A DNA stretch of 30,642 bases from Pseudomonadota bacterium. GTDB lineage: Bacteria > Bdellovibrionota_B > Oligoflexia > Oligoflexales > RGVZ01. The notes below the pieces were generated by a model. The model did no database searches and was not told where the DNA came from. It saw only the letters and a list, made by a program, of their open reading frames with translations. This document shows, one piece after another, positions 1 through 30,642 of this stretch (within the stretch, counting starts at the first letter, position 1; the number at the start of each line of letters is the position of its first letter). The position numbers were made by a program, and so were the translations under genes. The stretch is from contig JBEGVZ010000118.1 in assembly GCA_041178085.1 (NCBI GenBank), forward strand, positions 1 through 30,642, in the 5' to 3' direction.

Positions 1-555
1 CTCGCAATCGCCGACGAACTGAAACTCAGCAGAGACCTCAAACGCCAGCTGCTGATCAGTGCCCTGTGCCATGACATTGGTAAGATCGGTGTGCCGGATT
101 CGGTTTTGAAAAAGGCGTCCCTTCTTTCGCCGGAGGAGTACCAGGAAATGAAGCTACATCCTGTGCTCGGCGCCGAGATCGTGCAAAAACTGCCGGGGGC
201 GCAGCGATTCCTTTCCGGCATCAAGTATCACCACGAACGGTGGGATGGATCCGGATATCCGGACGGACTGAAAGGGGAAGAGATTCCTTTTTTCGGCCGC
301 ATTGTTGGCATCAGTGACGTATTCGACGCAATGGTTTCCGGACGTGCTTACAGCGGTTTCATTGACCAGTCGGATGCCGTTGAACGCCTGCACGAGGAAA
401 AGGAACTGTTCGACCCGGAGATCCTGAAGGCCTTCGCCCGTGCCCACGATCGCGGAACACTCACCATCAAGACCAGCACCCGTCAGAATGCCATCGAAGA
501 AGAGCTCTCCCTGCTGAAGATCGAGATTGAGGATTCAGCAAAAAACAAGCGTTAG
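1..555 (+). CDS. HD-GYP domain protein (c-di-GMP phosphodiesterase family), 5'-truncated by the window edge
   Basis: Frame is open from base 1 (LAIADEL...ALCHDIGKIGVPD). It contains HDIGK, HHERWDGSGYPDGLKGEEIP and DVFDAM, the HD-GYP signature motifs. Confidence 0.93.
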   Translation, partial: LAIADELKLSRDLKRQLLISALCHDIGKIGVPDSVLKKASLLSPEEYQEMKLHPVLGAEIVQKLPGAQRFLSGIKYHHERWDGSGYPDGLKGEEIPFFGRIVGISDVFDAMVSGRAYSGFIDQSDAVERLHEEKELFDPEILKAFARAHDRGTLTIKTSTRQNAIEEELSLLKIEIEDSAKNKR

Positions 556-608
556 GCCGTCCTGTCCGCCATGTTCCCCTGCCTGCCAACAATCTGTGAA
601 TTTTGCGC

Positions 609-614
609 TACAAT
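609..614 (+). promoter_or_regulatory. Possible sigma70 -10 element for the motor cluster
   Basis: TACAAT lies ~50 nt upstream of ATG 665, with a GAGGAG SD at 654-659. No convincing -35. Confidence 0.3.
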
Positions 615-664
615 GGATAGTGACCCTAAGTCCCTTTTTTTCCTTTCTTCACTGAGGAGCCGCC

Positions 665-1468
665 ATGTGGGCTGAACTCGCGTTGAGTTTCAAGCACGGC
701 AACATCTACGTGCTATCGATCTTCGCCATCGGATTCCTGTCGGCGCTGATCTTCTTCGAACGCTTCGTGATGGTGCAATTCGTTTACAACCTGAACTTTG
801 AGCGTTTTCTGCTCAATATCCGCCGTGCGATCGCCGCTGAAGATCTTGACCGTGCTGTTTCACTCTGCAAGAACGCGGGCCGCACTTCCCTGCCGATGAT
901 TGCGCTGAAGGCTCTGGAAGCTGCTGAGGCTGACCCGACGACAGTGCGCGGCGCGATTGAGGAAGAGGCCATCCAATTCCTGCCCAAACTTGAAGCGCGG
1001 ATGACCCTGCTGCCGGCCCTCGCAACGCTGGCCATCCTGGCGGGTGTCCTTGGTACGCTTGATGGCGTATGGGCAACCTTTCATGCCATCGATGTCCTTG
1101 ATTCCGCAAAAAAACAGGCGACGGTTGCCAAGGGTCTTGCGGCGAGCCTGAGCCCTGCTGCCATGGGCATCCTGGTCGCTGCCTTCACGATCTTCGGCCA
1201 ACAGATTCTCCGCGGCTATGCGCTGCGGGTCGTTGAGAAGATCCACTTGGGCGTTTCCGTGCTGAATAACCTGCTCGTCCCAAGTGAGTCCACAGCCTTT
1301 GTGCCGATTGCTGCCGCGGCAGCCGGAGGCGGCATGATGTCTGCTGCATCCCATTTGGGCGGAGAACCGGGCAAGGGAACGGATATTTCTGACGCAGGAG
1401 CCAATGCAAATGCAACGCCGGTCGTCACTGCAAGTGAAGATATCAAGGACGAAGAAGAGATTATCTGA
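665..1468 (+). CDS. MotA/TolQ/ExbB-family proton-channel subunit (AglR-like)
   Basis: Strong SD and three TM segments. FFERF follows TM1. LPKLEAR..LATLAILAGVLGT..G and AKGLAASL...AMGILVA align with ExbB/AglR TM2 and TM3. Confidence 0.88.
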   Translation: MWAELALSFKHGNIYVLSIFAIGFLSALIFFERFVMVQFVYNLNFERFLLNIRRAIAAEDLDRAVSLCKNAGRTSLPMIALKALEAAEADPTTVRGAIEEEAIQFLPKLEARMTLLPALATLAILAGVLGTLDGVWATFHAIDVLDSAKKQATVAKGLAASLSPAAMGILVAAFTIFGQQILRGYALRVVEKIHLGVSVLNNLLVPSESTAFVPIAAAAAGGGMMSAASHLGGEPGKGTDISDAGANANATPVVTASEDIKDEEEII

Positions 1469-1973
1469 CGGTGGGTTCCAGGTTCACGCCCTGGTTGCCC
1501 TCACCGGGATGATGCTCTGCTTAGGTTCGATGCTGGCCGTGGTCATGGCGCCGGGCTCCTACGCCATTGTTCACACTGAATTCCCGGTGGTCCCGGCATC
1601 ACTTGATGACTCAGGCCTGCACAGGTTCACGGAGCGGCCGGGCCATTTCATCAAGGCGACCACTCCGGCCATTGTCATGACCATGGATGCGATGTTCCTT
1701 GGTGATCTTGAAGCCTTCTCGGAGCGCTACCCTGACGCGCGTGACAAGATCCGGGTTGGGCACAAGGACTCTTCGCCACAGGTCGGAAAATTCCTTGCGG
1801 CGATGAAGAAGTGGGTGGCTGCGCGCGCTGCAAACAGAACTTGGCGGAACGAAGGGGTCGTGGTGTTTGCTCCGGCCAACAACATACCGGCATCGATTGT
1901 GATTGAAGTCATGGAAGCGTTGCAGTCTGACGACACCTTTTCGAGGGTCATCCTTGCGAGCGGGTTGATTTGA
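1410..1973 (+). CDS. Divergent ExbD/TolR-like subunit 1 (AglQ/AglS-like)
   Basis: Basic N-terminus and a single TM. The C-terminal VVFAPANNIPASIVIEVMEAL...FSRVIL resembles the ExbD periplasmic fold, and the gene follows exbB. Start is uncertain; 1410 chosen for the AGGAG SD at 1396-1400. Confidence 0.65.
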   Translation: MQRRSSLQVKISRTKKRLSDGGFQVHALVALTGMMLCLGSMLAVVMAPGSYAIVHTEFPVVPASLDDSGLHRFTERPGHFIKATTPAIVMTMDAMFLGDLEAFSERYPDARDKIRVGHKDSSPQVGKFLAAMKKWVAARAANRTWRNEGVVVFAPANNIPASIVIEVMEALQSDDTFSRVILASGLI

Positions 1974-2536
1974 TGCAGATCCTGCCAGGAAAAAAGAAAG
2001 TCCGGATGCTTGACGAGGCCTTTGACCGGGCGTCATCGCGCCTTGAAGAGGGAACTCAAGTCGACATCTCGGTCGGCATGCTTGCGCTTCTGATAACCGG
2101 CGTGATCGCCCTGGCCTGCGGCGTCAAGGCATTCGATGTCGCAAATCCACGCTTGTCCTATCCAGGTCAGCCACTGGCAATGGACCTTGATGCAAACGAA
2201 ACGGCGCCAGGCATCTGGTTTTCCATGGCCCCAGACGATGACAAGGTCATTCTCACGACCGATGACCGCAGAATCTTTGAGTGGTCTCTTGACCCGGAGG
2301 AAGCGCTTGATAGCGCAGGCTACCGCGAATTCGAAAAGTTCCTCAAGGAACGCCGCCGGCAGATTGTCGAGAATCTTGTTCTTTCGATGTCCCGGGAGGA
2401 CCTTGACACCAGGTCGATGGCGGTTGTGTCCCTGGATGACCGGCTGACTTATGCCCACTTCAAGCCGGTAATGCTCGCACTTGTCGGGGCCGGCATTCGT
2501 TCCTATGGCTTTGAAACCCTCGTGGCGGAAGATTGA
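1973..2536 (+). CDS. Divergent ExbD/TolR-like subunit 2
   Basis: TGATG stop/start overlap and a single N-terminal TM. The C-terminal AVVSLDDRLTYAHFKPVMLALVGAGIRSYGF matches the ExbD pattern (D...Y....VM..L..AG). Confidence 0.72.
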   Translation: MQILPGKKKVRMLDEAFDRASSRLEEGTQVDISVGMLALLITGVIALACGVKAFDVANPRLSYPGQPLAMDLDANETAPGIWFSMAPDDDKVILTTDDRRIFEWSLDPEEALDSAGYREFEKFLKERRRQIVENLVLSMSREDLDTRSMAVVSLDDRLTYAHFKPVMLALVGAGIRSYGFETLVAED

Positions 2537-2539
2537 ACC

Positions 2540-4174
2540 ATGGCCGCTAAGGCGAAGAACAAAGGCCTGATGCTGTTTGTCGAGATCCTGCAAAACGGGG
2601 CGACCGTTGCGCGTTCCACCAGGCCCCTTGGCAAGACAGGCAGGATCGAGATTTCTGGCGGCTCCTCAGGCGCCCTCGTCATACCTCTGTACGGGCAGCG
2701 CGCGAATTCCAGGATATTCTCATCATCCGGCGGGAAAACATTCCTTGAGCTTGATCGCCTCTGGGAAGGGTTTGTTGTCTCCACCGGCGAGGTCGTCAAC
2801 ATCACTCGCAAGCATCGCCCTCCAGGCGGACTTGAGCTTGGTCGCGGAGACTACGGAAGCCTGGTGAACGGCGACTTGATGCTGCTGTTCAAAGTGGGTC
2901 CCAAACCGAAATCGGTCAAACATGCCATTCTGAGAATCTACCGGCCCGGGCTTTTCAGCGGTATGGTCCGTGATCGTCTGGAAATTCCATCGGCTGCCTA
3001 TGCGACCCTATTGGCCACCCTGCTCGTCGGGGGGTTTGGCTTTGGCTTGCTGCAACACCCCGGTCGACCGAAACTTGCGTTTGAGCTGCTCGACGAACCC
3101 TACACGCTCCCTTTCATTGCGCCGGGGCACCTTGAGACCGCTCCAGAGGCCCTGCAAAATAACCTGGTGCGCTCCGGATTCGTGCCATCGGTCATCCGTT
3201 ATTACCGTGCCGTGATCGCGGCGCTGACCGGCCAATCCAAAGAGAGCGACCCGCTGACCTTTGCCCAGACAAGAAAAAGCACACAAGCCGCCTATAGCGC
3301 ACTGAATGCGGAGCTCGAAGAGCAGCGGCACGCACAAGAACGGACGGCACAGGCTGCGCTGAGCCGCCCTCTTTCCGCTATCATGTCAATCCCAGCCCTT
3401 GAGGGTGAGACCATCAACGGGGAAATAAAACGCCTGCAAGACAAGATCGAGCTTCACCAGAAAGGCCTGCAAAGAAACCTTGAGATGAAGCGTAAAGTGA
3501 AGGAGCTTTTTCCGAAGGACGTCGATTACAACTTTGACGCTTACCGTGACATCAAGCCGGGCCGGAAGGGGCTGCTGAATGAGGAGACGATCGCAGCTCT
3601 GGCCAAGATCCGCCCTTTTGCCGAAATGACCGACGAAGAGGCAATGTACTTTCAGGCCTCACGCGCCGGCATCCTGGCCCGGGCCATGAGTGGTTCCAAA
3701 AAGGATGAGCATCCCGCGACGGATAACACACCTGTCGGCCTTGGCTCGCGTGTGGCATTTGCAACCTACGTTTTCGACCCGGAAAGCCTTTTTGACGACA
3801 AGAAGGTCGATGCCCTTCAAGGTTCGGGGGTAGACCCGCAGAAACCAAGAGTGATCAAGGTGGTGGAACCACTCATCGGTGAACTGGATCCCAAGCTGGT
3901 TGAAACCACAATCAGGAAATACCGTTACGAGTTACAGTCTTGCTTTGAGAAAGCCCTGAAGCGTGACAAGTTCACCCGGGGCGCGATGGAGTGGCGCTGG
4001 CGGATTGACTCCACCGGCAGGCTGGATGACCTGCATCTTGTCAAAACCAGTATCGAAGACAATGAGATGTCTCGCTGCGTTCGCCAGAAAATGGCCCGTT
4101 GGCGCTTCCCCCGACCTAAACGGGGCAGCATTGAGGTCACCTATCCATTTGAGTTCAACCCTTCGCGCGGCTAG
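2540..4174 (+). CDS. GltG/PglI-like protein with TonB-like (AgmX/PglI) C-terminal domain
   Basis: Beta-rich N-terminal region, one TM (~aa 151-170) and a helical middle. The C-terminus LDPKLVETTIRKYRYELQSCFEKAL...G.MEWRWRIDSTG...CV..KMARWRFPRPKRGSIEVTYPFEF is typical of the AgmX/PglI C-terminal domain. Confidence 0.8.
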   Translation: MAAKAKNKGLMLFVEILQNGATVARSTRPLGKTGRIEISGGSSGALVIPLYGQRANSRIFSSSGGKTFLELDRLWEGFVVSTGEVVNITRKHRPPGGLELGRGDYGSLVNGDLMLLFKVGPKPKSVKHAILRIYRPGLFSGMVRDRLEIPSAAYATLLATLLVGGFGFGLLQHPGRPKLAFELLDEPYTLPFIAPGHLETAPEALQNNLVRSGFVPSVIRYYRAVIAALTGQSKESDPLTFAQTRKSTQAAYSALNAELEEQRHAQERTAQAALSRPLSAIMSIPALEGETINGEIKRLQDKIELHQKGLQRNLEMKRKVKELFPKDVDYNFDAYRDIKPGRKGLLNEETIAALAKIRPFAEMTDEEAMYFQASRAGILARAMSGSKKDEHPATDNTPVGLGSRVAFATYVFDPESLFDDKKVDALQGSGVDPQKPRVIKVVEPLIGELDPKLVETTIRKYRYELQSCFEKALKRDKFTRGAMEWRWRIDSTGRLDDLHLVKTSIEDNEMSRCVRQKMARWRFPRPKRGSIEVTYPFEFNPSRG

Positions 4175-4177
4175 ACT
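4149..4177 (+). promoter_or_regulatory. Putative sigma70 promoter for the rnj operon
   Basis: TTGAGT (4149-4154), 17 nt, TAGACT (4172-4177). It overlaps the stop codon of the upstream gene. Confidence 0.55.
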
Positions 4178-4231
4178 CTCGCCGGACGGGGCCGCCCGGG
4201 CGTGCCCCCTGGTCATTCATTCGCGGGTGTA

Positions 4232-5944
4232 ATGGTGCTTTCAGAAAATGAAGATTCAGTCCGTCTGCTGCCGTTTGGCGGCTGCGGCGAATTTGGAATG
4301 AACCTCACGGGTTATCTTTACCGCGGAAAATTATATGTCGTCGATTGCGGGGTCATGTTTCCGGATCCCTCAAAACTTGGCGTGGAAGCCATTTATCCGG
4401 ACGTCAACCCCTGGTTCGAACGCGCCGGCGGTGTGCATGCCTACCTGATCACCCACGGTCACGAGGATCACATCGGGGCCTTGCCCTACGTCCTCGACCG
4501 ATGGCCAGCTCCAGTCTATGCGACGCCGTGGACTGCCGCCCTGATCAACGCGAAATTTGTCCGCCGCAAAGTAGCCGGGCGATTTGAGGTGAATGAGGTC
4601 GCACCGGGAGGCCGGCTGAAGTTTGGCGACGTCAAAGTGGACTACATCCCGGTCAACCATTCGATCCCCCAGGCTTCTGCGTTGTTGATGCAGTTTGGCC
4701 GGCACCGGATCTTTCATACTGGTGACTTCCGGATTGATTTCCAGACGCAGTACGAGCCGATGATGGACCTTGAACAGATCCGTGCCATCGGCAGGGAAGG
4801 CGTCGATCTTCTTGTCGCCGACAGCACAAATGCCCACAGGCCGGGCACAGGCCCAGGCGAACTTTCCGTCGTGGAACCTTTAGCCGAGATCATGCGCAAC
4901 TGCGAAGGCGCGATGATCATTTCGACTTTTGCCAGCAATTATTGGCGCATCAAGACTGTGGCCAACCTGTGCAGCAAACTTGGCAAGAAGCTATTGATCC
5001 TTGGGGGTGGCATCGAACAGGCCATCGCCATCGCAGGCCAAACCGGTTTTGAACCTCTGCCAGACGACATCCGGACAACCGAAGAGCAAGTGGCATCAGG
5101 TCATGTGCCGCGTGACCGCGTCGTCGTCCTTGCCACCGGCAGCCAGGGAGAATGGCGCTCTGCACTTTCGCGCTTGAGCGCCGGCGAACACCGAAGCTTC
5201 AAGGTCCTTCCAGGAGACACGGTGGTTTTTTCCTCGCGCATCATTCCCGGCAACGAAAAGAGTGTCCTCTGGCTGATCAACGGTTTTATCCGGGCCGGCG
5301 CAAACGTGGTGACATCAAGAGACAATCCGGGAATCCATGTCAGCGGTCATGCCTACCGGGACGAAATCAAGACGCTTGTCGAGTGCTTGAAACCACGCTT
5401 CTTCATCCCCATGCACGGGACGTTTAGTCACCTTGATTCCAACGAAAAGGTGATCGATGAGCTTGGTCTGGACGCTACCGGCACCATGTTGATGGAAGAC
5501 GGTGACATAGTGGAATTATCAGACAAGGGCGTCAGCAAAGCCGGGGCAGTCGATGTCGGCATACTTTACGTTGACTCGGATTCCTACGCCTCGCTGACCA
5601 AAGAAGTCCTGCGCGAAAGGCTCAGAATCGGAGAGGGCGGCTGCGCCTTCATCACCGGGGTCTTTGACTTGGGTGGAAAACGCTGGCTGCGAGCGCCAGA
5701 CATTTTGCTCCAAGGCATCGAATTCCGTCCAGAAGATGGTCATGCGGGCCCCGTCAACCGGGAGGTGTGGCTGGAAGAGGCCGCGATGTACGTTGCTGAC
5801 GCCGTGACCAGCCTGGCCTCCCGGCAGCAGGAAATTGATGGCGAGGCGCTGGAAGAGGAAGCGCGCCTGACCTTGCGTCGACTTCTTTTTGGTTCACTCA
5901 ACCGTAAACCTTCCGTGTTTTCGAGGATTCACTGCTTCGGATGA
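4232..5944 (+). CDS. rnj: Ribonuclease J
   Basis: PFGGCGEFGMN, VDCG, THGHEDHIG (metallo-beta-lactamase), VNHSIP, HTGDF, TGSQGE, IPGNE and HVSGHA motifs. Start 4232 preferred over GTG 4202. Confidence 0.95.
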   Translation: MVLSENEDSVRLLPFGGCGEFGMNLTGYLYRGKLYVVDCGVMFPDPSKLGVEAIYPDVNPWFERAGGVHAYLITHGHEDHIGALPYVLDRWPAPVYATPWTAALINAKFVRRKVAGRFEVNEVAPGGRLKFGDVKVDYIPVNHSIPQASALLMQFGRHRIFHTGDFRIDFQTQYEPMMDLEQIRAIGREGVDLLVADSTNAHRPGTGPGELSVVEPLAEIMRNCEGAMIISTFASNYWRIKTVANLCSKLGKKLLILGGGIEQAIAIAGQTGFEPLPDDIRTTEEQVASGHVPRDRVVVLATGSQGEWRSALSRLSAGEHRSFKVLPGDTVVFSSRIIPGNEKSVLWLINGFIRAGANVVTSRDNPGIHVSGHAYRDEIKTLVECLKPRFFIPMHGTFSHLDSNEKVIDELGLDATGTMLMEDGDIVELSDKGVSKAGAVDVGILYVDSDSYASLTKEVLRERLRIGEGGCAFITGVFDLGGKRWLRAPDILLQGIEFRPEDGHAGPVNREVWLEEAAMYVADAVTSLASRQQEIDGEALEEEARLTLRRLLFGSLNRKPSVFSRIHCFG

Positions 5945-6549
5945 AAGACCTTCTTGTTGTTTCCGCGGTCGACTTTGAGGTGCGCCCCCTGTGCCAGCGC
6001 CTGAAGGCTCGCGGCATCCCTCACAGGACGGCTCACACGGGAATAGGTTCCCTTGCCGCGGCGGCCTCTGCTCTGGAGCTGGGCCGGCTGTCTACCGGTT
6101 GTCATGTGATCTTCGTTGGGACGGCCGGCACTTTCGCCTCTTTTGAACAACCTTTTCTGTGCACGGCATCTCGTGTTTGCTGGCTTCCCTCCGGCGAACG
6201 CACAGGTATCAGCTACGGCATTCCGCGTGGCAAATTACACGCCCTCGCGCTGGAGCCATCGGCACGGATAGGGCTGCCGGAGAAGACGGTCCTCTGTTCT
6301 CCCTCGATCAGCATGACGTCAGCATTTGCACCAGACTGGGAGAAAGAACTTATTCCTGGAGATTGTGTCGAGAACCTTGAACTGTGGTCATGTGCGGCTG
6401 CGCTGAAGGCGGGTGCAAAGCGCCTCGATGTGATCCTCGGCATCACTAATCAAATCGGCCCCAACGCCCATGAGCAATGGGTCAAGTGGCATGGGCAGGC
6501 CGCTGAAATGACGGCCGCACACGTGGAGAAATATCTCTGTGAAAATTGA
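5941..6549 (+). CDS. Nucleoside phosphorylase/nucleosidase family protein (futalosine hydrolase MqnB or MTAN-like)
   Basis: VVSAVDFE, TGIGSLAAA, IFVGTAG, VENLE and GITN motifs of the PNP/UDP phosphorylase fold. ATGA overlap with rnj. Confidence 0.72.
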   Translation: MKDLLVVSAVDFEVRPLCQRLKARGIPHRTAHTGIGSLAAAASALELGRLSTGCHVIFVGTAGTFASFEQPFLCTASRVCWLPSGERTGISYGIPRGKLHALALEPSARIGLPEKTVLCSPSISMTSAFAPDWEKELIPGDCVENLELWSCAAALKAGAKRLDVILGITNQIGPNAHEQWVKWHGQAAEMTAAHVEKYLCEN

Positions 6550-7132
6550 ATTGCTGAAAAAACGTACTTTGATTGAGACGGTCCCCTTCAACGTCGAAGA
6601 AATCGAGTTGCAGACATCTCGTGGACCAAGCCGTCACCCCTGGTACCGCCTGGCTTGCGCTGACTGGGTGAACATCCTGCCGGTTACGGCGGGCAACAAG
6701 GCGATCCTCATCCGGCAACCTCGGGCCGGCATACTTGCGCCGGTCCTGGAAGTACCCGGTGGTATGGTGGATCCTTCAGAAAAGGACCCGACCATGGCTG
6801 CGATACGGGAACTTGAGGAGGAAACTGGTTACACAAGCCAACGGATCCTGCCGCTTGGCAGCATGAACCCGAATCCTGCCATCATGACCAACAAATGCCA
6901 TTTCTTCGTCGCACTGGGCTGCTATCCAAATCCATCGCGAAAACATTTCCCGGATGCGGAAGAAAATATCGAGATCGTTGAGACTCCAGTCGATCGCCTT
7001 GCAGACATGGTCCGGTTCGGCGAAATAAATCATTGCCTTGCCGCGTTGTGCATCATGATGGCAGCAAAGTACGTTAGAATTGATACCAATAAGGACGAAG
7101 CAAGTAACCAAAGGGAAACCAACGTCCCATGA
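6539..7132 (+). CDS. NUDIX hydrolase (ADP-ribose pyrophosphatase-like)
   Basis: Nudix box EVPGGMVDPSEKDPTMAAIRELEEETGY, plus DWVNI and PNPA. Confidence 0.93.
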   Translation: MKIELLKKRTLIETVPFNVEEIELQTSRGPSRHPWYRLACADWVNILPVTAGNKAILIRQPRAGILAPVLEVPGGMVDPSEKDPTMAAIRELEEETGYTSQRILPLGSMNPNPAIMTNKCHFFVALGCYPNPSRKHFPDAEENIEIVETPVDRLADMVRFGEINHCLAALCIMMAAKYVRIDTNKDEASNQRETNVP

Positions 7133-7875
7133 AGATCCTGGCCAGCGGATCCACCGACGTCGGTCGCGTCCGGCAGACCAACCAGGACAGTTTTCTCGTC
7201 GATCTGAACGAGATGCTGTTTATGGTTGCAGACGGCATGGGCGGCCATGCCGGGGGAGAAGTTGCCAGCCGCGTATGTATCGAGGAAGCGCGGGATTATT
7301 TGCGCGCGCATGGCAGCATGATGAAGGAGTCCGGCGGAAGCCACCCGGATGCACGCCTTGCCAGTCTGCTCTGTGAAGCCATCAACCATGCATCGACCAG
7401 GGTCTACGAAAAAGCTCTTGAGGAGCCTGACCTGAAAGGCATGGGGACAACAGGTACGCTGCTAAAGCTGGTTCCCGGACATGCCTACTGCGCTCACGTT
7501 GGTGACAGCCGCCTCTACCTGATCCGGGAGGGGTTTATTTACCAGATCACCTTTGACCACTCGCTGGTCAGCGAGCAGCTGCGGGCCGGGCTGATCACGA
7601 AGGAGCAGGCTAAAATCCACGATCGTAAAAATGTCATCACCCGGAGTGTCGGCTATCAGGAGCAGGAGGACGTCGACTCCTTCAACCTTCCGACCCAGCC
7701 CGGAGATCTCTTCATTCTGAGCAGCGATGGGCTTCACGGAAAGCTAAACGACGATGAAATCTCCAACTATTGTCGAAAGTTATCGTGTGATGCGGTGGCC
7801 CCATTGATCGCCCAGGCAAACGAGCGAGGCGGGGAGGACAACATCACCGCCATCGTTATTCACGTAAAAAGCTAA
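7129..7875 (+). CDS. PP2C-type Ser/Thr protein phosphatase (Stp1/PrpC family)
   Basis: TDVGRVR..NQD, VADGMGGHAGGEVAS, GMGTT, HVGDSR, DHS, SDGL and GGEDNIT motifs. Confidence 0.96.
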   Translation: MKILASGSTDVGRVRQTNQDSFLVDLNEMLFMVADGMGGHAGGEVASRVCIEEARDYLRAHGSMMKESGGSHPDARLASLLCEAINHASTRVYEKALEEPDLKGMGTTGTLLKLVPGHAYCAHVGDSRLYLIREGFIYQITFDHSLVSEQLRAGLITKEQAKIHDRKNVITRSVGYQEQEDVDSFNLPTQPGDLFILSSDGLHGKLNDDEISNYCRKLSCDAVAPLIAQANERGGEDNITAIVIHVKS

Positions 7876-7883
7876 AACCTGCC

Positions 7884-7910
7884 TAAAGTTTGAACGCCCG
7901 ATGCCGAACC
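7884..7910 (+). promoter_or_regulatory. Putative sigma28 (FliA) promoter of the M23 peptidase gene
   Basis: TAAAGTTT (7884-7891), 11 nt, GCCGAACC (7903-7910), versus the consensus TAAAGTTT-N11-GCCGATAA. The ATG lies 7 nt downstream. Confidence 0.7.
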
Positions 7911-7917
7911 ACCCGGC

Positions 7918-8880
7918 ATGAAACGTTTGACCATCATGTTAATCCCGGACGGTGCCAGCTCGGCCCGACAGTTCCACCTGCCCAAGGTCGTCGTGCAGGC
8001 TGGAGGACTCGTTGGCATGTTGCTGATGAGCGTCGCTGGATTCCTGGTGGTTGACTACATCGAGCTGTTGAAAATCCGCCAGAACGTGAGAGCGATCTCT
8101 GCCGAGAACGAGGGGCTGAAGGGCGAGGCGCGGATTCTTGAAAACAACCTTGAGGACGTCAAGCGCTCCCTACGCAGGGTTCAGGACTATGCCTCGAAGC
8201 TGTCCGACATGACCAAGCTCCGGGTGAACAGCGTTAGCAAAAAGACTGGTATCGGCCCCCTGTCGATGGAGGAGTACCAGCGTTCAACGGCCCAGGACTT
8301 GAAACCCAAGGAAAGCGGCAACTACCTGCCGGTCGGGTTGAACATTGACAAACTTGCCTTCCGGACCGTGTTTGACCGGCTGGGCTCCCTCGGCGGAGCA
8401 GCCGAAACCAACGCCATTGAACTCCAGCAGTTGCTGTCGACGATGAGCCAGCACCAAAACATGTTGTCCTCCATCCCGGCCGTAAATCCCGTCAACGGGT
8501 GGATCACGTCAGGCTTTGGACGGAGGGTGTCGCCCTTCACAGGGGACCAGTCCCAGCACAAGGGTCTCGACATCGCATCGCCGATCGGAACGCCGGTCTT
8601 TGCCCCTGCAGATGGCGTTGTCGTATTCACCGGGGCGAAAGAGGGATTTGGAAATTTCATTATGATTGCGCACGGTTATGGCGTTGTCAGCGCCTACGGT
8701 CACAATGCCCAGAACATGGTGCAACCGGGCCAAACGGTCAGCCGGGGCGACCAGATTGCTACCGTCGGCATGACCGGTCGGACGACCGGACCGCACCTTC
8801 ATTACGAAGTTTGGGTCAACGGACGTACGGTCGACCCGAAACGCTTCATCCTCGATATTGAAGATAGCTCTTCCTTTTAA
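7918..8880 (+). CDS. M23 family metallopeptidase with N-terminal TM and coiled coil
   Basis: HKGLD (HxxxD) and TGPHLHYEV (HxH) zinc motifs, ITSGFGRR, and an N-terminal TM followed by a coiled coil. Confidence 0.95.
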   Translation: MKRLTIMLIPDGASSARQFHLPKVVVQAGGLVGMLLMSVAGFLVVDYIELLKIRQNVRAISAENEGLKGEARILENNLEDVKRSLRRVQDYASKLSDMTKLRVNSVSKKTGIGPLSMEEYQRSTAQDLKPKESGNYLPVGLNIDKLAFRTVFDRLGSLGGAAETNAIELQQLLSTMSQHQNMLSSIPAVNPVNGWITSGFGRRVSPFTGDQSQHKGLDIASPIGTPVFAPADGVVVFTGAKEGFGNFIMIAHGYGVVSAYGHNAQNMVQPGQTVSRGDQIATVGMTGRTTGPHLHYEVWVNGRTVDPKRFILDIEDSSSF

Positions 8881-9013
8881 CGCCTTTCAGCAATTATAAC
8901 ATTGGTTTGGCGCGGAAAGACCGCCCCTCCGCCCCCCCGGACCTTTGCCGGCTGGTGGGGGTTGTGCTGGCTTGCTGTCCCGTTATGCCTCTCAACAGAA
9001 AGCGAACACCCAG

Positions 9014-11743
9014 ATGGCAAACTTACTGAAAAAGATTTTCGGCTCGAAAAACGAACGCGAGATCCGCCGGATCCGGGCCGTTGTGGAAAAGATCAACGCA
9101 CTGGAAGCAAGCATCAAGACCCTTCCTGACGACGCGTTTCCTGCCAAGACTGCCGAGCTCAAAGCACGGGTTGCCAAGGGTGAGTCACTGAATGCCATCC
9201 TGCCAGAAGCCTTTGCAGTGATCCGGGAAGCTGCGCGGCGGGTCAGGAACGAACGCCATTTTGACGTCCAGCTGATCGGCGGCGTGGCACTCCACGAAGG
9301 CAAGATTGCTGAAATGAGAACCGGTGAAGGAAAGACCCTCACTGCGACTGCGCCAGTCTACCTGAACGCCCTCTCTGGAAAGGGCGTACACGTCATCACA
9401 GTAAACGACTACCTGGCTACGCGTGACTCGGAAACGATGGGGCGCGTGTACGCTTTTTGTGGTCTGACCACCGGAACAATCGTCCACGGACTGAGTGACG
9501 AACAGCGACGTGCCGCCTATTCTTGCGATATCACTTATGGCACCAACAACGAGTTCGGGTTTGATTTTCTGCGCGACAACATGAAGACCGAACTCTCCCG
9601 GCTCGTTCAGCGCGGACACAATTTTGCCATTGTCGACGAAGTCGACTCGATTTTAATCGACGAGGCAAGAACGCCCCTGATCATTTCTGGTCCGACAGAA
9701 AGCAACCTCTCCCTGTTCACCGTGGTGAATGCTGCGATCCCGGGTCTGCAGAAGGATTCCGACTACATCGTCGATGAAAAAGCGCGGGCCGTCATGTTGA
9801 CCGAGGATGGGATCGCCAAGCTGGAAAAACGCTTGCGCGTCGAAAACCTCTACGACCCGAAGAACATCGACTTTCTTCACCATGTCCAGCAAGCGCTCAA
9901 GGCTCACGTTATCTTCAAGAAGGATGTCGACTACGTGGTCCGCGATGGAAAGGTCATCATCGTCGACGAGTTCACTGGCAGGTTGATGCCTGGCCGTCGC
10001 TACAGCGATGGCTTGCACGGCGCGCTCGAAGCAAAAGAACACGTAGCGGTCCAAAGTGAAACCCAGACCATGGCTACGATCACCTTCCAGAACTACTTCC
10101 GGCTCTATGGCAAGCTGGGCGGAATGACGGGCACGGCCGACACGGAATCGGTTGAGTTCAAGAAAATTTATAACCTTGACGTCGTGGTGATCCCGACCAA
10201 CCGCCCGATGGTCCGGATGGACCATCAAGACGTGATCTTCCGGACGGCGAGAGAGAAATTCAACGCCATCGCCAATGACATCGCCGAGGCGCAAAAGAAA
10301 GGCCAGCCGGTCCTCGTCGGTACTGTTTCTGTCGAAAAGTCGGAGCTGCTTTCTGGCCTGCTTAAAAAAATGGGAATCCCGCATGAAATTCTCAATGCAA
10401 AGAACCATGCGAGAGAAGCCGATATTATCAAGAATGCGGGTCAACGCGGCAATGTGACGATTTCCACCAACATGGCGGGTCGCGGTACGGACATCGTACT
10501 TGGCCCTGAAGTGGCAAGCCTTGGCGGGCTTTACGTGATCGGGACCGAGCGCCATGAGTCGCGTCGGATTGACAACCAGCTACGTGGCCGGTCGGGGCGG
10601 CAGGGTGACGCCGGTGCCAGCCGATTCTATCTTTCGTTTGAAGACGATTTGATGCGTATCTTCGCAGCCGACTGGCTGTCGGGAATGATGGAACGCATTG
10701 GCATGAAAGAAGGGGAGGCCATTGAGGCCCCGATGGTGACGCGCTCGGTTGAGCGGGCGCAGAAACGCGTCGAGGACCACAACTTCTCGAGCCGTAAGCA
10801 CCTCCTTGAGTACGACGATGTGATGAACCAGCAGCGCCAGGTGGTTTACAAGCTGCGCCGGAAAATGCTCGAAGGTCTGGAAACCGGCCAACAAAACGAA
10901 ATCGAGTTCCTTGAAACTGCTGTGTCAAACCTGATCGCCGTAACCCTCGAGCGCCAAATCCAACAGCATCCGGGGCATGACCGCAAGGACCTGGCAAATG
11001 CGATCGCCACGTCCATGCGCCAGGAACATAACTCGACAGTCACCGTGCCGGAAAACTTCGAGACCGAGGCCGAAGGGCTTGAAGCTCTGATTGGCAATAT
11101 CTCCACCCAGGTGCTTGCTTCCTACCGCGCAAAGTTTGACGAGGTGGGCACGGAAATCAAAGGCAAGATTGAATCCTTCATCTTCCTGCAAGTGATTGAC
11201 CGCGCATGGAAGAACCACTTGCTTGGAATGGACGCATTGAAGGACAGCGTCAGCCTCAGAGGCTATGGCCAGCGTGACCCCCTGCAGGAATACAAGCGTG
11301 AAGCCTTCCGTCTGTTTGAGGCCATGATGATCCGCATCGAGGATGAAACCACCCAGGCGTTGCTGCATCTTGAGCGCCCACGTCTTGAACTCGCATCGGA
11401 GCTGCATCGTGAAGAAGCCGGCGAGGACGAGCTTGAATTCAAACATCCTGAGGCCAGCCACTTTGAGCAGCCAAAGCAGCCCGCTACACCGCCCCAGGAC
11501 TCGTCCAGTGTGGATCGGCGTGGAGTTGAAGAGCGTTTTGGCAACGAGACAATGGTGTACCACGGGCCCCGCTCTGCCGTTGATGAGCCCGTGCGCCAGC
11601 GCAATGCGGCACCGGCCCCGCTGAAGCGGATGGAACCAAAAGTTGGCAGAAACGACCCTTGTCCATGCGGCTCGGGCAAAAAGTACAAGAAATGCCACGG
11701 GCAAGCCGGCGCAGACGTCGTGAGTGCGGATAGTCAGACGTGA
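9014..11743 (+). CDS. secA: Preprotein translocase ATPase SecA
   Basis: [57 protein letters not shown] and the C-terminal SEC-C motif [19 protein letters not shown]. Start set at [10 protein letters not shown]. Confidence 0.99.
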
Positions 11744-12147
11744 CCAGGATCGTCGACTACACGCCCTCGAATGAACACGGGATCGTTTCTCGTATCCTGC
11801 TTGCTGTGCATAAAACCGCGGACCGGACTTTCCCGGCGAGTGGGCAACGCCAGTACGCTAAAACAGCTGTCGCTGCCGACGCCAACCCCAGACAACCTGT
11901 GCCACCGATTCCGGTATTGCACCCTGAAAAGAAATCTCAGGTCAGTCCGGTGGCCTTTGTTGAGCCGCGCTCCGGCGTAGCACCACCTGCGATGTCGCAC
12001 ACAACGCGTGAAGACTCTGACTTCGATTTTCTGGTTTCAGAAAAACAAAAGTCGCGCCGTTTTTTCTTCATGATGATCGTTCTGGCGACGACAGCCTTTG
12101 TCGCGCTGGCACTGTTGCTGTCCAGCCGCAACTTCGGCAACTGGTAA
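11740..12147 (+). CDS. Hypothetical Pro-rich protein with C-terminal membrane anchor
   Basis: GTGA overlap with the secA stop, and it fills the gap to rph. Basic KSRR is followed by a ~20-aa hydrophobic stretch near the C-terminus. Confidence 0.65.
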
Positions 12148-12170
12148 GTCGCAACGGACGACCTGACAGG

Positions 12171-12926
12171 TCAGCCTTCGGCGACTTGACCTTCAGCTGC
12201 GACCTGCTGCAAATCAAAAACTGGACGCAAGGCGTCACATGCAGCATCCATGATGCGGACCACCTGATCGCGCGTGAACGCGGACCTTTCTGCTGTTCCC
12301 TGAATTTCCAGAATTTTTCCATCCTGGGTCATGACAACATTCATGTCGAGGTCAGCCGAGCTGTCCTCCAGGTAGTCGAGATCGACTAAAAGCACATCGC
12401 CCTTGAGCCCGATCGAAACCGCAGCGACGGAATCCTTGAGTGGATTGGTGCGCAGCCGCCCGGTGCGCAAGCAACGATCCACCGCCAGTTTCAACGCTAC
12501 GTAAGCGCCGGTAATGGAAGCCGTGCGCGTCCCGCCATCTGCCTGAATGACGTCACAATCAATGGTGAAAGTGGTGTCAGGGCAAAGGTTTAGATCGATC
12601 ACGCCACGTATAGCGCGGCCAATCAAACGCTGGATTTCCTGGGTCCGGCCGGAAGGCCCGTTTCTTTCCCGTTTGGTCCTGGAGTTGGTCGACGATGGAA
12701 GCATGGAATATTCGGCAGTAAGCCAGCCCTGGGGCGGAGATGCATTGCGCAAAAACCCTGGCACGCCATCTTCCACCGTGACGGTGCACAGGACCTGGGT
12801 GTTGCCATATTCAATCAGCACACTGCCAGCTGCATGCCGGGTAAAGCCAGGCGTGATGCGAACAGCGCGCATCTGAGCGCCGGCGCGGCCAGATGGCCGC
12901 TGAAAGGTTGCTTTTGACAGGCTCAT
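12171..12926 (-). CDS. rph: Ribonuclease PH
   Basis: GWLTAEYSMLP, GRTQEIQRLIGR, DCDVIQADGGTRTASITG and EIQGTAE motifs. Confidence 0.98.
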   Translation of the reverse strand: MSLSKATFQRPSGRAGAQMRAVRITPGFTRHAAGSVLIEYGNTQVLCTVTVEDGVPGFLRNASPPQGWLTAEYSMLPSSTNSRTKRERNGPSGRTQEIQRLIGRAIRGVIDLNLCPDTTFTIDCDVIQADGGTRTASITGAYVALKLAVDRCLRTGRLRTNPLKDSVAAVSIGLKGDVLLVDLDYLEDSSADLDMNVVMTQDGKILEIQGTAERSAFTRDQVVRIMDAACDALRPVFDLQQVAAEGQVAEG

Positions 12927-12930
12927 GGTT

Positions 12931-13689
12931 TCACTTCTTGGTGTCGGGATTGGTCAAACTCGCCTTGATGAATTCCCGGTTCAAACGGGCGATATAATCA
13001 GAGCTGATCTGTTTCGGGCACACTGCCTCACACTCATACTGGTTGGTGCAGTTACCGAAACCTTCGCTCTTCATTTGGGAAATCATGCCGAGCACCCGGT
13101 CCTGACGCTCAGGCTGGCCCTGAGGGAGCATCGCCAGCTGGCTCACCTTGGCAGAGACAAAAAGCATGGCTGAAGCGTTTTTGCAGGAAGCAACACACGC
13201 GCCGCACCCAATGCAGGCGGCGGCGTTGAAAGCGTCATCTGCGGCGTGTTTGTTGACTGGCAGGGCATTGGCATCCTGCGCGGCACCGGTGTTGACCGAA
13301 ATGTAGCCGCCGGACTGCATGATCCGGTCAAACGCACTGCGGTCTACTACAAGATCCCGAAGAACCGGGAAGGCCTTGGCCCGCCATGGCTCAATGTAGA
13401 TTTCCTCGCCGTCCTCAAAGCTGCGCATGTGCAACTGACAAGTGGTCGTCGCATCCTGCGGGCCGTGGGCAATCCCGTTGATCATGAGGCCGCAACTGCC
13501 ACAGATGCCTTCCCGGCAATCGTGTTCAAAGGCAATTGGTTCCTCACCGGAGGCAATCAAGCGCTCGTTGACCACATCCAGCATTTCAAGGAAGGACATG
13601 TTCGGGCTGATGTCCTTGGCCTCGTAGGTGACCATGCGGCCTTCATCGACCTTGTTTTTCTGGCGCCAGACATGAAGTTTAAGATTCAT
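12931..13689 (-). CDS. sdhB: Succinate dehydrogenase/fumarate reductase iron-sulfur subunit
   Basis: [20 protein letters not shown] and [12 protein letters not shown]e-S motifs, downstream of the flavoprotein gene. Confidence 0.96.
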
Positions 13690-15611
13690 TTGTAGCTCCT
13701 CGTCGCGAGCTTCACATTTTCGTAAGCCAGCGACTCCTGATGCCGCTTGTGGCCTTTGACCTCACCCTTGGCGTCGCCCTCAAATTCCCAGGCAGCGACA
13801 TGGCAGAAATTCTCGTCGTCCCGTTTAGCCTCGCCATCTGGCGTCTGGTACTCAGTCCGGAAGTGACCGCCACAGGACTCTTCGCGGGAAAGTGCATCAA
13901 GGCACATGAGTTCGCCGAACTCAAGGAAGTCCGCAACGCGTCCAGCCTTCTCAAGGGACTGATTGATTTCTGCTGCTTCGCCGGGGACACGAACGTCGTT
14001 CCAGAATTGCTCGCGCAATTTGGGGATTTCCTTCAGTGCCTGCTGCAGGCCCGCGCGGTCGCGCGCCATGCCGCACTTGTCCCACATGATCTTGCCGAGC
14101 TCCCGGTGAAAGCTGTCGACCGTGCGCGATCCCTTGATCGAAAGCAGACGGTCGATCCGGCCACGTGCCTCGGCCTCGCAGTGCCGAAAGGCGTCGTGTG
14201 ACGTATCGACTGGTTCCAGCTTGGTGCCTGCAAGGTAATTGCCGAGCGTGTAAGGAATCACAAAATAACCATCGGCAAGGCCCTGCATCAGTGCACTGGC
14301 TCCAAGCCGGTTTGCACCGTGATCCGAGAAGTTTGCCTCTCCAAGGACATGCAGGCCCGGGATCGTGCTCATCAGGTTGTAGTCGACCCAGAGACCGCCC
14401 ATTGTGTAGTGGACAGCAGGGTAAATCCTCATCGGCATCCGATATGGATTTTCGTCTGTGATGCGCTCGTACATGTCGAACAGGTTTCCGTAACGCTCGC
14501 GGATCTTGTCCTCGCCAAGGCGGCCGATGGCTGCGGCAAAGTCCAGGTAGACACCAAAACCACCTTCACCGACACCGCGCCCCTCGTCGCACACTTCCTT
14601 GGCACTGCGGCTTGCGATGTCACGTGGAGCAAGGTTACCAAAGCTCGGGTACTTGCGCTCAAGGTAGTAATCGCGTTCTGCATCGGGGATTTCAGCTGGC
14701 AGCCTCGTGTCACCCTTGTTCTTGGGAACCCAAACACGGCCATCATTGCGCAGCGACTCTGACATCAAGGTCAACTTGGACTGGTAATCGCCCTTGACCG
14801 GAATGCAAGTCGGGTGAATCTGGGTGAAACACGGGTTGCCAAACGCTGCACCGCGTTTATACGCGCGGTAAGTCGCCGTTACATTCGATCCCTTGGCGTT
14901 GGTCGACAAGTAAAAAACATTGCCATAACCGCCCGTGCAAAGGAGCACGGCATGGGCAGCGTGCGATTCAACCGCGCCGGTTACGAGATTTCTGGCGACG
15001 ATGCCACGAGCCTTGCCATCGACAAGGACAAGGTCCAGCATTTCTGTCTTCGGATACATCTTGACCTGACCGGCACCGATCTGGCGGGAAAGGGCGCTGT
15101 ATGCCCCCAGCAACAACTGCTGCCCGGTCTGGCCTCGTGCATAGAAGGTCCTCGACACCTGTGCACCGCCGAATGATCGGTTATCGAGAAGACCGCCATA
15201 ATCGCGGGCAAATGGAACGCCTTGTGCGACGCACTGATCAATGATCAGGGTGCTGACCTCTGCCAGGCGGTAAACGTTGGCCTCACGTGCGCGGAAGTCG
15301 CCACCTTTAATTGTGTCGTAAAACAGCCGGTAAACGCTGTCGCCGTCGCCGCGGTAATTCTTTGCCGCGTTGATCCCGCCCTGCGCCGCAATCGAGTGCG
15401 CGCGGCGTGGGCTGTCCTGGAAGCAGAAGCACTTCACGTTATAGCCAAGTTCCGCAAGCGTCGCCGCAGCAGAAGCGCCGGCCAGACCCGATCCGACCAC
15501 AATTACGTCAAACTTGCGCTTGTTGGCCGGAGAAACCAGTTTGAGGTCAAACTTGTGGCGTTCCCATTTCGACTCAAGAGGGCCTGACGGTATTTTAGAA
15601 TCCAGTTTCAT
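13686..15611 (-). CDS. sdhA: Succinate dehydrogenase/fumarate reductase flavoprotein subunit
   Basis: VVGSGLAG (FAD binding), [29 protein letters not shown] and [10 protein letters not shown]. Start set at MKLDSKIP. Confidence 0.97.
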
Positions 15612-15633
15612 CGGTGACTCCCCTGATTCCCAA

Positions 15634-16302
15634 CTAATTGACAAAGCCCAGGTAGATGGCCAGCGGTATCGAAGCGAACAAAGCAGCAATGGCAACTCCG
15701 AGCACCGGCCCCGCCTTGCGCAGGACGCCGTTGTAGCGCGGGTGGTTTAGCCCCAGGGTTTGGAAAACGCTGGAGACACCGTGGCTCAAGTGAAGACCGA
15801 TTGCTGCCATCGCAAACAGATACCCGGCAGCCACTGCAGGCTGCTGGAACCCGATGACGAGCATACGCCGCACTTCGAATGGACCAAGCTCTGCGATGCG
15901 CGGGTCGGTCACGCGCCAAGTGAAATGCGCGAGGTGAAATAGCACAAAGGCCAGCATGACAAGTCCGGTGTGGATCATGTAGCGCGAGGCAAAAGTCGCC
16001 TGGGCTGTGTTTTCATAGGCGTAACGCTGCGGCCTCGCACTGCGATTTTCGCGGGTCAGCCAGATCGCAAGGCTGACGTGAGCCACAAAGGCCGCCAACA
16101 AACCACCACGAGCAGCCCACAGCAGAGCTGGATATTTTTTAAGGCCTTCAGCGTAAATATTTAGCGCATCCGGCCCGGCAAAAACGAGCAGATTTCCCGA
16201 AACATGCGCAATCAAGAACCCGGTAAGCATCAAGCCCGTGATCGCGGTGACAACCTTCGCGCCAACGGGTGATTGCAACGTACGGCCAAGCCAAGAATTC
16301 AT
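15634..16302 (-). CDS. sdhC: Succinate dehydrogenase cytochrome b subunit (b558 type)
   Basis: Five TM segments with His ligands (AHVSGN, VAHV, FHLAHF, HLSHG), a GAGGAGG SD, and first position in the sdh operon. Confidence 0.93.
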
Positions 16303-16358
16303 GGGCCTTGTTCCTCCTCATCCCGGCCAGGCGGGACCAGCTGAAAATCCGGACAGGA

Positions 16359-18995
16359 TCATAGTCCAACAATGACGGTTTGAGCGAGATTTTTGTCCAG
16401 AAAACGGCGGGCAACTTCCTGCACGTCGCCGGGACTCACGCTCGCGATATGTCCGTAATATTCCCGGAAGGCCTCGTGGCCGATGCCGTAAAGTTCCATC
16501 AGGGCCATCGTGCTGGCCTCTGCCTCGCCACTTTGCAGCTCCATGGCATGGTTCCCCGTGATGTAGCTTTTGGCCCGCTGCAGCTCGTCCTCAAGGACGC
16601 CGTCTTTGCTGATCGCATCCAGTTCGCCCCAGATCCCAGCTTCTGCCGCGACGACCTTTTCTGGTGCGCAGGCGATGTAGGCACCAAGAAGCCCGCGGCT
16701 GGTTCCATAACTCAAAATGGGAGCGACGCTGTAGGCGAGGGACTCGCGATCCCTGAGGTTCCGGAACAAACGGCCGCCCGTACCACCCAGGATATTGAAC
16801 AAAACATCAACAGCAAACCGGTCTGGTGAACGCCAGCCCGGACCCGGCATCCCGGTGGCAAAGTGAACTTGTTGCCGGTCCATCGCCACTGGATGCCTGG
16901 CCGCAGTCCGGACCGGCAAAACGGCGTCCGATGGAAACCGTCTTGCGAGCGTATTTGGCCGGAAAGTAGAGAGGCCCCGTTCGAGCAACTTACTTACCTC
17001 GCCAGCCGGCAAGTCACCGCAACCGGCAATCACCCAAGGCCCGCCATCACGCCACCGAAGATAACTGCCAAGCACTTCCTCAGGCTGCCACAGGGATGCT
17101 GTCTCCCATGACCCCGAAATGTCGTTCCCATAAGGGTGCCCTGCAAGGACCGCGCGCTGCAGCTTGCGCACGCAAACCGCCGACGGAGAATCCGCCTGCT
17201 GGCGGAAATAGTCCTCGATCTCCCTGAGGTAGGAAGCAAACTGTTGCCCCGGAAAAGCGGGCCTTTGCATCATCTCAAAGAGCAAATCGCTCAATTCTGC
17301 GTGGTCGTCGATCAGGCAAGACATCCGGAAACCCAGGGAGTCCTTGCCTGAAAAAGCCGCAATGTCTGCCCCCCGGCCTTCAACCAGCCTTGAGCAATCC
17401 TCAAAACCACGGACCTCTGTCGCCCTTGCAAGATTCGCCGCCATCGCGCTGAACATGCCAGGCGGCGGACCATCACCAAACTCCGCCCTCTGGCCGCCTT
17501 CCGTGGCAAAAACAAGGGAAAGAAGACCCGATCCAGGGCGCTCACGGTAAATAAACTTCACACCAGGTTTCAGCTCGCAAACAAAAACCGGCTGGTGCAC
17601 TTGACAGGAAACGGGTCGGGCCGACCGGCGATTTTTAGTGTCCCGACCTCCGGCCGCGACGCCGCGCAAAAAAGCCTCTTTAACCTCTGCGGGCTGCAAT
17701 GCCACTGCGTCAGGAACGACGCCTACAATGTGAAAGTTTTCCGGTGAGATCCAGCGGTTCCAGGCTTCGATCAGGTCGTCAACTTCCAGCGCTTGCACCC
17801 GCTCGAGCCAAGCGTCCTCATGGCGGTGCTTTTGCGCCGTCGTGATACCAAAACCGACCCGGGCAAGACCCTCGACCGTTTCGTTGCGGAATACTTTTTC
17901 CGAACGAACGGCGGCCTTGGCGCGGGCAAGATCCGCTTCACTCCAGTTTTCCTGCACGGGAAACGCGGTCAGGACCCGCCCAGCAGCTTCGATGGCCGCC
18001 AGTGCGGCCTCGCCCGAAGTCATCAAGCTTATTTCAAAAAGGCCGGGAAAGGCCGGCGAGAACAAAGTTGCAGCTGCCGACGATACAACCCCCTCTTCAT
18101 CTCTCAATTGCCTGTTCAGGAGGCCAAGGTCACCCCCCCCCAGAAGGTATGCGCACATGTCGAGGGCCGGCGTATCGACATGCTCCAGTTCCGGGGCGGG
18201 CACGGCAAAGTCAAAGCGGACTTGCTGGTAGTCGCCACGAACAAAATCCACCGCCATAGGCATGCGCGTCATGCCAATCTTTGCGTGCCACGGGCTTGTC
18301 GCCCATACTGGATGGCTTCTCCGCACAGAGGCTTGGGTAGCAGATGATGTTTGAAAGCTGGGGGGCAGCTTTTCCAGGAAAGCCGCCGTCTCGCTCTCGT
18401 CAAAATCCCCGACCACGACAAATCCGCAATTCTGCGGCTGATAGAACCGGTCGCGGAAAGCTTTAAGCTGCTGGCAAGTGATGGCCGCAACACTTGCAGC
18501 TGAGCCAATGACCGGTCGTCCGGCCTCGCTTCCCGCGTAAGCCCGGGCAAAAAGAAGTTGTGCGGCGCGGGTCCCGGGATCATCAAGGCTGCGGCTGATT
18601 TCCTCAAGAATCACCTTGCGCTCCCTTTCCACTTCAACGGGATCAAGGGAGCTCTCAAAAACTGCATCGCAAAGGAGTGCCAGCGCATCCTTGACGAAGG
18701 GCGTTGCCACGGTGAGGTAATAAACCGTCCGGTCAAAGGTCGTGTAGGCGTTGATTTCACCACCCCAACCTTCGATTTTAGACGAAATTTCGCCGACCTT
18801 GAGGCGGGGCGTGCCCTTAAATGTCATGTGTTCCAGGAAATGAGCTATGCCGCGAGGATGATCGCCAGGGTCATCGCCTTCCATGATCGAGCCGGCCCGT
18901 ATCCAGCATTGGATGCTGGAAACCGGAGCGAAGTGCCGCTCAAGGGTAATCAATTCGATGCCATTTTTCAGAATGGCGTAGTGAGCATCCTTCAC
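16359..18995 (-). CDS. M16 (pitrilysin/insulinase) family zinc peptidase, fused two-half form
   Basis: GIAHFLEHMTFKGT (HxxEH), NAYTTFDRTVY and ERKVILEE. The second half lacks the zinc motif but has RLFRNLRDRESLAY. Confidence 0.93.
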   Translation of the reverse strand: MKDAHYAILKNGIELITLERHFAPVSSIQCWIRAGSIMEGDDPGDHPRGIAHFLEHMTFKGTPRLKVGEISSKIEGWGGEINAYTTFDRTVYYLTVATPFVKDALALLCDAVFESSLDPVEVERERKVILEEISRSLDDPGTRAAQLLFARAYAGSEAGRPVIGSAASVAAITCQQLKAFRDRFYQPQNCGFVVVGDFDESETAAFLEKLPPSFQTSSATQASVRRSHPVWATSPWHAKIGMTRMPMAVDFVRGDYQQVRFDFAVPAPELEHVDTPALDMCAYLLGGGDLGLLNRQLRDEEGVVSSAAATLFSPAFPGLFEISLMTSGEAALAAIEAAGRVLTAFPVQENWSEADLARAKAAVRSEKVFRNETVEGLARVGFGITTAQKHRHEDAWLERVQALEVDDLIEAWNRWISPENFHIVGVVPDAVALQPAEVKEAFLRGVAAGGRDTKNRRSARPVSCQVHQPVFVCELKPGVKFIYRERPGSGLLSLVFATEGGQRAEFGDGPPPGMFSAMAANLARATEVRGFEDCSRLVEGRGADIAAFSGKDSLGFRMSCLIDDHAELSDLLFEMMQRPAFPGQQFASYLREIEDYFRQQADSPSAVCVRKLQRAVLAGHPYGNDISGSWETASLWQPEEVLGSYLRWRDGGPWVIAGCGDLPAGEVSKLLERGLSTFRPNTLARRFPSDAVLPVRTAARHPVAMDRQQVHFATGMPGPGWRSPDRFAVDVLFNILGGTGGRLFRNLRDRESLAYSVAPILSYGTSRGLLGAYIACAPEKVVAAEAGIWGELDAISKDGVLEDELQRAKSYITGNHAMELQSGEAEASTMALMELYGIGHEAFREYYGHIASVSPGDVQEVARRFLDKNLAQTVIVGL

Positions 18996-19001
18996 GCGGT
19001 C

Positions 19002-19985
19002 TCACATCGAAAGTTCGAGGTTCAAGTTGAGCGCCTGATGGGACGCTTCCTGGCGCAAATCGGGACGGCTCGCCGTCCACGACATCGACATCTTCGGTCC
19101 GACCAGGGCGATGCCCGCAGCCGCGGTCGTGCGCTCGTGTCCCGGCTGGGGATCCTTGCCTGCTGCGCCGAGTATCCTGAGGTAGTCAAAGACACGGACC
19201 GAGAAAGAACCCGTCAGCAGTTGCTCTGGTTCCTGTTCCAGCGCCAAAAGTTCCCGCCGCTGCCAGTCAAGATGAAGGCTCGCCTGGCCATTGAAGTAGA
19301 GGGTGGCGATGCCAGCACGGGTGTAACGAGGTGAGCTTTCCTTGACCTTGTCGTTCTGGAGTCCTTCAACCGATACGCCCACCCGCGTCGACGGGGTCAA
19401 AAGACCAACCACTCCGACGTTGAGGGCCGTGCCGCGGACCGCGCCGTCTAACTTGACACCACCAGAATCACGAAGTTCGGGATCCAAACCGCCGGACTCC
19501 GTCCATTGGCCAGATACTCCAAGGGCAAACATGCGGAATGTGTAAGCCGCACCAAGCGCAATGCGTCGCGACACGTAACGTCCGACGGGGGCGTTCTCCT
19601 CGGCCATGAATTTCGTATCCGACGGCGTCAAAAAACTGGTGTAAGAAACGCCTGCCGCAATCGGGCTGGTCTTGGAGTCAATCACGCCGACCTTGTAAAA
19701 GTCCCTGCCTGCGGCCGGCCAATGATAGCTGCCATCGACCGCATATTGCCGTTCCACCGACAACATCGCCGGGTTCAGCTTGAGGGACCCGGGACTCGTA
19801 AAAGCAACCGAACCGGCATTGGCAAAGGCCAAGCCCTGCCCACTAGCCACTTCGTACTCTTCAGGCAGAGCGACTGTGGCAACAGGATCGACAGCAAATG
19901 CTGTTGAGAATGGCCCGCACAGGGCGGCGGCGAATAGATAGCCGAGCCTGGTGCGGCACAAGTCGAAGGACCATCCTTGCGTCAC
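19002..19985 (-). CDS. Probable outer-membrane beta-barrel protein, FadL/PorV-like
   Basis: Signal peptide (STAFA), GLAFANAG...SLKLNPAML resembling the NPA hatch motif, and alternating hydrophobic beta-strands ending LNLNLELSM. Confidence 0.6.
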   Translation of the reverse strand: MTQGWSFDLCRTRLGYLFAAALCGPFSTAFAVDPVATVALPEEYEVASGQGLAFANAGSVAFTSPGSLKLNPAMLSVERQYAVDGSYHWPAAGRDFYKVGVIDSKTSPIAAGVSYTSFLTPSDTKFMAEENAPVGRYVSRRIALGAAYTFRMFALGVSGQWTESGGLDPELRDSGGVKLDGAVRGTALNVGVVGLLTPSTRVGVSVEGLQNDKVKESSPRYTRAGIATLYFNGQASLHLDWQRRELLALEQEPEQLLTGSFSVRVFDYLRILGAAGKDPQPGHERTTAAAGIALVGPKMSMSWTASRPDLRQEASHQALNLNLELSM

Positions 19986-20034
19986 GACACACCCCCGTTT
20001 TCTGGCCAGGCCGGACTCCTGAAAACGAAGCCGA

Positions 20035-20376
20035 TCACTTCGTGGCTGGTTTTTCCGGCGACTTGGTCAAGCCTATCACATTTGCCTTCATGACCTTAAA
20101 AGAGCTGCTCAACGACTCGATGGTGACAAAAGCATCCGCCACAGAGCGAACCCGGCCGACAATACCGCCGCTGGTGACCACTTCGTCGCCAACCTTGAGG
20201 CCATTGATAAGTTCGCTGTGCTCACGGGCACGCTTTTGCTGCGGCCGGATGATCATGATGTACATGACCAGCAGGAAGATCACTGGCAGGGCAAGGTTTT
20301 CGATCATGGATGGACCCTTGGGGGCCGCCGCAGCTGCCTGGGCGAATGCCGTGTCCACCAGACTGAATTGAAACAT
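20035..20376 (-). CDS. yajC: Preprotein translocase subunit YajC
   Basis: YIMIIRPQQKRAREH..LINGLKVGDEVVTSGGIVG signature, with a GGGAG SD. Confidence 0.97.
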   Translation of the reverse strand: MFQFSLVDTAFAQAAAAAPKGPSMIENLALPVIFLLVMYIMIIRPQQKRAREHSELINGLKVGDEVVTSGGIVGRVRSVADAFVTIESLSSSFKVMKANVIGLTKSPEKPATK

Positions 20377-20443
20377 GGATTATCTCCCAAAAAATCGTTG
20401 TGGAGCCTGTTTCCCGGGACTTGTTCCGCGGGCCGGGAGGTGC

Positions 20444-20472
20444 AACCTACCGGAGGTGTGGCCACCCCGCAA
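20444..20472 (-). promoter_or_regulatory. Putative sigma70 promoter of yajC
   Basis: Minus strand TTGCGG (20472-20467), 17 nt, TAGGTT (20449-20444). Confidence 0.5.
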
Positions 20473-20477
20473 GTCCC

Positions 20478-20506
20478 TTGGCGGAAGCGCTGCAACAGGC
20501 TAGTTT
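20478..20506 (+). promoter_or_regulatory. Putative sigma70 promoter of the helicase gene (leaderless geometry)
   Basis: TTGGCG (20478-20483), 17 nt, TAGTTT (20501-20506). ATG 20514 lies 7 nt downstream with no SD. Confidence 0.55.
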
Positions 20507-20513
20507 GGCGCCC

Positions 20514-22652
20514 ATGACAAACCAACGCCACAAAGTCGACCTGGCTCTTCTAAACCCGGAACAACGGGAGGCCGTCGAGCATTTTGACGGACCCATGCTG
20601 ATCCTGGCAGGCGCTGGCACCGGTAAAACCCGCGTGATTACTTTCCGGATGGCCTGGATGCTGGAGCGGGGAATCCCTGGCTCCGCCATCGCCGCCATGA
20701 CTTTCACCAACAAGGCCGCGCGGGAGATGGCAGAACGCATTGCCCACGTGGCAGGCCCGGGACATCAGCGCCAGCTGAAAGATCTTTCGGTCAGCACATT
20801 CCATAGTTTTTGCCTGAAAATATTAAGGCAACATGCCGAAACCGCAGGCGTTTCTCCACGATTTGGTATCGTTGACACGGGCGACCAGCTCGACCTTGTC
20901 ACCCGCGCCCTGAAAGAAAAAAACTGGATGGGTACCGTTCAGGTGGAAGAGCTCCACGCGGCGATCAGCCGCTGGAAAAATGACCTGCTAGGCCCCGAGG
21001 AGGTTCTTTCCGGCAAGGGCCAGCTTGCCGGGGGCTACGACCGCGAAATGTTCGCCCGGGTTTATGATCTTTACGAACGCCAGCTCAAGATCAACCGCGT
21101 CATCGACTTCGATGACTGCATCTTCAAGAGTTGGCGGCTTCTTCGAGAACACCCGGAAGTCCAGAAATCCCTTGCCGCCCGCTACCGCTATATCCTCGTT
21201 GACGAGTTCCAGGACACGAATTTTGCCCAGCTCAGCGTTCTTGGAATGATCGGCCGCCATCACAACAATGTTTGCGTCGTCGGGGATGACGACCAGTCGA
21301 TTTATAGCTGGCGCGGAGCCATGTACGAGACCCTCGATGAGTTTGAACGCATGTTCCCGGGAACAAAGCTCGTCAAACTGGAGCAAAACTACCGGTGCAG
21401 CAACGTCATCCTAGATGCCGCCAACAGCCTGATCCGCAACAATTCAAAGCGAAAAGACAAGAGCCTCTGGAGTGACTCGCCGACCCGGATCCCGATCCGG
21501 CTGGTGCCTCTTGACGGCGCGGAGTCCGAGGCCCGCTGGATTGCAGAGCAAGCGATGTCCCTTCTGGGCGGCGGAGCCCGGCTAAAGGACATGGCGGTTC
21601 TTTACCGGGCCAACGCCCAGTCACGCCCGGTGGAGATGGCCTTACGCGAAGCCGGGCTCAGAGCCAAAGTTTTTGGCGGAACTGGATTTTTCGAACGCAA
21701 GGAAGTGAAGGATTTCATCGCCTTCTTGAAACTGGTGGTCGACCCTGACGACCGGCTGGCGTTCTGGCGCGCGATCAGTGCCTGCCCGAGCGGCGTGGGG
21801 ATCAAGACCCTCGAGCGGGTCTCCTCCCTTGCAGAACAAGGCAACACCAGTCCGTTTCGTGCCGCTGAATCGGCTACCGCCGCAGAACTCGGCAGGATCG
21901 CAGGCGCCGTGACTGAATTTACCCAAAAAATCAGGGCTCTTTCGTCCCTTGCGCACAATGCTTCGGCCAGCAGCGTCGCCCAGTTTGGGGAAGAAATCAT
22001 TGCTTCGTTCAAGCTGATCGACGAGATCCTCCTGAACACGAAGGACGCGCAGGCACGACTTCGCAAAATCGAAATCCTGAAATCACTGCCAGGCTGGATC
22101 AGTAACGCCGCGCGGTCCGTCACCAATGCTGCCGGGAAATCCTTGGACGACCCACTCGACTGGCGAGAGGTTCTTGACCGCATCACCCTCTCGGGCGAAG
22201 ACGACCGCACCCGGGGAGAAGACGAATCAGGCCCGGAAGATAGCGTGTCCCTCATGACCATGCATGCCGCCAAGGGCCTTGAATTTCCGATCGTGTTTGT
22301 CGTGGGTCTTGAGGAAGAGCTTCTCCCCCACAAGAACAGCATCAACCTGGGTGAGCCGGGGATTGCTGAAGAGCGGCGGCTTTTTTACGTAGCACTGACC
22401 AGGGCAAAAGAAAGGCTCTTTCTCTCCTATGCTCTGGACCGGTCCTCCCGGATGGGCAGTTCACAGAGAAAACCTTCTCGCTTTCTCAAAGAGATTCCGG
22501 CCAATCTGCTTGCCGGAGAAGACGGGGAGGCAGGAAGTCTTGAAGGCATCACAGACGGTGCGGCCATTGCAAAAATGCGCGAAGAACTTCGTCGCAAAGA
22601 GACCATTGCAAAATTGGGCTCCCTCAGGTCAGCCCTTTTCCCGGGGCGTTAA
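20514..22652 (+). CDS. UvrD/Rep/PcrA family SF1 DNA helicase
   Basis: LNPEQ, LAGAGTGKT, TFTNKAA, VDEFQDTN, VGDDDQSIYSWRGA, LEQNYR, TMHAAKGLEF and EERRLFYVALTRA. Confidence 0.97.
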   Translation: MTNQRHKVDLALLNPEQREAVEHFDGPMLILAGAGTGKTRVITFRMAWMLERGIPGSAIAAMTFTNKAAREMAERIAHVAGPGHQRQLKDLSVSTFHSFCLKILRQHAETAGVSPRFGIVDTGDQLDLVTRALKEKNWMGTVQVEELHAAISRWKNDLLGPEEVLSGKGQLAGGYDREMFARVYDLYERQLKINRVIDFDDCIFKSWRLLREHPEVQKSLAARYRYILVDEFQDTNFAQLSVLGMIGRHHNNVCVVGDDDQSIYSWRGAMYETLDEFERMFPGTKLVKLEQNYRCSNVILDAANSLIRNNSKRKDKSLWSDSPTRIPIRLVPLDGAESEARWIAEQAMSLLGGGARLKDMAVLYRANAQSRPVEMALREAGLRAKVFGGTGFFERKEVKDFIAFLKLVVDPDDRLAFWRAISACPSGVGIKTLERVSSLAEQGNTSPFRAAESATAAELGRIAGAVTEFTQKIRALSSLAHNASASSVAQFGEEIIASFKLIDEILLNTKDAQARLRKIEILKSLPGWISNAARSVTNAAGKSLDDPLDWREVLDRITLSGEDDRTRGEDESGPEDSVSLMTMHAAKGLEFPIVFVVGLEEELLPHKNSINLGEPGIAEERRLFYVALTRAKERLFLSYALDRSSRMGSSQRKPSRFLKEIPANLLAGEDGEAGSLEGITDGAAIAKMREELRRKETIAKLGSLRSALFPGR

Positions 22653-22657
22653 ACCTG

Positions 22658-23590
22658 TCAGGGCAGGTCGATGGAATAAATTGGCTTGGTGAAGGCCGGG
22701 GCCAGCTTCAGGCGTACAATTTCTGCGGCGACCGCGGGATCTGGTTTTTTTGACACTGCCTCGTAAACAAGTTGCCCGAGTCCCACGAGGTTGAGCGTAG
22801 CGCTTGCCGGGTCCAGCACCATAACGAGCTTCTGGGGGATTTCCCATTCCTTTGGGATTTCGTAGTGATAACGGCTGAGGGAAATCCTGTTTCCCTTGAT
22901 CGCCAGGGTGAAGGGACGTTGATCGAGGGCATTGGACGGCCGGACCAGGAAATCAAAATCCAACAACAGGAAATCATGCTGGACCAGCGACAGTTGCTGC
23001 CATCCGAATCCATCTGGACTCATCTCTTCGATGGCCTTCGCCAAAATCACTTTGGTGTAGGCATCGCCGCGAACCTCGGCGCGCCACTTGCCGTCGGCCA
23101 ATCGCCGGAGAATTGCGCTTGATTTGCCGGATTTTTGCAACTCGTAAAGTTTCAGCGGAATATCAATTCTGGACTGAAAATCTTCGGCGAAATCCTGAAC
23201 GGGGCCGTGGGAGCTTGCGTCCCGCTGCAGGCTTTCCGCTCCCGTCAGAACGCCTTGGCTTGCCGTTGGCGCCGACTCGCCCATGACATCACGCACACCA
23301 ACAAGGTCCGCATAGGTCATCGTTCCAAACCCATGAACTTTGCGCCCGCCGCCGGGCGCACGCGCAACCCTGGCCTTCCGGACCGAGGCTGGCCCCGAAG
23401 GTCGCGCGGCGGCGACTTTGATCCGGACTTTCGTGCTGCGTGAATGATCGGTCTGGGCCTCGGCCAGATCCGACGCGTCATCACGGAAGGGAGGAAAAAA
23501 GAGAAGCACCAAATGGAGCGCGACAGACGCAAAGACAGCGGCCCATCGAATGGCCCTTGAATCCATGCTCATGCGCACTCTGCGAAGCAT
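22658..23590 (-). CDS. Hypothetical membrane-anchored protein, TonB/TolA-like
   Basis: N-terminal TM with SVALH (SxxxH) and a low-complexity linker. RIDIP.......SG.......ADGK resembles the start of a TonB C-terminal domain. It abuts the rpoH stop. Confidence 0.55.
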   Translation of the reverse strand: MLRRVRMSMDSRAIRWAAVFASVALHLVLLFFPPFRDDASDLAEAQTDHSRSTKVRIKVAAARPSGPASVRKARVARAPGGGRKVHGFGTMTYADLVGVRDVMGESAPTASQGVLTGAESLQRDASSHGPVQDFAEDFQSRIDIPLKLYELQKSGKSSAILRRLADGKWRAEVRGDAYTKVILAKAIEEMSPDGFGWQQLSLVQHDFLLLDFDFLVRPSNALDQRPFTLAIKGNRISLSRYHYEIPKEWEIPQKLVMVLDPASATLNLVGLGQLVYEAVSKKPDPAVAAEIVRLKLAPAFTKPIYSIDLP

Positions 23591-24439
23591 TCAGGTCAGG
23601 CCCTTCTCACGGACGAATTCTTTAAGCTTCTGCATGACCCGCGCCTCGATCTGACGCGCGCGCTCCCGGGTGACACCGTAACGATCGCCAAATTCCTGCA
23701 GGGTCATTGGCTGGACACTCAGCAAGCGGTCCTCGAAAAGCTCAAGGTCCCGGCCGGTCAGACGTTTTTTAAATTCCTCGAGGTGCTTTTTGAAGATCGC
23801 CTGGACTTCCTTGCGGGCAAGAACGTCTTCGAAGCTTTCTTCCTGAGCGGCAAACTGGGACCCCTTGGTCACATCAGAATCCTCGGACAACGGCTCGTCC
23901 AGTGACATGTCAGGACCGGAGAGCCGCTGCTGCATTTCGATCACGTCTTTTTCCCGGACGTTCAGATTGCTAGCGAGCAATTTGGTATCGACATGATCGT
24001 ATTCCGCCAGGAGTTTTTCTGCTTCCTTGCGCAGATTGAAAAAAAGCTTCCGCTGGGCGGCGGTAGTCCCCATTTTCACAAGGCTTTTGTTGTCCATCAG
24101 GTATTTGAGAATGTAGGCCCGGATCCACCAGGCGGCGTAAGTCGACAGCTTGACCCCTTTGTAGGGGTTGTAACGCTTGACGGCCTGCATCAGGCCAAAG
24201 TTACCCTCTTGGATGAGGTCCAGCATATTTTCCTGTGCCCGCCTGAAATCACTGGCAATTTTGACAACCAGGCGGAGGTTTGACGTGATCAGGCGGTGGG
24301 CGGCATGCAGATCCCCCTCCTCAAACTGGCGGACCGCAAGTTCGTATTCTTCAGCGGGGTCCAGAAGGGGGTGCTTTGCAACCTCTTGCAGATAGAGCTG
24401 TAACGGTGAGACATTGGCTGGAAGTGCGCGGTTTGTCAC
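23591..24439 (-). CDS. rpoH: RNA polymerase sigma factor RpoH (sigma32 family)
   Basis: SNLRLVVKIA, DLIQEGNFGLM, STYAAWWIRA, the RpoH box QRKLFFNLR, and VTRERARQIE. GTG 24439 chosen for its GAGG SD; ATG 24475 is an alternative. Confidence 0.92.
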   Translation of the reverse strand: MTNRALPANVSPLQLYLQEVAKHPLLDPAEEYELAVRQFEEGDLHAAHRLITSNLRLVVKIASDFRRAQENMLDLIQEGNFGLMQAVKRYNPYKGVKLSTYAAWWIRAYILKYLMDNKSLVKMGTTAAQRKLFFNLRKEAEKLLAEYDHVDTKLLASNLNVREKDVIEMQQRLSGPDMSLDEPLSEDSDVTKGSQFAAQEESFEDVLARKEVQAIFKKHLEEFKKRLTGRDLELFEDRLLSVQPMTLQEFGDRYGVTRERARQIEARVMQKLKEFVREKGLT

Positions 24440-24464
24440 CGGAAAAGCCTCGAAAGAAGGGTTT

Positions 24465-25397
24465 ATGCCAGGCATCGGGATCGTAACAAATCCACATTCC
24501 AAACTGAACAAACGAAATCCCGAACGCCACAAGGTGCTGGGATACATCCTCGGTCAGCGCGGTCAACTTGCTGTTACCCACTCACTCGACGAGTTGCAGT
24601 CAGTTGCCTTGGAATTCAAGGAAAAGCAAGTGGACGTCCTGGCCATCAACGGCGGGGACGGCACAATCAGTCTGACGCTCACAGCTTTTATAAGGGCTTA
24701 CGGGGAACAGCCCCTGCCAAGGATTGCCATACTGGGTGGAGGCACAATCAATGTCCTGCGCACGAACCTTGGCATCCGGGGCCGGCCGGAAGACGTGCTC
24801 TTTCGGCTGGTTGAACTCCACAGCGCCGGAGGCGAATTCCCTGTGCGCAAGGTTCCGACTCTTGAGGTGGACGGCAATTACGGCTTTCTTTTTGGTGACG
24901 GCGTCGCAGCAAACTTCCTTGAGCTTTTTTACAAGAACAAGACAAACGCTCTTGGATCTGTCCTGTTGCTCCTGAAGTTGTGCGCGGCCTCCATCTTTGA
25001 CCGGGAGTTTTTCAGGTCCGTTATCAACAATCGAAACTATCATCTGCGACCGGCAGGCGGGCGACCCCTGAATGAAGATGCCCTCTCTGTCATGTGTTCC
25101 ACCCTTCGCCTGGGTCCAATGGGAATTCCCTATTTCAACCTTTTGGCCGGGAATCCTGATAAGATGGAATGCATCAGCTTCCAGATTGAACCCTCGAAGT
25201 TCCTTTGGCAGCTACCCGTCATGGTCGCAGGGGCTGTTTCTGGAATGAACCTTTGGCAAAAGCGGATCTGCGCCCCCTCGGTAGAGATTGAAGCCGATTC
25301 TGGTCGGCCGTACACGATCGACGGAGAACTGTTCAAAGCTGCGGGCGAAACGATCACTGTAAACATGGGGCCACGACTTGAGTTTGTCACCATCTGA
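24465..25397 (+). CDS. Diacylglycerol/lipid kinase family protein
   Basis: IVTNPHS, GGDGT, GGTINVL and YTIDGE motifs, with a GAAGG SD before ATG 24465. Confidence 0.9.
   Translation: MPGIGIVTNPHSKLNKRNPERHKVLGYILGQRGQLAVTHSLDELQSVALEFKEKQVDVLAINGGDGTISLTLTAFIRAYGEQPLPRIAILGGGTINVLRTNLGIRGRPEDVLFRLVELHSAGGEFPVRKVPTLEVDGNYGFLFGDGVAANFLELFYKNKTNALGSVLLLLKLCAASIFDREFFRSVINNRNYHLRPAGGRPLNEDALSVMCSTLRLGPMGIPYFNLLAGNPDKMECISFQIEPSKFLWQLPVMVAGAVSGMNLWQKRICAPSVEIEADSGRPYTIDGELFKAAGETITVNMGPRLEFVTI
24480..24508 (-). promoter_or_regulatory. Putative extended -10 sigma70 promoter of rpoH, inside the DAGK coding sequence
   Basis: Minus strand TTCAGT, 17 nt, TACGAT, with a TGn extension (TGtTACGAT). Confidence 0.45.
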
Positions 25398-25440
25398 ACT
25401 GACTGCGGATATCGCGCAAATCAATGACAAGGGACGATTC

Positions 25441-26508
25441 ATGCTGCCCAACCCGGTACCCTCCGGCGCGCTGCCACCTCCCACGCCGGAAGAGATCAAG
25501 AGTGCGCTTGCAATCAAGACCGTTACCATCGAATGGCTCGCGGGGGACGGTTCTGACCGCAGCTATTACCGGATACGCTCCCCTGAGCTGCAAAAGCCAG
25601 TGGTGTTGATGCAACTTTCAGGAAACGACGCGCGCGCTCTGCAAGCAGGCCGCTATGACTGGCTGGAAGTTGCTTCGATCCTGACGGTTCACGGCATCCG
25701 GGTGCCGCGCCTTGTGAAGTCGATGCCGGACCAGGCAGCCCTTGTGATCGAGGACTACGGCAACATCATGCTGGAAACCCGGGCTCATGAGATGCTCAGC
25801 CAGGGGGAACAAGCCCGCGTTGAAGATCTTTACCGGGAGGCGGGCGACGTCCTGGTCAAATTCCTCGAAATTAAAGTCCCGGCCAACATCCGGGAGGAGC
25901 GCCCGGTTTGGACTCAGCGGGCTTTTGACTTGGACCGATTTGAGTGGGAACTGAACTTCTTCTGCAAGAAATTCCTTGAGCCCGTCGCAAGGATCAAGCT
26001 CTCAGAAGATCAGTCCGCCCTGATGCAACAAGAAATTGCGCAGATTTCGCGGACACTGGCTACCCTCCCTCAACACTTTGTGCACAGGGATTTTCACTCG
26101 CGAAACATCATGGTGGACGATGCCCGCCTTGCCGTCATCGATTTCCAGGACGCGCGCCTTGGGCCCGCGGCCTACGATGCTGTTTCCCTTTTCTTTGATT
26201 CTTATGTGCCGTTTCCAGCTGAGTCGCGCCGACGGATGTTCGCCGGATTTCTAGACCTCGTCGGGTCAAGGCTTGGCCCTGGGCTTCGTCTTGAGATCGA
26301 GCAACAATGGCGCGCCGTTCTGCTCCAGCGACAGCTCAAGGCGATTGGCAGTTTTGGTTATCTGACAATCGACAAGAACAAAGGCAATTACCTCCGGTAC
26401 GTCAAGCCAGCACTTGCGACACTCAAGTCCGCTGGCGTCAGTGACCCGCGCTGGCCGTTCCTGTCGGGCGAATTGATCGAGATGATCGACAACGCCCTCG
26501 GAGGTTGA
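25441..26508 (+). CDS. amgK: Aminoglycoside phosphotransferase-family kinase, AmgK-like anomeric MurNAc/GlcNAc kinase
   Basis: LAGDGSDRSYYR, EDYG, HRDFHSRNIM, IDFQDARLGP..YD.VSL and QRQLKAIGSFGYL. It is followed by a nucleotidyltransferase gene. Confidence 0.82.
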   Translation: MLPNPVPSGALPPPTPEEIKSALAIKTVTIEWLAGDGSDRSYYRIRSPELQKPVVLMQLSGNDARALQAGRYDWLEVASILTVHGIRVPRLVKSMPDQAALVIEDYGNIMLETRAHEMLSQGEQARVEDLYREAGDVLVKFLEIKVPANIREERPVWTQRAFDLDRFEWELNFFCKKFLEPVARIKLSEDQSALMQQEIAQISRTLATLPQHFVHRDFHSRNIMVDDARLAVIDFQDARLGPAAYDAVSLFFDSYVPFPAESRRRMFAGFLDLVGSRLGPGLRLEIEQQWRAVLLQRQLKAIGSFGYLTIDKNKGNYLRYVKPALATLKSAGVSDPRWPFLSGELIEMIDNALGG

Positions 26509-27587
26509 TCCTGGGCGACACGACAAACACTTGTGGTTTCGTCCTGGCGGCTGGTTTCGGGACACGGCTTCGTCCCATCACGGACGTCATCCCTAAACCC
26601 CTGGTGCCATTTTTCGGGGTCCCGCTGCTGGACTTGGCGCTGTTCCGGCTGAAATCCACCGGAATCGTAGACATCGCGGCCAACGCCCACTACCTGGCCG
26701 GAAAGATCGCGGAGCATCTTGAGCAAAGCCCCTGGGGGCGAAGGGTCCACCTTTCGATCGAAGACGGCGAGATCCTCGGAAGAGGCGGCGCCTACATCCC
26801 GCTGCGTACCTGGTTTGGCAACAGGACCATCGTCGCCTACAACGGCGACGTTATCAGTGACATCGACGTTTCGGCCGCCTTGGAAGAACACCGCCGGAGC
26901 GGTGCCGTGGCGACCATGGTGGTTCTTCCTGCTCCACTCGGTCGGGATAATGCTGTCTTTTGCGATCCTTCGGGCCGCGTTGGCGCCATTGCCAAGGCCG
27001 CCCCTGACGGGAGCGGGAAATGGACGGCCCGCGGTTTTGCCTGTCTGCAAATCCTGGAGCCGGAATTTCTCGACCTTCTACCCCAAGCAGGTCCCTCTGA
27101 CATCCTCGGTGCCTACGACCTTGCGATCGCTCGCGGGCTCCGCGTAAGTAGCCATGTTCATGACGGTTTCTGGCATGACCTCGGCAGCCCGGCGCAGCTT
27201 TACACGGCCCACCGCGAAGTTCTCGAGCTGCCCGGGGATGAGGCTCAAAAGCTTTTAAACCGGGTTGGGGTCATTGAATTTGCCAGGGCCTCGGGCGGCG
27301 AGGTGATTTTCGTGCCGCGAGGCCGCGACTGGCAGGATCCGGGTGGCCTTCTCACCATGACGGGACCTGCATGCCTCACAGGAAGCGCCGCATGCGCCGT
27401 TAAACCCTGGGCAGCCGCACTCCCGTCAAAGCTCCACCTTGGACCACTCGTAGTTGCCGAAGCCGGCTTCCATGCCGGGCCCGCATCCAAATTTACTGAA
27501 GCACTGGTAATGAGAAGTGCCCGGATCGACCAGTCACCTAGTCACAAACCAACTGTATATGATCACAACCACGTGATCACACTGTGA
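26505..27587 (+). CDS. Sugar-phosphate nucleotidyltransferase, MurU-like, with C-terminal extension
   Basis: LAAGFGTRLRPIT..IPKPL, NAHYL, YNGD and WHDLGSP motifs. TTGA overlap with the amgK-like gene. Confidence 0.85.
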   Translation: MILGDTTNTCGFVLAAGFGTRLRPITDVIPKPLVPFFGVPLLDLALFRLKSTGIVDIAANAHYLAGKIAEHLEQSPWGRRVHLSIEDGEILGRGGAYIPLRTWFGNRTIVAYNGDVISDIDVSAALEEHRRSGAVATMVVLPAPLGRDNAVFCDPSGRVGAIAKAAPDGSGKWTARGFACLQILEPEFLDLLPQAGPSDILGAYDLAIARGLRVSSHVHDGFWHDLGSPAQLYTAHREVLELPGDEAQKLLNRVGVIEFARASGGEVIFVPRGRDWQDPGGLLTMTGPACLTGSAACAVKPWAAALPSKLHLGPLVVAEAGFHAGPASKFTEALVMRSARIDQSPSHKPTVYDHNHVITL

Positions 27588-27780
27588 CCAAGGCTGTTCA
27601 CAACACTTGATCACGCGGGTGGGTGGGGCAATCGGCGTGAGCAGGCCGAAACCTATGATTAGAGGCAATCTGGCCAAATCGCGAAGCGACTGATCACAGT
27701 CGAGTGAACAGGCTGATCAGGTTGTTCAGAGGTTTTAAGGGGTGATCAACTGGGGGTTGTAGAGGACTATTCACTGTTCC
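27532..27780. repeat. Cluster of TG(A/T)TCAC / TGATCA motifs; candidate protein-binding array or origin-like element
   Basis: TGATCA at 27560, 27574, 27608, 27691, 27714 and 27743. TGTTCA at 27595 and 27723, TGAACA at 27705. Variants TGACCA 27585, TGAGCA 27638 and TATTCAC 27768. Confidence 0.85.
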
Positions 27781-27930
27781 GGTCTACAAGAGGGGCATCC
27801 GGTTCTGTAATATCAACTCCTGGTATCTAGCCAACATCGCTTCCCTGTACTTTGAAAGCTCACTGGCTTGGAATCACCACCGGTCGATTTCACAAAACTC
27901 TGCGCACCCACTTTTCGATACGCGATGCGA

Positions 27931-28950
27931 TCAAACGTTCATCGAAAAGGGCTTCGCATTCATCCAAACACTTGCCAGGATTTTGGCGCTGGCCTTGCCG
28001 CCTTCAATTTTCTTAGCGAGACTGCTGCCTGCCTTCTGGATCTTGTTAACGGTCATCTTCACGGATTCGCTCTTCTTCAGAGCCGCTGAGAGTTGATCCT
28101 GGGTCACGTAATAGATGACGGTTCCAGGGGTCAGGTTGTCCGGATCGTCGATCAGGTCGTTTTGACGCCAGATTGACTTCCAGTTGCGGTGTTTACCAAA
28201 GATACGCTTGGAAATGGTTGCCAGAGTTTCGCCTGCCTGGACGGTCGTTGTGCCGCGACGCAAACTTTCGTAGGTCTGGGCAAAAGCCTTCGAGGAATCA
28301 TCCAGGGCATAGTAAATCACATCGCCCGGGTAGATGCGGCTCGGATTGGCCACGCCCGTAAGATCTGCCAGCTCACGCCAGCGCTTCATGTCACCGTAGA
28401 TGCGGCCTGCAATCTTGGACAGCGTGTCGCCTTGCTGGACCACATAGGCCATCTTGGCGCCTGCTTCGGGAAGAGTCACCACCGATGCACCTTCCGGAGC
28501 GGTCGGAGCCACTGCCGGGGCTGCTGGGGTCGTTGCTGCATCTGCTATCGCTGCCGGTGCCTCGGCAGGAGCCGGGGCGCCTGCTGCTGCGTTGGCAGCC
28601 GGATTTGCACCGTTCATGTCGGTGACGATCGACTGAAGCTCACTTTCGGTCGAATTGCCGCCTGCATTCATCGCAGGATCAGTGCCAGCGGCCGGGTTTT
28701 CTGCAACAGCGACTTCATCGCCACCTGCTGCCGAACCATCGGTCTGGCCGTTGTTGAGGGCAGTATTATCCGCCGGTACTTCTCCGTCCTCTGGAACTGC
28801 GGCATTTGCCGATCCGTCCTCGGACACATTTTCTTCCACCGCCTCTACGTCACCTTCTTCTTCGGCCGAGCTGCTGCAGCCCGTGATGCCGAAGTGGGGG
28901 ACGAGAAGCAGTGCCGCCATGACGAAATGGCGAGACCACTTGATCCTCAT
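27931..28950 (-). CDS. LysM peptidoglycan-binding lipoprotein (two LysM domains)
   Basis: Lipobox ITGC and a long acidic/Ala-Pro linker. LysM repeats YVVQQGDTLSKIA...NPSRIYPG and TVQAGETLATIS...DPDNLTPG. The GGAGGA SD fits ATG 28950. Confidence 0.92.
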   Translation of the reverse strand: MRIKWSRHFVMAALLLVPHFGITGCSSSAEEEGDVEAVEENVSEDGSANAAVPEDGEVPADNTALNNGQTDGSAAGGDEVAVAENPAAGTDPAMNAGGNSTESELQSIVTDMNGANPAANAAAGAPAPAEAPAAIADAATTPAAPAVAPTAPEGASVVTLPEAGAKMAYVVQQGDTLSKIAGRIYGDMKRWRELADLTGVANPSRIYPGDVIYYALDDSSKAFAQTYESLRRGTTTVQAGETLATISKRIFGKHRNWKSIWRQNDLIDDPDNLTPGTVIYYVTQDQLSAALKKSESVKMTVNKIQKAGSSLAKKIEGGKASAKILASVWMNAKPFSMNV

Positions 28951-28990
28951 CTTCACTCCTCCAAAAAAAAGTTAAAGAACCACGTCGAGG

Positions 28991-29018
28991 TTCTCGGCGC
29001 GAAGTTCACGAAGCTTTA
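28991..29018 (-). promoter_or_regulatory. Putative sigma28 (FliA) promoter of the LysM gene
   Basis: Minus strand TAAAGCTT (29018-29011), 12 nt, GCCGAGAA (28998-28991). Both boxes match the consensus at 7 of 8 positions. Confidence 0.7.
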
Positions 29019-29020
29019 AT

Positions 29021-29049
29021 TTCCCGAAGCGGCGATTCGGCACTATAAT
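29021..29049 (+). promoter_or_regulatory. Putative sigma70 promoter of the dcw cluster
   Basis: Perfect TATAAT at 29044-29049, a weak -35 TTCCCG at 29021-29026 (17-nt spacer), and a GGGAGG SD at 29056-29061. Confidence 0.6.
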
Positions 29050-29065
29050 TTCAAAGGGAGGCGTC

Positions 29066-30061
29066 ATGACAGGGCAGCAGGCAAATAATTCCGGGCAGCG
29101 TTTCGCGCATACGACCGTCCTTCTCAAGGAGTCGGTGGACGCGCTCGCCTTGGCGCCCGGCGATTATGCCATCGACTGCACACTCGGCGGCGGCGGCCAC
29201 ACGCGCCTCATGCTGGAAGCTGTTGGTAAGAATGGAAAAGTGTTTGCTTTTGACCGTGATTCCAGGGCGATCGAAAACGCGCGTTTCACCCTGACGACCG
29301 AGATTGCAAACGGCCAGCTGGTCCTTGTTCACGCGGCATTTTCAACCATGCCTGAATGGATAAGAACAAATGGATTGGCGGGTAAAATCGCCGGGATTCT
29401 TGCCGACCTTGGCGTCAGCAGTCCTCAAATTGACGAAGCAGAACGCGGATTTTCATTCGTCAAGGACGGGCCTCTCGACATGCGCATGGATACCCGCACT
29501 GCAACCAGTGCTGCAGACCTTGTAAACAACATGGACGAGAAGGAACTGGGAAAATTGTTCCTTGAATTTGGCGAGGAACCAAAAGCACGACATTTCGCCA
29601 AAATGATCTGCAGGCAACGGCAGGCGAAACCATTTCTAACGACGCTCCAGCTGGCTGACTTCATCGACGCGCATTCGCCCTATCACGGGCCCAGTCGAAA
29701 GCATCCAGCCACCAGGATTTTCCAGGCACTGAGGATTGCCGTTAATGATGAGATGGGCGAGCTCGTGCGTTTTTTAAACGGCTCGCTGCCAGTCCTTCGT
29801 CCACAGGGGCACCTGGCCATCATTACGTTTCACTCCCTGGAGGACCGCGCCGTGAAACGTTTTTTTCTGGACGCCTCAGGAAAGACAAAAAAACAGTCCC
29901 TTGCCCGCCATGTTGCCCTTCCTGAGTCAGAACTTGATAAAATGGTGGAATCGATGGGCGCGGTGGTGCCGCCCTTTCCGCAAGAGCCGTCCGCTGAAGA
30001 GATCGTAGCAAACCCCAGGTCAAGGAGTGCCCGGTTGAGGGCGTTCCGGAAGTCAGGTTGA
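29066..30061 (+). CDS. rsmH: 16S rRNA m4C1402 methyltransferase
   Basis: HTTVLL, DCTLGGGGH, DLGVSSPQID..ERGFSF, GPLDMRMD, HPATRIFQALRIAVNDE, FHSLEDR and NPRSRSARLR. Confidence 0.98.
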   Translation: MTGQQANNSGQRFAHTTVLLKESVDALALAPGDYAIDCTLGGGGHTRLMLEAVGKNGKVFAFDRDSRAIENARFTLTTEIANGQLVLVHAAFSTMPEWIRTNGLAGKIAGILADLGVSSPQIDEAERGFSFVKDGPLDMRMDTRTATSAADLVNNMDEKELGKLFLEFGEEPKARHFAKMICRQRQAKPFLTTLQLADFIDAHSPYHGPSRKHPATRIFQALRIAVNDEMGELVRFLNGSLPVLRPQGHLAIITFHSLEDRAVKRFFLDASGKTKKQSLARHVALPESELDKMVESMGAVVPPFPQEPSAEEIVANPRSRSARLRAFRKSG

Positions 30062-30069
30062 GGTCCGAC

Positions 30070-30327
30070 ATGTTAAGCCAGACCCCCCTATATGTCGTTC
30101 TGCTGATCGCGGCGGCTATCGCCTTCGCCCGGGTTCATCTGCGAGTCAAAACAACCCTCACTGGTTACGAGATCGGTCGCTTGAAAGCCGCCGAGGGGCG
30201 GCTCCTCGCTGAAAAAAGTGAACTAAGCGTTGAACTCGCCCGACTCACTGGCCGGGAGTCTCTTGACACACACGCTGGAGAAGAACTCCAGCCTTCAACC
30301 GGCCAGGCCGAAGGCGGCACGCCATGA
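30070..30327 (+). CDS. ftsL: Cell division protein FtsL-like
   Basis: Short TM plus coiled coil (GYEI..LK.....L..E...L.VELARL), located between rsmH and the PBP gene. TTG 30058 is an alternative start. Confidence 0.75.
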   Translation: MLSQTPLYVVLLIAAAIAFARVHLRVKTTLTGYEIGRLKAAEGRLLAEKSELSVELARLTGRESLDTHAGEELQPSTGQAEGGTP

Positions 30328-30642
30328 AAAGGGGCAAGAACAGGCCGGCGGAACATGCCGGGCGGCTCGCAGGGGGAAGAATACTCCTCGCCTCGCGCCT
30401 TGCCACCGCGGCTTTCATTGTGATCGCCGTCCGGGCCGGCTATTTGCACCTCTTCGCTCCGTCGGCAAAGAACCTCCAAGCTCTAGCCGACAAGCAGTAC
30501 CAGTTGCACGAGGATCTCAGACCGTATCGAGGGGGTGTGTTCGATCGCAGGGAAGAGCCTCTGGCGATCAGCATCCGGACACCATCTCTCGCAGTCAATC
30601 CACGTGTATTCAATCCAGACCATCGCCAGGTAAAAAACCTGT
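30324..30642 (+). CDS. ftsI: Penicillin-binding protein FtsI, 3'-truncated by the window edge
   Basis: My translation is MKRGKNRP...TM...KQYQ....PYRGGVFDRREEPLAIS, matching the class B PBP motif RGxIxDR...LAxS. ATGA overlap with ftsL. Confidence 0.88.
   Translation, partial: MKRGKNRPAEHAGRLAGGRILLASRLATAAFIVIAVRAGYLHLFAPSAKNLQALADKQYQLHEDLRPYRGGVFDRREEPLAISIRTPSLAVNPRVFNPDHRQVKNL

Follow-up and report, generated by a model that had tools for sequence, protein, structure and literature searches.

A conserved ExbB/TolQ-family operon of Oligoflexia without the axle Asp and with a carboxylate on its ring subunit

Oligoflexia, a class of freshwater bacteria, carry a four-gene operon in which two ExbD/TolR-like proteins both lack the Asp of the transmembrane (TM) helix, and in which the proton-binding site of the motor has likely been relocated. 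The operon occupies positions 665-4174 of the window (the whole stretch of DNA that was analyzed, 30,642 nucleotides). It encodes an ExbB/TolQ-family ring protein (ORF1), two unlike single-helix ExbD/TolR-like proteins (ORF2 and ORF3), and a GltG/AgmX-type TonB-like protein (ORF4). The axle Asp is regarded as the universal proton-binding site in MotAB, PomAB, ExbBD, TolQR, AglRQS, and ZorAB. The explanation that we prefer, and which we hold tentatively, is that the operon encodes a diverged AglR-AglQ/AglS-GltG-type module whose coupling pair has been remodeled into an acid on the ring and a base on the axle. The features that bear on this explanation are the following.

665..1468, plus strand: ORF1, 267 aa, ring subunit of the ExbB/TolQ/AglR family with three TM helices (Pfam MotA_ExbB, hhalign)
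701..703, plus strand: ORF1 N13, where TM1 begins on the periplasmic side; sister orders have Glu/Asp here
1055..1057, plus strand: ORF1 T131, equivalent to TolQ T145 and ExbB T148, the pore-facing Thr of TM2 (hhalign)
1061..1063 (gat), plus strand: ORF1 D133, carboxylate of TM2, aligned with TolQ W147 (sequence, hhalign)
1142..1159, plus strand: ORF1 A160-A165 in TM3, with Ala in place of TolQ E173 and T178 (phmmer, hhalign)
1410..1468, plus strand: out-of-frame overlap of ORF1 and ORF2, where the 3' end of ORF1 ('DEEEII' and stop) is 'TKKRLS' of ORF2 in the other frame
1410..1973, plus strand: ORF2, 187 aa (189 aa from ATG 1404), first axle subunit, with a predicted single N-in TM helix and a predicted ExbD/TolR-like periplasmic domain (AF2, Foldseek)
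1485..1487, plus strand: ORF2 H26 ('QVH'), His in 1/69 orthologs, in this species only
1536..1538, plus strand: ORF2 A43, in a column that is mostly Arg across the family (alignment counts)
1970..2536, plus strand: ORF3, 188 aa (likely start ATG 1973), second subunit of the axle, of diverged ExbD/TolR type (hhalign, profile, Foldseek)
2063..2077, plus strand: ORF3 D32-G36, where G36 occupies the canonical Asp site and D32 the edge of the TM helix on the cytoplasmic side
2126..2128, plus strand: ORF3 K53, basic, five positions short of the TM helix end that faces the periplasm (alignment counts)
2540..4174, plus strand: ORF4, 544 aa, TonB-like transducer of the GltG/AgmX type (NCBIfam)

The operon and its distribution

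Of 74 related Oligoflexia loci, 73 show the operon in synteny. ORF1, ORF2, and ORF3 are adjacent in 53/54 loci and in 20/20 additional loci, and the one exception (L056) stops at a contig end. A match to ORF4 is present in 51 of the 54 loci. In the phylum-level set, 109 of 131 genomes have a match to ORF1 at E <= 1.8e-28. The overlap of ORF1 and ORF2 is 47-77 nt long in nearly all loci, and both of the peptides that it encodes are near-invariant. Compared with four orthologs of the same genus, ORF1 has a dN/dS of 0.04-0.07 and ORF2 one of 0.16-0.18, values that are rough because dS is close to saturation. The neighbors of the operon are housekeeping genes, and no outer-membrane genes adjoin it. 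A promoter and terminator scan of positions 400-4500 gave nothing beyond the shuffled expectation, and a search for defense systems (Zorya and others, PADLOC) matched none of the four proteins at E <= 0.01.

Within its genome, the operon is a second, diverged copy. A canonical Agl/Glt-like cluster is located on contig C67, and the ExbD proteins of that cluster retain the Asp. GltC, GltD, and GltE are found in the C67 cluster and none of them within the window. The same genome contains four canonical motors, and their small subunits all carry the Asp.

ORF4 has three parts: a cytoplasmic domain at the N-terminus, a TM helix (about residues 150-172), and, encoded by positions 3884-4159, a C-terminal domain. 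It scores 87.4 bits against the NCBIfam model for the AgmX/PglI C-terminal domain (NF033768, cut-off 40). Against the GltG equivalog NF033760 it reaches 56.7 of the 650 bits needed, and the match covers the C-terminal part only. Pfam finds no FHA domain in ORF4. The invariant Glu that precedes its TM helix ('LEIP', E148) was considered as a compensating acid and rejected, as the GltG-like paralog of the C67 cluster has the identical motif.

Ring and axle subunits

ORF1 scores 56.6 bits against Pfam MotA_ExbB (PF01618, cut-off 22.9) over residues 79-192. When a 37-sequence family alignment was compared by hhalign with E. coli TolQ/ExbB and three paralogs from the same genome, the probability was 98.4% over 199 columns. 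The nearest paralog of ORF1 in its own genome is the AglR-like gene of the C67 cluster (phmmer, 1.3e-18). The hhalign alignment pairs ORF1 G127, G130, T131, and G134 with TolQ G141, G144, T145, and G148, and it places D133 on TolQ W147. These pairings verify two assignments of a sequence-only reading of this DNA, in which T131 was the Thr of TM2 and D133 an extra Asp. Its statement that TM3 lacks the canonical Glu and Thr is also correct, with A160 (1142-1144) aligned to TolQ E173 and A165 (1157-1159) to TolQ T178. A pairwise phmmer alignment of ORF1 with TolQ from the PDB is shifted by three residues and puts D133 one residue before the Thr position. It was discarded in favor of the profile alignment, with which the GxxGTxxG motif and the closer paralog concur. 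According to the profile alignment, an angle of 200 degrees around TM2 separates D133 from the pore-facing Thr. D133 is nearer the periplasm than T131 and some 9-10 residues short of where TM2 ends on that side. The pore-lining GxxG(T)xxG motif, P117, W136, and F139 are near-invariant in ORF1.

Asp or Glu is found at position 133 in 53 of the 55 ORF1 sequences from the order of the window, and D133 is thus conserved in close homologs. Within the order it is better conserved than the canonical T131, which is Thr in 7/7 genus rows and 36/47 rows from the rest of the order (43/54 in total). The other orders have Thr at 131 in 4/15 rows. They never have an acid at 133 (0/15), and in 13/15 the residue is Asn, Gln, or His. 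Position 13 is reciprocal to position 133: it is Asn in 52/55 and Asp in 3/55 sequences within the order, and Glu or Asp in 15/15 sequences of other orders. An acid is present at one position or the other in 68 of 70 sequences. Secondary losses of D133, seen in L054 and L071, have no acid at position 13, and three rows of family f19 that combine N133 with an ORF2 Gln have their acid at position 13 only. As for TM3, position 160 is Glu in 1/69 rows, and position 165 is Thr in 37/47 rows from the rest of the order and in 0/7 genus rows. Position 160 shifts together with 133. Small residues accompany D133, and Gln, His, or Asn accompanies N/Q/H133 in 12 of the 13 rows of f19, a family that has mostly lost the TM2 Thr (Thr in 2/13).

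The TM helix of ORF2 (1404/1410-1973) reads ...GGFQVHALVALTGMMLCLGSMLAVVMAPGS and contains no Asp or Glu. The absence of an acid from this helix had been pointed out before, and it is borne out across the family, where columns 29-37 (189-aa numbering) are acidic in 0/69 distinct orthologs. The AF2 helix covers residues 21-46, counted from ATG 1410, in a model with a pLDDT of 79. Some members of the family may still have a site of the canonical kind, because Asp or Glu occupies the cytoplasmic start of the TM helix in 7/69 ORF2 sequences, which all belong to sister genera in the same family. H26 adjoins that column, and the other six members of the genus have Pro in its place. ORF2 belongs to a private family of 201 clusters that has no Pfam family. 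No sequence kinship of ORF2 to ExbD/TolR was found by Pfam (0/36 orthologs) or by hhalign against the canonical sequences (1.6%). Against the PDB, the profile search had no match and the single-sequence search gave nothing meaningful. The best Foldseek match of the ORF2 model is TolR 5by4 (E 9.2e-3), and by VIA it aligns with ExbD 8vgc_A at Z 7.6 over 74/75 residues, but this is level with unrelated folds.

The TM region of ORF3 reads ...EEGTQVDISVGMLALLITG. ORF3 is matched to six canonical ExbD/TolR sequences by hhalign with 86% probability (E 4.8e-6), its family profile finds PDB ExbD at E 0.0036, and Foldseek finds TolR 5by4 at E 9.9e-4. Its score against Pfam ExbD (PF02472) is 12.5 bits, below the cut-off of 25.4, and 8 of 33 orthologs match this family at E <= 0.01, the best at 6.6e-6. 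A single-sequence PDB search with ORF3 gave nothing meaningful. D32 (2063-2065) falls on TolR V19, two residues after the Asn of 'INIVP' and four before Asp23, and G36 (2075-2077) falls on Asp23. The AF2 TM helix of ORF3 begins at residue 33, and D32 is therefore at the cytoplasmic boundary. The Asp of 'QVD' had earlier been aligned by eye with the Asn of the motif, away from the canonical Asp; it is indeed off the canonical site, but hhalign puts the Asn placement two residues out. Column G36 is acidic in 0/69 distinct orthologs and column D32 is Asp in 4/69. The Asp is present in all six canonical controls, which come from E. coli and this genome.

ORF2 position 43 is basic in most of the family. 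It is Arg in 41 and Lys in 1 of 47 rows from the rest of the order, and Arg in 73 and Lys in 5 of 109 library rows. All 7 genus rows have Ala. In the 15 rows from other orders this column is Glu (8), Gln (6), or Asn (1) and never Arg. ORF3 position 53 is Lys in 7/7 genus rows, His in 19 and Gln in 5 of 27 rows from the rest of the order, and Lys or Arg in 14/15 rows from other orders. The cytoplasmic half of the two axle helices contains no conserved titratable residue.

ExbD-like folds are predicted for both ORF2 and ORF3, and the two proteins are predicted to heterodimerize via their periplasmic domains. A common origin of the two is without sequence support because hhalign of ORF2 against ORF3 gives a probability of only 3.4%. 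The complex prediction scored 0.64 and the best of three controls 0.00, a score that may mirror likeness to known dimers because ExbD/TolR dimers have already been solved. The score mark is reached by 116/157 solved complexes and 2/215 mismatched pairs, rough counts for which own alignments were used. The runs share at least 87% of contacts, the partner pLDDT is at least 73, and the interface is formed by the periplasmic domains. A 354-aa fusion of ORF2 and ORF3 (P0008) was dropped as support for the heterodimer; it is topologically inconsistent and probably reflects a lost stop codon.

The coupling pair and its alternatives

D133 is accompanied by a base on the axle, which is ORF2 Arg/Lys in 42/47 order rows and ORF3 Lys53 in 7/7 genus rows. 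The state switches between clades, and the other orders pair E/D13 (15/15) with ORF2 Glu/Gln and with ORF3 Lys/Arg (14/15). There are exceptions to the pairing: L071 has N133 and yet keeps the Arg, and L055, L057, L067, and L072 have D133 without an ORF2 Arg/Lys. Few independent events underlie the pairing, namely one deep split and the genus. The sequence-only reading had offered a move of the protonatable group to the ring, a different coupling ion, or a non-conducting scaffold, and had put forward co-variation of D133 with the loss of the Asp as a check. The move itself is partly supported by the presence of D/E133 in 53/55 sequences together with an axle base. Two outcomes that the reading had named as refuting it, a 'QVD' Asp at the canonical site and a D133 that close homologs lack, are not what the alignments show. 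A simple transfer of the ExbD Asp to D133 is not, given 0/15 in other orders, and D133 does not co-vary with Asp loss because the loss is family-wide but D133 is order-restricted.

In the assembly predicted for the remodeled module, a ring of ORF1 would surround an ORF2-ORF3 heterodimer. Analogy with TolQ5R2 and the modeled AglR5QS suggests a 5:1:1 stoichiometry. The D133 of each ring subunit would face and contact an axle base, ORF3 K53 in the genus and ORF2 Arg in most relatives, and this pair would replace the usual axle Asp and ring Thr/Glu. Such an acid-on-ring, base-on-axle arrangement would be that of GldLM. In GldLM, GldL E49 and GldM R9 are described as an ion pair, which protonation is proposed to break (10.1101/2020.05.11.089193). 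Protonation of D133 may likewise break the ion pair and allow a step. The work would then be passed to ORF4, whose TonB-like C-terminal domain may engage an outer-membrane or periplasmic partner. Two points of geometry speak against this contact. D133 is placed 200 degrees away from the pore-facing Thr by the profile alignment, and the depths of D133 and the axle bases may mismatch because D133 is about 9-10 residues below the end of TM2 and the bases are 3-5 below the ends of their helices. A more specific version is possible but rather doubtful. It holds that this is a 5:1:1 motor of the ExbB/TolQ lineage with an inverted polarity of the coupling pair, in which every ring subunit carries an Asp and one axle helix a Lys/Arg, and that the site of the acid has shifted among TM1, TM2, and the axle in sister lineages.

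A non-conducting tether or scaffold, which has kept the TolQR/AglRQS architecture and the GltG-like link and has lost ion conduction, is an unlikely alternative that deserves serious weight. D133 and the axle Lys/Arg would then form a salt bridge with a structural role, which fixes the axle inside the ring. Examples of such a module would be an envelope-spanning anchor or a signaling platform. Under detergent stress, each of the TolQR substitutions D23A, T145A, T178A, and E173A is lethal (PMC12583513). Three of these four essential residues are missing from the window, namely the axle Asp and both the Thr and the Glu of TM3, which could simply mean that conduction was lost. Family f19 has also mostly lost the TM2 Thr, four Asp-bearing motors are already present in the genome, and the strongly conserved cytoplasmic peptides (the ORF1 tail and the ORF2 N-terminus) would suit docking. 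However, a buried carboxylate that is kept in 53/55 sequences and re-supplied at position 13 in all 15 that are without it would be costly for a pure scaffold. The near-invariance of the pore-lining motif, P117, W136, and F139 and the strongly purifying selection on ORF1 also argue against this explanation.

It is less probable still that D133 merely substitutes for the missing TM3 Glu. TolQ E173 is described as a residue of the channel entrance that attracts protons from the periplasm (PMC12583513), and the true acceptor would be located elsewhere, at an axle residue (in this species perhaps ORF2 H26) or at water or backbone sites. Consistent with this substitution, position 160 is almost never Glu, yet an acid at 133 or 13 is almost always present; D133 is nearer the periplasm than T131, and position 160 changes with 133 in f19. 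But H26 is unique to the window, and the cytoplasmic half of the axle helices offers no other conserved titratable residue. Finally, the operon is hardly credible as a decaying duplicate of Agl/Glt motor genes without a function of its own: as a diverged copy in a genome with a complete Agl/Glt-like cluster it could fit this description, but its four frames are intact in 73/74 loci across the class, dN/dS is well under 1, and the ORF2 family spans 201 clusters.

Relation to known motors

The gliding and focal-adhesion core of Myxococcus xanthus, AglR-AglQ-AglS with GltG, likewise has one ring gene and two unlike ExbD/TolR-type genes. GltG and ORF4 are alike in that both are single-pass proteins with a cytoplasmic domain before the TM helix and an AgmX/PglI (TonB-C-like) C-terminal domain. 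A model of AglR5-AglQ-AglS-GltG has been presented, in which the AglQS axle is heterodimeric (PMC11761067), as is predicted for ORF2-ORF3. An AglR-GltG interaction was reported by two-hybrid (PMC3169522). In contrast to the Agl proteins, the small subunits of the operon are without a TM Asp, and ORF1 is without the TM3 Glu/Thr and has D133. The operon also has no adjoining GltC/D/E, and ORF2 has no Pfam ExbD match (0/36).

The 5:2 motors of E. coli, TolQ-TolR-TolA and ExbB-ExbD-TonB, have in common with ORF1 the ring fold and the GxxGTxxG of TM2. The periplasmic fold of TolR/ExbD is also predicted for ORF3 and, less securely, for ORF2, and the operon has a gene for a TonB-C-like transducer downstream. 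The operon encodes two unlike axle subunits, whereas the E. coli Tol/Ton axle is a homodimer. It has Gly or a hydrophobic residue at Asp23/Asp25, Ala at E173/E176 and T178/T181, and Asp at the TolQ/ExbB Trp. GldL-GldM and PorL-PorM, of type 9 secretion and gliding in Bacteroidota, would resemble the operon in mechanism only. The ring carboxylate E49 and the axle Arg R9 have the arrangement suggested here, whereas GldM is a homodimer and the GldLM ion pair is near the cytoplasmic end of the bundle and the operon's polar cluster is in the periplasmic half.

Newly proposed motor families are reported to retain the axle Asp and the threonine ring (PMC12204202). No description of an Asp-less ExbD/TolR/MotB family was found in the literature searched. 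With its class-wide conservation, its purifying selection, a buried carboxylate on the ring, and no axle Asp on either subunit, the module is a natural test of what the 5:2 mechanism requires. The ORF2 family, with its 201 clusters, is an unnamed protein family, and the operon is a putative second GltG-coupled system in Oligoflexia. If the inversion of polarity is true, the proton-binding site of 5:2 motors would be evolutionarily portable and not fixed to the axle, and the remodeled pair would connect the Tol/Ton lineage mechanistically to GldLM.

Organization of the operon and its relation to Agl/Glt systems

The operon occupies 665-4174 (+) and contains four closely packed genes. It is flanked by housekeeping genes encoding an HD-domain protein, RNase J, NUDIX, PP2C, M23 peptidase and SecA.

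665-1468 (+): ORF1, ring protein of the ExbB/TolQ family, 267 aa; Pfam MotA_ExbB at 56.6 bits against a cut-off of 22.9
1404/1410-1973 (+): ORF2, single-helix axle protein without any family match
1970-2536 (+): ORF3, single-helix axle protein; ExbD match below threshold only (E 0.15)
2540-4174 (+): ORF4, GltG/AgmX-type TonB-like protein, 544 aa; AgmX/PglI C-terminal domain NF033768 at 87.4 against 40 bits

ORF1 is matched at E <= 1.8e-28 in 109 of the 131 genomes of a phylum-level set, and at E <= 1e-5 in 129, the weaker matches being paralogues. ORF2- and ORF3-sized genes follow it at 53/54 loci (L056 stops at the contig end) and at 20/20 further loci, and ORF4 is matched at 51/54. One locus with masked bases, L017, was left out of the ORF2 and ORF3 counts. 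Compared with four same-genus orthologues, ORF1 has a dN/dS of 0.04-0.07 and ORF2 one of 0.16-0.18, rough values with dS near saturation; for ORF3 and ORF4 dS is saturated.

The 3' end of ORF1 and the 5' end of ORF2 share 59-65 nt read in different frames (window 1404-1468), and the bases for the ORF1 C-terminal DEEEII plus stop read TKKRLS in the ORF2 frame. Overlap length (47-77 nt) and both encoded peptides are near-invariant across the class. Past the overlap, ORF2 has no in-frame start codon ahead of its TM, and the overlap is therefore real dual coding. ORF1 ends in a near-invariant acidic-hydrophobic tail, EDIKDEEEII (residues 258-267, window 1436-1468; D262, E263-E265, I266, I267). Going by its sequence, the tail recalls a docking peptide in style, and it has no counterpart in TolQ or ExbB.

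The GltG equivalog match of ORF4 is confined to its C-terminal part. Residues 1-147 (window 2540-2980) form a conserved, cytoplasmic, beta-rich domain without a Pfam match. In Myxococcus GltG an FHA domain precedes the TM, and the ORF4 domain may be its diverged counterpart.

The same genome carries four other MotA/ExbB-family loci, and the small subunits of all four keep the Asp.

C1: Tol-Pal-like cluster
C82: ExbBD-like pair
C102: MotAB
G000:C67:8437-19199 (locus L065): complete Agl/Glt-like cluster, with a TolQ-like gene and two ExbD genes beside Glt-type genes

The C67 cluster encodes the TolQ-like protein, two ExbD proteins with the canonical Asp, OMP_myx_plus, GltC, a 1048-aa TPR protein, a GltE-like protein and a 743-aa GltG-like protein. 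Its AglR-like protein is the closest paralogue of ORF1 (phmmer 1.3e-18). In a small tree, too, the ORF1 family falls with C67 and separate from the TolQ/ExbB group, a weak placement because the branches are long. The gene set of the operon matches that of the Agl "core complex" in the cited passages of its description (PMC3169522), and that of the AlphaFold model AglR5-AglQ-AglS-GltG as outlined in PMC11761067. Closest paralogue and gene set thus identify the operon as a diverged second AglR-AglQ/S-GltG-type module.

ExbD-likeness of the two axle proteins

ORF3 is ExbD-like. Its family profile matches ExbD periplasmic domains in the PDB (E 0.0036), Pfam ExbD is matched by 8/33 orthologues, the best Foldseek match is TolR 5by4 (E 9.9e-4), and the closest named atlas cluster is ExbD. 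ORF2 is ExbD-like by topology, position and fold only. Pfam matches were found for 0/36 ORF2 orthologues, and none in the PDB for the ORF2 profile. The best Foldseek match is TolR (E 9.2e-3), and VIA-align superposes ORF2 on ExbD 8vgc_A (Z 7.6, rmsd 2.8, 74/75 residues aligned), with which unrelated folds tie. In the atlas, ORF2 leads to a Myxococcota cluster with ExbD in 25% of its members. Searched as a profile against 1.84 billion representatives, the ORF2 alignment matched just 201 clusters with E <= 1e-3 (166 at 1e-10, 88 at 1e-30), so ORF2 is a small private family.

The predicted ORF2-ORF3 complex scores 0.64, against 0.00 for the best of three controls. The mark for this score is reached by 116/157 solved complexes and 2/215 mismatched pairs, a rough calibration as own alignments served as input. 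At least 87% of contacts agree between runs, partner pLDDT is at least 73, and the predicted interface lies in the periplasmic domains. The pass may reflect likeness to ExbD/TolR dimers, because such dimers are solved. One library representative, P0008 (354 aa), reads through from ORF2 into ORF3; since the topology of such a fusion would be inconsistent, loss of a stop codon or an error in sequencing is the probable cause.

Putative ion-path residues and their conservation

Thirty-seven ORF1 orthologues were aligned, and hhalign was used to match this alignment to TolQ and ExbB of E. coli and three paralogues from the window's own genome. The family matches the TolQ/ExbB set at 98.4% probability over 199 columns. 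G127/G130/T131/G134 align with TolQ G141/G144/T145/G148 and D133 (codon 1061-1063) with W147, while in TM3 A160 aligns with E173 and A165 with T178. The sequence-only reading had TM2 keeping its Thr and gaining an Asp, and TM3 lacking both Glu and Thr; the alignment bears this out. A pairwise phmmer alignment, with TM2 displaced by three residues, was discarded.

The ORF2 TM, helix 21-46 in the AF2 model, contains no acidic residue, as had been read by eye. For ORF3, a profile-profile alignment (hhalign) with six canonical ExbD/TolR (86% probability, E 4.8e-6) places G36 on the catalytic TolR D23 and D32 on V19; the TM helix begins at residue 33 (AF2 model). The Asp is thus off the catalytic position, as claimed earlier. 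Its exact site was misplaced: the Asp of QVD lies two residues past the Asn of INxxP.

Positions were counted over 70 distinct ORF1 sequences and 69 distinct ORF1/2/3 triplets. D133 is conserved in close homologues, one of the checks set for the earlier reading: position 133 is D/E in 53/55 ORF1 of the order, the exceptions being L054 (H) and L071 (N). Other orders have D/E in 0/15 (N 4, Q 6, H 3, I 2). T131 is present in 7/7 genus rows, in 36 of the 47 other rows of the order and in 4/15 from other orders; within the order, D133 is thus more strongly conserved than the canonical Thr. Glu occupies position 160 in 1/69 rows; rows with an acid at 133 have a small residue there, and 12/13 rows of family f19 have Q/H/N. 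Thr165 occurs in 37 of the 47 non-genus rows of the order, but in 0/7 genus rows. The canonical-Asp column of ORF3 and columns 29-37 of ORF2 are each acidic in 0/69.

Seven of 69 ORF2 have Asp/Glu at the cytoplasmic TM start; every one of them comes from a sister genus within the window's family. The acid adjoins the column of H26, a residue seen in the window only (Pro in the other six genus members). In L039 and L076-L081 this acid occurs with a periplasmic-end Arg, and ORF1 reads A131, D133, R160 and A165, a third charge arrangement in one family. In ORF4, E148 (LEIP, window 2981-2983) directly precedes the TM helix and is invariant in 25/25 full-length orthologues aligned. As compensation for the lost Asp it was rejected: the C67 GltG-like paralogue carries the same Glu, which makes it a trait of GltG-type proteins.

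Three further positions vary in step with ORF1 133, with support from one deep split and the genus only and with counter-examples in L071, L055, L057, L067, L072 and L054. The first, ORF1 13, lies where TM1 begins on the periplasmic side; 52/55 sequences of the order have Asn there and 3/55 Asp, and 15/15 from other orders have Glu/Asp. An acid at 13 or 133 is found in 68/70 sequences. The second is the ORF2 A43 column, three residues ahead of the periplasmic helix end. It is Ala in 7/7 genus rows and Arg (41) or Lys (1) among 47 in the rest of the order; other orders have Arg in 0/15, the aligned or adjacent residue being Glu 8, Gln 6 or Asn 1. A wider library of 109 rows gives Arg 73 and Lys 5. 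The third, the ORF3 K53 column, is Lys in 7/7 genus rows. Of 27 rows from elsewhere in the order, 19 have His and 5 Gln; in other orders 14/15 have Lys/Arg. Read from these columns, most of the order combines ring Asp133 with an axle Arg (ORF2), and the window's genus ring Asp/Glu133 with axle Lys53 (ORF3). Other orders have ring Glu/Asp13 with Asn/Gln/His133, and axle Glu/Gln (ORF2) with Lys (ORF3).

Possible working principles

The Asp and the Thr ring are described as conserved in the cited sections of a 5:2-motor review (PMC9389320), of a MotAB evolution paper (PMC12505986) and of a 2025 force-transducer survey, newly proposed families included (PMC12204202). No description of an Asp-less family was found within the literature searched.

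A buried ring carboxylate with an axle base, paired as in GldLM, is tentatively the most likely working principle, by analogy with the ring carboxylate GldL E49 and axle base GldM R9 in the cited account (10.1101/2020.05.11.089193). Counting against ring-axle pairing, D133 lies by alignment 200 degrees around from the pore-facing Thr, and it may sit at a different depth from the axle bases. A non-conducting, salt-bridged tether is rather unlikely; in its favour, substitution of D23, T145, T178 or E173 in TolQR is in each case lethal under detergent stress (PMC12583513). It is less likely again that D133 only takes the place of the missing entrance Glu, the acceptor lying elsewhere. Gene decay is contradicted by the conservation data and is highly improbable. 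Under the GldLM-like pairing, the ring carboxylate of ORF1 would pair with an axle base, and protonation would disrupt this ion pair and so power the cycle, as is proposed for GldLM in the same account.

Follow-up and report, generated by a model that had tools for sequence, protein, structure and literature searches.

In Bacillus subtilis, the partner of RacA is ram (TGACGCCGGCGTCA), palindromic sites clustered near oriC (PMC4914108), and in Staphylococcus aureus, RicO and ricS form a dedicated origin-proximal element, apart from parS, that anchors origins (bioRxiv 10.64898/2026.03.06.710092). The type Ib and type II centromeres of plasmids, such as parH-ParG, parS-omega and parC-ParR, are single loci of short direct and inverted repeats (PMC5016525). 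The SBS of SlmA (GTGAGTACTCAC) and the matS of MatP (GTGACRNYGTCAC), which mark chromosome domains, are palindromes of the GTGA...TCAC type (PMC3116907). Moreover, short boxes cluster in a non-coding gap at the oriC of Bdellovibrio bacteriovorus, which lies between dnaA and dnaN and uses the box NN(A/T)TCCACA, the terminal CACA of DnaA boxes being reported as conserved (PMC5124646), as well as at datA and DARS of E. coli, which are built on DnaA boxes (PMC4585315).

The locus considered here is an array of short boxes between two convergent genes of a bacterium of the Oligoflexales. It lies in a stretch of 30,642 nucleotides, hereafter the window, which is contig C118 of a 3,003,545-base assembly (the source genome, to which the array counts relate). 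Literature searches and genome comparison indicate that the array is undescribed in the searches run and is kept in many Oligoflexales. No mention of GTGACTAGTCAC was found within a literature scope that most subscription papers fall outside; judged by title, no paper treats TGACTAGTCA as a bacterial chromosomal element, and none on chromosomes or replication in Oligoflexales concerns such an array.

The box array and its surroundings

The array (27532–27780) contains six TGATCA hexamers (27560, 27574, 27608, 27691, 27714 and 27743) and three TGTTCA/TGAACA hexamers (27595, 27705 and 27723), and these, like the ten 9-mers listed in the initial annotation, were all found where that annotation had placed them. 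Against the nine sites observed, none of 5000 dinucleotide shuffles of this interval got to five. Counted genome-wide in 250-bp windows, the array is the densest box cluster of the 3.0-Mb source genome, with nine TGWTCA sites as opposed to five in the runner-up, and seven TGWTCAC sites as opposed to three.

The boxes, none of which is assigned to a strand, comprise a left group of about six (27533–27617; for example CACCTAGTCA at 27535, TATATGATCA at 27556 and AGGCTGTTCA at 27591), two weaker boxes in the middle (27634–27665; GTGAGCAGG at 27637 and TGATTAGAGG at 27656), and a right group of about six (27687–27773), in which CGACTGATCA at 27687, TGAACAGGCT at 27705 and GGACTATTCA at 27764 best match the box shared across the order. 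The boxes had initially been read as 9-mers ending in CACA; a register of 10-bp pseudo-palindromes reads better. Within 27500–27940, no site comes within one mismatch of TTWTNCACA. The A+T maximum at the array is 24 of 40 bases, compared with 32 of 40 in the dnaA-dnaN gap, which upholds the earlier remark that an AT-rich unwinding element is absent, and neither dif nor matS adjoins the array.

On the left, an AmgK-like phosphotransferase gene (25378–26508, plus strand) is followed by a gene for a MurU-like nucleotidyltransferase (26505–27587, plus strand), both scoring below the NCBIfam cut-offs. The convergent gene on the right (27931–28956, minus strand) encodes a protein with two LysM domains, homologues of which occur in 101 of the 104 genomes searched. 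Of the initial description of the array as occupying a 343-bp non-coding gap between two gene ends, the convergence stands; the placement wholly outside genes does not, as the left frame ends at 27587 and the left-group boxes at 27535–27583 fall within the murU-like coding sequence. Likewise, about 120 nt of the gap belong to a separate, conserved hairpin block.

This long hairpin (27790–27911, minus strand), located 3' of the LysM gene and predicted to be a structured non-coding RNA, occupies one third of the gap and is its best-conserved part in five of six congeners. Its folding z-score is -3.76 on the minus strand versus -1.28 on the plus strand; covariation is weak, with two of 36 pairs changed on both sides and equally high values in 274 of 500 shuffles. 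No Rfam family matches at E<=5, the 6S, SRP, RNase P and tmRNA genes are each located elsewhere in the source genome, and a small ORF inside the block was discarded, its reading frame being broken in relatives. The sister genus carries a different hairpin in the same place, with an invariant CCCGGGTGGCGCC loop (loci L003–L007). Upstream of the LysM gene, 28992–29018 (minus strand) resembles a sigma-28 promoter, a pattern match only; a similar match precedes the LysM gene in G033 and a LysM paralogue in G048. The remainder of the window (29066–30642, plus strand) holds rsmH, an ftsL-like gene and the start of an ftsI-like gene, with no mraZ upstream of rsmH and no MraZ match in the source genome.

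Conservation and position relative to the origin

A search for murU gave 56 matches in 61 genomes, and among the 50 loci examined, the convergent junction of murU and the LysM gene is kept in 43. Motif discovery at these 43 junctions returned words like TGACTAGTCA. Pooling 313 sites from 54 arrays yields the symmetric consensus TG-HH-TA-DD-CA, a 10-bp pseudo-palindrome with the centre TA in 207 sites and CA in 77, although these sites were chosen by the model itself, which sharpens the consensus. The spacing between boxes is mostly 11–17 bp. In the genus of the source genome, the box has shifted to TGATCA(C/G), and on sequence comparison, the TGATCA boxes of the window are a drifted, genus-specific form of the Oligoflexales array.

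Held-out models recover the array within and between families, and the earlier suggestion to look for it in relatives is thus answered by its recurrence across Oligoflexales families. A genus model from which the source genome was left out gives the array the highest rank in the whole genome (14 sites and 132 bits; the next cluster has eight sites and 69 bits). When G008 and G019 are excluded from the training of a sister-genus model, the G008 junction comes out on top in 180 kb (64 versus 22 bits). From the sister genus to the source genus, six of six junctions are recovered. With models from other families, 16 of the 18 junctions of the own family are found at p<=0.05; in the opposite direction, the own-family model finds 10 of 25 junctions in other families at the same threshold and leaves the array undetected at 15. 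Among 40 further LysM 3' flanks, 21 have a cluster at p<=0.05, whereas no array was detected in 19, nor in any of the eight genomes of one genus of a second order. Since relatives are not independent, all such conservation counts overstate significance.

Two perfect boxes 1–7 bp apart occur somewhere in 28 of 104 whole genomes, compared with six of 104 for the reversed control. All 13 genomes of the sister genus have this pattern (control, two of 13), 11 of them at the junction, and in the 3.3-Mb genome G008, the junction match is the sole one. The source genome itself has no match to the pattern, the exact word TGHHTADDCA is absent from C118 and C23, and the order-wide model, which gives at least 6 bits to only three boxes of the array, places it outside the top four clusters of that genome; this array is the most degenerate form. 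Between relatives, the spacers diverge and the boxes stay. In contigs of a related strain from one study, eight changes lie within 27527–27654, of which two affect boxes, in each case at a variable position; 27655–27869 has no listed change.

The orientation of the boxes is not polar (157 of 271 pairs), and a polar arrangement hinted at by a few genomes proved not to be general (17 versus 13 genomes). Where the gap is short, the boxes are located within murU, and murU tails are richer in boxes than their synonymous recodings in 25 of 79 cases at p<=0.05, with about four expected; the tail in the source genome is not enriched (3 versus 2.3, p 0.41). Single boxes are enriched neither between genes nor along chromosomes, and show no excess over the reversed control (36 versus 31 in G008).

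Over its last 120 bases, the window matches the beginning of contig C23 in reverse complement. Joined in this way, the array and the dnaA-dnaN gap are about 28 kb apart, and parS is about 24 kb from the array. C23 carries gyrA, gyrB, dnaN, dnaA (14496–15956) and parAB, and its dnaA-dnaN gap (C23:14174–14495), with three near-canonical DnaA boxes only, all within one mismatch of TTWTNCACA, and the A+T-rich stretch mentioned above, is the likely oriC. Three perfect parS cores lie beside parAB (C23:18194–18304); they are the only ones in the source genome, which has a single ParB, and the array is devoid of the 16-bp parS palindrome. The parAB genes of this genome sit inside the atp operon.

The cumulative GC-skew minimum, which the origin proposal of the initial annotation had led one to expect at the array, falls at dnaA-dnaN (C23:13271). 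In a 180-kb stretch of G008, it lies at 313,794 (dnaA at 315.1 kb, array at 343 kb), and in a 220-kb stretch of G040, it lies at 980,342 (dnaA at 980.4 kb, junction at 1,062 kb); in all three genomes, the skew partly reflects gene orientation. In contig C1 of G040, the skew turns negative again beyond about 1,080,000, some 100 kb from dnaA, possibly owing to an inversion or a misjoin. GGKDH(T/S)T, the usual motif of DnaA domain IV, is kept in 33 of 34 loci, the remaining one being unreadable, and each of the 33 loci read has 2–13 near-canonical DnaA boxes behind dnaA. In contrast, the 43 junction windows of about 450 bp contain no exact DnaA box and 35 with one mismatch. With skew minimum, canonical boxes, parS and parAB all at C23, the array is not oriC, and the origin of the source genome is at dnaA-dnaN, 28 kb away. 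The canonical domain IV and the lack of exact boxes speak equally against the shifted DnaA specificity that had been proposed, and control by GATC methylation finds no footing either, as the box cores of the sister genus are CTAG rather than GATC and GATC occurs at the expected frequency (0.97). An impression that oriC has fewer boxes where arrays exist was dropped because family f12 has both.

In other genomes, arrays are 1.5–102 kb from dnaA where the distance is measurable: within the atp genes that immediately precede dnaA (G024, 1.5 kb), at the parA/parB junction (G031, 4.4 kb), behind gyrA (G060, 6.7 kb) and at 102 kb in G064. In G027, an array and a parS-like site are 95 bp apart. Arrays also occur upstream of genes in C7 of G024, G039, G048, G033 and G037, mostly without a measurable distance to oriC. 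Among the 27 genomes in which a single contig carries both murU and dnaA, the two are 27–34 kb apart in 23, a constancy that represents a single inherited gene block and not independent cases. In three of three genomes, the top clusters near oriC exceed far controls (36.7 versus 23.8, 42.0 versus 18.6 and 37.7 versus 30.5 bits), a modest contrast, as chance clusters reach 40 bits in 3 Mb.

Candidate functions and binding proteins

The array is distinct from DnaA boxes and from parS, and of the initial proposals, a loading array for a DNA-binding protein at a chromosome-organising site would fit the comparative evidence best. The chances appear about even that it is an origin-linked, centromere-like docking array for a putative dimeric protein. 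Several dimers of this protein would bind side by side along the 10-bp boxes, and the bound protein would anchor or organise the origin region. The two-fold symmetry of the box and its spacing of mostly 11–17 bp suggest a dimeric binder; the lack of a consistent orientation, the retention of boxes inside coding sequence and their occurrence beside different origin-region genes point to action as double-stranded DNA; and RacA-ram and the type Ib centromeres of plasmids suggest, by analogy, an anchoring role. Being conserved, single and origin-proximal, the array offers a defined DNA bait with which such a protein could be sought.

Several candidate binders were rejected. MraZ was not found in the source genome, its single TetR has no array upstream, and its sole MerR_1 match (C127:19417–20436) has TTAGACA/TGTCTA repeats in its own promoter and is CarH/LitR-like by inspection. 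Two neighbouring proteins look membrane-bound or periplasmic by inspection, and matches to RHH_1, HTH_17 and DivIVA are absent from the source genome, which is 96% complete. An orphan, single-copy RHH/CopG-like protein, P0017 (L424/L450; C43:46376–46885, plus strand), was reached via a weak RHH_5 match in three congeners. Of 104 genomes of the phylum, 98 encode it; its 279 homologues include proteins annotated as CopG/RHH or HicB-like, and its profile matches an antitoxin structure (E 9e-4). The predicted model has two confident helices at residues 36–81 and a C-terminal helix (pTM 0.37), of which the latter is conserved, whereas the beta-strand residues are variable. Its gene is unlinked to the array and also occurs where no array is seen, and in the 29 loci read, its promoter is no richer in boxes than the reference (0.45 versus 0.41 per 330 bp). 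Because of the variable beta-strand and the box-free promoter, P0017 is a lead only as the possible reader of the array.

A bolder reading, to which a small chance is given, would make the array a second, ParB-independent centromere of the Oligoflexia, in which the TG-HH-TA-DD-CA array near oriC is read by the class-wide RHH-like protein; with the same small chance, and jointly with it, the conserved C-terminal helix of this candidate would tether the origin to the pole or license replication. If so, the array would be a candidate for the origin anchor still missing from bdellovibrio-like predators.

An appreciable, though minor, chance is left to a regulatory role, in which the boxes are operators of a transcription regulator that acts as distal or downstream control, as a sink, or as a roadblock at which transcription stops between the convergent murU and LysM genes. 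The array does follow the LysM gene: where murU has moved away (G017, G007, G012 and G058), it is still found 200–550 bp behind the LysM stop, arrays in G024, G039, G048 and G033 precede LysM-family genes or neighbouring ones, and the conserved hairpin and a C-rich minus strand come after the LysM stop. Yet the 43 junctions have no consistent match to sigma-70, -54 or -28 promoters, 25 sigma-28-like promoters hold 0–2 half-boxes, and a dispersed regulon is not apparent, single boxes being unenriched as described above. Moreover, there is no LysM gene that the arrays at parAB, at gyrA and inside murU could control, and the boxes are non-polar. Even under this reading, the array would be an order-wide cis-element of a core, uncharacterised protein, maintained even within coding sequence.

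A site like datA or DARS, where low-affinity DnaA boxes titrate or recharge DnaA away from oriC, was among the initial proposals and is now improbable. The array is single and origin-proximal, and some of its boxes are 2–3 mismatches off TTWTNCACA; the low-affinity sites of E. coli depart from the consensus by 3–4 bases (PMC4585315). On the other side, datA and DARS themselves are made of DnaA boxes (PMC4585315), and the corresponding core is missing from the array and the junctions alike; the box shared across the order has two-fold symmetry and has not retained the terminal CACA reported as conserved (PMC5124646); and it differs between two genera in which DnaA domain IV is canonical.

Equally slight is the chance of neutral repeat drift combined with protein-coding constraint on a His/Asp-rich MurU tail, with no bound protein at all. 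Codons for Asp-His and Val-Ile-Thr coincide with the left group, which is unenriched over recodings in the source genome, the arrays of G012 and G017 are plain 14–16-bp tandem repeats, and the pattern also matches many unrelated repeats. Nevertheless, the same box recurs from family to family in gaps that cannot be aligned, and it passes the held-out tests; boxes are kept while spacers diverge, and the two box changes in the related strain, from one study, are at variable positions.

Finally, an origin or a second origin with shifted DnaA specificity is hardly credible, for although the cluster is unique, occupies the largest gap of the window and lies so near dnaA (28 kb) that skew would hardly reveal a second origin, the skew minima of all three genomes and the near-canonical boxes of all 33 loci read are at dnaA-dnaN, where the Bdellovibrio origin also lies (PMC5124646), and the array is without an AT-rich element.

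Comparison with known systems

Look-alike arrays also occur in viral and metagenome sequences. Three perfect boxes are present at 12 viral loci and at 118 metagenome loci, which come from 23 of 64 parts of the metagenome data, and 15 of the 130 were inspected. Most have no recognisable link to the system, many being plain tandem repeats; ten have a homologue in the source genome, of which three are the amgK-murU-LysM junction and another is located behind a dnaA-like gene. In L338 (1501–1542), three TGAATAGTCA boxes with a 16-bp period are found just downstream of a dnaA-like gene in an organism of 62% G+C, and in the viral loci L275, L276, L281 and L285 (around position 1500), degenerate TGCCTAAGCA/TGACTAGACA boxes with a 15-bp period precede a conserved phage gene pair. 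L291 (119–3032), on a metagenome contig, is a plasmid-like cassette in which parA and a 138-aa RHH_5-like gene (E 1.8e-4) are followed by about nine boxes, in the variants seen in the Oligoflexales array, and then by a long ORF that is rep-like by position and has no useful Pfam match. In L299 (941–1560) and L353 (1450–2092), TGACTAGTCA arrays immediately precede a gene for a 166-aa HTH_17-like protein that probably contains a coiled coil; L353 additionally holds a Rep3 gene. The proteins of these three loci have no homologue in the source genome and were set aside as binders.

Among the systems introduced at the outset, Bdellovibrio oriC and datA/DARS resemble the array as short-box clusters, and differ in consisting of DnaA boxes and, at oriC, in possessing a DUE (PMC5124646, PMC4585315), neither of which the Oligoflexales array has. 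SBS and matS are single sites scattered over macrodomains, and SBS has a G at an inner position (PMC3116907), whereas the Oligoflexales array is origin-proximal, shows no scattered enrichment, and is nearly without G at that position; the source genome has one matS-like match.

RicO-ricS is alike in being an origin-proximal element separate from parS. As far as its description goes, by which rather than by sequence the two were compared, ricS comprises nine dispersed, 18-bp, non-palindromic sites, and RicO is an HTH-coiled-coil protein of Firmicutes (bioRxiv 10.64898/2026.03.06.710092). The arms of ram, TGAC...GTCA, have terminal TG and CA as does the Oligoflexales word (PMC4914108), but ram is 14 bp long with a GC-rich core and has about 25 sites over about 600 kb (bioRxiv 10.64898/2026.03.06.710092), in contrast to 10-bp boxes in one tight array. 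A binder of the RacA or RicO type, with a MerR-like HTH, a coiled coil and a polar anchor, was not found in the 96% complete source genome, nor were matches to a RacA-like MerR.

The likeness to type Ib and type II plasmid centromeres lies in the single locus of short repeats, which the array shares, with its spacing of mostly 11–17 bp and boxes in either orientation, and in L291, where the same box variants stand beside parA and an RHH-like gene. The layouts of L291, L299 and L353 resemble plasmid centromeres (PMC5016525), by analogy and not by membership. The differences are that the array is chromosomal, with murU-like and LysM neighbours and no adjacent RHH or NTPase gene, that canonical ParABS is located 24 kb away, and that the gene of the orphan RHH-like protein lies elsewhere in the genome, with no boxes ahead of it by which it might autoregulate. 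Should the second-centromere reading be true, the Oligoflexales array would be a plasmid-type centromere domesticated on a chromosome.
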